DNA of 64,000 nucleotides from Scenedesmus sp. PABB004. Taxonomy: Eukaryota. The position numbers and the translations under genes are program-made. How positions within the stretch are numbered: position 1 is the first letter of the stretch; each line of letters opens with the position of its first letter. The stretch spans positions 1,240,001 to 1,304,000 of the forward strand of contig JABVCE010000009.1 of assembly GCA_014905635.1 (NCBI GenBank), written 5' to 3'. The notes beneath the pieces were generated by a model. It had not been told where the DNA came from. It worked only from the letters and a program-made list of their open reading frames with translations, and searched no databases. Below are positions 1 to 64,000 of the stretch, piece by piece.

Positions 1-2
1 CC

Positions 3-993
<991 letters not shown>

Positions 994-1382
994 GCGGCCA
1001 CCGCAGGAGCGGCGACGCGGGCGGCCGGCGCGCTGCGTGGCGCGGCTGGCGGGCGCGGCGGCGGCGGCTGGTGCGCGGCGGCTGGAGCGCGGCTGCAGCG
1101 GCAGCAGCGGGGGCTGGGGACGGCGGTGCTGGGCGACGGCGGGGTTGCTGCAGCGACGGCGGGGTTGCTGCAGCGACGGCGGGCGGGCGGGCGGGCGTGC
1201 ATCGCGCATTGGTGTAGGCAGGGGGGCACGTTGGCGGCGCGGTCGGTCGGCGGGCATGAGGCACGGGCGGGTGCGCCGCCGACCCCGCGGCGGCGAGTGG
1301 CCGCGAGCGCGGAGGCGCCGCGCGCGGCTGCGGCCGCGTCAGTAAGCGCCGGAGCAGACACTGTGGGCGTCTCGGCGTTTGC

Positions 1383-1387
1383 TTACA
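1383..1387 (-). promoter_or_regulatory. TGTAA chlorophyte-type polyadenylation signal for the E2 gene
   Basis: TTACA on + strand about 120 nt past the stop at 1506; similar signals at 6531 (+), 47652 (-) and 63229 (-). Confidence 0.6.
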
Positions 1388-1505
1388 GCGGCCCGCGCGT
1401 CTCGGCGCTCGCAACCCACCGCGGGCTATGATACACGCTCGCCGCCCGTCGCGCGTCCGTCAAAAAGAGTACAGCGCGCCGCGCCGCGGGCGCCGCGCCG
1501 GTCGC

Positions 1506-3243
1506 TCACACCAGCAGCCGCACGCCGCCCACCGCGGTGAGCACCTTTTTGAGGAGCATCGCCGCGATCGCCACGCTCAGCACGACCGCCAGGAACGTCA
1601 GCCCCCGGTCGCCCGGCAGCTCGCCCGGCCGGCTGCCCACCGCGCCGCCCGCCGCGAGCTGGCGCGGCGGCGGCGCGGCCGCGGCGGGCCGCGCCGCGGG
1701 CTTCTGCTTCGCCGCCGCCGCCGCGGCGTCGCGCTCGGCGGCGTGCCGCGGCGCGGCGGTGTCGTGCTGCGGCCGGGCGTCGGGGCTGGCCGGCGCCTGC
1801 TCGCTGCGCGCCGGCGGCGGCGCCTGCAGCTCCTGCTGCTGCGCCTGCAGCGCCTGCTGCTGCACCTGCGCCTGCTGCGCCTGCTGCTCCGCCGGCGCCG
1901 GGTCGGCCGCCGGCTGCTGCGCCGCCGCCGCGGCGGCCGCCGCGGCGGCCGCCGCCGCCGCCACCGCGGCCGCCTTGGCCGCGCCCTGGTCGCTGCCGCC
2001 CGACGACGGCGGCGCGTCGCGCGTGGGGCTGCCCGCCGGCGACGGCGCCGGGCTGGCGGCGGCGGCGCTGCTGCCCGCGCCCGCGCGCGCGGCCTGCAGC
2101 GCGAGCATGCGGGCGTGCATGTCCGCGATGACCGCCTGCCGCGCGGGGCCGCCAAACTTGGGCACCTCGCTCCGCGACTTGGCCGCCAGCGCGGCGCGCT
2201 CCTCCTTGGTGAAGTCCTGCGGCGCCGCAGGCGGCGGCGCGGGCTCGGCGGGCGCGGCGCGGCCGCTGCGGGCGCGCGGGGCGGGCGCGTGCGGGCGCGC
2301 GCTGCGCCGCCGCTGCCGCCGCCGCCGACGCCGCGCGCCGCACCAGCGACCCGAGCGCGCCCTGCCCGGGAGTGGGCATGAACGCGATGAGCGCGGTGAG
2401 CGCGGTGCGCACGCTCCAGCTGGGCTGCCAGTGCTCGGGGTGGTGGCTGCTGATGGAGAGGCAGATCTTGACGCCCGTCGCGAAGCGGCCGTTTGGCGTG
2501 AGCATCATGAAGCTCGGCGGCTTGAACGGGTACTCCGCGGGCAGCAGGATGCGGCCGTGGTACACGCCGCCCTGCGCGCGTGTGTGTGTGTGGGGGGGGG
2601 GGGTGTGCACAGGCAGAGAGGGGGGGGGGGCGTGAGCTAGTGGCACAGGCGTTCAAAGCGCGGGCGGCGGGGCCGCCCCGGGGCGCACCTGGAACTCGGT
2701 GTCCGGGGGGCCCCGGATCACGAAGGACCACTCGAAGAGATCGTCCTGCGGGGCGCGCGCGCGTGCGGGGCGCGGGGCGGCGCGCCGCGCGGTCGCCGCT
2801 GCTGCCGGCCGCGCTCCCCGCTCGCCGCCCGCGCCGCGCATGCAGCCCCGCCCGCAACCGCTGCCCGTGCCACGGCACCCCGGCGACACCGCTGGCGCAG
2901 CGCGGGGGGCCGCGGCCGAGCCTGCTGCGCGCGGCGGCGCGCTCGGAGCAGCGGCGGCGCTGCCCGCACCTCGAGCGCCTCGGCCAGGAACTCGCCGCTG
3001 CTCTCCGCCTGCATTTCGCGCATTTCCTGCGACCATGGGGCGGACGGCGCGGTCCTCGTGACCACCCGGGCCCTGGCCGCGCGGGGAGGGCCGCGGAAGC
3101 GAGCGGGATGCCCCGCCCAGCCGCGCCGGGCGGCCGGGGGCCGCCCCGGGCCGCGTTCTGCCCCCGACGGCAGCGGTCCGCACCTGGAGGATCCGCTTGA
3201 CGCCCGGGTTGCGCAGGTTGAACTTGGCGCTCGGGCCCGCCAT
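1506..3243 (-). CDS. ER-anchored ubiquitin-conjugating enzyme (UBE2J1/UBC32-like), 5 exons
   Basis: NPGVKRILQ|EMRE..|DDLFEWSFVIRGPPDTEFQ|GGVYHGRILLPAEYPFKPPSFMMLTPNGRF..KICLSISSHHPEHWQPSWSV; C-terminal TM helix LTFLAVVLSVAIAAMLL. Confidence 0.92.
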
Positions 3244-3374
3244 GGCGCGGGACAGCGTGTGCTCCGCGGGCCGCGCTGCAGGGCGGGGCCGCTCCCCGGG
3301 ACGCGTCTGGTCTGGGCGATCAACCCGGAGCGCTGAGAGCTGCGCACTGCGGAAGTCGCTGGGTCAGTGCGGGC

Positions 3375-3797
3375 TCAAGAGCGTGTCGCCGTGGCGCTAG
3401 CCGTCGCTGAGCGTCCCAGCAACCCAGAGCTGCTGCGCTGGTGCCACCGCCGCTGCCGCCGCCACCGGCAGCGCGCCGCGGCCGCCTGTCGACGCGCTCG
3501 CGCACCCGCCCGCCACGCCGCGTGCGCCGCTGTGCTGGGGGCAGGTGCAGCTCGCGCCACCGAGTACGCCTCCCCCTGCCCGCTGCCCGCGGCGGTGGCG
3601 CGCGCGGCGAAGCTCGCGGGCAGGCCCGCCGGGCACAGCGCCCACGCCGGCGCGCCGAGCTTGCCCGCCGCCAGCAGCTCGCGCGCGCGCTCCAGGTAGC
3701 GCTCCGCGCGCGCGACGCTGCCCAGCACGTCCACGGCGTGCTGCTCGATCCAGGCCCGGCTCAGCGCCATGCCCGCCCCGCCCCGCGGCGCCTCCGC
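3375..3797 (-). pseudogene. Truncated inverted copy of the 5' end of the SWIM gene at 11208 (chimeric ORF 3770-3375)
   Basis: 3558-3797 is the reverse complement of 11181-11420 (MALSRAWIEQ...GEAYSV); it stops before the SWIM Cys/His motif. Confidence 0.85.
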
Positions 3798-3951
3798 TGC
3801 GCCAAACCGCTCCGCCCGCCGTGCCGCTGCGGCGCGCGCCGCCCGCCGCGTCATTCCCGGCCCCCCCGGGACACCCCGCCCGCGACTCCGCTCGTGCGCC
3901 CGCTGCTGCCAGGCGCCTCCAGGGTAGCTGTCGGAGCCTGCCATCGTCGCG

Positions 3952-6253
3952 ATGGCGGACTCCGGCAGCGCAGCGCCGCCGCTGGCGCCCGACCTCAAGG
4001 GTCTGCTGCTCCAGACCAAGCTGCGCGACGTCGTCAGCGACAAGCCGCTGGTCGCGGTGCCGCACACGGCCACGCTGGGAGAGGTCCTCGACATCCTGAG
4101 CCAGCACGGCATCCTCTCCGCGCCGCTGTTCGTGGCGGATGCGGGAGGCATCAGACCGAGCGTGGGTGCGTGGACAGCGCCTGCGGCGGCGGATCGGCGC
4201 CGGCGCGCGGGCAGCGCGGGTGGGGCGGGCGGCAGCAGCGCGAGCGCGGGGGCATCGGCGGCGCCGCCGCTCGGCACACGGCGTGCCCGACACCGCAGGC
4301 TCGCTGTTGGGCTTTGTGGACACCTGGTCTGTCATGGTGGCGTTCCTGGGCATGCTGGGGCAGCACGCAGGTGCGGGGAGCGTCGGCGCTGGCAGCAGCG
4401 CACGCGTCGCGACGCGCGGCGCCCAGTGCCGCCGCCGCCCGGCTCGCGCTGCCGCCGCGCAGACGTGACCGAGCAGCAGCTGGAGGCGCAGGGCGCCGCG
4501 CTGTGCGCGCGGCCGGTGCTGTCGCTGTTTGAGGGCACGCCCGCCGTGCGGGCGCTCGAGGGCGGCGATGCGCCGCACAGCTGCGCCGACTGGGACGTGC
4601 ACGGTGCGGCGCCAGCAGCTGCAGCGCCCGCGCTGGCCGCGGCGGCGGCCGGCACGTGCGCCGGCGGCGGCGGCGGCGGCGGCCGGCACGTGCGCCGCGC
4701 TCGCAGCTGCGCTGCCCGCCAACGCCGTCGCCGCGGCCGCCCGCCCCGCGCTCGGCTGGCCCTTGCGCGCGCAGATGACCCCGACAGCAGCCTGCTGGAT
4801 GTGATCAGGTGGGCCAGGGCCACCAGGGCTGCAGGGGGGCGGCGGCGGCGGAACGGGGCCCTCTCCGCGCCGCGCCGCCCGCCCACCCGCGCGCGCGCCG
4901 CGCCCCGCAGGAGCTGCTTCCTGCCGCGCACGCCGAGCGGCGGCCTCAGCAGCTCGCTGTCGTGCGCGGGCGCGCCCGCCGGCGCCGCTGGCAGCGGCGG
5001 CGCGCCCTCGCCCTCGCCGCGGCCGGCGTGCGCGAGCGGCGGCGGCAGCCTTGGCACGAGCAGCACGGTGGGGCACAGCCGCCACCCCGCGGCGAGCCAC
5101 CGCATCGTGGTGGTGCGCCCCGACGGCGGCGGCGGCGCGCCGCCGCTGGCCGTGCTCAGCCAGAGCGACATCTTGCGGTTCCTGGCCGCGCACCACGAGT
5201 GCCTGCGGCCGCTGGGCAAGGCCAGCTTGGCGGAGCTGGGCCTCGCGAGCGGCAGCCTGCACCTCGCGGCGGGCCCCGTCGGCAGCGGCGGCGCGGCGCA
5301 GCGCCCGCCGCCGCTGGCCACCGCCAGCGGCGCCGCGCACGGCGGCGGCGGCGCCGTGCCGTCCTCCCCCAAGCCCCCGCTGTGCGGCGGCGGCCATGGC
5401 CTGCTCAGCGGCGGCGGCGGTGGCGGCCTGCTGGGCGCGCTGTCGGGCATCCCCGCCTCGCCCGCCAGCAGCGACGGCCCTGGCGCGGGCCTGCAGCGCG
5501 CCAGCAGCGGCGGGCCGGGCGGCGGCGCGGCGGGCATGAGCCCGCCCGCGAGCCCGCGGGTGAGCCAGCACCTGCTCAGCCTGGGCAGCCTCGGCGGCGG
5601 CCACCACCACCGCCCCGTGTCGCGGCGGCAGCTCGTGGCGGTGCACGAGAGCGTGCCGGCGCTGGAGACTTTCCGCGCGCTCCTCGCGCACCGCGTGTCG
5701 GCGGTCGCGGTGCTGGCGGGCTTGGGCGCGACCGCCAACATGCGCCTCGTCGGCAACGTCAGCGCGACCGACCTGCGCCACCTGCGCGCGGGCAGCTTCG
5801 GGCGCCTCGCGCTCAGCGTGAAGGACTTTCTCGCCACCAAGCCCCTCGCGCCTGACACCGCCATCCCCCTCGCCGCGCCGCCCGGCGGCGCCGGCGGCGC
5901 GCGCGCGCCCGTGCTCATGGCGCACGCGCCGGGCGTGTTCACGTGCCAGGCCACGGCCAGCCTCGAGGAGCTCGTGCGCACGCTCGGCGCGCCGACGCAC
6001 GGCATCCACCGAGTGTGAGCCGCGGGAGGGCGCGCCGGCCCGGCGCTGGCCCGCCGCGCGCCGCGCGCCTCACACCGCACGCCCCCCCCCCCCCCCCACC
6101 CACCCACCCACCCACACACACATACACGCACCCACCGCCGCCCCGTCCCGCCGCGGCCGCAGCTACGTGGTCGACCCGGACAGCCGGCCCGCGGGCGTGG
6201 TCACTGGCAGCGACGTGCTCGCGCTGCTCTCCGCGGCCTGCAGCCGCGAGTGA
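3952..6253 (+). CDS. CBS-domain protein (SnRK1/AMPK gamma-like), multi-exon
   Basis: CBS-like segments LVAVPHTATLGEVLDILSQHGILSAP, LLGFVD, HRIVVV..VLSQSDILRFL, HRVSAVAV..GNVSATDLR, IHRV|YVVD..GVVTGSDVL; stop TGA 6251-6253; TGTAA at 6531. Confidence 0.85.
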
Positions 6254-6630
6254 GCGCGGCGCGGCGCTGTGCGGCGCGGCGCTGCGCGGCGCGGCGCTGA
6301 GGCCTGGGCAGGCAGCAGGGGGATCAGGGCGGCACCCGGCAGTGGCGGGGCGGCAGTGCACTCGGGCGGCGCGGGCGGTTGCGGTCACGGTTGCGGTTGT
6401 GCCGGCGACATGTCGGTTGCGGTTGCGCCGGCGACATCGGTGTGTGGGAGGGGGGGGGGCAGGGGGCAGGGGCAAGAGTTACTGATCTTGGGCATGGACA
6501 GTTTCGAGGCAGGCAGAGCTGTTGGCGCCGTGTAAAGCGCGAGCCGCCGCCGCCACCGCCGCGCGGCCGCGCGCGAGCCCCGCCGCCGCCGCCGCAGCTG
6601 CCGGGCGACGCCGGGACCTGCGCGCGCGGC

Positions 6631-7548
6631 TTACGTGCGGCGCTCGTGGAGGAGCGTGTTCGTGCTGGGCAGGCGCGTGCGGTCATGCTGTGAGAGGAAG
6701 AACTTCATCATGAAGTCGGTCGACCCGCCCTGGCTGCCGGGCATGACGCCGCCGGCGCACACGATGAGCCCGTCGGCGGGGCAGCCGGGGTGGTGTGGCC
6801 CGCGGTCGGGGCGCACGCGCGCGCCGGGCGGGGGCGTGATGTCGATCCAGGGGTCGGACGCGAGGCCGAGCAGGTTGATGTCGGCGCGCGACGCCCGGGG
6901 GATGACGTTGCGCGCGTCCGCGACCTCCGCGACCGCCGCGACCGCCGTCGGCGTGAGGGCCACGCTGCGCACGGAGCCGATCTGGACGCCCTTCATGCGC
7001 ACCGGCGTGCCGGCCTCGAGCTTCGACGCGCTCTCAAACAGCAGCGTGAACGTGTACGGCGCGCACCGCCGCAGCGGCGAGCCGCGCGCCCAGCCAAAGA
7101 GCAGCGCGAGCGCGCCCACGCCGCCGAGCAGGAACGCGACCAGGCTCGGCGACAGCGCGCGCAGCGCCGCGGCGCCGAGCGCCAGCCAGCGCGCCGCGCG
7201 CGCCGGCGCCGGCGCCGGCGCCGGCGCCTGCTGCTGCTGCTGCTGCAGCTGCTGCTGCTGCTGCGCCTGCGCCGAAGGCTGCTGCGACGCCTGCTCCGGC
7301 GCTGCTGCGGCGGCGCCTCCGCCGCCGGCTGCCGGCTGCGGCAGTCCCGCACCCCCGCTGCCCGGCTCTCCCCGCTGCTCTGCTGCCGCGCTGGCGCGCC
7401 AGCTGCGCGCCGCGGGCTCGGCGCGGCGGAGCAGCAGCGCCGAAGGCCGCGGCGCCGCCGGCCGGGCGGGCCGCCGCTGCTGCTGCTGCGCCGTGCAGGC
7501 GCCCCGCCGTAGCGCTGCGCGGCCTCCTGACAGCAGGGCTGCAGACAT
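6631..7548 (-). CDS. Plastid MlaD/MCE-domain protein, TGD2-like (short), single exon
   Basis: Transit-peptide-like N-terminus, TM helix, then GTPVRMKGVQIGSV..VIPRASRADINLLGL..IDITP..HPGCPADGLIVC, resembling the TGD2 MCE domain. Confidence 0.85.
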   Translation of the reverse strand: MSAALLSGGRAALRRGACTAQQQQRRPARPAAPRPSALLLRRAEPAARSWRASAAAEQRGEPGSGGAGLPQPAAGGGGAAAAAPEQASQQPSAQAQQQQQLQQQQQQAPAPAPAPARAARWLALGAAALRALSPSLVAFLLGGVGALALLFGWARGSPLRRCAPYTFTLLFESASKLEAGTPVRMKGVQIGSVRSVALTPTAVAAVAEVADARNVIPRASRADINLLGLASDPWIDITPPPGARVRPDRGPHHPGCPADGLIVCAGGVMPGSQGGSTDFMMKFFLSQHDRTRLPSTNTLLHERRT

Positions 7549-7811
7549 CGCGGCCGGACCGCGGCAGCAGCGGGCGCGGCAGCAGCGGGCACGGCAGCAG
7601 CGGCGGCGGCGGCGGGCGCGGCGAGGTGGGGCGCGGGGCCTAGACGCAGGGCCGGGACGGGCTGGGTGAACGGCCGGCGAAGCGCGCCGCCGGTGCGCGC
7701 GAGAGCGGTCGCCGCGGTTCTGCGCTCACACTCACTGCGCGCTGCGTCCTGCGTGTCTCAGCAGGGCGCGCTCGCAGCCCGCCCAACTCTCCCGGCCGGC
7801 TCGCACACCGC

Positions 7812-10602
7812 TCACGCCTCGCGCTGCTGGGCCGCCGGCCGCTGCACCGGCTCGAGCGCGCGCAGCTCCGGCGCCGGCCGGCGCTCGCCCCGCGCGCCGC
7901 CGCCGCCACCGCCTGTTCCTCGCGGCGGCGCCGCGTTGCCGCTGGCGGCGGCGATGGAGGCGCCCGCCTGCAGCGCCCAGCTGCGCAGCTGCGCCTGGCC
8001 GAGGCGGTGGAGCTGCTGGCGGGCCTGCAGCTGCTGCAGCTGCTGCAGCGGCAGGCGCCAGCCGAGCAGGCGCTGCGCCTCGTGCAGCTGCTCCCAGCTG
8101 CGCCCCGCGAGGCCGGGCGCGGGCTGGCCGAGCGGGTGCGGCGCGTCCGCGCCCCAGGCGGCCTGCTCGGGGCCGGGCGCCCGCCGCCGGCCGCGCCGCG
8201 CCGCGCCCTGCGGCGCCGGCTGCGGCAGCTGCACCTGCGCCACCGTGGCGGCCCAGAACGCCGCTTGCCACGCGCGCCCGGGGCGCCAGCGCAGCAGGCC
8301 CACCGCGTAGACCAGGTTTGCCAGCCCCTGCCCGTCCAGCTCGCCCAGCCGCGCGCCCGCCGCCGCGAGCGCCGCGGCCGCCCAGTCGGGCGGCGGCGCC
8401 GCGTGGCAGAGCGCGAGGCCGTACAGCAGCGTGGTGAGCTGCCGGCCGGACATGCTGCCCAGGCGGGGCGCCAGCCCCGCGAGCAGCTGCTCCTGCAGGC
8501 TCGTGGGACGCGCCGGCGGAGCGCGTGCCGGCCGGCCGCCGCGGCCGCGCCGCAGCGCGCGCGCGGCCTGCTGCTGCTGCTGCTGCTGCTGCTCGCGCGC
8601 CTGGCGCTGGGGCAGCTGCGGGCGCGGCTGCGGGCGTGGCGGCGGCTGCTGCTCCGCGCCGTCGCCGCCGGCCGCGCCCGTGCTGCCCGGAAAGGCGTAG
8701 CCCAGCCGGCCGAGGGCCCAGACCACCAGCGACGCCTCGTGGCTGCTGCAGCGCGGCAGGCGCCGCACGAGCTGGCGCAGCGCGCCGCGCAGCAGGCTCG
8801 CCGGCACGGGATGCCTGGCGCGGCGGCGGGCGGGCGGGCGGGCGGGCGCGCGAGTCGGCGTCCGCCGGGAGGGGTGGCGGCGGCGCGCGGCGGCGACGGG
8901 CGGCGGCGCGGGGCCGGCGCGGGGCCGGCGCGGGGCCGGCGCGGCGCGCGCACCTGAGCTGCGCCAGGCCCCACATGCACATCGCGAGGTCGCGGCCGCT
9001 GAAGCCCGGCAGGCAGCGCTGCGCGCGGTCCGCAAACACGGCGACCCACATGGCGTCCGGCGCCGCGCCGGCGCGCGCGAGGCCGTGCGCCATGACCGCC
9101 AGCGCCCGCGGCGGCGCGGCGGCCAGGTTGGCCTTGAACGCGGGCAGCAGCCGGGCCGCAAAGTCGGGGCGCAGGCGCATGCCGAGGCGGCCGAGGGCCC
9201 ACGTGAGGCGGGCCATGTGGTGTGGCGCGAGGCGGGGCATGAGGTGGTGCGCGCGCGTCACGACGCGCACGACCCAGGGCTTGGGCACCGACACCAGCGG
9301 CAGCCGGCTCGCCGCCGCGAGCAGCACCGGCAGCTCGGCCGGGCCGAGGCAGGGCAGCGCGGAGCCGACCATGCGCAGCTGCGGTCGGCAGGGGCGTGGC
9401 GGGGGTGTGGGCGCGTGGGGGGGGGGGGGGGAGCGCGCCCGGCAGCGGCGCGGCAGGCGTGGCGCCCGGCCGGGCGCCGCCGCGCGACGCACCAGCGTCG
9501 TCACCAGCTCCACATACGCCGCCTGCTCGTGCCGCGCCGTGGGCACCGCGGCGCCCGGCGGCAGCGTCTCGCGCGCGTCGCCGCCGACGTCGCCGCCGCC
9601 AGCGGGTGCTGCTGCTGGCGGTCGGCGCGCGAGGTGCTGCAGCGTGTCCAGCCGCGCGATCAGCAGGACCAGGTGGCGCGGCGTGAGCAGGCCCGACGCC
9701 TCGTGTGCGTCGAGCAGCGCCGCCACGTCCTGCCAGCTGTCGGCGGCGCCGATCCGCAGCGCGAGCCACTGCGACGCGGCCTGCTGCTGCAGGCGCGCGG
9801 TGTGCTGCCAGTGCAGCGGCTGCTGCTGCTGCAGCTGGTGCGGCTGGTGCGGCTGGTGCTGCTGCTGCTGCTGCTGCTGCGGCGGCGGCTGCAGCGACTG
9901 CTGCGGCTGCTGCTGCGGCGGCTCCTGCTGCTGCGGCTGCTCGCCAGTGCGCGGCTCTACTACTGGCGACGCCAGCGGCTGCTGCTGCTCGTCCGCCCGC
10001 TCGCCGGCGGGCGCGCCTGCGCCGCTCCAGGCGTGCGCGTCGCCGTCCTCGCAGCTGCTCAGCGCTGCGTCCTGCGCCGCAGGCAGCGCGGCGCCCAGGC
10101 TGGCCAGCCGGCCGCCGCGCAGCGCGTGCTCGCACGGCTGCTGCGCCGCGCCGCCCGGGTGAGCGCCGCAGCCGCAGCCGCCCGCATCCGCCGGCGGGGC
10201 GGCGCGGCCTGGCAGGGTCGGCTCAGGCACGGAGCTGGGCTGCGGCGGCTGCCGCTGCTCCAGCAGGCCGGGCGGCCCCAGCGCGGCGAGCTGCTCCAGC
10301 GTGGGCGCCGCCGCATGCTGCCGCGCGGCGGCCGGGCAGGCCTGCGGCGGGGGACGCGGCGGCGCGGCGGCCGTCGGGCGCTGTGGTGCGCCATGCAGGC
10401 CGGCACGCCGTGCCGGGCGGGCGGCCGCTGCGGCCGCTGCGGCGCGCGGCGCGGCGCGCCGCGCGGGCCGCACCCGCTGCTGCCGCCGCGCGGCGGCCGG
10501 GGCGACGGGCTGCGCGCCCTGCCGCGCGGTGGTCCCGCGCGCGGGGCCGCTGGTCCCGCGCGCCACCACCGGGCCGGGGCGGGCGCCCGCGCCCGCCAGC
10601 AT
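7812..10602 (-). CDS. Organelle-targeted helical-repeat protein (octotricopeptide-repeat-like), 3 exons (about 10602-9493, 9378-8954, 8814-7812)
   Basis: Degenerate repeats of roughly 38 aa such as LAPHHMARLTWALGRLGMRLRPDF, FSGRDLAMCMWGLAQL, LDGQGLANLVYAVGLLRWRPGRAW, PPPDW; Arg/Ala-rich transit-like N-terminus. Confidence 0.7.
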
Positions 10603-11207
10603 GGCGCTAGCAGCAGCCTGGGATGGCTCGGCGCGGCCGCTGCGGGCGCGGCGCGGGGATCATGGGCGCTCCCGTCGCGGCTGCGCGTCTGGGGTGATCT
10701 CAGGTCCGCGAGGAGCGCGTGAGCGCTGGAATCGGGGCGCGGGCGAGGCCGCACGGCGGGGCTGCGCGCATTCGCGGCCAACGGCGGGGCGAGGAGCGGG
10801 CAGGTCGCGCGCGGTGTGCGTCGCGCCGGCCGGGGCGCGAGTTTGGCGCGCTCGCCCTGGCCGGGCAGTCGAGCGGCCGAGGTCCCGCGATCGCCGCGAC
10901 GCACGCACGGGGCGCCGCGGGGCCGGCTCACCGTCACTCTCACGGTGTTCCCCGAGGCCCGCCGGCGCGGCGCACGCCGCCGCCGCCGCGCCCGCTGCGC
11001 GCCACTGCGCACGCGAGCTGTCGGCGGCGGCGGAGCGGGTTTGGAGCAGCAGCGCCGGCGCGTGGTCGCCGGCCGCCCTGTGAACGCGGTCACACCTCGG
11101 CACGCCGCGCACGCGGGTGTGCTGCGCGCGCGCGCTGCAGCAGCGGCGCCGCCGCCGGCCGACAGCGGCGCTGTCGCGCTGCGGAGGCGCCGCGGGGCGG
11201 GGCGGGC

Positions 11208-12722
11208 ATGGCGCTGAGCCGGGCCTGGATCGAGCAGCACGCCGTGGACGTGCTGGGCAGCGTCGCGCGCGCGGAGCGCTACCTGGAGCGCGCGCGCGAG
11301 CTGCTGGCGGCGGGCAAGCTCGGCGCGCCGGCGTGGGCGCTGTGCCCGGCGGGCCTGCCCGCGAGCTTCGCCGCGCGCGCCACCGCCGCGGGCAGCGGGC
11401 AGGGGGAGGCGTACTCGGTGACGCTGCGCCCCGTCGAGCCAGGGCCCTTCATCACGAGCTGCAGCTGCCCCAGCCATTCTGGCGATGGTGTGTGCAAACA
11501 CGCGCTGGCGCTGTTGCTTTGGGCGCTGCGCAACCCGCCGCCGGCGAGCAGCGCCGGTGGCGATGACGCGGCAGCAGCGGCGGCGCGTGCGGCAGCGGCA
11601 GCGGCAGCAGAAGCACGGGCAGCAGCGTCCCTGGCGGCAGCCGCAGTGGCGCCGACGGCAGCTGGCAGGGTGGCAGCGACGCAGGTCGCGCCTGCAGCCG
11701 CAGGCGCAGCGCAGCAGGTGCAGTCGCCGCCGCCAGCGCCGCGGCCCGGCCAGGCCGGCAGGGGGCGGCGGCGCATGCCGCTGTCGCTCACGGCCGCGGG
11801 CAGGGCAGCCGCGGAGGCCGCAGCAGCGGACGGCGGCGACGCGCACCCCACGCAGGCCTTCAAGCGCAAGCAGGCCGCTGCCGGCGGCGGCACGGCCGCG
11901 CCGCCCGCCGCGCCGCGCTCCAGCCCCGCCCCGCGCAAGCGGCTGCGCGTGGCGCCGCCGGCGCCGGGCCAGGCGCAACCGGCAGCACGGCCGCAGGAGC
12001 AGCCGGCGCGCGGTGGCGCGCGAGGCGGCGGCACGCCGGCAGCGCCGAGGCGTGCGCCCTGGATGCTGTCTGCGGATGCGATGCTGGCGGCGAGCGACGA
12101 GCAGCTCCTCGAGCAGGCGGCGCGCTGCCTCGCGCTGGTGGGCCGCGCCCCGCGCAGCGCGGCGCCGGCGGCGGCGGCAGCGGCGGCGGCTGCGGCGGCA
12201 GCGGCAACGGCGGCAGCGGCAACGGCGGCAGCGGCCGCGGCCGCGGCGCCAGCACCAGCCGCGGCGACGGGGCAGCGGCGGACGGCGGAGCAGCCGCAGC
12301 CGCGCGGTCTGGCGGCAATGGAGCCGCCGGCTGGCCTGCCAACAGCTGCGCAGCTGGAGCAGCCGCCGCAGTCGCCTCAAATAACGGCGTCGCCGCTGCT
12401 GGCACCGCCGTTGCAGGCGCAGCAGGCGCAGCAGACGCAGCAGGCGCAGCAGGCGCAGCAGATGCAGCAGACGCAGCAGACGCCGCCGCGCCGGCCGCTG
12501 TCGCTGGCCAGCAGGCTGCTGGGCATCGGCGGCGATGCGCCGGCCGGCCCGCCATGGGGCTCACAGGTCGCGGGCGCCACGCAGCAGCCGCAGTCGCCGG
12601 CCGCCCCAGCGGCGCCCGCAGCGGCGCCCGCAGCAGCGCCCGCGGCAGCATCAGGTGGCGGCACGCAGCCGTCGCCCGCCGGCTCGGGCCTCGCGAAAAT
12701 TCGCAGCCGCCTGCTGGGGTGA
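11208..12722 (+). CDS. SWIM zinc-finger protein with long low-complexity tail, single exon
   Basis: YSVTL..ITSCSCPSHSGDGVCKHALALL fits the CxC-x(n)-CxH SWIM motif; basic KRK and RKRLR patches. Confidence 0.8.
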   Translation: MALSRAWIEQHAVDVLGSVARAERYLERARELLAAGKLGAPAWALCPAGLPASFAARATAAGSGQGEAYSVTLRPVEPGPFITSCSCPSHSGDGVCKHALALLLWALRNPPPASSAGGDDAAAAAARAAAAAAAEARAAASLAAAAVAPTAAGRVAATQVAPAAAGAAQQVQSPPPAPRPGQAGRGRRRMPLSLTAAGRAAAEAAAADGGDAHPTQAFKRKQAAAGGGTAAPPAAPRSSPAPRKRLRVAPPAPGQAQPAARPQEQPARGGARGGGTPAAPRRAPWMLSADAMLAASDEQLLEQAARCLALVGRAPRSAAPAAAAAAAAAAAAATAAAATAAAAAAAAPAPAAATGQRRTAEQPQPRGLAAMEPPAGLPTAAQLEQPPQSPQITASPLLAPPLQAQQAQQTQQAQQAQQMQQTQQTPPRRPLSLASRLLGIGGDAPAGPPWGSQVAGATQQPQSPAAPAAPAAAPAAAPAAASGGGTQPSPAGSGLAKIRSRLLG

Positions 12723-12817
12723 GGCGGCAGGGGGCAGGGCAGCCGCTGGCAGGGAGCGCGAGCGTGAGAGCGAGCGAGCGCGAGTGAGCGGGCGCGCTGT
12801 GACGAGAGTTGCACGCG

Positions 12818-13653
12818 TCAGCTGCGCTGCAGGTCCGCCGGCGCGCCCGCCAGGCCCGCGAGCGCGAGGTGCGCGGTGTCGTTCACGCGGCACACGTGCC
12901 AGCCCTCCGCCGCCCCGCCCTCCACGAGCACCAGCTCCGTCACGCTCGAGTTGTCAATTTGGATCTTCCAGGTCAAATCCGGGGCAGAGTTCATGACGCC
13001 GCGCACGAAGCTGCACGGCGGGCGGCGCGGCGGGCGACGCGGCGCCGCGTCGCCGCCGCCAGCGGCGGCGCTCGCGCCCGGCCCGCGCGGGGCCTGCGGC
13101 CGGCGCGCAAGCAGCTGCCGGCGCTGCGGCCGGCGCCGCGGCAGGCGTCGCACCACTTGATGGCGAGCCCGTGCGTGAAGACCAGCAGCGGCGGGCCGCC
13201 TGGCTTCAGCGCCGCCAGCGCGCGCGACACGGCCGCTGTGACGCGCGCCTCCAGCTGCTTCTGCGACTCGCCGCCGGGCGCCGCAAAGCCCCAGGGGTCG
13301 CGCCGGATCGCCGCGAGCACGTCGGGAGTGTAGCACGCCGCGCGCGGCGCGCCCTCCCAGCTCCCTTGAGACAACTCCAGCAGCTCCGGCAGCTGGACCA
13401 GCTCCGGCCGGTCCGCTGACGGCCAGTGCTGCAGCGCGATCGCCGCCGTGTCGGCGGCCCGCACGGCGGTCGAGCTCAGCACCAGCCCCGCCAGCCGCGG
13501 GTGGAGCGCCGCCAGGTGCTTGCCCAGCGCGGCCGCCTGGGCGCGCCCGAGCTGCGTCAAGGGTGACGAGTTGCTCTGGCCCGAGACGACCTGGTGGGCG
13601 CGCAGGTTCATCTCAGACTCGCCGTGCCGCACGAGCAGCAGGCGCTTGGCCAT
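12818..13653 (-). CDS. Histidine phosphatase / phosphoglycerate-mutase family protein, 2 exons
   Basis: LLLVRHGESEMN, LTQLGRAQA, ELSQGSWEG, PGGES, LVFTHGLAIK|...IDNSSVTEL...VNDTAHL. Confidence 0.9.
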
Positions 13654-14017
13654 GAACGCGCCAGCGGCTGCGAGTGCTGCAGCGGCGCGGGGTGCCACCC
13701 GACGCGGCCGTGGCTGATCAGGCGCGACGACGCATACGTGAGGCAGCGGAGGGTGCGTGAGCGGAGGGTGTGCCCAGCTCCGGCGGGCGCTTCGGCGGCG
13801 GCGCGCGGCCGCGTCCAAGCGTTGCTGCGCTTCTGCGCGCGCGCCCGACCGCGCCCGTAGCATCGCTGGCGGCGGCGGCGCCCACGTGAACACACTTCGC
13901 GCGCGACACGCGTTCGACGGACGGCTTCTCGCGCCGCAGCGAGGGCGAGGAGCAGCACACGCGGCAGCAGCGAGCGCGTCGGCGTCGGGGCGGCGGCGGC
14001 CGTGCGCTGCGGGCGCC

Positions 14018-16224
14018 ATGGCGCCCGCCACCGACGACGCGTCCTTCCAGGTCGTCATCCTCGCGGGCGGCGAGTGCAAACGGCTCTATCCGCTCACCTC
14101 GGCGGGTGCGGCGCAAGCAGCAGCGGCGGCCGCGTGGCGGCCGCACCTGCGCCGCCCTCCGCGCGCCCAGCGGGCGGCGTGGACCGCGTCCGCGCGCAGG
14201 CACGTTCAAGGCGCTGCTGCCGGTGGGCAACCGGCCGCTGATCTCGTACCCGCTGCGCAACCTGGCCGACGCGGGCATCAAGAGCTGCATCGTGGTGCGC
14301 TTCTGCCGCCGCGCAGCCGCCGCCGCGCAGCCGCCGCCGCGCCGTCGCCGCCGCGCAGCCGCTCGCGCCCACGCGCCCGCCGCCCGCGCCCGCGCGCGGT
14401 GCCGCAGGTCGCGATCGGCGAGGCGGTGTCGCGCTCGGTCGCGGCGCACCTGGCCGCGGAGGAGGCGGACGGCGGCGTGGCGTGCAGCGTGACGACAGTG
14501 CCGGAGGAGTGCGGCACCGCCGACGCGCTGCGCAGCGTGGCGGGGCAGATCAGCGCGGGCAGCCTCGTCGTGTTCAGCGGCGACACGATCACAGACGTGC
14601 CGCTGCGCGCGCTCGTGGCGACGCACCAGACGAGCGGCGCGCTCGCGACAGTGCTGGTGGGGCAGCGCAAGACGTCGCCCACGACCGAGACCAAGCCGGG
14701 CAAGCCGCCGCGGGTGCGGAGGGCGGCGTAGGGGCGCTCGCGCGCGGCGCGGCCGCCGCGCTTGCCCGCCCCCGCCCGCGCCCCGCCTTCACTCTGCCGC
14801 GCCGCGCCTCGTCCCCTCCTCCCAACCCACCTCCAACCCCCCCCCCCCCCCCTCCTAACCCACCCACCCACCCACCCACCCACCCCACCCACCCACCCAC
14901 CCACCCCCACCCACCCACCCACCCACCCACCCACCCACCCACCCACCCACCCACCCACCCACCCACCACCACCCACCCACCCACCCACCCACCCACCCAC
15001 CCACACACACCCCTTCCCAGGGTGTCGACTACCTCGGCCTGGACGCGTCGCGCACGCGGCTGCTGTTTGCGGCGAGCAGCCCCGAGGCGCTGCGCGACAT
15101 CAAGCTCCCGCTCGCCGCCGCGGCGCAGGCGGGCGCGCTGTCCCTGCACACAGACCTGCAGGACCAGCACCTCTACGTGCTCAGCAGGCGCGCCCCACAC
15201 ACACAGCCGCGCCACGGGCGCGCACGCAGCCGCCAGGGCTGCCCGGGGGAGGCCAGGGGCGCTCCGCGCTGCGCGCGCTGCGCGCGCCTGCCGCGCGCCG
15301 CGCCGCGCGCCGCGCCGCCGAGCCCGCGCGCGCCTCCGCCGCAACGGCCCCCATCACGCAGGGAGGCGCTGTCACTGCTGGTCGGCGCGGGGGGCCTGTC
15401 CAGCCTGAAGCTTGACTTCATCCCCTGGCTCACGCGCCACACGCTGCGCACGCGCCCGCCCGGCTCGGGCGGGCCGGGCGCGCGGCGCCCGCCCGGCGGC
15501 GGCGCCGCGTTCCTGCTGCTTGGCCGCGCGCCGAGCAGCAGCAGCCTCGCGTCGGCGTCCAGCCTGCCGCACAGCACCGGCGCCGGCGGCGACGGCGGCG
15601 GCGGCGCCGCCGACGGCGGCGCGGGCCCCGGTGGCGGCGCGGGGCCGGGCGGCGACGCCGCCGACGGCGCCGGCGCCGGCGCGCTCGCCGGCGGCGGCGG
15701 CGGCGGGGGGCTGGGCGGCGGCGGCTGTGGGGCTGTGGGCGCGAGTTACATGGGCCTGAGCCACAGCGGCGCGGCGGCGGGGGGCTGGGCGGCGGGGCGC
15801 GTGGGCGTGCACCTCGTGCCGCCGGGGCGGTACTGCGCGCGCGTCAACACGGTGCAGGCGTACGGCGAGGTCAACCGAGAGGTACGTGTGGGTGTGGGTG
15901 GGGGGGGGGGGGAGGGGCGCTCGCGGAGGGCTGGGGCGGCGCGGCGGTCCACGGACGGGCGAGGGAGGCGGGGGGCAGCCGGCCGAGGCTGCACGCCGCG
16001 CGCCCACGCGCGTGCGCGCAGGTCGCGGCGGTCGACACCGCGCTGCACCTCACGGGCCTCAGCCTGTCAAAGTATGACAACTGCGTGCCGCCCAGCGTCA
16101 CGCTCGGCGCCAAGGCCACGGTGCGGGCCGGGGCGCCGCCGGGGCGTCGCCGGGGCGCCGCTGGGGCGCGGCGGCCGCTGCGCCGCGCAAGCGTGCGCGG
16201 CGCCGGCCGTCGCCGAGCGCCGCC

Positions 16225-16304
<80 letters not shown>

Positions 16305-16847
16305 GCGCGCGCGCCCCTGTCAGATCGGTCCGGCGTGCATCGTGGGCGAGGACTGCGTGGTCGGCGACAAGAGCAGCGTCAAGCGCAGCGTGCTGGGGCG
16401 CAACGTCAAGTGCGGCGCGGCCGCGGCGGGGGCGCCTGCCTGCCCGCGCGGGGCGCGCCGCTCGCTGGGACGCCCCCTCTCTCTCGCCCTCCCTAAACCC
16501 TCAACCCTAAACCTCAAACCCTGCCCCCCCTCCCCCAGGCTGGGCGCGGGCGTGAAGGTCATCAACTGCGTGCTCATGGACGGCGTGGCCGTGGCCGACG
16601 GCGCGCACGTGCAGAACACCATCCTCTGCGCCGGCGCGGCCGTGCAGGAGCGCTGCACGCTCAAGGACTGCCAGGCGCGGCGGCGGCGGCGGCGGCGGCG
16701 CGCGCGCGGCGGCGGGGCGCGCCTGCGCCGGCCGGCACGTTGACGCGCGCGTGCGCGCACGCCTGCTGCTGCTGCCCGCAGGTGGGGCCCGCGTTTGTCG
16801 TGGCGGCGGCGTCGGAGCACAAGTCGGAGACGCTCGCGCGCACGTAG
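14018..16847 (+). CDS. EIF2B3: Translation initiation factor eIF2B subunit gamma, multi-exon
   Basis: FQVVILAGG..KRLYPLT, KALLPVGNRPLISYPL, GTADALR, YCARVNTVQAYGEVNRE; left-handed beta-helix repeats GEDCVVGDKSSVKRSVLG, NCVLMDGV; ends LKDCQ|VGP. Confidence 0.9.
14838..15004. repeat. (CCCA)n microsatellite in an eIF2B-gamma intron
   Basis: Long imperfect CCCA run; related (GGGT)n/(CCCA)n tracts lie in introns near 6098 and 21470. Confidence 0.9.
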
Positions 16848-17019
16848 CGGCGACGCGGGCGACGCGGTTAACGCGCGCTGCCTCGCGCTGACCGTCCGCG
16901 CACGCGCTCCGGTTCCCGCGCAGCACAAGCCGCGCCTCTCAGGCTCTCTCCCTGCTCGCTCCCAGCTGCAGCCACTCGCCCCCAGCAGCAGCCGCTCGCC
17001 CCCAGCAGCGCTCCCCCCC

Positions 17020-17821
17020 TCACGCCCCCTCACGCCCCGCCCGCGTGACGTGCAGCAGCAGCTGGTCGCCGGCGCGCGTCACGCGCAGGTGGGGGTCGAC
17101 GAACGTCACGTCATACACCGGCGCCGGCGCCGCGCCGCCGCGCAGCGCGGCCATGGCCGCCTCCACCGGCACCGACACGCCGTCGAGCCAGGGCGAGAAG
17201 GTGGACCCCGTCACGCGCGTCGACTCAATCGTCAGCTCCAGCCGCGCCGGCCCCGCCACGCGCGCGCGGCTGGTCGTGACGACCGTGCCGGTCAGCGCGG
17301 GCAGGCCGGGGAGGGGCTGCACGCGCAGCTCGACCTCGCTGATCACGGTGCCGCTCAGCAGGCTCACGCTCTGGCTCGCGCCGCCGACGCGCGCGCCGGG
17401 CACACTCGCGGTGAACTCGAAGATCGCCTCGCTCAGCGCGCGGTTGCCGACCACGTCGGCAAAGGCCAAGAAGAACGGGCTGCGCCGGGCGCCGCGCAGG
17501 GCGGAGCGGCGGCGGCGGCGAGGACGCGTTCGCATCAGGGCGCGCCCGGCGGCGGTGGCGCGCGCGCGCGCACGCCAGCCGCCCCTCGGCCGCCTGCGGT
17601 CGCGCACCTGGCGCGGAAGGCCTGCGTGTTGGCGTACACGAGGTCCCACCGCCCCTCGATCGGCGCGGGCGTGCCGGCAAAGGGCGCGCCCGCGCCCGCG
17701 CCCGACTCCTCCAGCCGCTTCACCAGGCGCTCCACCGCCTCGCGCTCCGCCGCGCCCGCGAGCGCGCCGCGGTCGAGCGTGGACAGCAGCTCAAACAGCT
17801 CCAGCTTGGTCGCGCCCACCG

Positions 17822-17858
<37 letters not shown>

Positions 17859-18086
17859 TGCGGGCGCGGGCGCCGACGCGCGCGCGGGCGCCGCGCCGTT
17901 GGTGGCGGCGGCGGCCGGCGCGGCGTCTGACGAGAACGAAAAGGTCACCGCGTCGGCGTCGGAGGCGCGCAGCGCGGTCCCACCGCGCCGGGCTGCCGCG
18001 CCGGTCGACCGCGAGGGGGCGCCATGCGCGCCTGGCGAGCGGACATGCGGGCGCGTGGCGCCCCGCAGGCGAGCGGCGAGCGCCAT
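17020..18086 (-). CDS. Plastid-lipid-associated protein (PAP/fibrillin family), 2 exons
   Basis: KLELFELLSTLDRGALA..VERLVKRLE..IEGRWDLVYANTQAFR|SPFFLAF..YDVTFVDPHLRVTR. Confidence 0.85.
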
Positions 18087-18444
18087 GCGAGGAGCGCGGT
18101 CGGCGGCGGCAGCGCCGGCGTGAGGTGGCAGCGGCGTGCGTGCGGGCGGTCGCGCGTGGTGGGCTTGGGCGTGAGCGCGGGCGTCACGGTTGTGCCGGAG
18201 CTCGGAGCGGGCGCCGGAGCAGGCAACAGTGCGCCGCCGCGGTGCAGCGCCGCGCTTTTGCCGCGCCGCGACGCGCTGATCAGCGCCGGCGCCACTGATC
18301 ACACAGCCCAGCGACCCCTACCACGCACACACGCCGCCAGCGCCCGGGGCGGGCGACAGGCGGCGGCGCCGGCGGGCGGCCGGCTTTGATTGCTGCGCGC
18401 CCATCAACCGCCGCCGCGGAGCGCACAGCGCTGCAGCGGCCGCC

Positions 18445-20470
18445 ATGGCGAAGACGCAGGAGCAGCAAGGCGGGCAGATCGCGGAGACGGTGCAGTGGAA
18501 GCTCGCGGGCGCTGCTGCGTGGCACGGCGCGCTGTTCGCGCTCGGCGCGGCGGTGTGGCACGCGGTCGCGCGGTCGTGCGGCGGCGCGCCGCCGCTGGGC
18601 GCCGCCGGCTCCACGCTGCTCGTCTACGCCGGCATGGCGGCGGTGCTGGTCGCGCAGCGGCGCCTGCTGACGACGCTCGACGTGCCGCCGCTGCGCGTGC
18701 CGCGCCTGGGCTGGGGCGGCAAGGCGTGGCCGTCGCTGCTGCTCGCGCGCTGCCTGCTGCGCCGGCGGCGGCTGCGCGACGTGGCCGACGTGCTCGCCTT
18801 TTACGCCGCGGTGCTCGGCAGCGCCGCCGCGGCGCTCGCGCTGCTGGCGCCGCGCGGCGCGCGCGCGCCCGGGTCGGCGCTCGCGACGTACGGCGCGGCG
18901 CTGGGCCTGCTGCACGCGCTTGGCTACCTGCTGCGGTGCGCCGCGGGGGGCGCCAGCGGCGCCGCAGGGAGGGGGGCGCGGCGCCGCGGCGGGGCCGCGC
19001 CGTCGACGGCTGCGCCGCGACGGCTGCCTCCCTCGCACACCCACACACACCGCCGCGGGCGCAGGGGGTGCAACGTGCTGAGCTTCCCCATCCTGCAGCG
19101 GCACCGGTACTTTCGGCTCAAGCAGCGCATGCGCGCGAGTGAGCAGCCCAGCCCAGCCGCGCGCGCGCCGCAGCTGCTCGCAGCAGACCACGGGCGCGCC
19201 GCGCCCGCCCGCGCGCCGCCGAGCGCCCCGCCCGCCCGCCGCCGCGCGCCGCGGCGGGCGCAGTCGCGCGGTCGTCGCTGCTGCTGCCCACCGCGGCGCT
19301 GCTGCCGGCGCTCGCGGCGTCGGCGGCGCTGCGGCAGCCGTGGGCGGGCTGGGCGGCGTGGGCGGGGCTGTGGCGCGGCGGCGTGCTGGCGGCGTACGGC
19401 TGGGCCGCGGCCGGCGCGTGCCTGGAGGTGGTGTTCACGGAGCGCGTCGCGCTCGCGAGCGACGACGACCCCGCGCCGACCGCGCCGCTGCTGGCGGCGC
19501 TGGCGCACCCCGACCCGCTGGTGCAGGTGCGCGCGCAGACGGGGTGTAGGGGGTGGCCGGCGTGGTGGACCAGGGCCGGGGGTGAGCGGCGCTCACACCG
19601 CTGCTGCGCCGCTGCGCCGCGCGTCGCCCAGGACTGGGCGCTGATGGACGCCGCGGCGGTGGCGGAGGGCGGCCCCGGCTGCGGCGCGCGGCGCGCGGCG
19701 GTGTTTGGCGACGAGACGGGCGCGGGCGGGTGGGTGCCGCTGTCGCGGTACTGCCTGGCCGAGCTGACCGACTTTGTGGCCGTGCTGGCGGCGGCGCTGC
19801 CCAGCCTCGCGGGCGCGGCGGCGGGCGGCGGCGGCGTCAAGTGGAACGCGCTGCAGCTCAGCAGCGCGGGCGGCCGCGCCGCGAGCGCGGCCGCCGACAC
19901 GGCGCTCTGGCACCTGCAGGCGCGCTGCGTGCGGCTGGGGTGGTGCATGCGCATCCTCAGCGGCCTCGCGGCCGCCGCGCTCACGGCCGACACGTACGGC
20001 CTGCTCCAGCTCGCGCGCCCCGGCCTCGCCGAGGTGCTGGCCGCGCAGCTCGGCGTCGTCGCGGCGCTGCAGGCGTTCGTCAAGCACTCGGTGCGGCGCG
20101 CGCGCGGCCCGCAGCGCCGCGTGCTGCGCGGGCCAGCATGGCACGCTGGCCGCGGCTGCGGCCGCCGCCCTGACGCCCTTGCCCCCCATCTCTCCCCTCG
20201 TCGCCCCGGTCGCCCCCAGAGCTCCATCCCCAGCCGCCCGCGAGCGCCGCGGCGTGCCTGCTCGCGCGCGGCGGCGGCGACGCGGGCGGCGCTCAGCACG
20301 TCGACGCCGCGGGCTTTGCGCTGCTCGACGCGGCGGTGAGCGCCACGTACCGCATCACCAACGCCTACGGCGACGTGCTCACGCGCTGCCTGGGCCAGGC
20401 GCCGCCGCTCGTGGGCACGCCGGGCGACGCCGCGGCGCTGCTCGACACCTTTCTCGCGGGCGCGGCGTGA
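18445..20470 (+). CDS. NDC1: Transmembrane nucleoporin NDC1-like, multi-exon
   Basis: Several N-terminal TM helices, VLSFPILQRHRYFRLKQR, EVVFTER, LAAAALTADTYGLLQL, and a C-terminal YRITNAYG-type segment. Confidence 0.7.
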
Positions 20471-20785
20471 CGGCCGCGCGAGCGACGGTAACCGGGACGC
20501 TGATCCACAGGGTGACGGGCGCGCGCAGGAGCCAGCGGGCGCCAGCACGGGCGGGCCAAGCCCTTGCGCCTCCACGGGCCGCCCCGGATCCCCGCCAGCT
20601 CGCCACCACCTCCCACTGCCCTGACGCCCACACCGCGCCGTCTGCCGCGCCCGCGCCGCGCCTGCCCGCCCAGCCCCGGCACTCGGCAATCCAGCACCGC
20701 GCGCTCCCAGCCCCGCGCGCCGCGGGTCCCGCACGCAGCGCCGACTTCACCACCAGCGTCCACCAGCGTCTCACGGCGACACGCC

Positions 20786-22418
20786 ATGGCGGCCGAGCTC
20801 AAGCTCCACCACCACGGCAAGGTGGGCGCCGCGCCGCGCGGCGCTGCTGTGGCGCTCATCCATTACTCCAGCGGCCACCGCGGCCCTCCGCCGCGCGGCG
20901 CCGGCGCCCTGGCGCCACCACGAGCCGCGGCGCACGTCCGCGCCGCTGCACGCCGCCTTGAGCCACGCCGCGCCGCGCCGCGCCGCGCCGCGCCTTGCGC
21001 CGCCGCGCGCGCAGAGCAAGGTGCGGCTCGGGCGCACGTGGCGCGAGGGCACGGTGCACCACTTTGTGGAGTGGAGCGTGTCCACCATGCTGGAGAGCGA
21101 CATGGAGGCCGCCTTCACCGACGGCGACAACACGGGCATGACCGCGACCGACACGCAGAAAAACACGGTGCGGCCGAGAGCGCCGCGCGGCCACGCCCCG
21201 CGCAGCGCGCCGCCGCGCGCCGCAGCGCCGCGCAGCGTGGCCCGCACGCGGCCGAGCGCCCGCTGCTGCCGCCGCGGCGGTGGCGGCGCGCCGCGCAGGT
21301 GTACATCATCGCCAAGCGCATGGCCAAGCGCTGCAGCATCGAGCAGTACGGCACCGCGTTGGCGCAGCACTTTGTGACGACCTACCCCCGCGTGTCCAAG
21401 GCGCGCGTCTGGGTCGAGCAGGCGCCCTGGCGGCGCGTGGAGATCGGCGGCATCGCCCACGAGCACGGTGCGTGGGTGGGTGGGTGGGTGGGTGTGGGTG
21501 GATGGGTGTGGGTGGATGGGTGGGATGGTGTGTGTGTGTGGGGGGGGGGGGGGGGGGATAAGAGAGGGGGAGGAAGGGAGCCCGCGCGCCGCCCGCGCGC
21601 CGCCTGCCGCCGAGCCCGGCGCGGCCGCCGCTCCTCCGCCGCCGGCGCCGCGCAGGGTACTCGATGTCGGGCACCGAGGTGCGCACCACGGCGGTGACGT
21701 ACGACAAGGCCGGCAAGCTGGAGGTCACCTGCGGTGAGCCCCGCGCCCGGCGCGCCCGCTGCCCCCCACCAGCAGCGCTGCGGCCGCCCTCGGACGCCCT
21801 CTGCGCCCCCCTCTCCCTCTCTCTCCCTCTCTCTCCCTCACCACGCCCACCCCCTGCCCCCCTGCCCCCCGCCGCGCCGCCAGGCGTGCGCGACCTGCGC
21901 GTGCTCAAGACCACGGCCAGCGGGTATGAGGGCTTCCTGCGCGACGCCGCGACGCTGCTGCCGGAGACACGCGACCGCATCATGGCCACCAGCGTCACCG
22001 CGACCTGGAAGGCGCGGACCGGACCGGCAGCGCGGCGCGACGCAGCGCGGCACGCACGACGCCGCCCGCGCGGGCCCGCCCCGCGACGCCTCGCTCCCGC
22101 CCGCCCTCGCGCCCCTCACCGTCCCCTGCCCCCCCCCCCCAAAAAACACAGTACGCGTACCAGCCGATGGACTACGACGCCACGTTTGCGGCCGTGCGGG
22201 GCGCGCTGCTGGACGGCGTGTTTGGGCCGCCCCGGGGCGGCGTGTACAGCCCGAGCGTGCAGTACACGCTCTTCCAGATGGCCCGCCTCGCGCTCGAGCG
22301 CGCGCCGCAGGCACGCCGCGGGCGCCGCCGCCGCTCCCGCGGGCAGGGGGGGGGGGGAAGGGAGGGCCTCGCGCACAGCACGCCGCGCCGCGCGGCGCCG
22401 GTCGGCCCCACAACACCC

Positions 22419-22449
<31 letters not shown>

Positions 22450-22796
22450 ATACACGCACACCTCCACACCGCACCCGCCCACCCCCCCCCCCCCCCGGCC
22501 CCAGGTTGAGAGCGTGTTCCTCAACATGCCCAACCTCCACTTCCTGCCCTGCGCCCCCGTGGGCAGCACCTTCAACGACGACGTCTACATCGCGACCAGC
22601 GAGCCCCACGGAAACATAGAGGCGAGCCCCCACGCCCCGCGGCGCCCCGCGCGCAGCGCAGCGCGCAGCTCGCGCAGGCCGCCGGGCGCGCGCCGCGCGC
22701 GCGTGCGGCGCGGCCGCCGCCGACGCCCCGCGCCGCACCGCCGCGCCGCAGGCGGTGGTGACGCGCAAGGACGCGCTGCCGCACTGCCGGCTCTGA
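20786..22796 (+). CDS. UOX: Urate oxidase (uricase), multi-exon, ending in PTS1-like CRL
   Basis: HGK|SKVR, GDNTGMTATDTQKNT|VY, LRVLKTTASGYEGFLRD..TLLPETRDRIMATSV, GVYSPSVQYTLF, NMPNLHFLP, EPHGNIE. Confidence 0.95.
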
Positions 22797-23237
22797 CCGC
22801 CGCCGCCGCCGCGGGAGGGCGCCGCCTCGCTGGTAGGGGCTCGCGACCTCGGCCTGTGAACTGTTCCGACGAAGGGGGCAGCCGCTGGTTTCTGCAATTG
22901 GGGGGCGCTGAGGCGCGAGCGCGGGCGGGGTGCGCGGGCCTGATTACTGAAGTGCCAGCCGCACGCGCGAGCCAGCAGTGCTGAGCGACTGCTCAGGCCC
23001 GTGCGGCGCGCGGCGGGGCGCGCCGCGCGCTTCGTTAAACAAGCCAACAGCTTGGGCGCGTCGTGCCGGCCCCGTGCCTCTCGCGTGCAGTGCAGACCGC
23101 CATTCTTCAGCGCGCGGCGCCCACGGAGGCTGCCGCCGCCAGCGCCCCCCCGACCCGCGCGCAGCGCGCGCGGCCCGCCGCCATCGCGGCGGCCTCTCGC
23201 CCCGTCACACGCACTCCCCCGCCTCCGCGTCCGCTCA

Positions 23238-25742
23238 TCAGCTGAACCACACGTCGCGCTGGTAGCGCCCCGCCGACGCGAGGCCGTCCAGGTAGGCCCG
23301 CGCCGCGCCCGCGTCGGCCCCGCCGCCCGGCAGGCGCGCGGCGATGACCTCCAGCAGCGCCGCCTCCACCGCGCCCGCCATCGCGTTGGCGTCGCCGCAC
23401 ACGTAAAAGTGGCCGCCCTCCTCCAGCGCGGCCCACACCGCGTCGCCCTGCTCGCGCAGGCGCTGCTGCACATACACCTTGGCCGGCCCCGCCCGGCTGA
23501 ACGCGGTGTGCAGCTGAATCGCGCCCGCCTCGGCCCACGCGGTGAGCTGGCCGCCGTACAGGAAGTCCTGGTCGGGGCGGCGGCAGCCAAAGAAGAGCAG
23601 CATGCGCCCCGGCGCGGCGCCGCCCGCGCCGCCGGCGGCGAGGCGGTGCGCGACAAAGGCGCGGAACGGCGCGAGCCCCGTGCCCGGGCCGACCATGACC
23701 AGTGGCGTGGCCGGGTCGGGCGGCAGGCGGAAGTCTGGGTTGCGGCTCACAAACACCGGCAGCACGCCCCCCGCCGCCGTGCGCTCGCCGACCTGGCTCG
23801 ACGCGACGCCGACGCGGGGCGCGCCGAGGCTCTCGTACCGCACGACCGCGATCGTCGCCTGCACGGCCGCGCCGACCGGCGCCGCCTCGAGCGGCGAGCT
23901 GCTGATGGAGTAGAGCCGCGGCGCGAGCGGCCGCAGCGCCGGCAGCAGCTGCGCGAGGTGCGAGGGGGGGGGGGGGGCGCGGCGGGCGGCGGGCGCGCGT
24001 CGGTGGACCGGGCTGGCGCGGCCGGGCGCGCGCGGGCCTCGCGCTGCGCGGCGCGCCGCGCCGCGCCGCGCCGCGCCGCGCCGCGCCGCGCCTGCTCGTG
24101 GTTGAGGCGTGCGGCGTCAAAGTCGGTCAGCACGTCGACCACGTGCCGCGGCGCGAGGTACGCCTCCAGCGCGGCCGCGTCGCCCAGCAGACCCCGCGCC
24201 GCGTCGAGCGCCGCGCGCAGCTTGCAGCCGCCGTCCGGCGCCTGCGCGCCGCCGGGCGCCGCGCCGGCGCCGGCGCCGCCCGTGCTCGCGTCGGCGGTCA
24301 CCTCGATGGACCGCCGCGCGGGGGCGCGCTTGGCGCCCGGGGCCGCCTCCAGCGCCGCCTCGAGCGCGGCCACGAGCGCGGCCAGCAGCGGGGCGGGCTT
24401 GGGCGCGCGGAGGTCGTAGGCCACGCTGAGCGCGTGGCGCAGCGTCAGCGCGCCCTCGCCCGCCGCGCCGGCGGCGGGGACGTGCTCCTGGTCCTCCGCG
24501 TAGTGCCAGGCGGGGCGCGGCACCGGCTCGTCGCCGCGCGCGCGCAGCGCGCCCAGCAGCGCGTCCACGCCGGCCGGCGGGTTGGTCGGCCAGATGCCGA
24601 GTGCGTCGCCGGGCACATAGTCCAGCCCGCCCTCGGCGGCGGCGGCGGGGTCGAGCGCCAGCTCCAGGCGCACCGTGTCCTTGTCGTCGGGGCCGTCCAG
24701 CACGCACAGCCCCTCCACGCCGACCACGCGCGCGTAGTAGGGCCGAGACTTGTTCCACCGCCGCGACGCCGCCGCGGCGGCCGCCGCGGCCGCCTCGCCG
24801 CCGGCGTCGTCGGGCACGCCGCCGCGCTGCGCGTAGCTGGCGAGGCCGAGGCCGGGCAGGCCGGCCAGCACGGCGTCGATCCAGGCGTCCACCACGGGCC
24901 AGTCCTCCTTGTCCACGTCCACGCGCGGCACAAACGCGCCGCCGCCGGCCGCGCCGAGCGCCGCGTCCAGCGCCTTGCCGCACGCCGCAAAGTGCGTGTA
25001 CGAGGTGTCGCCGAGCGCGCACACGCTGTAGCGCAGCCCCCCGAGCTGCCCCGGCCCGCCGGCGGTGAGCCAGTCGCAGAACTCGCGCGCCTCGGTCGGC
25101 GGCACGCCGTCGCCCTGCGTGGAGAAGACCAGCAGCGCCGCCTGCTGCGCCGACAGGTCGAGCCCGCTCGGGTGGTGCGCGGCGTTGGCGAGCGTCGGCC
25201 TGCGGCGCGGCGCGGCGCCCGCGGTCACGGCCTGCGCCGCGCCCTCCGCACAGCGCCGCCGCGGGGCCCGCGCGCTGCGCCGCATGCTGTGTGGTCTGCG
25301 CGCGGCCGCACCAGAACTGCCCGCCCTGCTTGAGCGCGGCGGCCAGCTTCTCCGCGATCTCCCGCGCGAAGCCGTACTCCGTGCCGTACAGCACCAGCAC
25401 CGGCGCCGCGTCGGCGGGGATCACCTCGCGCGGCGGCGCCGGCGCGGCCGCCGCCACTGGCGCCGCTCCGGCGCCGTCGCCGCCCGCGGGGGCGCGCAGG
25501 AAGGCCGCAAAGTCGGTCGCCGCCGGCGCCGGCGGCGCCACGCGGAGGAAGGACTCGAAGCTCGTGGCCGGCGGGCCCGCGGGGCCGGCGGGGCCGGCGG
25601 GCGCCGGCGGCGCGCGCAGGAAGGCATCAAAGTTGGTCGCCGCCGGCGCGCCGGCGCCGCGCGGCCGGGACAGCAGCCACAGCCCGCCCACGCCGGCGAC
25701 GGCCGCGCCGCCCAGCAGCCAGGAGCCGCGCCCGCCCTCCAT
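23238..25742 (-). CDS. Diflavin (FMN/FAD/NADPH) reductase, sulfite-reductase flavoprotein CysJ-like, with N-terminal membrane anchor
   Basis: Flavodoxin LYGTEYGFAREIA, STQGDGVPPTEA, ALGDTSYTHFAACGK; FNR-like RLYSISSS, VGPGTGLAPFRAF, LFFGCR, YVCGDANAM, RYQRDVW. Confidence 0.9.
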
Positions 25743-26214
25743 GGCCGCCCGCAGCCGCGCGTGGCGCGCTTGGCGCTGCCCGAGCACGCGCGCCGGTCGC
25801 TGGCCTGCGCGGGGGCGGCGCCCGCCGGTCCGGAACGCTGCGTACGCGTGCGAGAGGAAAAACGATGCCGGCCCGCGGGCTGTCTCTTGCAGCTGGGGCG
25901 GGGGCACTGGCAGCAGCACTGTCACAAGCTGAACCAGCCCGTGCAATGCCCCATTCACCGTCCGCCTCACGCTCAGCGCGTCCCCGCGATCGCACAGCCG
26001 CCGCGGCAGCGCCGCCGGCGACCGCCGCCCGCCCGACCGCGGCAGCAGCGGCGGCAGCAGCGGGCGCGCGCCGCATGCGGCGCCTCCGCGCCAGCGCCCG
26101 GGGGCCTTCCGCTAGCGCAAGGCCAGCGGGGCCTGGCCCTAGCGCAAGGCAGCGGCCAGGCCAGCCGCCAGCGGCCAGCGGCCAGGCTCACCGGCCGCGC
26201 GGCGAGCGGCCGTC

Positions 26215-29200
26215 ATGGCCCGGGGCTTCCTGGCGCGCGCGGCGCGCATCATGGGTCCGGCGTTCCTCGTCTCCGTGGCGTACATGGACCCCGGCAACCT
26301 GGGCGCCGCGATCGAGGCGGGCTCGCGCCACGGCTACCAGCTGGTGTGGGTGGTGGTGCTGTCCAACCTGATCGCCATCCTGCTGCAGACGCTGGCGGCG
26401 CGCCTGGGGCTGGTCACGGGCAAGCACCTCGCGCAGGTCTGCCGCGAGGCGTACCCGCCGGCCGTGTGCCTGCTGCTGTGGGTGCTGTGCGAAATCTCAA
26501 TCGTCGCGCTCGACCTCACCATGGTCCTCGGTGAGACCACCCTCCGGACGGGGGCAGACGGGCAGGCGCCGCGCCGCCGTGCTGCCGCCCGGCCGCGCCG
26601 AGCGCTGCCGCCGCGGCGCGCCGCAGGCACCGCGATCGGGCTCAACCTGCTGCTCGGCTGGCGCATGCTGCCCTGCATCCTCCTCACCGGCCTCGACGCG
26701 CTGCTGCTGCTGCTCCTCGTGCCGCGGTGCGCAGCGGCCGCCGCGGGCGCAGCCGGGGGCCGGGGCGCCGCGGCCTGCCCACGCGCGGCGGCGGCGGCGC
26801 GCCCCGCCCGTGCGCGCGCAGGCAGGGCGTGCGCAGCAGCGAGCAGGTGACGGTCGGCCTGCTGGTCATGGTGCTCGGGTGCTTTGCTGTCGACCTGGTG
26901 CTCTCCAAGCCGCCCCTGCGCGCGGTGCTGGGCGGCCTCGTGCCGCGCCTGAGCGCCGACAGCGTCTACGCCGCCGTCTGCCTGCTCGGCGCCAACGTGA
27001 TGCCACACAACTTCTTTTTGGTGCGGGGCGCCACCCCCGCCCAGCAGCAGCACCGGCGGCACCCGCGCGGCGCCGGCCGGCGGGGCGCCGCGCGCCCCCG
27101 CGCGGCGCCCGCGCGCTCACCGCAGCGGCCGCCCCGCTCCTTCCTCCTGCCGCCGCTGCCGCCGCAGCACTCTGCGCTCGTGGCGGGGCAGGCGCGCGGC
27201 GCGGCGAGCACGAGCCTGCGGCGCCTCTGCCTGTACAACTTCCTGGACATCGCCGCGGCGCTGGGGCTCGCGCTCGTGGTCAACGTCGCGGTGCTGCTCG
27301 TCGCCGCGGCGACCTTCCACCAGGCCGGTGCGCCGCCGCCGCGCGGCGCGCCGCGCGCAGCGCGCAGCGCGGGCGGCCGGCGGCGCCCGCGGCAGCCGCC
27401 CGCGGCCGCCGACGCTGTCAAGCCTGCCCACCCGATCACGCCCGCCCGCCCGCGTCAGGCATCGTGGTTGAGACGCTGCAGGCCGCGCACGACCTCATGG
27501 AGCGCATCCTCTCCAGCAGCGCCGCGCCCGCGGCGTTTGGCCTCGCCCTGCTCTGCGCGGGGCAGCTCAGCACCTTCACCGGGACCATCGCGGGGCAGGT
27601 CGTGCTGCGCGGCTTCCTCGGCGTGCGCCTGCCCACGTGGCTGCGCCGCGTTGCGACGCGCGGCGCGGCGGTGCTGCCCGCGGCGCTGCTGCAATACCAC
27701 GGCGGCGACGCGGCGACCTACCGGTGCGGGGCGGGCGCGGCGGCGTCGGGGGTGCCGCCGCCCCGAGCCGCGCCGCGCTGCACCCGCGCCGCGCCGCCGT
27801 TCGCCACCGCTGCGCCTTGCCCCGCGCCCCACGCACGCGCACCCACCCGCCCGCGCGCGCAGGTTCCTGCTGGTCGCGCAGGTGGTGCTCGCGCTGCAGC
27901 TGCCCTTCACGCTCATCCCGCTCATCAAGGCCACCAGCAGCGCCCGCCTCATGGGCAGCCACCGCAGCAGCGCGGCGCTGGCGGCCGCGGCCTGGGCCGC
28001 GAGCGCCCTCGTGTTCACAGCAAACCTGCTGCTCTTCGCCGCGCAGCTCGCGCCCGGCGCGGCGCTCGTGCCGCCCGTCAGCGCCGGCGGTGCGCGCCGC
28101 GGCGTGCGCGGCGCAGCGCAGCGCGCACGGCATGGCGCGGCGCGTCGCCCTCGGCGCGGCGCCGACGCCCCCCGCGCTGCGCCGCCCCGCCCCGCCGCCG
28201 CCGCCGGTGGCCAGGCCCCGACTCTGCCGCGCACCAGTACCTGGACAACCTGGCTGGCCTCGCGTGGGCGCGCCCCGGGCGCTTCCTGCTGCTGCTCGCG
28301 CTGCTGCTGGCGGCGGCGGGGCTGCTCGCGCTGCAGCTGTGGATGCTGCTGACGCCGCTGTCAGACGCCATCGCGCCAGCGCCGCTCATCGTGGCGCACG
28401 GCAACGAGCGCGGCGCGCGCGCGAGCGGCAAGGCCGGCGCCGGCGCCGGCGACGGACGCGCGTCGCGGCACGTGACGCTGGGCTGGAGCGTGCCGGGCGT
28501 GCGCGAGTGGCTGCTGGGCACGCCGGCGGACGACCTCGGCGGCGCGGCGCCGCGGCACGGGCTCGACGAGGCGGTAAGCGGCTGGCCAGGGGGAGGCTGG
28601 CCGGGGGAGAGCGCACGGGGCGCGGGGCGACGGGGGGGGGGGGGAGGGGGGGGCTGGGGCGCGGCGCCGACGGCGCGCGTGGCCGTGCTGCCGCGCAGGT
28701 GGGCTGGCCCAGTGCGCTCGAGCTGGCGGCGCACAGCCGGCCGGCGGCGGTCGCGCACCGCCACCCCGGCCACACCGCGGCGGAGCAGGCCTTTGGCGGT
28801 CGCGGCGCGCAGCAGCAGAGCGGCAGCGAGGCGGGCGAGGCGCAGCCGCTGCTGCCGCTGGAGCCGCAAACGCCCTCGGACAGCGGCGCGGCCGCCTCGG
28901 AGGGGCCTCAAGAGCAGCCGGCGGCGCAGTGCGGCCAGCCGGGCAGCCCCGCCACCGCAAAGCAGGCAGCGGCGCAGGCGGCGGCGCGCGCGCTGGAGCA
29001 GCAGCAGCAGCAGCAGCGCGAGCTGGAGTGCGAGCAGGAGCAGGAGCAGGAGCGAGAGCGGGAGCGGGAGCGGGAGCAGGAGCAGGAGGGGGAGCAGGCG
29101 GGCGCTGCCGCGTCGTGGGATGAGATGGACCTGGACAGCTTCACGCTCAGCGCCCACAGCGCCCACAGCGCCCACGGCGGCCACGGTGGCCTCGGCAGCG

Positions 29201-30713
29201 CGGCGGCGCAGCCGTCGTCGCCGCATGCGAGCAGCGAGGCCGCCAGCTACGCCCAGCTGGGCGCGGACAGGGAGGTCTGGCTGGACGCGTGGCCGGCGGC
29301 CCCTGCGCCGCCCAGCCCGCGCAGCCCCAGCTGGCGCGGCGCCTCGCTGTCGCGCGCCAGCAGCAGCGACGCCAGCAGCCTGAGCGCCCTCACGGGCGCG
29401 TCACAGCAGCAGCGCGCCGCGCGCGCGCCGGCCGCCCCCGCCGGCGGCGCCCGGGCGCTCGCGGCGCGGCCCGGCGCCGCGGCCGGCGCCGCCGGCGGCG
29501 GCGGTCGGAGCGGCGCCGGCAGCGGCGGCAGCAGCAACAGCAGCCTGTCCAAGGGTGGCCGCCGTGCGCTCGCGGCCGGCCTGGACGCGTTTTGGGGGAC
29601 CTATTTTGACAGCCACGGCGGCTGGGTCGGCGACGCGGCGGCGGCGCCGCGCGGCGGCAGCAGCGGCAGCGCGCAGCACGCGCGCAAGCGCCCGCCGCCC
29701 GGCAGCGCGTGCTGCAGATGCGGCGGTGCAGCGGCGGGCGGTGGCGGCGGCGCCCCGGGGCGGGCGTGGTGCTGCAGCTGCGCGATGGCCTTACTGCAGC
29801 ACGTCCAGGACTGCGTGAGCGAGCTGCTGGAGGTGCCGGGCGCGGCGCAGGTGCTCACGCCCGCGAGCGTGCTCGGCGCGCCGCCCGCGCCGGCCGCCGG
29901 CGACGGCGGCGAGCAGCCGGCCGCCACGGCGTGCGGCCTGCTGCTGGCGGACGCGTGGGCCCAGCTGCCGGCGCCGCTGGCGGCGACGCTGCGGTCCGTG
30001 CTGCCAGCGGCGGCGGGCGGGACGCTGATCGACGCGGTGCTCGCCACACGCGCCGACTGGCAGGCAGCGCCCGAGCCGGCGGCCGCGCCGGCGTGCGGCG
30101 CCACTGCACCCGGCATGGGCGCGTCGGCAGCGCTGTGTGCGGCCGCGCCGCGCGTGCTCGCGGGGTGGGGCGCGTGGTGCGTGGTCGTGCTGCTCGTGCT
30201 GGGGAGCTGCGAGGTGAGGCCGGAGCTGTGGGGCCGCATCGCCGCGGTGCTCAACCGCCTGCAGGGCGTGCTCACCGACGTCGCGGGCGGCGGCGGCAGC
30301 GGCAGCGGCGGCAGCGGGAGCGGCGGCGGCAGCGGCGGCGGCGGCGGCGAGCAGCAGCAGCTGTCGGCGCTGCTGCTCGCGCTGCTGCAGCAGCTGGAGG
30401 TCGCGGTGGCGGGCAGGGCGTCGCCGGGGGCGCCGGCGGCCCCGGCGCCGCGTTTGCCAAGGGCAGGGAGATCACTGCGGGCGTGGTCAAGCGCTACCGG
30501 CGCCGCCTCGCAGGCCCCGGCGCCAGCGCCAGCGGCGGCCACCGGCCGCGCCCGCCGCCGGGGCACCGCGCGGCGCTGGCCCTGGTGCTAGGCGGGCTGA
30601 TGGTGGCCGCGCCCCTGATGCTCGGGGGCTGCTGCTCGGGCGCCGGCGGCGGCCTGAGCGGCTGCAGGGCGGCGTGGCTGCGGCGCGGCAGCGCGGTCCT
30701 CCTCGCGCGCTGA
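26215..30713 (+). CDS. EIN2: NRAMP transporter fused to an EIN2-like C-terminal domain; 8 exons (26215-26530, 26627-26726, 26822-27020, 27168-27327, 27459-27723, 27863-28089, 28215-28573, 28699-30713) with a probable 1-nt indel at 30426-30430
   Basis: NRAMP: GPAFLVSVAYMDPGN, GANVMPHNFFL|HS, STFTGTIAGQVVLRGFL, QVVLALQLPFTLIPL. EIN2-type tail: GRRALAAGLDAFWGTYFDSHG, WGAWC..RPELWGRIAAVLNRLQG, LEVAV..AFAKGREITAGVVKRYRRRL. Confidence 0.88.
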
Positions 30714-30956
30714 GCGCGGATCGCGCGTGGTGTGTTGTGTTGCAGCTCGCCCGAGGCCTCCGAATTCGTTTGCGCCCGAGCTCGGGCTCGAGCCCGACCG
30801 CCGGGCGCGCCGCGCTGCAACACGCGCGGTGCCCGCCCGCGTGCAACGCCCCCGCGCGCTCCCCCGCCGCCGCGCGCGTCCGCCGGCCGACACCGTCGCG
30901 CCCGACCGGCGCCCTGACGCCTCACACAGTCACACAGCGCGCGTGTGTGTGTGGCG

Positions 30957-33230
30957 TCAGGTGTCGCTGAAGATGGCGTAGATGTCATCGCCCTCCCCCG
31001 GCAGCGCCACCAGGTCGGCCAGCTCCAGCGCGCCCATCGGGTCGTCCTCGCCGCCGCCCGCGCCGCCGGCGCCGCCGGCCGCGGCCGCGGCGCCCGCGCC
31101 GCCCGGCGGCGACGCGACCGCGGCGGGGTGGCGAGGCCCGGCGTGCTGGCCACGGCGCGCGGCGACGCGCCCGCGCCGCCGCCGGCCCCCGGCGGCGCCT
31201 TGGCTGCGGGGCTGGTCGCGGCGCCGCCCTTGCTGCCCGCGCCCGTCACGCTGCCCAGCTCAGCCGTGCCCGAGCCGGCCGCGGGCACGGCCGGCGCGGC
31301 GGCCGCGCCCCGGGCGCGCCGGCGGCGCCGGCGACGCCGTTGAGCGGCGGCGACCGCGCCGCGGCGACCGCAACCTCCAGCGCCGAGCTGCTGCCGGACG
31401 GCGGCGCGGAGGGCGGGGGCGGCGCGCCGCCGGGGTGCGGCGGCAGCGCCGACGACACGGCCTCCTGGCCCGCCGCGCCCGCGCCGCCCGTGCCCGCCGA
31501 CGCGGGCGTGTGCATGCTGCTGATGGGCGACTCGTGGTACACGCGCGCCAGCGCACCGCCAGGGACGCCCTCCGCATGTGGCGGCGGCGGCGGCGGCACG
31601 TGCTGCCCGTTTGGCAGCTGCGCCGTCGGGGCCGCGGGCGCCGGCGCGGCGGCGGCATCCCACCGGCTGCGGCGGCCGGCGGGCGCCGCGCTGCCGCCGC
31701 CCGGCGCGGCGCCGGCAGGCGGCGCCGGCGCCGGCGCAGCCACCGGCCCCAGGCCGGGCGGCAGCGGCCCCCACGCGGGCAGCTGCGGCGGCGCCGGGCG
31801 GGGCTGCGCTGCGCCGGGGGCTGGCGAGCCCGAGGCGCTGCCCGCCGCGCCCGGCGCCGCCTCGCTGCTGGGGCTCGTGCCCGCGGGCTGCGGCGGCGGC
31901 GGCATCTTGAGGTTGCGCCCGAAGCGCAGCCGGCTGGCGCGGCCGCCGTGGGTGGGGGAGTCGTCCAGGCCGGGCAGCGCCGCGCCGCCCTGCTGCAGCT
32001 GCGGCATGAGGCCAAACAGCGGCAGCCCTGGCGCTGCCGGCGGCGGCGGCGGCGGCTGCGGCTGGGCGTGCGCAAACGCGAGGCCCCCCTGCTGCTGCGG
32101 AGGCGGCTGCTGGGCCTGCTGCTGCGACTGCGACTGCGGCACGCCCACCGGCCACTGCGCTGCGGGATGCTGCTGGGCGTACAGCGGCCAGCCCGCCTGC
32201 TGCGGTTGCTGCGGCTGCTGCACCTGCTGCCCCTGCTGCGCCTGCACCTGATGCGCCTGCACGCCGCCGTGCCAGGGCGGCGGCACGACTGCGGCGGCTG
32301 GCGCCCCAGCGGCAACGGCCGCGACCGCCACCGCCGCCGGCGGCGGCGGCGGCGTGCTGCGGGCCGCAGCAGCCGCCGCCGGCAGCCCGAAGCGCGCGCG
32401 GGGGTCTGACGGGACCGCCGTGCCCGGCGCCGCCGGGGCGCCGGCCGCCGCCGCGGGCTGCGGCGCGGGCGGGGCCGCGCCGCCGCGCAGCGCGTCGGCA
32501 GCAAAGGGGTCGTAGTCGCGGCCGCCGTCAGCGCCCGCGCCCGCGGCAGCCGCCCGCTCGCCCTCTGCGGGGCCGTCCGCCGGCTGCGGGGCGCGCGGCC
32601 ACGGGGGCGGGCGCGGCGGGTAGGGTCGGGCGGGCGGGCCGCGCTGCAGTGCGCCGGCCGGGCGGGCAGCCGCCGCTGCCGCCGCACCCGCTTGGCCGGC
32701 GTGAGCGCGCCCGCCTGCACGTAGCCCAGCGCGCCCGCTGCCGGCGGCGTGGGTGTGCGCGCGCCGCGCCGCTGGTGGTGCTCGCCGCCGCCGCCGCCGG
32801 CCGCGCCGCGCAGCTCCGCCGGCAGCTTTGCCTCGCACGCGTCGACCTGCGCGCCCGTGAGCACGCCCTCTGCGCGCCAGCTCGCGAGCAGCTTGGCCAG
32901 GGCGGGTCCCTCGTCCGCCGGCAGGCCCTCGCCGAGCGCCTCAAACATGCCCGGCAGCAGCGGGCCAAACCGCTCGCCGTACTTGGAGCGGGCCTTGAGC
33001 GCCCGCCGCGCGCCGCGCAGCACCTTGCCCACGCCGTACATCACGTGCAGCCGCGCCAGTCCCGGCGGCGCGTGGCGCAGCGCGCGCTCCATGAGCGCGG
33101 GCGCCGCCTTGTAGCACGTCGCGTGGTCCTCGACCGCGATCGCCGCCAGGCCGTCCAGCGCCGACTTGCTGGCCTTCTTGGCGCACTTTGCCAGCAGCGC
33201 CTTGAACTCGGCCTCCCGCTCCCACACCAT
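30957..33230 (-). CDS. CID (RNA pol II CTD-interacting) domain protein with Pro/Gln-rich tail; two probable 1-nt indels near 31310 and 31127
   Basis: EFKALL..ASKSALDGLAAIAVED..CYK..RLHVMYGVGKVLR..KYGERF..KLLASWRAEGVL; RRSRWD motif; acidic end DDIYAIFSDT*. Confidence 0.72.
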
Positions 33231-33631
33231 GGCTCTCGGGCGATCCGCCGCCGCTGCGCTGCTGCGCCGCCGCTGCTGCGCGCGCCGCCACACTGCTGGT
33301 CGCCGCCGACCAGCGGGGACGCGAGGCGCAAGCCGCAGCTCCGCGGGCACCGCCGCCGGGCGGAGGGCTGTGGCGGACGCCGGCGGCCGGCGGCAGGCAT
33401 CAAAAGTCGCGCGGCCCCGAACCCGCGCTAACAACCGTCGCAGCTGGCCCGCGCCGCCGCAGACCGGCATCGGGTCTCACTTAGCGTGCCCTCGCCGGGC
33501 GGGGCAGCGGCGGCGGCAGCACCCCGCGGCGCACGCCGCTGCGGACGGCGGCGCGTGCCTGCGCCGGCAGCGGGCCAACAGCCTCGCCGGCAGCTGCAGC
33601 CGTTCACCCGTGACCCTCCCAGTCTCCGGCC

Positions 33632-35277
33632 ATGAAGCGGCTGTTCGGCAGCAAGGGCGGCGCCGGCAGCGGCGGCAAGGCGCCGCCCCCGCTGCTAAAC
33701 AAGACGGTGCAGGTCGGCTCCTACCTGGTGCTCTGCGAGGCCCTGCGTGAGTGCCGGGGCCGTGCCCTGCGTGAGTGCCGCAGCGCGGCCAACCGCCAAC
33801 CGCCGGGGCGCCACCCGCGCTGCGCGCAGTCGGCAGCGGGGGCTATGCCGATATCTACTGCGCGAGCGACGTCGCGCGGGCGGGCGCGCGGTATGCGCTC
33901 AAGCACCTCCGCCTCGGCGGCGACGCCGGCATCATCGCGGCGGTGCAGGCGGAGGCCAAGGCGCAGGCGCGGCTGCGAGGCCACGCCAACGTGCTGCGCC
34001 TGCATGCGGTCGCGTTTGCGGGGCCGCGGGGCGGCGAGACGGACGCGTTCTTCCTCATGGACCTCTGCCCCGGCTCCCTGCTCGGCCTGCTCGAGCGACA
34101 CGCGCTGCTCGAGGAGGCGACCGTGCTGCACATCGCGGGCTGCGTCGCGCGCGCGCTCGCGCACATGCACGCCCAGAAGCCGCCCATGGCGCACAGGCGC
34201 GGCGCGCGCGGGCGACGGCGGGCGGGCGGGTGGCTGCCGCCGCGGCGCGCCGCGCCGCGCCGGCTGGCGGCCAACTCGCGCCTGCGCGGCACGCGGCGCT
34301 GGCAGGGACGTGAAAGCCGAGAATGTGCTGATGCTGCCCGACGGCACGTGGGTGCTGTGCGACTATGGGAGCGCCTCGACGCGGTCGGGCGTGCCCGACT
34401 CGCCCGCGGCGCGCGCGGCGGAGGAGGCGGCCATCGCCGCGCACACCACGCCGGCGTACCGGGCGCCGGAGATGTGGGACCTGCTCGCGGCGCAGCCCAT
34501 CGACACAAAGGTCGACATCTGGGTGAGCCTGCGCGCGCGGCCCCTGCGCGCCCCGCGCGTGGCCCCGCCCCGCGTGGTGGCCGTGCCGCGACCGCCGCCG
34601 CCGCCGCGCCGGTCAGGCGCTGGGCGTGCTGCTGTACGTGCTGTGCTACGGCCGGCTGCCCTTCCCCGGGGACAGCAAGCTGGCGGTGCTCAACGGCAAG
34701 TACGACATCCCTGCCACCCCGCCCCGCCACCCGGGGGTGAGCCGCCGCGCCGCGCGCCCGCGTCGCGCCCGCGGCGCCATCGCACCCGCGGCACCCCGCG
34801 CCGCGCCCCGACGCCGCATGCGCCCCCGCCGCCGTCGCCCGCGCCGCGCCGCGCCGCGCGCAGCTGCGCGGCCTCATCCGCACGCTGCTGACGGTGGACC
34901 CGGGTCAGCGGCCGGGCATAGAGGACGTACTCGCACTGCTCAGCGCCGTGTCGGAGGAGATCACGGGGCGCCCGCTGGAGGCGCCGGCGGCGCCCGCGGC
35001 AGCTCCGCCCGCGCGTGCCGCGCCGCGCGCCGCCGCCAGCACGACAGCGGCCCCGCAGCAGGCGCAGCAGCAGTCGCAGCAGCAGGCGCAGCAGCCGCAG
35101 CACCAGCACCAGCAGCAGGCGGCGCAGCAGGCGGCGCAGCAGGCGCAGCAGGCGCAGCAGCAGGCGCAGCAGCCGCAGCAGCCGCAGCAGCCGCAGGCGC
35201 AGCAGCAGCAGCGGCCGCAGCAGCCGCACTCGCAGCAGGACTGGGCGCAGTTCAGCCCGCCGGGCGCGCCGCCGCAG

Positions 35278-35309
<32 letters not shown>

Positions 35310-36102
35310 GGCGGCAGCGGCGGCGGCGGCGGCACCCCACCCCGCGACGGCGGCGGCGGCGCCGCACCCCGCGAAGGCGGCGGCGGGCCTGCGCGCGCAC
35401 CCGCTGTCGACGCCGGATGGCAGCCCGCTGCGCGGCGGGGGACTGCTGGAGCGGCCCGAGGGCCCTCCCGCACGGCACGACCTGGGGCAACTGTCGGACA
35501 TCACCGCACGCGCCGCCGCAGCTGCAGCGGCGTGGGGCCATGCCCCGCAGCAGCCGGCGCTGCAGCAGGGGCCGCCACCCCAGCAGCCGCCACCGCAGCG
35601 GCAGCAGGCGCAGGCACCGCCGGCGGCGCCGCCACCGCTGTGGGCCGGTGGCGCAGCCGCCAGCGGTGCGGACGCGGGACTGCTGGAGCGGCGGCCGCAG
35701 CCCTACAGCTCCGGCAGCGGCAGCAGCGGCGGCACGCCTGCAGCGGTGCCGGCGCCGGCGGCGCCCGCAGCTGCTCCCGCCGGCAGCCGTGCTCCGAGCT
35801 GCACGGCGGCCGGCCCCGCGCCCGCGGGCGGCGCCGGCAGCTCGCAGGGCGGCGGCGGCGGCCTGGGCGCGGGCGAGGCCGAGGCGCTGCGCAGCGCGGT
35901 GGCGCGGCTGGGCGCCGAGAACGCGGCGCTGCTCGCGCGCACCAAGCAGCTCGAGGACGCCGCGCAGCGCCAGGAGGCCGCCCTCGCGCGCCTGCAGGCG
36001 CAGGTCGACGCGCTCGCGGCGGCGCAGCGCGTGCCCGGCGGCGGCGCGCGGGGCATCGACGGCGGCAGCTTCTGGTCGACCGCGCAGGCGCCGGCGCGGT
36101 GA
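33632..36102 (+). CDS. NAK-family (AAK1/BMP2K-like) Ser/Thr kinase with Q-rich and coiled-coil tail
   Basis: LGSGGYADIY, YALK, PPMAHR|DVKAENVL, LCDYGSAS, HTTPAYRAPEMWDL, IDTKVDIW|ALG. Confidence 0.92.
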
Positions 36103-36354
36103 GGTAACACACGCCCGTGAGAGGCCCCCTGGGGCAGCCCCTGGGCGCAGGTGCAGCGCCGGCCGCACGGCTGCGCCGACCCCGCGCGCTGCGCTGCGCC
36201 GCTTGCGCCCCGGCCGCCGAGCTGCCGCATGCGCCCCAGCTCCCGCCCGCGGCGGCGCCGCCGGCGGCGCACACCCGCCACGTCGCCAGGCTCGGCCCCG
36301 CCCGCCCGGGCCCCCCACCGCCCGGCCGTCGCGCCCCGGCGCTCCGCGGCAGCC

Positions 36355-39300
36355 ATGGAGCGCGTCGTGGGGCTGGTGAACAAGCTGCAGCAGATCTGCA
36401 CGCAGCTGGGGGACACGGCGGGCAACAGCATCCTCGTGGACAAGCTCTCGTCCATCGTCGTGGTCGGCGGGCAGGTGGGTCCATGCCCGGTGGTTGCGCG
36501 CCCGCCCGGCCGCGCTGCCCGCGCACGCGGCCCTGGCGCAGCGCCCCCGCGCCCCAGAGCGCCGCACCCAGCCGCTCGTCCGGGCGGGGGGCGCGCTGGC
36601 GCCTGGGCTGGGCCGCGCGGCGCCGAAAGCAGCGGCGCTGCCGCGCCGCGCCGGCCCGACCGCCGCCGCCGCCGCCCGCGGCGCCGCGCGCAGAGCTCGG
36701 GCAAGAGCTCGGTGCTGGAGGCCGTCGTGGGGCGCGACTTCCTGCCGCGCGGCACGGGCATCGTGACGCGGCGGCCGCTCGTGCTCAACCTCGTGCACCT
36801 CGACGACGAGAAGGCGCCCGAGTATGGCGAGTTCATGCACAAGCAGGGCCAGAAGATACACGACTTTGGTGCGGCGCGCAGCGCGGGGGGTCGGGGGCGC
36901 GCGGCGGCGCGCGCCGCGGCGGCGCAGCGTGGCGGTGCAGCAGCAGCGAGAGCCGCAGGGGCGCGCAGCGCCCGGCTGCGGGGCCGTGGCGGCAGCGGCA
37001 GCAGCAGCAGCGCAGCAGCGGCAGCAGTGGCACGGACAGTGGCGGCAGCAGCAGCACCAGCAGCAGTGGCAGCAGGAGCAGCGGCGGCGGCAGCAGATGC
37101 AGCGCGCGGGGCGGCACCGCAGCGCTGGCGCTGTGCGCCCCTGCCCTGCTGAGCGCCCGCCCGCCCGGCCGCCCGCCCGGCCGCGCAGACAAGATTCGGC
37201 AGGAGATTGAGGACGAGACGGAGCGCCTGCTGCGCACGCAGCCGGGGCACAAGGCCGTGTCGCCGGTGCCCATCTACCTCACCGTGTACTCGCCCCTCGT
37301 GCCCAACCTCACACTCGTCGACATGCCCGGTGCGACCCCCCGCCGCGCAGCGAAGCGCAGCGCCCGGCGGCAGCGGCGCCCGGCGGCAGCGGCGCCCGGC
37401 GGCGCCGGGGTCAGGAGGGGGGGGCAGCTGCCCGGCGGCGCGTCGCAGCCGGCGTCGGCGCCGCGCAGCTGGCGGCGGCGGCGGGGGCGCGCGCCGACGC
37501 GCGGCTGCCCGCGCCGCGTCGGGCGCAGGCCTGACCAAGGTGCCCATCGACGGCCAGCCGCCGAGCATCGTGCAGGACCTGGAGGAGATGTGCCGGCAGT
37601 ACATCAAGGTGGGCGCGCGGCACGCCACACGCACGCGCGCAGCACAGCGCGCCCGTCGCGGCGCCGCGGTCCGAGGCTGCGCCGCCCCGAGCCGCTCCGC
37701 CCCTCACCCGCCGCGCGCGCAGGGCGACAACGCGATCATCCTCGCCGTCACGCCCGCCAACGCCGACCTCGCGACGAGCGACGCGCTGCGCATCGCGCGC
37801 GAGGTCGACCCGCCGGGCGACCGCACGATCGGGGTGCTGACCAAGATTGACATCATGGACAAGGGCACCGACTGCAGGTGGGTGTGTGTGTGGGGGGGGG
37901 GGCACGGTGGGGAGGAGCAGCGGGTACATCGAGCGCGCGGCGCAGCCCGGGCGCCGCGCGCGGCCGCCGCCGCGCTCAACACGCGCGCGCGCGGCGCGCA
38001 GGGAGATCCTGCTGGGCAAGAGCCTGCGGCTGAAGCACGGCTGGGTGGCGGTGGTCAACCGCGGGCAGGCGGACATCAACAAGCGCATGAACATGGCCGA
38101 CGCGCGGTCGCGGGAGCTGGCCTTCTTCAAGGGCACCGACGCGTACAGGCGCGCCGCTGTGGCCGCGCCCGCGCGCCCGCCCGCCCGCAGCGCACGGCGC
38201 AGCACGGCGCAGCGCACGGCGCAGCGCAGCGCAGCGCAGCGCGCGGCCGCGCGGGGCGCCTGACGTCGCGGCGCGCGGTCGTGTGGCCCAGGGACCTTGA
38301 CAACACGGGCACCACGTACCTCGCCAACAAGCTGTCGACGCACCTCATCAACGAGATCACGCGCAAGCTGCCAGAGATCCAGAGCTACGTCGACAAGACG
38401 TGCGCGGCCGCCCGCGGGGGGGGGGGGGGCGCTGGCCTGCCGCCGCGGCCCCCACACACACGCGCACACGCCCACGCCGACGCCCCCCCCCCCCCCCCCA
38501 CACACCCACACCCACCCCACGCAGCATCCACGACTACCAGTCGCAGCTCAAGGCGCTGGGGCACGACGTGACGGGCAACCGCGGCAAGATGCTGCACCTC
38601 ATCCTCACGCTCTGCCAAAAGGTGGAGAAGGCCTTCAACAGAATCGTCGACGGCGGCGAGGGAGGTGCGGGCCGCGCGCGGCGCGGCGGCGCGCGGCGCG
38701 CGGGGGCGCGTGGGGGGCGCGGTGCGGCACGGTGTGGGGGCACGCCGCCGCCGCGCGCGCACGCGCTGAGCCCGCGCCCACGCGGCGCGCGCGTGCGTGT
38801 TGTGCGCAGGCGGCGAGCGCGTGCTGGAGGTGTTTGACATCAAGCTCAAGGAGGCGATCTACAAGCTGCCTTTTGACAAGATCCTGACGCTCAAGAACGT
38901 GCGCAACACGATCAACGAGGCAGACGGCTACCAGCCCCACATCATCGCGCCAGAGGCGGGCTATCGGCGGCTCATCGAGGACGGGCTCACGCTCCTGCGC
39001 GAACCCTGTGCGCCCGCGCGCGGGGCACGAGGGGCGGGGCGCGGGGAGGGGGGAGAGGGGCAGCGGCGGCCTGTCGGCGCGCGCCGGCGCCGCCGCGCAC
39101 GCGCCGACGCGGCCGCGCTGCCGCCCGCGCCCGCGCCGCCCGTGCGCGCAGCGGCCAAGGCGGTCGAGGCGACGCACCAGATCCTCAAGTCCATCGTGAC
39201 CGCGGCGCTGGGCGAGGTGCCTGAGCTGGCGCGGTTTGTCAACCTGAAGAGCGAGATCCTGGCGCACGCGGCGATGCAGCTGGACAAGCTCAAGGAGGCG

Positions 39301-40030
39301 AGCGAGGCGACGGTGCGCACGCTGGTCGACATGGAGGGCAGCTACCTGAGCGCCAACTTCTTCAGGGAGATCGTCGCGGCCGAGAGCTTCAGCTACGACC
39401 CCAACCGCCCCAAGCCCCAGTTCGTCACGCTCACGGGTGCGCGCGCGCCGGCCGACTGCCCTGCGCGCGCGGCGCGGGCGCGCGCGGCGGCGGCGGGGCG
39501 CCCCCTCCCTCCTCACACGCGCGCACGCGCGCTCACGCGCGTGCCCTGGACACCCCTACACACGCACGCGCGCACACACGCAGGCGAGATCCTGCTGGAG
39601 AAGCGCTACGACGGGCTGTCGGCCGCGGACGCGCACCTCGCGCGCATCAGCGACCACGTGAGCGCGTACCTCCAGATCGTGCGCAGCCAGCTGCTCGCGA
39701 CCGTGCCCAAGGCCGTCGTGCACTGCACCGTCGTGCCCGCCAAGGAGACGCTGCTCGCGGAGCTGCAGGAGGAGGTCGCGGGTGCGGCCGCGCGGCGCGC
39801 GGTGCTGCCGCGGGGCGCGGCGCGCGCGCGCGCGTTCTCCAAGCGGCGGCGTGATGCTGAGCTGCGCCGCGCCGCGCCGCCGTGGTCTGCCGCCTTCAGG
39901 CAAGGAGGAGGCGCAGCTGCGGCGGCTGCTGAACGAGAACGAGGAGGTCGCGCGGCAGCGGGACGGCCTGCGCAAGCGCCTGGAGCTCATGGAGCGCGCG
40001 GCGCAGGAGATCATGCACTTCAGGGTCTGA
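36355..40030 (+). CDS. DRP1: Dynamin-related protein, plant DRP1 type, many exons
   Basis: [65 protein letters not shown], and [11 protein letters not shown]. Confidence 0.95.
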
Positions 40031-40402
40031 GCACGACCGGGGGGATGGGGGGGGGGGAGGGGCGCCCAGGCCCCTGGCGCGGCGGCAGCAGGGCGGCCTC
40101 GGCGCGGCGGCGTGCTGGGGGGCCGCGCAGCGTGCGGTGATTGCAACACATCACCCGCGCCGTGCTGCGCCGCTGGAGCGCGCTCGGACAGCCGAATGTA
40201 TCGGCGCCGCCGCTCGGCGGCGGCTGCGGCGGCAAAGCGGGCAGCAGCGTCAGGCGCTGCCGGTGCGGCGCAGCAGCGGCTGCAGTCGCGTGGCGGCGGC
40301 GGGCTGTGGGGGCGCGGACCGTTGCCGCCTGTGTGGCTCCGCACGCTCCCAGAGCCCGCGTTGCGGCAGAGTCGCTTGCTGCTCCGCCGTCGTGGCTCGC
40401 CC

Positions 40403-41557
40403 TCACAGCTTGGCCAGCGGCTGCCGCGCCCCGCTCGGCAGCCTGCCGGCGCCGCCCGTGCCGCCGTCGCGGCCGCTGCCGTCGCCGTCGCCGTCGCCGT
40501 CGCCGAGCCAGCGCAGCAGCAGGTCGTTGAGCTCCGTGGGCGCGTCGCGCATCATCCAGTGGCCCGCGCCCTCCAGCCGCGCGTACGTCCAGTCGTCGCA
40601 CCAGCGCGCCGACGCGAGCATCTGCGCCTCGCCCAGCGCTTTATCGCCGCTCGACCAAACGCCGAGCACGGGCACGCGCACGCGCCCCACGTGGCGCAGC
40701 CAGGGCTGCGTGCGGCCAAAGGTGCGCGCGCTCGTGTTGGCACGATACCAGTTCAGCGCGCCGCTCAGCGCACCTGCCGGGGCGGCACACGGCGCCGTGT
40801 GCCGCGGCGCGGCGCCGGCGCCGCGCCGCGCCAGGGTGTGAGCGGGGCGCGGTCCGCGCGGCGCGCGGCGCGCGGCGTGCCGCTCCCGTCCCCGGCGCGG
40901 CGGCCCACCTGGCTGGCGCAGGTCATGCACGTATCGCTGCACCTGCCCGGGGCTGCACCCGGGCCGCAGGACCTCGCGGAGCAGCGCCCAGTCGCGCGCG
41001 GCGAGCGCGTCCTCCGCGCCCGGCGCCGCAAAGAGCAGCATGTACCACCACCGCGGCCGCTGCCCCGGGTCCACCGCCGCGCCGCCGCCGGGGTGCCCCA
41101 CGCTGAGCGCGGCCAGGCGTGACACGCGCTCCGGGGCCGCCAGCGTCAGCGCCCAGGCGGCCGCCGCGCCCCAGTCGTGCCCCACCACCGCCGCGCGGCG
41201 CAGCTGCAGCGCGTCGAGCAGCTCGACGAGCGCCGCCGCCACCGCGGGCAGGCGGTACGCGGCCAGCGCCGCGGGCCGGTCTGAGCGGCCAAGGCCGTGC
41301 AGGTCGGGCGCGACGCAGAAGAAGCGCCGCGACAGCGCGGTCAGCACGCCCTCCCACAGCGCCGCGCTGTCGGGGAAGCCGTGGAGCAGCAGCACGGCCG
41401 GCGCTGCGGGGGAGCCGGCCGTCGTGACGTGCAGCCGGACGCCGCCGGCGACGCACACGAAGCGGCAGGACCGCTGCGGCGGTTGCTGCTCCTCCTGCTG
41501 CTCCGCCGCTGGCGCGTGCTGCTCTCGTGCCGCCGGCGCCGCCGTCGGCGTCCGCAT
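40403..41557 (-). CDS. Alpha/beta hydrolase, epoxide-hydrolase-like, ending in PTS1-like AKL; probably 2 exons
   Basis: LLHGFPDS, VGHDWGA nucleophile motif, WYM, LNWYRAN, GAGHW. Confidence 0.9.
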   Translation of the reverse strand: MRTPTAAPAAREQHAPAAEQQEEQQPPQRSCRFVCVAGGVRLHVTTAGSPAAPAVLLLHGFPDSAALWEGVLTALSRRFFCVAPDLHGLGRSDRPAALAAYRLPAVAAALVELLDALQLRRAAVVGHDWGAAAAWALTLAAPERVSRLAALSVGHPGGGAAVDPGQRPRWWYMLLFAAPGAEDALAARDWALLREVLRPGCSPGQVQRYVHDLRQPGGPPRRGRERHAARRAPRGPRPAHTLARRGAGAAPRHTAPCAAPAGALSGALNWYRANTSARTFGRTQPWLRHVGRVRVPVLGVWSSGDKALGEAQMLASARWCDDWTYARLEGAGHWMMRDAPTELNDLLLRWLGDGDGDGDGSGRDGGTGGAGRLPSGARQPLAKL

Positions 41558-42194
41558 GCTCGCCACGCGCGCCAGGGCGAGGCTCTGCGTCAGAGGTACT
41601 GCGCCGGACGGGCCAGCGACGGCGGGCGGTGACTGTGTGCGCGGCGCGCGGCGGCGGTCGCTGTGCGCTCTGCGTCATCTACGCGGCGGTTCTGTTCTGC
41701 GCGCCGTTGCCTCCCAGGTCGAGCGGATCACTCCGGAGCATGCACCCACGCACAACGCGGTCACTCGCCGCAGCGGACAGCGAACACGCACAGCGCGGAA
41801 GCGTGCAACAGCCGGCGCTTCGCCACCTGACGCCTGGCGCTCCGACAGCTCCCACGCGCACTGGCAGTTCATACAAAGCTCAGAAACTGGTCGCGCCCGG
41901 CGCAGACACCGCGGGCCCCTTGGCCAGCGCGCGGCAGCAGCAGGGGATTGAACGACCGCCCCCGCGTGCTGGGAGGCGAGTCCGAGCCGGGCAGCTGGTC
42001 GAGAGATCGAGGAGACTCCGGGTGCGCATCTGGAGCAGCGCCGCGCAGCGTGGTGCCGGCGGGAGCACGCGCGCGCTCCGCTGGCTGCCGCCAGCTGCCA
42101 GCCCACGCGCCGCTCCCGCCCACACTGCCAGTCCCGGTGTGCCTCACCACACTCCACCCTCGCCCACCCCCGCCTCACGCAGGGCCCCGCGGCG

Positions 42195-42806
42195 ATGCAC
42201 CGCGGTCGTCTGCGCCGCCTGGCGCTCGTGGCGCTCGTGGCGCTCGCTGCGGCGGTGGCGCTCGCGCCGCGCGCCGCGGACGCGCGGGCCGCCGCCGCGT
42301 GCAGCCCGTACGTTTTCCCTTGCGCGTGCGGGCTGTGCCCGCACATTGTAGACTGCTCGCGCCGCCCGGCGCCGAGCGCCGAGTGCTTCTGCGGGACGGC
42401 CGCGCCGGGCACACACCCGCACCCGAGCGACCCGGCTCGCTTCTGGATGTGCTCGGTCGACGCCGTGAGCGGCACGCGCTACGGCGTGGAGGTCGCCTGC
42501 CCCGGCCGGCTGGTGTTTGACGCGCGCGTGCGCGTGTGCACACTGCCGACCGCGCTGAGCAAGCCGGGCACCGACGCGGCGGCGGCCCCGCCAGCTGCGG
42601 CGGCGGCGACGAAGCCGCCCGCCAACAGCAGCGCGCCGGGCCCGGCGGCCGCCGCCGCGCCCAAGCCGGCTGCGGCGCCGGCGAGCGGCGGCGGTGGTGG
42701 TGGTGCCGGCGGGAGCGGCAGCGGCGGCAGCGGCGGCAGCGGCGGCAGCGGCGGCACCCGGGGCGCGACGGCGGTGGTGGCGGAGAAGCCGCTGCGACTG
42801 CCGTGA
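42195..42806 (+). CDS. Secreted Cys-rich protein with chitin-binding type-2 (CBM14/peritrophin-A-like) domain, single exon
   Basis: Signal peptide RRLALVALVALAAAVALAP; FCG..GTHPHPSDPARFWMC..CPGRLVFDARVRVC; Pro/Ala/Gly-rich tail. Confidence 0.75.
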   Translation: MHRGRLRRLALVALVALAAAVALAPRAADARAAAACSPYVFPCACGLCPHIVDCSRRPAPSAECFCGTAAPGTHPHPSDPARFWMCSVDAVSGTRYGVEVACPGRLVFDARVRVCTLPTALSKPGTDAAAAPPAAAAATKPPANSSAPGPAAAAAPKPAAAPASGGGGGGAGGSGSGGSGGSGGSGGTRGATAVVAEKPLRLP

Positions 42807-43085
42807 ACCAGGGCGGGTGCACTGTGAGGAGAGCGAGCGAGGGCAATGAGCGAGCTGCAATCCGCGACGCGGGGTTTTTTGAACGGGACCGCGCCCGCAG
42901 CGCGCGAGCGTCCGCAGCCCACGCGCCGTGCCAGCCGCGCCAGACCAGGCGCCGGCCGCGTGCCTCGCATCGGCGCTCCTGGAACGGCTGGAACGGCGCG
43001 CACGCGCGCCGGTCTGCGGCGCTGCGCACTCCGCCGTTCTCGCCGTCGCGCGCGCTCCTTGGGCGGCGGCGCGTGCTGCAGTGCC

Positions 43086-45947
43086 ATGGCGGACACCGAC
43101 GCGGACGCGCTGCTGGCACAGGCCCTGGTGCGCGCGATCGGCGGGCGGCAGCAGCAGCGGCAGCAGCGTCGCGCTTGCGAGCGAGCCCACCCACCGCGCC
43201 CACGCGCCGCGCGCCGCAGTGGGCGGCGGAGCAGGCAGACTTTGCGTACGAGTTTGCCGACCTCGGCGCCGGCGCCGGCGGGGCCGACTCGGACTCTGAC
43301 TACGACGGCCGCGCCGCGGGCGCCAAGCGCCGACGCCGCTCGGCGCAGCCGCGCCGCGCCGGCAGGGCGGCCAAGCAGCCGGGCAAGCGCGCGCCCGCCG
43401 CCGCGCCGAGCGGCGCGCAGGCAGCTGGGGGCGGTGCAGCGGCTGGCGGCGGCGCGCCGCCCGTCGGCGACGGCGCCGGCCAGCCGCCGGCCGCGCAGGC
43501 GGAGCCCGCCGCGCAGCCGCCGCCGCCGCCGGAGCCGGCGCCGACGGGTGGCGCGGACGAGCTGTGCGCGTCAGGGCGGCGCAAGCGCAAGGACAGCGGG
43601 CAGCGGCGCGAGCCCGGGCGCGCGTGGAGCGACGCGGAGGAGGCCGCCTTCCTGGCGGGCCTCGACGCGCACGGCCGCGACTGGCCGGCCATCGCAGCGG
43701 GGATCGGCACCCGCGACAGCCGCGCCGTCGCGTCGCACTGCCAGAAGCACTTCATCAAGCTCGCCATGGTGCGACCCACGCGCGGCGGCGCTGCGCTGCG
43801 CCGCGGCGCGCTCGCGACGCCGCGCGCGTGACGCTGCCGACGCGCGCCGCCGACCCGCCGCCGCAGGCCGGCGCGGCGCTGCCGGCCAAGGTGGCCGAGT
43901 CGGGGCTGGGCTACACGCTGAGCGGCAAGCCGCTCGACCCGCACAGCGCGGCGGCGGCGGCGTACGGCTTCCGGCTGGAGCAGGTCGAGCAGCTCACGGG
44001 CGACGCGCGGGCGACCGCGATGGGCGGCATCCGGGCGCCCCCACGCGACGGCGCGCCGGGCGACGCCGCGGGCGACCGCGACCAGGCGGGCGAGCGCGCA
44101 CAGCCGGCACGGCGCGCCGCGCCGCGTGCCGGCCGCGCCGCCGCAGGCGCCGGCGGGGTGGGCAGCGACGCGGGCGCCGGGGCCGGCGGCGCTGCCGGCG
44201 CTGCCGCGCCCTGCGAGGAGGAGCTGCTGGCCGCGGCCATGGCTGTGCCGCCGCCGGAGCTGGCGCCCAGCGAGCAGGCTGCACTGGCAGCGGCAGCAGC
44301 GGCTGCGGCGGCGGAGGCAGCTGCTCGCCCGCAGGCGCAGAGCGGGGGCGCGTCCGGCGAGCAGCCGGGCAGCGGCGCGGCGAGCGCCGCCGCTGCAGCC
44401 GCCGCTGCAGCCGCCGCTGCAGCCGCAGCCGCGGCCGCGGGCGAGGGCGAGGGCGAGGGCGCGGCTGGCGTCGCCGCGTCGCGCCCGCGCCGCAGCGCCG
44501 CGGGCGCGCGCCTGGCGGTGGTGGGCGCGACCGACGAGAGCCTGGAGCTGCTGCCCTGCCGCGCCTTCCTGGGCCGCCCGGGCAGCGGCTCAGCGGGCTG
44601 CCAGCCGTTCAGCGTGTCCGTGTCGCTGAGCGCGGCGGTGACGATGGAGCTGCACGCGCACGCGAGCGCGTGGGAGGTCATCGGCCTGCTCGCCGGGGAC
44701 TGGCACCCCGGCGGCGCTGCGGGCGGCGGCGGCGGCGGGCGTATGACCATCGCCGCGGCCTACCCCTGCCGGCGCGCGCCCGGCAGCGACGCGGCGACGT
44801 CGGTGGAGCTGGACCCCGCGAGCGAGGTCGAGGCGCGCAGCGCCATGGCCGCCGCCGGGCGGCGCTGCCTCGGCTGGTACCACAGCCACCCCTGCTTCGA
44901 GGCCGCGCCCAGCCGCAAGGACTGCTCCGCGCAGCGCAACTACCAGGCGCTCACACGCGACGACGCGCCGCCCGCGCCCGGCGCCCGCGAAGGCGGCGTG
45001 GGCGGCGAGGCGGGGTGTGAGGCAGCGTGGTGTGGCGGCGGTGAGGCGCGTGGTGAGGCGCGTGGTGAGGCGCGTGGTGAGGCGCGTGGTGAGGCGTGTG
45101 TGGAGCCGTTTGTCGGATTCATCCTGGGGCCCTACGACCCAGCGCTGCCGCGACCGCACAGCCGGGTCACCGCCTTTGTCGTGCGCGAGGAGCGGGGCGG
45201 CACACTGCAGCCCTACAGCGTGAGGTGCGCCACCCGCGCACCGCCGCCGCGCGCCGCGCGCCGCGGCTGCCCTGCCCCGGCGGCGCCGCCTGCCCCCTGG
45301 CGCCGGCGGCGTGCGGGCCGAGCCGCCCGCCCGCCCGGCCGCCCGCGCGGGCGCAGGTACGGCATGGTGGGCGCGACCGCCCTGCCGCCCCGCGAGCAGC
45401 TGCGGGCGCTGCTGGCCGCCACAGCGGACGACGCGGCGCGCACCGACTTCAACGCGCCCTGGCGCTGCTTCACCGCGCGCTCGCCGACAGGCGCGCCGCC
45501 GCGGCAGCGCCGGCCGCCGCGCGTGGCGCCCGCGCCGGCGGCGCCCCTGCTCAGGCGCCGCGCCCGCCGCGCAGGCGGCCTGCTGGGCCCGCCGCTGACC
45601 AAGCTGGACAAGCTGCTGGCGGCGCTGCGCTGGCAGTGCAGCTGGGCGGACGCCGGCGCGCGGGAGGCGTGGCTGGCGGGCCTCGTGCAGGACATCCAGG
45701 CGCGGCCAGGGAGGGGAGAGGGGTCGGAGCAATGTCGCGCGCCGAGCGCGCTCGCACCCGCCGGCGCCGCTGGCCAGCCCCGGCCCGCCGCGACCGCCCT
45801 CGCGCGCAGGAGGTCTGGGCACTGCCCCTGCGGGCCCTGCAGGAGCGCGCGCCGGCGCAGGCGGGCGCGGATCAGCTGCGGCCAGAGCAGGCGCAGCAGG
45901 AGGAGCAGGCGCAGCGGCCGGAGCAGCCGGAGGTGGGGGCGGCGTGA
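43086..45947 (+). CDS. Myb/SANT plus MPN+/JAMM metallo-deubiquitinase (MYSM1-like), multi-exon
   Basis: WSDAEEAAFLAGLDAHGRDW..IGTRDSRAVASHCQKHF; LPAKVAESGLGYTLSGKPLDP; EVIGLLAG; GWYHSHPCFEAAPSRKD; FVGFILGPYD. Confidence 0.85.
45040..45099 (+). repeat. 12-nt tandem repeat GGTGAGGCGCGT x5, in frame (GEAR)n
   Basis: Read directly; the fifth unit has one mismatch. Confidence 0.9.
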
Positions 45948-46358
45948 CGCGCGCTGTGCGCGCTCGTTGCGCCGCGGTCGCGCGCCGTTAACGGCGCGCG
46001 GCAACGTGGCCGCCGCCAGCCTGAGCTTGAATGCGCTCGCCGGTAACCGGCTCCACGGCGGCGGGGGGCGCCTTGTTGGCCTGGCGCCCCGCGTGCGCCG
46101 CGGGTCGCTCGTGCGCTTGCGCCGCCAGCAACAACCGCCGCAAAGCCGTGGCAGCAGCAGGCGGCGGTCTGCGCGCGGAACGGAACTCCGTACGACCTCC
46201 TGCGGGGTGAGCAAGCGGACTCGCTCAGCAGGCCGCGAGCCGCAACCGTGCGGGCGTGGACCGCGTTCGCGCGCGCGCCCTTCTCGCTCTGCAGCCCCCT
46301 CGAGCGCGCGCCCGAGCCGTCTGGGCGCTGAGGTACCGTCGGCAGCTCGCGTCTGAAG

Positions 46359-47601
46359 ATGGGCGACGCCGGCGAGGGCGAGGACGCCGGGGCGGGCGCC
46401 GCCGCTGCTCCTGGCCCGCTGGCGGTGGCGCCGCTGCCCGTGGACTGCGGCACGCCCGCCAGCCTGCAGCTCAAGTCCACGGTGCACCTGGCGGCGGCGC
46501 AGCTGCGCTCCATCCTGCAGGACGACCACGCGCGCGCGCACGCGGCGGCGCTGGCGCAGTCGCCGGCGCTCGCGGAACTGGTCGCCGCCGTCGGTGACGG
46601 GCCGGACCGGCCCGCCGCGGGCGACGCGCTGGGCGCGCTGGCGCTGCTGGCACAGACGCCACGGGGCCGCGCCGCGGCGAGGGCGGCCGGCGTGGTGCCG
46701 CCCGTGGTCAGGCAAGCGGCGCGCGGGCGCACGGCGCCCGCTCACGCGTGTGCGGCGGTGATCGCGTCCTCACGCGCGCGCCCTGCTGCTGCCGCTGCCG
46801 CCGCAGGTTCCTCGCGCTCAGCAGCCAGCACGCGCCGCTGAGTGCCAACGTGGGGCCCGCGGCGCAGCTGCTGCAAAACCTGAGCTGCGACAGGCGCTGC
46901 CGGGCCGAGATGGTCAGAGCTGGCGCGGCGCCCGCGCTGATCGAGCTGCTGCGCGCGCACGCGGCCGCGCTGTGCCGGCAGCCGCCGCTGGGCGCGGCGG
47001 TCACGGGCGCGCTGGCCAATTGGCAACCTGGTCGTCGCCGACCTCGACGAGCCGAGCGGGGGCGGCGGTGGCAGCGGTGCGAGGCGCGCGTTTGTTCGGG
47101 CCGGGGGCGTCGAGGCGGCGTGCGAGGTGGGGCGCACAGGGGCGCTGCAAGCGAGGCTGGGCTGGACAGGCAGGAGCGCGCGGGCGCGCACAGCACCCAG
47201 CACGCCAACCAGTAAACCGCCCTGCGCAGGCGCTGTCATGCTGGGGCGCGGCGACCAGCTTCCCGGCGTCACTGCGGCTGCGGCTGCTGCTCGGTGAGCT
47301 CGCGGCGGCGCCGCAGTTTGCCAGCATCGTGCAAAAGGCTGCCTCGGCGGTGCACGTGCCTCACGCCCCCCTGCAGGCTGGCGGCGGCCTGTCGGCGCGC
47401 GGGGTGCCGCAGCACGGCAGCGCGCGGGAGGGGGGCGGCGCGCGGCGACAAGGCCCCGCCGCCGGGCAGCGAGTGTGTGCAGCGCACTGTGCTGGGCACG
47501 CCGCGCATGCCGGCGAGCGAGCGGCTGGCGGCCGAGGTGCTCGCGCACGGCAAAGACAATGGCGACGCGGAGCCAGACGGCGACCCGGCGACCGGGAGCT
47601 A
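46359..47601 (+). CDS. Armadillo-repeat-like protein, multi-exon (structure uncertain)
   Basis: ARM-like helices [28 protein letters not shown] and AAQLLQNLSCDRRCRAEMVRAGAAPALIELL. Confidence 0.55.
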
Positions 47602-47862
47602 GCCTCCCTGCTGCAGCTGCGGCCGCGGCGCGAGGAGACGTCGGTCCAGTGTTACAGAGCAGGGTTTAGGGTGATGTACACGATGCAGGGGGAAGCTGTG
47701 TGACAAGCCCGCGATCCCGAGGGAAGGGTGAAGGAGCGGTGAAGGAAGCGCGCGCCAGCCGGGCACAGTGCATCCTGTGCAGGTATCCCAGTCATCCCGC
47801 CAAAGGCCCGTGATCATGCACGCTCGATCAGCTGCTCTCTGCCCTGCGCGCTCACACCCTGC

Positions 47863-50800
47863 TCACACCCTGCACGCCTGCGCGCGCGACGCGCGCTGCC
47901 CCGGCGGCGCCGGGAACTGCGTCTCAGCAGCGCCCGCAGCGAGCGCCGCGGCGGCGAGCAGGGCCGCGCCCTTGAGCTCCATCTCCTCGTACTCCGCCCC
48001 GGGGTCGCTCTGCACCGTCACCGCGCCGCCCGCGCCGACGGTCATGCGCGCCGCGGCGCCGTCGGGGGCGTCGCTGTCAGTGAAGACGGCGGTGCGGATG
48101 ACGATGTTCATGTCAAACGTGTCGTTCAGGCCGAGCCAGCCGAGCGCGCCCGAGTACACGCCGCGCGGGCCGCCCTCGAGGTCGTCCAGCAGCGCCAGGC
48201 TGCGCACCTTGGGCGCGCCCGTCATGCTGCCGCCAGGGAAGGCGGCGCGCAGCGCGGCGACGGGGCTCGTGTCGCCGCGGCGCAGCCCGCGCACGGTGGA
48301 GACGAGCTGGTGCACCGTGGCGTAGCTCTCCAGCTGGATGAGCCCGGGCACGTGCACGCTGCCGGGCTCGCACACGCGCCCCAGGTCATTGCGCAGGAGG
48401 TCCACGATCATCAGGTTCTCAGCCGCCTCCTTGGCGCTACCCAGCAGCGCGGCCGCCGCCGCCGCGTCGGCGGCGGGGTCGCCCGGGTGCCGGCGCGCGG
48501 TGCCCTTGATGGGCTTGGCCTCCAGCACGCCGCCGCGGCCGCAGCTCAGGAAGCGCTCCGGCGAGGAGCACGCGACCGTCACGCCGGGCAGCGCGCCGCC
48601 GGCGCCGGCGCCGCTGCCGGGCGCGATGCGCAGCCACGCGGCGTAGGGCGCGGGGTTGACGGAGCGCAGCGTGGAGTAAAAGTCCCACGCCGGCGGCGCG
48701 TCGTCGACGGCAAACTGAGTGGTGAGGCAGAGCTCGTAGCTCTCGCCCGCCGTCAGCGCCTCCTGGCAGGACCGCACGTTGGCCTCGTACGCGGCACGGT
48801 CGTGCCGCAGCACCGCACGGCCCCTGCCCAGCGAGCGCTGCTGCTGGAGCTGCTGCTGGTGCTGCTCCTTGAGCTGCTGCTGCTGCTGGACCTGCTGCTC
48901 CTGCAGCTGCTGCTGCAGCCGCGCGAGCACCTGCTGCTGCTGCGGCGGCGCGCGCGCGTGGCCGCCGCCGGCCGCCGCCGCCGCCGCCGTCGCCAGCGTC
49001 GCGTCAGCCGCGGCGACCGCGGCCGCGGCCGCGGGGCTACCGCCCGGCTGCGCGGGCGCCGGCAGGCCGCCCGCGAGCGCCGCGACGTCGGCCGTGGCGC
49101 GCGCCAGCCAGGCCTGCGCGGCGCGCGCGGCGTCGTCGCCCGGCGCGTGCGTGGCGAGGGCGTAGACGTCCCCCGCGGCGTGGTCGACCGCGACCAGGCG
49201 GTCCGCAAAGAGCCAGGCCGCGTCGGGCGTGTCCGCGTCGTGCCGGGGCGCGCCGCCCGTCTCGGCCTTGAGCTCGTACCCCAGGTAGCCAACGAAGCCG
49301 CCCCAAAAGTCAAACGGCAGCGCCGCTGCCGCCTCGGCGGCGGCGCCGGGCGCGAGCGCGAGCGCGGCGAGCTGCTGCTCCAGGTAGGGCCACACCGACA
49401 GCGCCGCGCTGCTGCTGCTCGGCGCCGCGCCGCCGCCCGGCGCGAGGCGCGCGACGGTGAGCTGCCCCGGCGGCGGCGCGCCGCCGGGCGCGGCCGGCTG
49501 CTGCGCGGCCGGCGGCAGCTTGTACGTCACGCGCGCGCCGAGCGGGCCGGCCAGCGGCGCGCCGCCCATGTAGGAGAAGGTGCAGCGCTCGGGCGCGCAC
49601 GCGCTGTCCAGCCAGAAGCTGTCCGGCCCGGGGCCAACGAGCGCGGAGAAGAGCGCCGCGCTGCCGCCCGTGGCCGCCAGCGCGCCGGGCAGCTTCACCC
49701 AGGCGAGCTGCAGCTGCCCGGCCTCACCGCCGTCAGCCGACAGCCAGCCGCTGGGGCCCAGCGGCACGGCATGCTCCTGCGGGGGAGCGCCGCCAGCCGG
49801 CGCCGCCCCCGCGCCGGCGGCGCTGGCCGCCCACGCGTGCGGGGCAGGCCAGGGCCGCGGCGGCAGCTCGCGCCCAGGCGGGCCCACGCCCGGCACGCTG
49901 ATCGCGGGCGGGGTCGCGCCGCTGTGTGCGTGGGCGAGGTCCCTGAAGTTGAGCAGCAGCTGCTGCCCGTAGCGCGTCGCGATGCTCTCGGGGTGGAACT
50001 GCACGCCCCAGTGCGGCCGCCCCCGGTGGCGCAGCGCCATCAGCAGCGACTCGCCGCCGTCGTCGTCCGCCGCCTGCGCGCGCCGCGGCCGCGCCGTGCC
50101 CGTGGGCACAGCGTGCGTGGCACCGCAGGTCCACGCCAGCGGCTCCAGCTCCGGCGGCAGGCTGGCGGGGTCGACCACCAGCGAATGGTACCTGCGCGGG
50201 GCGCGCAGCGGCGCGCGGGTGAGGGGCAGGCGCAAGGGGGGGGGGGGGTGGCTGCGGCCGTGGCCGCGAGGGGCGCTCACCTGACGACGTCAAAGCCGCG
50301 CCCCGGCCCAGAGGGGACGGCCTTGAACAGGGCGTCCCCGTTGTGCCGCAGGCCGCTCAGGCGGCCGTGCACGGGCTCCGGCGCGCGCACCACGCGCGCG
50401 CCCGCCGCCGCCGCCAGCGCCTGGTGCCCCAGGCACACGCCGAGCACGGGCGTGGTGGTGCAGTGGCGCAGCACGTCCATGCACACGCCTGGGTCGCGGG
50501 GCGGGCGGGGCGGGCTGCCGTCGGCGGCGCGCGGCGCGGCGCGGCGGCACAGCCGAGCCGGCGCGGAGGGGGGGGGGGGGGGCTGCTGGCGCCGCCGCAG
50601 CGCTTGCCGAGCGCCACGCAGGCACGCACCGATGTCGGCGGGCGTGTGCGGCGAGCCCGGGCCGGGCGAGAGCACGATGTGGTGCACCGCGCCGTCCGCG
50701 AGCAGCTGCTGGATGTCACGCAGCTCCACGGCGTCGTTGAACAGCACCATGGGCTCCACTGCGGCGGCAGCGGCGGCGGCGGCAGGGCGCGGGGCTGAGC

Positions 50801-51130
50801 GCAGCGCTCGCGCAGGCGCGGCCACAGCTTGCGGCGGCTGCGGCTGCCCCCGCGCCGCGCACCTCCGTAGACCTCTGCGATGATCTGGTAGAGGTTGTAG
50901 GTGTAGCTGTCATAGTTGTCGATCAGCAGCGGCCGCAGCTGCGCCTGGGGCGCCGGCGCCAGGCGCCGGGCGGCGCCACACGTCTGCTGCTGCTGCTGCT
51001 GCTGCTGCTGCCCCCACGCCGCGCGCACGGAGCGCCGGCGCAGCGACGGCACGCACGCGGAGACGCTACAGCGCGGGGCGCCCAGCGCGCCCCGTGCGGG
51101 CGGCGCCGCGGCGCGCACGGGCCGGGCCAT
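47863..51130 (-). CDS. ADCS: Plastid aminodeoxychorismate synthase (PabA-PabB fusion, folate synthesis)
   Basis: LLIDNYDSYTYNLYQ, SPGPG, GVCLGHQ, RYHSL, QFHPES; GESYELCLT, SSPERFL, PIKGT, ENLMIVDLLRNDLGR, FPGGSMTGAPK. Confidence 0.95.
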
Positions 51131-51158
51131 GGCTCTAGAGCCGTCGTCAGGGCTGCTG

Positions 51159-52172
51159 CGGGCGCGGTTGGCGGCGTTGCTGGGCGTCGCGGTGGGGGGT
51201 GGGTCGGCGAGTTCCTGTGGCGTGGCGGGCGTCCGCGCGAGACTTTGACCGCGCGCGTTTGGTCCGGGTCACTCTCACACACATAATGGACGCGCCATCA
51301 CGCGCGCGCCTGCGTGCCGCCCCGTGGCATGGCCGGGTGCGTCCCCCGAACGCGGATCGTGGGCGGCGCGCCGAGTGCACCGCGCCCTGCAACTGCGGCG
51401 GCGGAGCGAGCGCTGCAAGCGCCCTGCAAGAGCGCCCTGCAAGAGCGCCCTGCAAGAGCGGCGCGCATGCCGCCGCCCCGCCTCGCCGGGGCGGCGTGGG
51501 TGCTCACGCGCCGCAGCGGGGGTCAGGGGGTCGCCGCCGCCGGCGTCACCGCGCGGCGCGCGCGCTGCTCACGCAGCGCGCGCCCGGCTTGCGGGCGCAG
51601 CGACGTGGCGCGCCCGGCTGCGGCCGTGTGGGCGTGGCGTGGGCACATTGCGCCGGCGGCGTGCGGGCGGCGGGCCGGCAATCGGGTGCGGGCCAATGTG
51701 ACAGGCAGAGGCATACGACCGTGGCCACCGCCTCGCTGCGCGCGTTTTGCGCGGAGCGCGCGTGCTCCGCCGTCGCCCCGCCTCCCATAGAGCCTCGTTC
51801 ACTGCCCCCCGCGCCGAGCCCGCAGAGGACCAACGCGCTTGGCCGCTATAAACGGGCGTTTATAGCGCCACGCCCCTGCGCTGCGCGGCACGCCCCATGC
51901 GCGCCGCTGGGCACCGTCCGAGCTCCGCCATGCCGGGCGCGATGCATCCGTGCGGCCAGCCGGGCCAGCGCGGCGCCCAGGGCGCCGTGCCGACGCACTG
52001 CGCGGGCGCGCAGCTCGCCCCGGGCAAGCGCGCGGGCTCCACGGACGAGGAGTCGCCGCTCTACGCGACCGACGAGTTCCGCATGTGCGTGCCGCGATGC
52101 GCCGCGCCGTGTCGGCGCGAAGAGGGCGCCGATGAAGGCGCATCGCGATGCGGCGACCAGCAGCGCTCCTCC
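51159..52172 (+). repeat. Segmental duplication copy A (about 1.0 kb), repeated at 62033-63034
   Basis: Near-identical direct repeat covering the ADCS/CCCH intergenic region, CCCH exon 1 and part of intron 1. Confidence 0.95.
51844..51867. promoter_or_regulatory. Palindromic double TATA element CGCTATAAACG-GG-CGTTTATAGCG
   Basis: Perfect 11-bp inverted repeat with TATAAA on both strands, about 60-85 nt upstream of the ATG at 51930. Confidence 0.55.
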
Positions 52173-53428
52173 GAGGGGCCCCTTCTCACCGACCCGCCCC
52201 CGCCACGGTCCACGCCCGCAGGTACTGCTTCAAGATTCTGCCCTGCTCCAAGGTGGGAGGCCTCGGCGGCTGACGGCACCCGCGCCGGGCGGTGACCGCC
52301 ACTGCTGCACTGCCCGCAGCTGCCGCGGGCGCGGCCGCCGGCCGCCGCCGCGCCGTCCAACCGTCCCGCCGCCGCCGCCGCCGCCGCCGCCTTGCCTGAC
52401 CGCGCAGAGGTTTTCGCACGACTGGGTCACGTGCCCGTTTGCTCACCCGGGCGAGAAGGCGCGCCGGCGCTGCGTGCGCGCGCACAGCTACAGCGCGGTC
52501 ATGTGCCCCGACAAGCAGAAGTCGGGCGACTGCCAGCGCGGCGAGGCCTGCGCCATGGCCCACTCGGTGCGCGCAGCGCTGCTGCGGCGCGCGCCATGGC
52601 CTTGCGGGTGCACGCCCGCCCACGCCGCGCCGCGCCGCGCAGGTGTTCGAGGTCTGGCTGCACCCCGAGCGCTTCCGCACGCAGCTGTGCAACGACGGCG
52701 ACAACTGCCAGCGCAAGATCTGCTTCTTCGCCCACTCGCTGGACGAGCTCCGCGTGCCGAGCATGATGCCCGCGATCGGCGCCCCGCCGGCGCCGCTGCA
52801 GCTGGCCCCCGCCAGCGGGGGGCTCGGCCTGGCGCGCGCCGGCGCCCCCGCGGGCGTGCTGGCGCGCGGCGGCAGCCTTGCCTCCTCCCTGTCGGCGTCG
52901 TCGAGCGCAAGCGAGCTCTGCGGCAGCAGCCCCGTGGGCAGCAGGGACGCGCTGCTGCTGCCGGCGGGCTCGCCGATTTCGCCTACCGGCAGCGACAGCG
53001 CGGCCGGCCTCGACCTGCTCGCGCAGCTCGCCCGGCTGCAGGGCGGCGAGGGCGGGCCTGCGCTGGCCGAGCTGCTGGCGGGCCTGGTCGCGGAGGCGCG
53101 CGCCAACCGGGCCAGCGCGGCCATTGCACAAGCGCAGGCGGCGGCCGCCAGCAGCACGCTGCAGGCGGCCCTCGCTGGCCTGGGCGCCGGGACGGTCGGC
53201 GGCGCCGGCACGGCCAGTTGCCTGGGCGGGCCGGCCGTGCCGGGCGCCGCCCACCTGGCCGCGCCCCTCGCGCACCTGCACCCGCTGGCGGTGATGCAGT
53301 GGCAGGGCGGCCCGCCGCTGGCGCTGGCTGGCGCCGGCGGTAGCCTCGGGGCGGGGCTGCTCGCGCCCGGCGCGCTGCCGCTGCCGTGCTATCAGGGCGG
53401 CGATGCAGCTTGGAGTGTGTGGATGTGA
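51930..53428 (+). CDS. Plant-type tandem CCCH zinc-finger protein (RR-TZF family), 4 exons
   Basis: [83 protein letters not shown]. Confidence 0.93.
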
Positions 53429-54922
53429 ACTGCAGTCTGCGTCTGCTTTGCAACGTGATCTGGTTGGCCAGCGGCGGTGCGCCGCCGCGCGTCTGGGGCG
53501 TGCGACAGCGTCCCCCCTGTTTGAGGCGTCATGTGTGTCCCTTGGCCAGCAGCACTTGCTTGAGTCCCAACTCAACACCCCAACGCGCCGGCGTCGTAGC
53601 GCTGGGCGCTCCGGCTGCCGGCAGCTCGAGGCACTGAACATGATCTCTGAGCAAGCGCGCCTGAGAGCTTTGCGCCTGGCTCCACGCACACCAGCGCCGA
53701 CGAGCGCACCGGCGGGGCCCACTTAGCTGCCAGCCCAGCCTCATCGTGCCGCGCGGCGGCGCCAATCTTCCGCACATTCCCTCCGCACCTTGAGGCTGGT
53801 CGCTCGCTGAATGGACAGCGGGCTGGTCGTTCGCTGAAGCAGCAGCAGCAATGCCAAGACATACACACCTGGAGGCGGCCCCACCAAGCGCACCTCAAAA
53901 CTGCGCGATGGGGCCCCGCACTGCCATGTGTTGTGCTGGGTTTCTTTCCCCACAAGGCTGGCGGAGTAGAGTCGCAAGGCACTGCCTTGGTTCGCCGCTG
54001 CCGCGTCACGCGCGGCGGCGCCGCTGACACTGCCGCTCCCATGCTGCAGGCGCCTGGTGCCTCCGCGCACCGGGGCGCCGGCGGCGCAACACACGACCGC
54101 GCGCCCCAAAGCCCCAACGACTGCGAACTACGGCGGGGCGCAACGAACCGCGTGCGGGCGTTTGAATAAGGGCGGTGCACCGCGCCGCAGCCACGCACGC
54201 ACCAATTGTGGGCATTCGCTGGCGCGCGAACTTTGCTGCTCCGCGGGACGGGAGGCGCGTACGATACTGGGCTGATTGAACGGAGGCGCAGCGGGCTGGC
54301 TGGTGGGGCCCGCGCGGCGCGCAGCGCGCGGCGCTGACACCGCGCGCGCGCGCAGTGTCTAATAATGCCTCCCTTTAGGCTTCTTCTTCACCAGGTTATT
54401 ACCCAGCACCTCCCCTTGCAGTAACCATCCCCGCACGGCGGCGGCCGTGCGCACCCGCGGCGCGGGCGGCCGCGCAGGCCCTGCGTCCGGCGGCGGTTCT
54501 GTGCCGCAACCGCCGGCCCAGGCCCACGGAGACAGCGCACACGACTCAGCTGTCTGCGGCACTGCCACGCCGCCCGACTGCTCGCCGCCAGCGCCGCGAG
54601 CGAGCGGCGAGCAGCGGCGGGCGACGCTGCCCGCCGGCGCCGCGCTGCCTTGCCGTCGCTGCCTCCCAGGCCGCTCGCGACCCGCCAAAGCCTCATCGCA
54701 CCTCCGCGAAGCCGCGGCGGGCGCTGGGAGCACGCTCGCGTTCAAGCGGCGGCAGCGCGCCGCTGCTGATGGGCGCCCCGGCTGCGAGAGGGCGACGCCC
54801 ATGTGCGAGGCGGCTGGGCTGGGGCGGCTGGGTGGCGCCATACCATCACCAGCAGGCCGTGCAGCGCTCACGCGCTGCCGCCGCCGCCGCTGCGACCCGC
54901 GCAGAGCGCGGCGGCGCCCGCG

Positions 54923-57900
54923 ATGGCGCCCGCGGCCGGCGCTCCGGGCGGCGACAAGCTCTCGCTGTCGTCATGGGGCCTGCCTGCGCCGGTGCTGGCA
55001 GCGTTTGCGCGCAAGGGCCTGACGTCGCTGTACCCGTGGCAGGCGGCGGCGCTGGAGTGCGGGCAGGGCGGCAACCTGGTGTACTGCGCGCCCACGTCGG
55101 GCGGCAAGAGCCTCGTGGGCGAGGTGCTCATGCTCGCGCGGCTGCAGCGCATGGAGCGCGCCGTCGCCGCGCGCGGGCGCGGGCGCGGGGGCGCGCCGGT
55201 GCCGCGCGCGCTGCTTGTGTTGCCCTACCTGAGCATCGTGGCGGAGAAGACGGGCCACCTCACGGGCCTGGTCGCGGACATGAAGTGGCGCGTGCAGGGC
55301 TACCAGGGCGCGAGCGAGGGCCAGCCGCTCGCCAACAAGGCGCGGCGCGGCGCTGGCGCTGGCGGCCGCGGCGCGCGGGGCTCCGCCGCCTGCCCCGCCT
55401 GCGTGCAGCGCGCGGCCCGCGCACAGCACGCAGCCGTCGCCCCCCGGCCGACCCGGGGCCGCGCGGCGCCCGGTGCCGCGCCACGCGCGCAGGCTGAGCG
55501 CATCGCCATCTGCAGCATCGAGAAGGCCAACATGGCGGTCAACCACCTCATCACCGAGCAGCGCCTCCACGAGCTCGTCTCGCTCGTGGTGGACGAGGCG
55601 CACATGCTGGCAGACCCACACAGGCGCGTGCGCGTGGCGCGAGCAGGGGCGTTGCTGCCCGCGCACGCCTGCGCGCCTGCGCGCCTGCGCGCCTGCGCGA
55701 CGCTCGCCGCCGCCGCCGCCGCCGCGTCAGGGGCGCGTCGCTGGAGATGCTGCTGAGCAAGCTGGTGGCGTGCCGGGGCAGGTGCAGCGTGCAGATCGTG
55801 GCCATGAGCGCGACCATGGCCGGTGCGCGTCGCCTGCAAGCACTTGCAGGACACGCGCGCGCGAGCGGCGCTGGCGCCGGCGGCGCGCGCCCACGGCGCG
55901 CCCCGCCCGCCGGCGCGCAGGGCTGGAGAGCCTGAGCGCGTGGCTGCGCGCCCACCTGTTCCTCACCAACTTCCGGCCCGTGCCGCTCACGGAGCACGCC
56001 GTCTTCCAGGGCACCGTCTTTGCGCGCACGCCGGAACGCACGGGCCGCGGCGCCGACGAGGCCGACGAGGCCGGCGCGGCACCGCTGGTGGAGCAGCGCA
56101 AGTGCGCCGCCCCGCTGCAGGCAGCAGGCTCGCTGCCGCTCCTGCTGCTGGACCCGTCGCTCGTGCCGCTGCTCAACTTGTGCCACCGCCGCCGCCGCCG
56201 CGGCAGGCTGCCCGTGCAGGGCTCCAGCGACAAGGAGAGCCTGCTGGCGCTCGTGGCCGAGGTCGTGCGCGACGGCCACAGCGTGCTGGTCTTCTGCGCG
56301 GGGCGTGGCGCCGCGCAGAGCTGCGCCGGGCTGCTCGCGGACCAGCTGGCCAAGCACGTGGGCCCGCCCAGCGCGCAGCAGGCAGCGGCGCGCGCCGAGC
56401 TCGTGACGGCGCTGCGCGTGGCGCTGGCGGGCGCCAGCAACGCGGAGCTGGAGCGCCTCATTGGTGAGCGGCGCGGCGCGTGCGCAGCCCGGGCTTTGGG
56501 GGGCCGGCCTGCCCACAGGCGCCGCGCCGCCGCCTGGCCCGCCCTGCCCTGCAGGCGCGGGCGTGGCTTACCACCACGCGGGGCTGACTCAGCAGGAGCG
56601 GGGGGTCGTGGAGGAGGGCTACCGCAGCGGCGCGCTGCTGGCGCTCACGGCCACCTCCACGCTCGCTGCCGGAGTCAACCTGCCCGCGCGCCGCGTCATC
56701 CTGCGCAGCCTTTGGCAGGGCGGGGGCCTGGTCGGGCGCGCGCAGTACCTGCAGATGGTGGGCCGCGCGGGGCGCGCAGGTGAGGCGCAGTATTGGCGCG
56801 CTGGGAGGGGGGAGGGGGGCGCTGCTGCTGGCGGGCCCGAGGCACGATAGCGCCCCCCTCCTCCTGGCGCGACAGGGCAGTCCCCTGTGGGCGAGTCGTT
56901 CCTCATGGCCACCGGCACGCCCGGCTCCACCACCGCCGGGCAGTGGTCGGCGGTGTGCCAGCTGCTGACGGCGCCGATGCCAGGTGGGCGGTGCAGAGCG
57001 GGGGGCGCGGCGCGCCGGCCGCCAGCCCGCTGCCCCTGGCACGTGCTCAGAGCGCCCGCTCGCGCGTGCGCCCCGCCAGCGCTCAAGTCGCAGCTGGTGC
57101 AGCCGGAGCACGGCAGCGCTGCGGGCGTGCCCGTACCGCTGGCTGCCGGCCGCCCCTCCCGCGGCGGCGGCAGCGGCGGCGACCGAGCTGGGTCTGGTGC
57201 AGCTACTCAGCAGCCGTCGCAGCCGCCCGCCTCGCTGACCAACGCCCAGCCCAGCCTGCAGCAGCTGCTGCTTCACGGAGTGGCGACCGGCCTGGTCAGC
57301 ACGGGCCAGAGCGTGCTGCAGCTGCTGCAGTGAGCGCGCGGCTGCTGCTGGGTGCGCAGGCGGGGGCGCGGCGGCGCGGCTCCTGGGCGCAGGCGGTCCT
57401 TGCTGGCGCCCACAGCGCCTGCTCAGCGCTGCCCGCGCCCTCACCGTCTCGCAGGAGCACGCTGGCGTGCCACCAGGTGCCCTTTGACGGCCTGGCGGAC
57501 GCGGCGCGCACCGCGCTGACGGCGCTGCGCGGCCGGAAGCTGCTCAGCCTCAAGCCGGAGCGCCGCGACGCGCCGAGCCACTGGGAGCTCACCCCCCTTG
57601 GCGCGGCGGTGGTGGCCAGCACGCTGCCGCCGGACCTGGGGCTGCTGCTGTGGAGCCGGCTGTCTGAGCTCATGTCCTGCCTCGTGCTCGGCAGCAACGC
57701 CCACCTGCTCTTCACGCTGCAGCCCGACCCGGTGCTGGGCGTGATCTACGACTGGCACGCCTGGTGCCGCCTGGCCAAGCAGCTCAGCCCGGCGCACAGG
57801 CGCGCGGCGCAGCCAGCGCCGCAGCCGGGCCATGCTGCCGGCGCTCCCGCCCGCGCTCACGAACGCTCGCTCGCCCCCCGCCAGGCGCGTCGCGGCGGTG

Positions 57901-60900
57901 GAGGGCGTCGACCTGGCCTACGTGGAGCGCCGCATCGGCGGCGCGCGGGGCGACGCCGCCAGCGACGCGCGGCACGCGCGCTTTGCGGGCGCGGTGCTGC
58001 TCGACCTGCTGCTGGGCGACGCCTCGCGCATCACGCAGCTGGAGGAGGCGTGGGGCCAGCCCAACACGCTCACCAAGGCCGGTGAGCAGGGCTGTCGGAC
58101 GCCGGCTCGGCAGGCCGGCGCCAGCGCTCCGACGCAGGCCACGCACGAGCCTCGCTGCGGCGCAGCCGGCGCGCCCGCGACCTGCCCTGACCCTGCCCCG
58201 CCTGCGCTCTTGCCGCAGGCATCACGCGCGGCCAGATGCAGGCGTGGCAGGTCGAGCTCAGCAAGACCGCCGCCATGGCGGGCCTGCTGGCCAGCAGCGC
58301 TGGCTGGTGGGCGCTGGAGACGGTGCTGATGCCCCTCTCCGCGCAGGCGGCTGCGGGCGTGCGGCCGGAGCTGCTGCCGCTCATGGAGGTGCGGCAGGGT
58401 TTAGGGGGCGGCGCTTAGAGGGCGGCGCGGCGGCGCAGCCTGTGGTGGGGGTGGGATGGGTGGGGGTGGGTGGGGTGGGTGCAGGAGGGCTGCGCCGCGC
58501 TGGGCCTCCTCCGCCGCCTTGATCGCGCCCGCGCCGCGGCAGGTGCCTGGGCTCCTGCCTGCGCACGCCGCCGCGCTGCACGCCGCCGGCTTTGCACGCC
58601 CGGAGCTGCTGCTGTGCGCGTCGGAGAGCGACGTGGCCGCCGCGCTGGCGGCCAAGCTGCCGAGCAACACGCGCAAGCGCAAGGGCGAGGCGGACAAACA
58701 GTGCGCCGCGCGCCGACCAGCTGCTTGACGCGCCAGCGTGTGCTGCGGTGCAGCGCTTCACATCTGCGCCGTCTGTGCACGCAGGGGCGCCAGCTCCAGC
58801 TCCAGCGTGGCCGGCCACGGCACCAGCGCGCTCGCCGCGCGCGCCGCCAAGTCCATCCTGGCGGCGGCGCGGGAGCACGCTGTGCTGGCGGCAGCATCGC
58901 GCGCGGCCGACGCCGAGGGCGGCAGCCAGCAGGTGCGGCACGGGAGGGCTGGCATCAGGAGCAGGCGCTTGCCGAGGCCTGGCGGCTGCGCCGCCGCGCC
59001 TGCGCCCGGCTGACGCGTCACGGCGCGCCCGCGCCCGCGCGCCCGCGCCTGCAGGCCGCCTCGGCCGTGCCCGTGCTGGTGCGCTCTGTCGCGGGGCAGG
59101 CCACCGTGCATGCGGTGTGGCCGCGCCTGGACGACCCCTTCCTGCAGCAGCTGCTGGCGGCGTGGACGACGCAGCCCAGCTTTGCTTTTGCCGTGATTCA
59201 CCACCCGCGCTGCGCGGTGGAGGGCTGTGCGGCGCGAGCCGGCGCTGGCTGCAGCGCCAGCGGCCCGCAGGCAGGCAGCGGCGAGCCCGCGACGCTGGAG
59301 CCGGCGCAGCTGGCGCCCGACACCTCCGCCAGCGCCGCGGCGGCAGCAGCGCCCGCGGAGGCCGGCTGCAGCGTGCTGCACTGCCAGAGGCCCGCCGCGC
59401 TGGCGCTGTGCTGGGCGGACCGCGAGGCGGCGCTGCTGCACCTGCCCCCGGTCGCCGCTGCAGACGCAGGCAGCGTCCAGGTGTGGGCGACGGTCAGGTC
59501 AGTGTTTGCCGACGCGGCGCGCACGGCCGTCTGCTGCGCCTCCGCGGCCGCGCTGGCTGCGCTGCGGGCGGCGGGCGTGGAGTGCCGCGCCACCGTGGAC
59601 GACCCCTGCGCAGCATTTGCCCTCTGGCAGCCGCGCGGGTGCGAGCAGCTGGCCCTGCAGCAGCAGCTGCAGGGCCAGGCGCAGCACCCGGCGCAGCCGC
59701 AGGGCGAGGCATGCCAGGCCTGCAGGCAGCCGGCAGACGTCATGCGGGCGGCGCAGGCGCTGGTGCTGGGCAGCAGCTACAGGCTGCAGGTGCCGCTGCT
59801 GGGCAGCAGTGAGCAGACCAGCGCGGTGCGTGCGGCGCTGCTGGCCCACGCACTGATGCCGCCGCTGCGTGCGGTCGTGGCGCAGCAGGGGCTGTTCCGC
59901 GCGTACGAGGCGGTCGAGCGGCCCCTGCAGCGCGTGTTTGCCTGCGCCCGCGCCGCGGGCGCGCGCGTGGCGGTGCGCAGCGTGCAGCAGCAGCTGCTGC
60001 AGTGCGAGTGGCAGCGCCAGCAGTTGCAGCAGCACGCTGGGCAGCTGCTCGGCCAGCCCGGCATCGACATCAGCAGCACCGGCCAGGTGCGCCTGCTGCT
60101 GGCCAAGCTCGGCCTCGCGGCGGCCGGTGCCCAGCAGCCGGCGGCTGTGGCGCTGCTGGCGGCCCTGCGCGACGCGCTGCGTCGCGGCCGCCACGACGCG
60201 CTGCAGCTGCTGCGCTGCCTGCACACCTACTGGCAGATCGCAGCGCACGAGGGAGAGCTACGCGCCCTGCTGCAGGCAGCCGGCGGCGCCAGCGACGGCA
60301 GCGCCGCCGGCGCCGCGCAGCTCATCGCGCTGCAGCCGCTCGCACAGCTGACTGCGCTGAGCGGCGAGGTCGCCAGCGGCCTGCCTGCCGGCCTCGGCGG
60401 CGTGCTGTCCTGCGTCGCCGTGTCAGCCCTGCCGGTGGTCGTGGCGCCAAGCAGCTTCGCGGATGCGCCCTCGGCGCCGCTCCCGGCCTCGGTGCGCGTG
60501 GTGGCAGGCCTGCCCGCCTGGCAAGAGCAGCGCGCGCCGCTGCAGCCGCTGGCACCTGTGCAGCAGCAGCAGCACCTGGCGCAGCAGGGCGAGGCCGCGC
60601 TGCAGTGGCGCTGCGTCACGCTCGGCTCGCTCAAGCGCGCGCCTGCCTTGGAGGCCGGCGAGGAGCAGCCGCTGCCGCTGATGGACGCGCGAAGCGGCGC
60701 CGCTGGCAGGGGCGGCGGCGGCGGCGGCGACGGCGGCGGCGGCGGCGACGGCGACGGCGTCGGGAGCACCCGACACTGGTGCGGCGCCACGGCGTGCGTG
60801 CGCGAGGGCCACGCGCGGGCCTCTCAGCTGCACGCTGCTGCTGCGGCGCCGCCGGCGCCGCCGGCGGCCGGCAGCGCGGCGGCGAGCCTGGCGTTTGTGC

Positions 60901-61868
60901 CGGGAGCGCTCAGCTTGCTGGCGTCGGTCGCACCCTCCAGCGCCGGCCGGAGCTTCATCGGCGTGCGCCTTGAGCAGCTGCCGCTGCTGGTGGTGGCGGC
61001 GTTGTCGGGCGATGCCGCGCTGGCCGACGCGCTGGCCCAGCCCGACCCGCTCGCGGCGGCTGCGGCGCACTGGCTCGCGCACAGCGGGCTTCCGCCCGCG
61101 GCGGCGTCGCTCATGCTCTCGCGCGTGGCGGCGGGCGCGCTGGACAGCGTGCCAGCGCCGCAGCAGGACGTCCCGCGCGCGCTGTTCAGCGCCGCCCTCG
61201 ACGCGCTGGTGCTGGGGCGCAGGCCGTCGGCGCAGCGCAGCCTGCTGGCGATCGAGGCGCCCCTCAACCTCACCGACAGTCTGCTCGCCGCGTTCCCCGG
61301 CCTCACTGCTTGGCGTGCGGAGCTGCTGGCGGGGTGCCGCAGCGTGGGGTGAGTCGCGGGCTGCCGCGCATGCTGGCTGGGCGCCGCCCTGCGTGGCAGC
61401 CGCAGTGGTCGCGCGTCACCGCGGCCCCACCGCTGCCGCGCCGCTGCCCGCAGGCACATGCGGTCGTTGTTGGGCCGCAAGCTGCCGTTCAAGCTGCCGA
61501 CCGCAGCGCCGGGCAGCAGCAGCAAGGACGCGCGCGCGGTCCGGGAGGCAGAGCGCGCAGCGTGCAGCAAGCTGGTGCTGGCGTGCTGCGGCGACATCGA
61601 GCGCGTCGCAGCCGCGGCGCTGCTCGAGTGCTGCGCGCGCGACGGCGGCCCCGTCGACTGCGTCGCCTGCGGCCAGCGCTGGGTCGCGCTCGAGGTGCCC
61701 TCGGCTGCTGCGCTTTGCCTGTTGCGCAGCGCAGCCGCGTGCGTCGGCCAGCGCCTCGGCGAGCTGCTGGAGCAGGCGCGGAGGCGGGGCGCCCCGGCCA
61801 ACCTGCCGTTTGTTTGGTGGTGGGGCAGCAGCTTGGACGTCATGCACGCCAACTTCCTTAACGCATGA
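54923..61868 (+). CDS. POLQ: DNA polymerase theta/TEBICHI-like protein: intact SF2 helicase plus degenerate family-A polymerase-like C-terminus, many exons
   Basis: [70 protein letters not shown]-terminal [21 protein letters not shown]. Confidence 0.85.
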
Positions 61869-61957
61869 CTTGCGTCGCCGAGTGAGTCGGATCGTGGCAT
61901 CTGAACACGTGCATGCGCGCGTCGCTGCAACACGCAACGCCGCATCTCCTGCTTGAT

Positions 61958-62027
61958 CGCGCCGCACCAAGCCCAGGCCGCGCGCCGCACCAAGGCCAGG
62001 CCGTGCGCCGCCACCAAGCCCAGGCTG
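61958..62027 (+). repeat. Three imperfect 23-24 nt tandem repeats at the left junction of duplication copy B
   Basis: CGCGCCGCACCAAGCCCAGGCCG / CGCGCCGCACCAAGGCCAGGCCG / TGCGCCGCCACCAAGCCCAGGCTG. Confidence 0.85.
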
Positions 62028-62032
62028 CGAAA

Positions 62033-63034
62033 CGGGCGCGGTTGGCGGCGTTGCTGGGCGTCGCGGTGGGGGGTGGGTCGGCGAGTTCCTGTGGCGTGGC
62101 GGGCGTCCGCGCGAGACTTTGACCGCGCGCGTTTGGTCCGGGTCACTCTCACACACATAATGGACGCGCCATCACGCGCGCGCCTGCGTGCCGCCCCGTG
62201 GCATGGCCGGGTGCGTCCCCCGAACGCGGGTCGTGGGCGGCGCGCCGTGTGCACCGCGCCCTGCAACTGCGGCGGCGGCGCGCCGCTCTTGCCCCGCGCA
62301 CCGGCCGGTCCCAGCACCAGCGGCGCGCATGCCGCCGCCCCGCCTCGCCGGGGCGGCGTGGGTGCTCACGCGCCGCAGCGGGGGTCAGGGGGTCGCCGCC
62401 GCCGGCGTCACCGCGCGGCGCGCGCGCTGCTCACGCAGCGCGCGCCCGGCTTGCGGGCGCAGCGACGTGGCGCGCCCGGCCGCGGCCGTGTGGGCGTGGC
62501 GTGGGCACATTGCGCCGGCGGCGTGCGGGCGGCGGGCCGGCAATCGGGTGCGGGCCAATGTGACAGGCAGAGGCATACGACCGTGGCCACCGCCTCGCTG
62601 CGCGCGTTTTGCGCGGAGCGCGCGTGCTCCGCCGTCACCCCGCCTCCCATAGAGCCTCGTTCACTGCCCCCCGCGCCGAGCCCGCAGAGGACCAACGCGC
62701 TTGGCCGCTATAAACGGGCGTTTATAGCGCCACGCCCCTGCGCTGCGCGGCACGCCCCATGCGCGCCGCTGGGCACCGTCCGAGCTCCGCCATGCCGGGC
62801 GCGATGCATCCGTGCGGCCAGCCGGGCCAGCGCGGCGCCCAGGGCGCCGTGCCGACGCACTGCGCGGGCGCGCAGCTCGCCCCGGGCAAGCGCGCGGGCT
62901 CCACGGACGAGGAGTCGCCGCTCTACGCGACCGACGAGTTCCGCATGTGCGTGCCGCGATGCGCCGCGCCGTGTCGGCGCGAAGAGGGCGCCGATGAAGG
63001 CGCATCGCGATGCGGCGACCAGCAGCGCTCCTCC
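62033..63034 (+). pseudogene. Duplication copy B: promoter plus exon 1 of the CCCH gene, cut inside intron 1
   Basis: Matches 51159-52172; similarity ends abruptly after CAGCGCTCCTCC. Confidence 0.85.
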
Positions 63035-64000
63035 CACAGGGACCACGCCCGACCTTCCCGGTTTCCTCCCGGAGTCTTCCCGGCCGGGATCCAGTCGGGA
63101 AGAGCCGGGAGCCTTCCCGGTCGGGATAATTCTGGGAAGGCCCGGGCGCTGACCGGTAAACGCCCCCGGGAAACGCGCCGCGCGAGCCAGGCCTTTCGGG
63201 CAGCGCGCGGTCCCGCGGTCTTCTGTTGTTACAGAGGCAGCGGGAGCGCCTGGCGCGGAAAAGGCCGCGCGCAGCCCACGCGGGCGGGCCCGGGCGGGCC
63301 TGCCGCGCGCGCGCGCGGGCGCCAGCGACATGGCAAGCACGCGACATGGCAAGCACGAATCGCACAGCAGGCATTATGCGTCAGTGCCGTCCACGCCCGC
63401 CGCGCCGCGCCGGCGGCGCTTGGGCGCGCGCGCCGCCGGCGGCGGCGGGCTGCCCGTCTCCTCGCTGCCAGAGCTCCAGCCCTCCTCGTTCTCGTGCTGG
63501 TCCAGGACCAGGTCCACGGCGGCCTTGGCCGCCTGCTTGCCCTTCTGCCTGCCCACGGCCGCCACAACCGAGGCGCGCCGGTCCGCGCGCGCCGCGCGCC
63601 CGCCCCGGCGTGCCTGCTGCATAGCCGTGTCGCAGCTCCTCTGTATCTCCTGCCTCGCGACCTGCAGGCGCTGCCGCTCCGCACCTGTGCGCGCCAGCGT
63701 GCGTGCAGGCTGCGCGTCGACGTCGCCGCCGCTGCTGCGCTCGCGCGGGGCCGCGGCCGACGCGGCGACGGCGCTCGCGCACGCCTCCATGATCGCCTTG
63801 TGGGCCGCTCGCGGCAGGTCCGCCTTGGTGACCTGCGCCATGACCTGCAGGGTCGGCCGCCGTTGCGTGCGGTGCCGGGGTCGGCCGCAGCGGCGCGCGT
63901 GCACCGCGGCGAGCGGGCGTGTGAGCGTACGTCGCAGCCGTCGCACGCCGCCGCACGCCGCCGCACGCAGCCGTCGTGCCTGGCCGCGTGCCCGCCGGGC
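63035..64000. mobile_element. Putative end of a DNA transposon (other end outside window)
   Basis: Starts exactly at the duplication breakpoint (CACAGGGACC...); about ten TCCCG/CGGGA motifs in both orientations within 63055-63172. Confidence 0.45.
63374..63844 (-). CDS. Terminal exon of an unknown minus-strand gene extending beyond the window (possibly element-encoded)
   Basis: CTGCAG acceptor at 63845-63850; open frame to TAA at 63374 with acidic patch and PKRRRR NLS-like motif; TGTAA at 63229-63233 (-). Confidence 0.5.
   Translation of the reverse strand, partial: VMAQVTKADLPRAAHKAIMEACASAVAASAAAPRERSSGGDVDAQPARTLARTGAERQRLQVARQEIQRSCDTAMQQARRGGRAARADRRASVVAAVGRQKGKQAAKAAVDLVLDQHENEEGWSSGSEETGSPPPPAARAPKRRRRGAAGVDGTDA

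Follow-up and report, generated by a model that had tools for sequence, protein, structure and literature searches.

Background

In streptophyte EIN2 proteins (Arabidopsis AT5G03280 and those listed in PMC12290401 from Marchantia, Physcomitrium, Chara and Spirogloea), an NRAMP domain at the N terminus precedes a long tail, most of it of low complexity. Reviews date EIN2 to the streptophyte algae and regard the tail as plant-specific (PMC10518463; PMC10452086). EIN3 is reported to be absent from chlorophytes, and the ETR homologues described there are candidate or partial only (PMC10518463; bioRxiv 2024.09.12.612648, on Draparnaldia). PMC12290401 names one Chlamydomonas gene, Cre07.g315200, 'EIN2-like' ('CrEIN2L') and uses it as an outgroup; the same gene is called NRM3 in PMC3772215. 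Bacterial Nramp/MntH proteins (solved structures 8e6n, 6d91 and 5kte) have no EIN2-type tail, and in bacterial Nramp-Usp fusions a Usp domain (PF00582) takes its place.

The gene described here lies at 26215-30713 (+) of a 64,000-nucleotide stretch of DNA, referred to as the window, and showed a 100% match to the NCBI record 'nramp2 [Scenedesmus sp. PABB004]'. It shares with streptophyte EIN2 the block order GRR..LD.FWG..FD.HG, C..LL.LEG, FG.WC...RPELWG....LNRLQG, VE.AV and AF.KG.E....KRY.RRL; it differs in its Ala/Gly/Gln-rich linkers, in the lack of a recognisable LID.V block and in belonging to a chlorophyte, a group that reviews describe as lacking EIN2 (PMC10518463). Taken as a whole, the locus is best explained as an EIN2 orthologue of vertical, pre-split descent that probably transports metal and has a membrane-acting tail, with a frame slip that we read as an assembly error; we give this reading a probability of roughly 85%.

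A preliminary description of this DNA had proposed an EIN2-type architecture (NRAMP plus C-terminal domain in one predicted gene) in a chlorophyte, and the database record, Pfam and tail searches all support this. Its view that the literature treats the EIN2 tail as a streptophyte feature agrees with a 2023 review. Calling the module undescribed was too strong, as the Chlamydomonas 'EIN2-like' gene, alias NRM3, is in print (PMC12290401; PMC3772215), and a signalling role for it is putative. New here are the retained transporter motifs of the Scenedesmus protein, its hydrophobic C-terminal segment and the frame slip masked by the NCBI model.

Host and gene organisation

The lineage in the database record is Chlorophyta, Chlorophyceae, so the contig is that of the chlorophyte Scenedesmus sp. 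PABB004 and not of a streptophyte, which answers the question of host taxonomy raised earlier. The GC content of the window was 78-82%. Exon coordinates (Table 1) were obtained by mapping the NCBI protein (P0003) exactly onto the window with GT-AG borders. The NCBI border of exon 6 was kept, since GAPDSPLHQYLDNIAG is the reading across this junction in P0076, the closest relative. Apart from a 62-nt 'intron' discussed below, the seven introns measured 95-147 nt. Third-position GC (GC3) was 0.97 in the frame of exon 1, and 0.94-1.00 in that of exon 8 until about 30439. The NRAMP and tail are joined by the GT-AG gene model, and the transcriptome relatives P0076, P0073, P0074 and P0075 contain the two halves within a single ORF labelled as complete. 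From these relatives and the GC3 periodicity we infer a single transcript and the splice sites of the Scenedesmus gene.

Table 1. Features of the Scenedesmus EIN2-type gene, in window positions
Feature	Position	Strand	Evidence and remarks
Exon 1	26215..26530	+	Start codon, first NRAMP helices; DPGN motif 26287-26298; Pfam Nramp E 1.8e-27, profile 3-77
Exon 2 (NRAMP)	26627..26726	+	P0003 mapping; too short on its own for a Pfam match
Exon 3 (NRAMP)	26822..27020	+	MPHN motif 27000-27011, motif GANVMPHNFFLHS; Pfam Nramp E 1.5e-16, profile 112-178
Exon 4 (NRAMP)	27168..27327	+	Pfam Nramp E 6.2e-07, profile 179-230; P0003 mapping
Exon 5 (NRAMP)	27459..27723	+	Pfam Nramp E 2.7e-18, profile 236-316
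Exon 6 (NRAMP core end)	27863..28089	+	Pfam Nramp E 2.1e-07, profile 322-356
Exon 7	28215..28573	+	Additional hydrophobic helix FLLLLALLLAAAGLLALQLWMLL, then start of cytosolic tail; sequence and mapping
Exon 8	28699..30430	+	Bulk of tail, single frame, Ala/Gly/Gln-rich; four of the five confirmed EIN2-type blocks
Block SLSKGGRRALAAGLDAFWGTYFDSHG	29542..29619	+	Aligns to streptophyte consensus LGRaARRqfAaiLdeFWgrlFdlHG
Block LLQHVQDCVSELLEV	29791..29835	+	Aligns with streptophyte vLesLr.Ci.kLL.LEGS.WLF (MAFFT, 18 tails)
Block WGAWCVVVLLVLGSCEVRPELWGRIAAVLNRLQGVL (WGAWC...RPELWG...LNRLQGVL)	30166..30273	+	Most conserved portion of the EIN2 C-terminal domain; top HMMER domain, 37.9 bits, E 3e-11
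Block LEVAVAGR	30394..30417	+	Colinear with LELAVADKK of P0076; EVEaAVGsRKG in profile-profile alignment
One-base frame slip in assembly	30417..30449	.	G5 run 30426-30430; GC3 phase change
Block AFAKGREITAGVVKRYRRRL, counterpart of the putative EIN2 NLS	30450..30509	+	Frame differs from remaining tail
62-nt 'intron' of NCBI model	30452..30513	+	P0003 mapping; takes out NLS-like block AFAKGREITAGVVKRYRRRL
Hydrophobic C-terminal segment AALALVLGGLMVAAPLMLG, possible tail anchor	30570..30626	+	19-mer, mean Kyte-Doolittle 2.17
Stop codon TGA	30711..30713	+	

The NRAMP half

Pfam PF01566 was colinear on exons 1, 3, 4, 5 and 6, with exon 4 scoring 29.2 bits alone, slightly below the Pfam cut-off of 29.8 bits. 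The best solved structure was MntH 8e6n (E 8.9e-72), which aligned with the core over residues 8-403, and the NRAMP membrane domain reported earlier is thus borne out by both lines of evidence. AYMDPGN and the exon 3 motif, which includes VMPH..LHSAL, are identical between the Scenedesmus protein and MntH 8e6n. In bacterial Nramp structures, DPGN (helix 1) and MPH (helix 6) are the metal ligands, supplying Asp, Asn and Met. DPGN/MPHN is common to the liverwort and Scenedesmus proteins, whereas tracheophyte-like relatives have DPGK or DLGK and have lost the MPH pattern. The transporter half is therefore intact-looking and, given the retained DPGN and MPHN, the protein probably still transports Mn2+/Fe2+.

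Homology of the tail to EIN2

A search with the tail alone, as the preliminary description had proposed, gave significant EIN2-type matches by phmmer, profile and BLASTP. With a 307 aa query, phmmer against 1.84 billion proteins (1.84e9) returned 66 matches at E<=1e-3. An N-terminal Nramp domain was present in 40 of these 66 even though the query contained none, the RPELWG-type motif was found in 58 and the KRYRRRL-type motif in 24. Six matches recurred in the length-filtered set of relatives, and four of the six were named streptophytes: Spirogloea SM000027S09592 (E 1.9e-08), Sphagnum compactum, Diphasiastrum complanatum and Riccia sorocarpa. The first of these is listed as SmuEIN2 in a 2025 paper (PMC12290401). 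The tail matches also included moss, liverwort and lycophyte proteins. Exon 7 matched no Pfam family; the tail exon matched EIN2-type proteins by HMMER and BLASTP.

A profile built from the tails of 11 named streptophytes only was run on the 690 six-frame ORFs (>=30 aa) of the window. Two ORFs matched, both of them frames of this gene (27472-30588, E 1.7e-12; 29610-30710, E 0.019, the NLS block), and three aligned blocks were colinear in the profile. The full-sequence score in this search was 42.0 with a bias of 33.5, indicating heavy composition bias. Such bias terms, together with the skewed composition of the tail exon (Ala 23%, Gly 15%) and the openness of all frames, are what could be cited for the likeness being an effect of chance or composition in a genome of ~80% GC. 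Against this, the 690 ORFs are matched in composition and yielded only this gene's two frames, and alignment by hhalign of nine chlorophyte-clade tails, with the window excluded, to the 11 streptophyte tails gave a probability of 99.8% (E 2.7e-30, 147 columns). A chance or compositional origin is refuted by the phmmer search, the co-occurrence of Nramp, the decoy control and hhalign, unless these results are themselves artefacts, and we consider it barely conceivable. The alignments show that the tail is homologous to the streptophyte EIN2 C-terminal domain (CEND).

The individual blocks have the coordinates and residues first described and, LIDAV excepted, match streptophyte EIN2-type tails by profile, BLASTP and alignment. 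With the tail exon as query, BLASTP yielded two colinear alignments to Spirogloea SM000027S09592, one in the SLSKGGRRALAAGLDAFWGTYFDSHG region (25/47 identical, 42.7 bits, E 8e-08) and one in the WGAWCVVVLLVLGSCEVRPELWGRIAAVLNRLQGVL region (24/46 identical, 59.3 bits, E 6e-13). In the WGAWCVVVLLVLGSCEVRPELWGRIAAVLNRLQGVL block, columns W226, R240, P241, W244, G245, L251, N252, L254 and Q255 were at least 90% conserved across 41 sequences. The AFAKGREITAGVVKRYRRRL block was 21/38 identical to P0076 (E 2e-10) and 16/31 identical to Marchantia paleacea (E 4e-06), and aligned to positions 901-948 of the streptophyte profile. Within it, VKRYRRRL (30483-30506) is in frame with the remainder only after a one-base correction; LKRYKRRL is given as a putative NLS near the EIN2 C terminus in PMC12290401. 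Support for the LLQHVQDCVSELLEV block, of the pattern LLQ..C..LL.[EP]G, is weaker than for the others. LIDAV, put forward earlier as a further block, was not placed against the streptophyte D-E-D/E-L-I block in the MAFFT alignment of 18 tails, and its resemblance may be due to chance. A Ser-rich stretch, SSNSSLSKGGRR, aligned with GSLSrlSgLGRaARR of the streptophyte profile; the Arabidopsis EIN2 sites phosphorylated by CTR1 lie in the corresponding stretch.

The tail of about 670 aa was originally described as soluble. It is not wholly so, as it ends in the hydrophobic 19-mer AALALVLGGLMVAAPLMLG, and similar C-terminal segments were found in P0076, P0081, Riccia, Marchantia and Ceratodon. A hydrophobic C-terminal end is thus common to liverwort, moss and Scenedesmus proteins.

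Chlorophyte relatives and origin of the fusion

The Chlamydomonas, Volvox and Pleodorina orthologues have the same tail as the Scenedesmus protein. The nearest named orthologue, Chlamydomonas XP_001700793.1, showed 72% identity over the NRAMP region and contains the FWG, RPELWG and NRLQG blocks; it comes from a different order (Chlamydomonadales) from Scenedesmus (Sphaeropleales). We assumed it to be the same gene as Cre07.g315200. An older name for the Chlamydomonas gene is presumably RET1 ('related to EIN2'), a name that our literature search did not find, nor did that search find a paper on the tail of this gene.

The NRAMP phylogeny suggested in the preliminary description was built from 48 rows, a length filter having left out canonical eukaryotic NRAMP1-6 and DMT1. 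All NRAMP-CEND proteins formed one clade (100*) against an outgroup clade of bacterial Nramp-Usp proteins (~660 aa, 41-52% identical). The Scenedesmus protein and P0076 (100*) were sister to Chlamydomonas, Pleodorina and Volvox (99*), and the embryophytes formed a separate clade (100*) with the chlorophyte proteins outside it. Four eukaryotic lineages forked without a resolved order, and the Spirogloea branch was 2.44 long. The branching agrees with the species tree and is consistent with vertical descent.

Of the two origins put forward earlier, one predating the chlorophyte-streptophyte split is favoured by the Chlamydomonadales tails and the tree, and lateral acquisition is disfavoured. Movement of the tail or whole gene from a streptophyte to an ancestor of the Chlorophyceae would account for the patchy pattern created by the reported absence of EIN2 from chlorophytes and the earliest-branching streptophyte algae (PMC10518463); all named chlorophyte carriers found were Chlorophyceae, and the basal fork would accommodate an ancient move from an early streptophyte. 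The clade containing the chlorophyte proteins nevertheless falls outside the starred embryophytes, and within it the branching order is that of the species tree, with Sphaeropleales adjoining Chlamydomonadales. DPGN and MPHN are also kept as in bacterial Nramps and liverworts, and the top tail matches showed no bias to any single streptophyte group, making such a transfer highly improbable. Most likely, the NRAMP-CEND fusion was inherited vertically from an ancestor that predated the split. With an EIN2-type tail shared by Scenedesmus, Chlamydomonas, Volvox and Pleodorina, the fusion would date from this split or earlier, and it appears to be older than reviews state.

Proposed function of the tail

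An AF2 model of the helical domain had a mean pLDDT of 76.3 and a pTM of 0.80, with 12 helices coinciding with the conserved blocks; the SLSKGGRRALAAGLDAFWGTYFDSHG block was a helix with pLDDT > 90 and the LLQHVQDCVSELLEV block was modelled as helix 92-110. On this model, the blocks, parted by low-complexity linkers, would fold together as one helical cytosolic domain, tethered at one end by the transporter and at the other by the hydrophobic C-terminal segment. Such a domain would most likely be regulatory or act as a scaffold at the membrane, linking metal or stress status to kinases. In moss, PMC12290401 describes a CEND role in ABA that does not need EIN3, states that nuclear localisation 'may not be necessary' and places CEND-GFP at the ER and nucleus.

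The Arabidopsis EIN2 tail is an ethylene-released nuclear messenger. Comparable action in Scenedesmus, in which ethylene would lead to dephosphorylation and cleavage of the tail and its KRYRRRL-driven nuclear import, could draw on the Ser-rich GRR...FWG block, RPELWG/LNRLQG core and KRYRRRL, which are all retained. It is unlikely, as EIN3 is reported missing in chlorophytes and ETR is candidate or partial (PMC10518463; bioRxiv 2024.09.12.612648), and the hydrophobic C-terminal segment would hold the fragment at the membrane after a single cut. We therefore prefer a membrane-acting tail, and the Scenedesmus tail would not be such a messenger.

The intact motifs suggest that the role of EIN2 before ethylene signalling involves metal transport, and this role could be approached in a tractable alga. 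More tentatively, and with a good deal of doubt, EIN2 may have begun before the split as a Mn/Fe NRAMP with a doubly tethered domain reporting metal or osmotic status to Raf-like or SnRK2-type kinases; land plants would later have given up both transport and the second anchor, and coupled the freed tail to ETR/EIN3. If so, the Chlorophyceae would hold the ancestral, ethylene-independent form of EIN2.

Frame slip and public gene models

The GC3 periodicity shifted phase between windows 30350-30439 and 30410-30499, and the residues on either side of the slip were colinear with P0076. A real slip would mean loss of the NLS-like block or a truncated protein. That the gene is a pseudogene or has a shortened tail could be argued from the presence of the slip in the deposited assembly and from the 62-nt intron that the NCBI pipeline needed for an open frame. 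However, coding-type GC3 (0.90-1.00) persists up to the stop in the shifted frame, conservation with P0076 extends past the slip through the NLS block and then the hydrophobic end, and a G5 run lies inside the slip region and is prone to miscalls, which makes this reading improbable. Errors at homopolymers are well known in assemblies, and the one-base slip before the NLS-like block is read as an error of this kind. The 62-nt 'intron', by which the NCBI model conceals the slip, had coding-type GC3 (0.90-0.93) and is probably an artefact.

The Chlamydomonas XP_001700793.1 model (1029 aa) ends before the AF.KG.E/KRY.RRL block that is found in Volvox carteri and Pleodorina, and is probably incomplete. 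Two public models thus hide the relationship to EIN2, the Scenedesmus one because the NLS block is spliced away and the Chlamydomonas one because it ends short of that block, and the hidden block may be one reason why searches with Arabidopsis domains miss chlorophyte EIN2.

Gene model and surroundings

The gene was read from the DNA as a GT-AG gene. The GC content of the window was 74–83% along its full length and all frames were open, so ORF lists were little informative. A word-indexed search returned a sole match, an identical record for part of the gene, 'nramp2 [Scenedesmus sp. PABB004]' (1192 aa; NCBI protein P0003), and NCBI taxonomy places the organism in the Chlorophyta, Chlorophyceae, Sphaeropleales. 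Mapping P0003 back on the window gave nine exons, the same as those read from the DNA save at the border of exons 6 and 7. Here 28067|28238 was dropped and the NCBI border (28089|28215), which is backed by the closest relative (P0076), was preferred. The domain matches of the adjoining minus-strand open frame suggest a diflavin reductase-type gene, and the match in the downstream open frame indicates a product of the kind that interacts with the CTD of RNA polymerase II.

Coordinates of the gene, its parts and the neighbouring open frames in the window
Feature	Position	Strand	Observation
Gene under study	26215–30713	+	ATG at 26215, TGA at 30711–30713
Nramp domain (PF01566)	exons 1, 3, 4, 5, 6	+	Pfam; profile 3–77, 112–178, 179–230, 236–316, 322–356
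G-rich tract	28621–28649	+	cgacgggggggggggagggggggggctgggg; in intron 7, between exons 7 and 8
Exon 8	28699–30430	+	bulk of the tail
Tail linker	28990–29095	+	CAG/GAG codon run, read as QQQQQQRELECEQEQEQEREREREREQEQEGEQ
Frame switch	30417–30449	.	contains a G5 run
Last tail block	30450–30509	+	AFAKGREITAGVVKRYRRRL; frame differs from the remainder of the tail
'Intron' of P0003	30452–30513	+	62 nt, GT-AG
Hydrophobic 19-mer	30570–30626	+	mean hydropathy 2.17
Adjoining open frame	23747–25420	-	Flavodoxin_1, E 1.6e-14 (Pfam); FAD_binding_1, 24.8 bits, under the family cut-off of 32.3 bits
Downstream open frame	31260–33476	-	CID domain, E 6.9e-07 (Pfam)

Homology of the tail to EIN2

Translation of the window recovered every tail block listed in the preliminary description, each where it had been placed. 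The LLQ..C block aligned with the other proteins in an 18-row alignment; LIDAV, which had also been taken as an EIN2 block, did not align with the streptophyte rows. The tail alone, as 307 residues (29500–30420) that included no NRAMP sequence, was searched by phmmer against 1.84 billion representatives. At E<=1e-3 there were 66 matches, of which three reached E<=1e-10, and EIN2-type proteins were among the 66. An Nramp domain lay N-terminal of the match in 40 of the 66 (21/33 and 19/33; Pfam), the remaining 26 being mostly short fragments; an RPELWG-type motif was found in 58/66 and a KRYRRRL-type motif in 24/66. Names for the tail matches were taken from an NRAMP-region search (104 matches). 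Six proteins were common to both lists: two Logan rows and four named proteins, from Sphagnum compactum, Diphasiastrum complanatum, Riccia sorocarpa and Spirogloea muscicola. The last of these (SM000027S09592; tail-only E 1.9e-08) is listed as SmuEIN2 in a figure legend of PMC12290401.

In the reverse direction, a profile made exclusively of streptophyte tails (11 named proteins) was searched against the 690 six-frame ORFs of at least 30 aa in the window, which served as composition-matched decoys. It matched two of the 690, at 27472–30588 (E 1.7e-12) and 29610–30710 (E 0.019), both in this gene, and three blocks were colinear in the profile (positions 234–321, 769–815 and 901–948). When the tail exon was compared with SmuEIN2 by pairwise BLASTP, two regions matched in the same order (E 6e-13 and E 8e-08), and the last tail block matched Marchantia paleacea at E 4e-06.

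A word-indexed search with 307 aa or 56 aa of the tail returned the protein itself only, as low-complexity words filled the candidates or short scores fell under the E 1 threshold (database 5.8e9), and says nothing on absence; pieces of the tail matched no Pfam family. ESM Atlas matches to Est1-type clusters (best 0.77–0.78) were at the level of shuffled proteins and were rejected, as was the sole tail match of a PDB sequence search, a spurious one to 'Tet4 Variant' on the Gly/Ser run 1071–1111.

Relatives and descent

The best matches to the NRAMP region were from Chlamydomonas reinhardtii (XP_001700793.1, 72% identity), Pleodorina starrii, Volvox africanus and Volvox carteri, together with several transcriptome or metagenome proteins, and the tail blocks were present in most of these best matches. 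Nine tails of this clade, not counting that of the window, were compared by hhalign with those of the eleven streptophyte proteins, at a probability of 99.8% (E 2.7e-30, 147 columns). The AF.KG.E/KRY.RRL block is present in Volvox carteri and Pleodorina as AFPKAKEI.ASVMRRYRR.L and in P0076 as AYAKGKEICISVVKRYRRQL. The Chlamydomonas protein (P0070, 1029 aa) ends ...LERRGPADTAAGEACPAAPLS, just short of this block, and its model is probably truncated.

A quick IQ-TREE analysis of the NRAMP domain (48 rows, SH-aLRT support) had 12 bacterial Nramp-Usp proteins on its outgroup side and was made without the canonical NRAMP1-6. All NRAMP-CEND proteins, CEND being the EIN2 C-terminal domain, fell in one clade (100*) against the 12 bacterial proteins. 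The window's protein grouped with P0076 (100*); the sister group of this pair held Chlamydomonas, Pleodorina and Volvox (99*), and the embryophytes formed a separate clade (100*). The basal fork among the four eukaryotic lineages was without resolution, and the NRAMP domain of the Spirogloea proteins was on a very long branch (2.44). A recent transfer of the gene from land plants, which this topology counts against, is excluded. The topology thus fits vertical descent, and the deeper history is left unfixed by the tree.

The reading offered in the preliminary description, an EIN2-type gene in a chlorophyte, was supported: judged by its sequence, the gene is a real EIN2-family gene, shared with Chlamydomonadales. 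Because it is shared with that group, the family is most likely ancestral to green plants. This would re-date the origin of EIN2 and provide an alga in which to study its pre-ethylene function.

The presence of EIN2 in chlorophytes is partly anticipated in print by a gene name. A putative older name of the Chlamydomonas gene, RET1 ('related to EIN2'), was not found in the literature searched. Cre07.g315200 was named NRM3 in PMC3772215 and Chlamydomonas 'EIN2-like' in PMC12290401, the available excerpts of which use it as an outgroup and leave its tail uncommented. A 2023 review states that chlorophyte genomes appear to be without EIN2 homologues (PMC10518463), another describes the tail as plant-specific and conserved from charophytes on (PMC10452086), and a 2024 preprint that used the Arabidopsis domain as query reports it absent from 'most' chlorophyte lineages. 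No paper describing an EIN2-type tail in any chlorophyte was found in the literature searched.

NRAMP half, tail structure and predicted function

Residues 8–403 aligned to MntH (8e6n) at E 8.9e-72 in a sequence search of solved structures, and both AYMDPGN and GANVMPHNFFLHS were found in the protein and are identical in MntH. The DPGN and MPHN motifs have a ligand role known from bacterial Nramp structures. Both were retained in the window's protein, most chlorophyte-clade rows and the liverworts; the helix-1 motif had no match in three chlorophyte-clade rows, and Volvox africanus read MPHK. Tracheophyte-like rows, in contrast to the DPGN of the Scenedesmus protein, had DPGK or DLGK. Two Spirogloea muscicola EIN2 proteins (P0016 and P0165) read GFLNPAA where others read DPGN. 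Outside green plants, the long proteins most closely related to the NRAMP half were bacterial Nramp-Usp (PF00582) fusions (P0088–P0164) of ~660 aa, with 41–52% identity.

In an AlphaFold2 model made with a 41-row alignment, the tail (307 residues) folded into 12 helices, located at the conserved blocks (pLDDT 76.3, pTM 0.80). Foldseek gave no PDB match to this model at E<=1e-3, and neither it nor VIA-align wide gave a convincing match to any solved fold; the best VIA-align wide candidate, 8toc_a (Z 5.8), was under the chance level for helical models and was rejected. The protein ends, after the NLS-like motif, in the hydrophobic 19-mer. Similar ends were found in P0076 and P0081, two algal relatives, and in the Riccia, Marchantia and Ceratodon EIN2-type proteins (P0060, P0080 and P0082), and the tracheophyte-like rows were without one. 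The segment could be a tail anchor that was lost in higher plants.

From its retained DPGN and MPHN motifs, the protein is a putative working Mn/Fe transporter. The scattered tail blocks would form one cytosolic helical domain, held to the membrane at both ends; at the membrane it may have a regulatory or scaffolding function. The available excerpts of a moss study (PMC12290401) support the view that in a relative the CEND works at the membrane and independently of EIN3, and those of a 2026 preprint place EIN2 among SnRK2 pull-downs in streptophyte algae. A cleave-and-go ethylene role of the tail is possible but less likely, as EIN3 is reported absent in chlorophytes and ETR homologues are candidate or partial only (PMC10518463; bioRxiv 2024.09.12.612648).

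Frame switch at the NLS-like block

GC3 was 0.94–1.00 in the exon-8 frame to ~30439 and then 0.90–1.00 in another phase through the stop codon. The translation was colinear with P0076 on both sides of the switch, with LLALLQQLEVAVAGRA before it and the last tail block and hydrophobic end after it. The phase switch and this colinearity argue that one base is missing from the assembly in 30417–30449. P0003 restores the frame by its 62-nt 'intron', which cuts out exactly the NLS-like AFAKGRE...KRYRRRL block and has coding-type GC3; the seven other introns of the gene are 95–147 nt. The frame slip is read as a probable assembly error masked by the annotation.

What the first reader, a model, noticed from the sequence alone, without database searches (positions are those of the whole stretch)
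26281..27175. The EIN2-like protein keeps intact NRAMP metal-binding residues: a candidate transporter-receptor intermediate
Seen: TM1 reads YMDPGN (26281-26298), TM6 reads GANVMPHNFFL|HS, and the transport motif STFTGTIAGQVVLRGFL is canonical. Established: DPGN and the TM6 Met coordinate the metal in NRAMPs. Angiosperm EIN2 typically has DPGK (from memory) and diverged motifs, and its transport activity is not well established. Inference: this protein could be a working Mn/Fe transporter with a cleavable nuclear or RNA-regulatory tail, so the EIN2 tail may first have reported metal status rather than ethylene.
Basis: partly seen in the sequence, partly recalled or inferred. Interest (0 to 1): 0.8.

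Follow-up and report, generated by a model that had tools for sequence, protein, structure and literature searches.

The report
Green-alga EIN2 relative keeps metal site
A green alga's relative of the plant ethylene-signalling protein EIN2 still carries the complete metal-binding pocket of a manganese/iron transporter, as do its counterparts in other green algae and in liverworts, so the membrane half of EIN2 probably handled metals before flowering plants let the pocket decay.

Summary
The + strand gene at 26215-30713 (NCBI 'nramp2', Scenedesmus sp. PABB004) encodes a 12-helix NRAMP domain with YMDPGN (26281-26298) and GANVMPHNFFL|HS split by a 147-nt intron. It is fused to a tail carrying all three conserved blocks of the EIN2 C-terminal domain.

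Mapped onto DraNramp and E. coli MntH, 11 of 12 metal-site and proton-network positions are intact. It is methionine in every EIN2-type row compared, alga to angiosperm, and glutamate in the bacterial relatives.

The intact pocket is not special to this gene. All 12 chlorophyte rows keep it, as do liverwort, Sphagnum and Selaginella EIN2. Angiosperms (7 of 7) have DPGK or DLGK, and the pocket was lost at least four times.

The NRAMP domain keeps 81% of bacterial-invariant positions, against 73% for working E. coli MntH and 44-54% for angiosperm EIN2. Metal transport, probably with altered proton coupling, is therefore plausible but unproven. That the tail reports metal status is speculation.

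A Chlamydomonas 'EIN2-like' gene is already named in print, so this is a new member of a known kind.

The parts
26215..30713 (+). Whole gene as deposited (P0001, 'nramp2', 1192 aa): 9 exons at 26215-26530, 26627-26726, 26822-27020, 27168-27327, 27459-27723, 27863-28089, 28215-28573, 28699-30451 and 30514-30713
   Evidence: The tail ORF is 100% identical to P0001. The exon joins reproduce P0001 exactly with GT-AG introns of 96, 95, 147, 131, 139, 125, 125 and 62 nt.
26281..26298 (+). TM1 motif YMDPGN. D25 (26287-26289) corresponds to DraNramp D56 / EcMntH D34. N28 (26296-26298) corresponds to N59 / N37.
26491..26523 (+). TM3 network. E93 (26491-26493) corresponds to E124 and D100 (26512-26514) to D131. 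M103 (26521-26523) sits where DraNramp has E134 and EcMntH has E112.
   Evidence: Alignment to DraNramp; column tables
26988..27020 (+). TM6 motif GANVMPHNFFL. A196 (26991-26993) corresponds to A227, M199 (27000-27002) to M230 and H201 (27006-27008) to H232. The exon ends at 27020.
27021..27167 (+). 147-nt intron (GTGCGGGG...CGCCGCAG) that splits the TM6 motif between L205 and H206
27168..27170 (+). H206, corresponding to DraNramp H237 (TM6b); first codon of exon 4
27569..27619 (+). TM8-9 'consensus transport motif' STFTGTIAGQVVLRGFL
27644..27649 (+). R321 and R322, corresponding to DraNramp R352 and R353 (TM9 salt-bridge arginines)
27879..27881 (+). Q353, corresponding to DraNramp Q378 (TM10)
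28283..28351 (+). 12th hydrophobic helix (FLLLLALLLAAAGLLALQLWMLL). Inferred to place the tail on the same side of the membrane as the N-terminus.
   Evidence: Hydropathy 2.62 over 19 residues; alignable with TM12 of EIN2 and of the bacterial Nramp-Usp fusions
29500..29634 (+). Tail block 1: ...SSLSKGGRRALAAGLDAFWGTYFDSHGGW, matching streptophyte GSLSRLSGLGRAARRQFAxxLDEFWGxLFDxHGQ
   Evidence: Profile of 17 streptophyte rows: E 7.4e-07, the only hit below 0.39 among 761 ORF pieces of the window. Motif table.
30136..30276 (+). Tail block 2: ...WGAWCVVVLLVLGSCEVRPELWGRIAAVLNRLQGVL
   Evidence: Streptophyte profile E 8.3e-12, next-best hit 2.7. phmmer of the tail finds named EIN2 proteins.
30387..30512 (+). 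Tail block 3, the NLS-like end block ...GAAFAKGREITAGVVKRYRRRLAG. It is read in the frame of 30300, not the frame of blocks 1-2, and lies mostly inside the deposited last intron.
   Evidence: Streptophyte profile E 1.4e-04, next-best hit 0.58. 24 of 50 residues identical to the Flechtneria rotunda transcript protein P0008, E 1e-09.
30452..30513 (+). Deposited 62-nt last 'intron'. It is probably a gene-prediction patch for a frame change that lies between 30418 and 30449.
   Evidence: It is the shortest intron and the only one with a GTTTGC donor. It removes a block conserved in orthologs. DNA shown.
30570..30626 (+). C-terminal hydrophobic stretch AALALVLGGLMVAAPLMLG
   Evidence: Hydropathy 2.17. 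Similar C-terminal stretches occur in P0008, P0017 and P0015.

Best explanation
This is the Scenedesmus member of the EIN2 family, the chlorophyte 'EIN2-like' group to which the published Chlamydomonas CrEIN2L belongs.

Shown: a 12-helix NRAMP domain is fused to a long, mostly low-complexity cytosolic tail. The tail carries the three conserved blocks of the EIN2 C-terminal domain, in the same order as in plants. The NRAMP domain keeps the four metal-coordinating positions (Asp, Asn, Ala carbonyl, Met). It also keeps His232, His237, Glu124, Asp131, Arg352, Arg353 and Gln378 (DraNramp numbering).

One position differs. The TM3 glutamate next to the metal site (E134) is methionine. This change marks the whole EIN2 family.

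Inferred: in chlorophytes, and probably in liverworts, the domain still binds and moves Mn2+/Fe2+-type ions by the usual alternating-access cycle. Because E134 belongs to the core of the proton path, proton co-transport and voltage or pH dependence are probably weakened or absent, so it may act as a uniporter-like or slow transporter.

The pocket later decayed independently in several streptophyte lines; angiosperms changed Asn to Lys. What the tail does in an alga is unknown. Its conserved end block matches the plant nuclear-localisation block.
For: Identity of the NRAMP domain:
- Pfam Nramp 353 bits.
- NCBIfam TIGR01197 302.5 bits against a cutoff of 272.5, and MntH NF001923 429.6 bits against a cutoff of 430.
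- DraNramp structures E 9e-72.
- E. coli MntH 39% identity, E 3e-72.

Residues:
- 11 of 12 key columns are identical to DraNramp and EcMntH.
- All 12 of 12 chlorophyte rows show the same pattern.

Constraint:
- The window protein keeps 95 of 118 bacterial-invariant columns. Working EcMntH keeps 83 of 114, Marchantia 89 of 117 and Amborella 64 of 118.
- Chlorophyte branches in the tree are short. The angiosperm stem is 1.24 and Spirogloea 2.4 changes per column.

Family membership:
- The E134 column is M in 33 of 33 EIN2-type rows and E in 14 of 14 bacterial rows, with one change on the tree.
- Across all proteins fetched it is M in 87 of 91 filled tail-bearing rows and never E. It is E in 195 of 199 tail-less rows, and the 4 M rows are truncated chlorophyte orthologs.
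- The tail alone finds 57 proteins at E <= 1e-3 among 1.84 billion. These include Spirogloea SmuEIN2 (2.6e-10), Selaginella EIN2-like (7.6e-08), and Heracleum, Asimina and Amborella EIN2 (3e-06 to 3.4e-04).
- Three streptophyte block profiles each hit once, in order.

Literature on E134:
- DraNramp E134 mutants lose proton uniport and metal-stimulated H+ transport and have less voltage dependence, but still move metal (passages of PMC6888756).
- A canonical Nramp lacking most of the proton path transports Mn2+ well without protons (abstract and passages of bioRxiv 10.64898/2026.01.27.701978).
Against: - No transport, binding or expression data exist for this protein, and no sequencing run was listed.
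- The E134 glutamate is described as conserved across canonical Nramps and as contacting Mn2+ directly in BfraNramp. Mutations at the equivalent E. coli MntH residue are cited as abrogating Mn2+ transport (passage of PMC6888756). Met here could therefore cripple transport rather than merely uncouple it.
- In moss, the EIN2 C-terminal domain without the membrane domain restored an ABA reporter response, so signalling need not use the pocket.
- A viable Chlamydomonas mutant carries a ~12.5-kb deletion 'affecting' Cre07.g315200/NRM3 (passage of PMC3772215), so the gene is not essential in the laboratory.
- The window's gene needs a frame change near 30418-30449 to read its conserved end block. 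If that is real rather than an assembly error, this copy has a damaged tail.
- No canonical eukaryotic NRAMPs could be fetched, so their position relative to the EIN2-type group was not tested.
Confidence: 0.6

Rival explanations
1. The NRAMP domain no longer transports anything. As proposed for angiosperm EIN2, it is a membrane anchor and docking platform that holds the tail. The pocket residues persist because they stabilise the fold or bind a metal statically.
For: The family-wide loss of the E134 glutamate. E. coli MntH mutants at this residue are cited as transport-dead. In rice the Nramp-like domain is a binding site for the stabiliser MHZ3, and its function 'has long been unknown' (passages of PMC5877927). 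The moss C-terminal domain works without the membrane domain in one assay.
Against: A mere anchor is free to drift, and the lineages that changed the pocket did drift: angiosperms keep only 44-54% of bacterial-invariant columns and Spirogloea 59-60%. Chlorophytes keep 79-85%, more than working EcMntH at 73%. All 11 other key residues are kept in 12 of 12 chlorophyte rows, spanning Picocystis, Tetraselmis, Volvocales and Sphaeropleales. The partial Ostreobium row, left out of that count, also keeps every position it covers.
Confidence: 0.27
2. One reading: the protein is a transceptor. Metal occupancy or flux through the pocket controls cleavage or release of the tail, which then carries a metal-status signal to the nucleus or to mRNAs. 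Ethylene signalling later took this over.
For: An intact pocket co-occurs with conserved tail blocks in chlorophytes. These include the block next to the plant phospho/cleavage region (SLSK...LDAFWG) and the NLS-like block. The nearest tail-less relatives, bacterial Nramp-Usp fusions, also join a transporter to a cytosolic domain.
Against: No data on cleavage, localisation or metal response. The Ser-rich block is only partly conserved, with a 3-residue gap against streptophytes. A C-terminal hydrophobic stretch could keep the tail membrane-bound at both ends. Co-occurrence of two conserved halves does not show that they communicate.
Confidence: 0.1
3. Artefact: the fusion or the gene is not real, being either a chimeric gene model or a decaying pseudogene in this assembly.
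For: The conserved end block is out of frame with the rest of the tail, and the deposited model skips it with an atypical 62-nt intron. No reads could be laid.
Against: Transcript-derived proteins of other chlorophytes carry the NRAMP domain and the tail blocks in one ORF: Tetraselmis astigmatica P0007, MMETSP P0005, Flechtneria rotunda P0008. The other eight exons are open and reproduce a protein 82% identical to Tetradesmus over the NRAMP domain. A single-base indel in G/C runs of a 78.7% GC assembly is the simpler reading.
Confidence: 0.03

Closest known systems
Chlamydomonas reinhardtii EIN2-like (CrEIN2L, Cre07.g315200, also labelled NRM3)
   Same: It belongs to the same chlorophyte group. 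The Chlamydomonas protein P0002 (XP_001700793.1) is 72% identical over the NRAMP domain, with the same 12 key-column states and the RPELWG..LNRLQG block. The name CrEIN2L appears in the Fig. 4 legend of PMC12290401. NRM3 appears in a passage of PMC3772215.
   Different: I could not cross-check that P0002 is Cre07.g315200. The paper uses CrEIN2L only as an outgroup, and the passages I saw say nothing about its pocket. The Scenedesmus tail is far more Ala/Gly-rich and has the unresolved frame change.
Liverwort, Sphagnum and Selaginella EIN2 (e.g. Marchantia paleacea P0015, Riccia, Calypogeia, Selaginella 'EIN2-like' P0240)
   Same: DPGN and A..MPH are intact, Met sits at the E134 position, and all three tail blocks are present.
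   Different: R352 is His in embryophytes but Arg in the alga. These rows keep fewer bacterial-invariant columns (64-78% against 81%). Their tails are longer (1250-1560 aa proteins) and better conserved.
Angiosperm EIN2 (Amborella P0277, Asimina P0276, Heracleum P0253, barley cluster of P0248)
   Same: The architecture is the same, with Met at the E134 position. The tail blocks are recognisably homologous, E 3e-06 to 3.4e-04 from the alga's tail alone.
   Different: The pocket Asn is Lys in 7 of 7 rows. The Met is variable (M, L, T) and monocot-type sequences read DLGK and M/I-A-H. Only 30-35% identity to the alga's NRAMP domain and 44-54% of invariant columns kept. The role in ethylene signalling is established only for these proteins.
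Bacterial clade-A Nramps: Deinococcus radiodurans DraNramp (PDB 8E6N, 6D91, 5KTE...) and E. coli MntH
   Same: LeuT-fold Nramp domain, with 11 of 12 key positions identical. 39% identity to EcMntH.
   Different: They have Glu at E134/E112 and 11 helices, with no 12th helix and no tail.
Bacterial Nramp-Usp fusion transporters ('manganese transport protein', about 600-700 aa)
   Same: They are the nearest tail-less relatives found (47-52% identity, about 400 bits). They share a 12th helix followed by a cytosolic domain.
   Different: Their C-terminal domain is a universal stress protein domain, not an EIN2 tail. They keep Glu at E134 (195 of 199 tail-less rows).
Bacteroides fragilis BfraNramp (clade B, proton-independent)
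   Same: It is a precedent that a canonical DPGN/MPH Nramp with an incomplete proton path still imports Mn2+ efficiently.
   Different: BfraNramp lacks the TM3/TM9 charged network but keeps the E134-equivalent Glu. The alga has the opposite pattern.

Membership tests
Canonical NRAMP / SLC11 divalent metal transporters | Nramp domain above curated family thresholds | tested here: met
   PF01566 353.1 bits against a cutoff of 29.8. TIGR01197 302.5 against 272.5, NF037982 128.5 against 50, and NF001923 (MntH) 429.6 against 430, just under.
Canonical NRAMP / SLC11 divalent metal transporters | TM1 DPGN and TM6 A-x-x-M-P-H metal-binding motifs | tested here: met
   D25, N28, A196, M199 and H201. 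The motif definition is from passages of PMC6888756.
Canonical NRAMP / SLC11 divalent metal transporters | TM3/TM6/TM9 proton network: E124, D131, E134, H232, R352, R353 | tested here: not met
   Five of six are present. E134 is Met103, codon 26521-26523. E134 is described as conserved across canonical Nramps.
Canonical NRAMP / SLC11 divalent metal transporters | Measured transition-metal transport | not testable with these tools
   Needs yeast complementation or proteoliposome assays.
EIN2 family (Viridiplantae) | N-terminal Nramp-like domain with 12 helices followed by a long hydrophilic C-terminal region | tested here: met
   The architecture is described in PMC5877927.
EIN2 family (Viridiplantae) | Conserved C-terminal-domain blocks 1 (LDxFWG..DxHG) and 2 (RPELWG..LNRLQG) | tested here: met
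   Streptophyte profiles give E 7.4e-07 and 8.3e-12. phmmer from the tail reaches named EIN2 proteins.
EIN2 family (Viridiplantae) | C-terminal NLS-like block (FPKGKENLASVLKRYKRRL) | tested here: inconclusive
   It is present in the DNA at 30387-30512 (E 1.4e-04) but in another frame, and it is excluded from the deposited protein.
EIN2 family (Viridiplantae) | Met in place of the Nramp TM3 Glu (a marker derived here, not a published criterion) | tested here: met
   33 of 33 EIN2-type rows against 0 of 14 bacterial rows. 87 of 91 filled tail-bearing rows.
EIN2 family (Viridiplantae) | Groups with streptophyte EIN2 in a tree of the Nramp domain | tested here: inconclusive
   EIN2-type rows are split from 14 bacterial rows with SH-aLRT 99. 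No canonical eukaryotic NRAMPs could be included.
EIN2 family (Viridiplantae) | Acts in ethylene signalling (CTR1 phosphorylation, cleavage, nuclear or P-body action of the tail) | not testable with these tools
   No functional data for any chlorophyte member were found in the searches.

The most novel reading that the evidence does not exclude
EIN2 began, before chlorophytes and streptophytes split, as a working Nramp metal transporter or transceptor whose signature is a methionine in place of the family's universal TM3 glutamate. This would give a second thioether beside the metal site and a broken proton relay. Chlorophyte and liverwort members would still work this way, with the conserved tail (NLS-like block included) relaying metal status. 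Ethylene signalling later captured the tail, after which the pocket decayed at least four separate times.
Probability: 0.2. Interest if true: 0.8.

Novelty: new member of a known kind. Interest (0 to 1): 0.5.

Why it matters
What the Nramp-like half of EIN2 does is an open question; a 2018 paper says its function 'has long been unknown'.

The comparison here points to where an answer can be sought. Chlorophyte and liverwort EIN2 proteins keep the whole metal pocket, so they can be tested for transport. Angiosperm EIN2 carries a Lys where the pocket needs Asn.

It also yields a one-residue marker, Glu->Met in TM3, that separates every EIN2-type domain compared here from ordinary Nramps. That residue is an obvious target for mutagenesis.

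Finally, a 2023 review and a 2024 preprint state that chlorophytes lack EIN2 or its signalling domain. Tail-bearing orthologs nevertheless occur across Chlorophyta.

Tried and rejected
No model was made, so the position of Met103 relative to the pocket rests on homology with DraNramp alone.
- No whole genome is held for this window. I therefore could not ask whether the alga also has ordinary NRAMP paralogs.
- Sequencing runs: none was listed. Expression, splice junctions and the frame change at 30418-30449 remain unchecked.
- My first tail search by shared words found only the protein itself, because low-complexity words crowded out relatives. The word-free search then worked.
- The protein atlas gave no usable hit for the tail. 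Pfam has no model for the EIN2 tail.
- Earlier scan notes held nothing on EIN2.
- Literature searches that found nothing: EIN2+DPGN gave 0 papers and RET1+NRAMP1+Chlamydomonas gave 0. My recollection that the Chlamydomonas gene was once called RET1 is unconfirmed. EIN2+Slc11 gave 2 irrelevant papers.
- The PDB hit 'Tet4 Variant' at residues 1071-1111 falls on a Gly/Ser run, and I treat it as compositional.
- Rejected: that the motifs are chance or a mis-joined frame. The exons tile the Pfam profile in order.
- Rejected: that the pocket is unique to this alga.
Full report
**What is there.** The window is 78.7% G+C. The tail ORF is 100% identical to an NCBI protein named 'nramp2 [Scenedesmus sp. 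PABB004]', P0001, 1192 aa.
- YMDPGN at 26281-26298.
- GANVMPHNFFL ending at 27020, then a GT...AG intron of 147 nt, then HS from 27168.
- STFTGTIAGQVVLRGFL at 27569-27619.

The five N-terminal exon pieces match Pfam Nramp one after another along the profile. Nine exons with GT-AG introns reproduce P0001 letter for letter.

**The membrane domain.** The best solved relatives are Deinococcus radiodurans MntH (DraNramp) structures at E 9e-72. Next come a plant aluminium-transporting relative, ScaDMT/EcoDMT-type bacterial proteins and human NRAMP2 and NRAMP1. NCBIfam's MntH model scores 429.6 bits against a cutoff of 430, and the general Nramp models pass. E. coli MntH, taken from the K-12 record, is 39% identical at E 3e-72.

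I mapped DraNramp residue names, as used in PMC6888756 (passages), through the printed alignment. The offset fits at all positions. I checked the same columns against E. coli MntH and obtained D34, N37, E102, D109, E112, A206, M209, H211, H216, R327, R328 and Q353.

The algal protein has D25, N28, E93, D100, A196, M199, H201, H206, R321, R322 and Q353 at these columns. The twelfth, E134/E112, is Met103, codon ATG 26521-26523.

**Comparison across the family.** A search restricted to long proteins returned several groups:
- Chlamydomonas (72% identity), Pleodorina and Volvox proteins, and algal transcript proteins.
- 1350-1560-aa proteins of liverworts, mosses and a lycophyte (48-57%).
- Spirogloea proteins (39-40%).
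- Many bacterial Nramp-Usp fusions.

The search for shorter proteins gave truncated Tetradesmus, Monoraphidium and Tetraselmis orthologs, then again bacterial Nramp-Usp fusions. No ordinary eukaryotic NRAMP appeared among the 120 listed of 598 hits. Source names place further orthologs in Tetraselmis astigmatica, Flechtneria rotunda, Picocystis salinarum, Ostreobium quekettii and Tetrabaena socialis.

For the residue table I chose 47 of the 283 proteins then held:
- 12 chlorophyte rows.
- 14 non-angiosperm streptophyte rows.
- 7 angiosperm-type rows, six of them named.
- 14 bacterial rows picked for names and spread.

I left out three partial rows that lack TM1 (P0008, P0009, P0017) and near-duplicate Sphagnum and Riccia rows.

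The results:
- The four metal ligand positions read D-N-A-M in 33 of 47 rows: all 14 bacteria, all 12 chlorophytes and 7 streptophytes (Riccia, Marchantia paleacea, Calypogeia, three Sphagnum, Selaginella).
- They are changed in Spirogloea (N/S-A-L-L), Ceratodon (M->V), Diphasiastrum (M->A), two unnamed rows sister to angiosperms (N->K) and all 7 angiosperm-type rows (N->K, with the Met M, L or T).
- The tree needs at least 4 changes of this state.
- The E134 column is M in 33 of 33 EIN2-type rows and E in 14 of 14 bacterial rows, a single change on the tree.

I repeated the count over every protein fetched (337, of which 305 have an Nramp domain). Of 106 tail-bearing proteins, 91 have a residue at the E134 column: M in 87, T in 2, S in 1, L in 1 and E in none. 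Of 199 tail-less proteins, E is found in 195 and M in 4, and those four are truncated chlorophyte orthologs. That set contains near-duplicates (for example many Musa entries), so the numbers count sequences, not events.

**Degree of constraint.** The 14 bacterial rows are invariant at 118 columns. The share of these columns kept is:
- The algal protein: 95 (81%).
- Other chlorophytes: 79-85%.
- Bryophytes and lycophytes: 64-78%.
- Spirogloea: 59-60%.
- Angiosperm rows: 44-54%.
- E. coli MntH, a working transporter of another clade: 83 of 114 (73%).

In the tree (quick IQ-TREE, SH-aLRT only), EIN2-type rows are split from the bacterial rows with support 99. Relationships inside largely follow organismal groups. 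The angiosperm stem (1.24) and Spirogloea (2.4) are long, while chlorophyte branches are short. The tree holds no ordinary eukaryotic NRAMP, because none could be fetched.

**The tail.** A word-free search of 1.84 billion representatives with 295 residues of the tail (29533-30417) gave 57 proteins at E <= 1e-3. Those that I looked up are:
- EIN2 of Amborella, Asimina, Heracleum and Andrographis.
- A Rumex protein and a Musa cluster named ETHYLENE-INSENSITIVE 2.
- A barley EIN2 cluster.
- Selaginella 'EIN2-like'.
- The Spirogloea protein that PMC12290401 calls SmuEIN2.

I built profiles from three conserved blocks of 17-18 streptophyte tails. Each finds exactly one significant match among 761 six-frame ORF pieces of the whole window, in the right order:
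- 29500-29634, E 7.4e-07.
- 30136-30276, E 8.3e-12.
- 30387-30512, E 1.4e-04.

The next-best hits have E of 0.39 or more.

The third block (AFAKGREITAGVVKRYRRRL) corresponds to the plant end block that a rice paper places at the nuclear localisation signal. It lies in a different frame from the first two and largely inside the deposited 62-nt last intron. That intron is the shortest and the only one with a GTTTGC donor. Orthologous transcript proteins read straight through this block. The frame must therefore change between 30418 and 30449, a stretch of G and C runs. This is most simply an assembly indel, but it could not be checked.

**Literature.**
- A 2023 review states that EIN2 homologs appear absent from chlorophytes (passage).
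- A 2024 preprint finds the EIN2 signalling domain absent in most chlorophyte lineages (passage).
- A Draparnaldia genome preprint lists only CTR1 (passage).
- A 2025 paper uses 'Chlamydomonas reinhardtii EIN2-like (CrEIN2L, Cre07.g315200)' as an outgroup. It reports that the C-terminal domains of moss, Arabidopsis and Chara EIN2 restore an ABA reporter response without the membrane domain (section 7).
- The same locus is labelled NRM3 and lies in a deletion of a viable mutant (passage).

I found no paper that discusses the pocket residues of non-angiosperm EIN2 or the Glu->Met change. Subscription journals are not covered, and the supplement of PMC12290401 was not seen.

**How it most likely works.** Shown: the protein is an EIN2-family member whose Nramp domain has a complete metal pocket and five of six proton-network residues.

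Established elsewhere:
- D56 and N59 are needed for Mn2+ transport, and M230 favours transition metals.
- E134, with D56, H232 and D131, forms the core of the proton path.
- DraNramp E134 mutants lose proton uniport and metal-evoked proton transport and show weaker voltage dependence, yet still carry metal. E. coli MntH mutants at this residue are reported dead.
- A canonical Nramp without most of the proton path imports Mn2+ well, and there the E134-equivalent Glu touches the metal.

Inferred: the chlorophyte domain still binds and moves Mn2+/Fe2+-type ions, with proton coupling weakened or lost. The Asn->Lys change in angiosperms would abolish this. I put about 0.6 on this package, with identity near certain and transport about even.

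**Verdict.** The gene is an ordinary member of a family-wide pattern rather than a lone intermediate, and its Nramp domain is not fully canonical. The pattern itself is of moderate interest because it makes the old question of the EIN2 membrane domain testable. That pattern is an intact pocket in chlorophytes and some bryophytes and lycophytes, repeated decay elsewhere, and a universal Glu->Met marker.

Noticed in passing
window 30418-30513: The deposited last intron (30452-30513, 62 nt, GTTTGC donor) hides the conserved NLS-like block AFAKGREITAGVVKRYRRRL. Reading that block needs a frame change between 30418 and 30449, in G/C runs. This is either an assembly indel or a real frameshift.
   Followed up: partly
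window 30570-30626: A hydrophobic stretch (AALALVLGGLMVAAPLMLG) follows the NLS-like block at the very C-terminus. Similar C-terminal stretches occur in the Flechtneria, Ostreobium and Marchantia paleacea proteins. It may be a tail anchor that would tether the tail at both ends.
   Followed up: no
proteins P0023-P0107 and P0114-P0230 (bacterial): The nearest tail-less relatives of the EIN2-type Nramp domain are bacterial Nramp-Usp fusions (47-52% identity). These also have a 12th helix followed by a cytosolic domain. The ordinary eukaryotic NRAMPs among the solved structures score lower.
   Followed up: partly
alignment column of window 27644-27646 (R321): The first TM9 arginine (DraNramp R352) is no longer Arg in any embryophyte EIN2 row compared (His in most). 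It remains Arg in chlorophytes and Spirogloea. This is one change on the tree and a second lineage marker.
   Followed up: partly
window 23238-25420 (-), ~32900-33290 (-), 33775-34300 (+): The neighbours are ordinary eukaryotic genes: a diflavin reductase (flavodoxin, FAD and NAD domains) divergent from the EIN2-like gene, a CID-domain protein and a protein kinase.
   Followed up: partly
literature versus proteins P0002-P0017, P0265: A review and a preprint state that chlorophytes lack EIN2 or its signalling domain. Proteins bearing both the Nramp domain and the tail occur in Picocystis, Tetraselmis, Ostreobium, Volvocales and Sphaeropleales.
   Followed up: partly
window 28900-29100: The tail contains a long Gln/Glu/Arg low-complexity run (QQQQQRELECEQEQEQEREREREREQEQEGEQ) and Gly/Ser runs. 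These attract spurious database hits.
   Followed up: no
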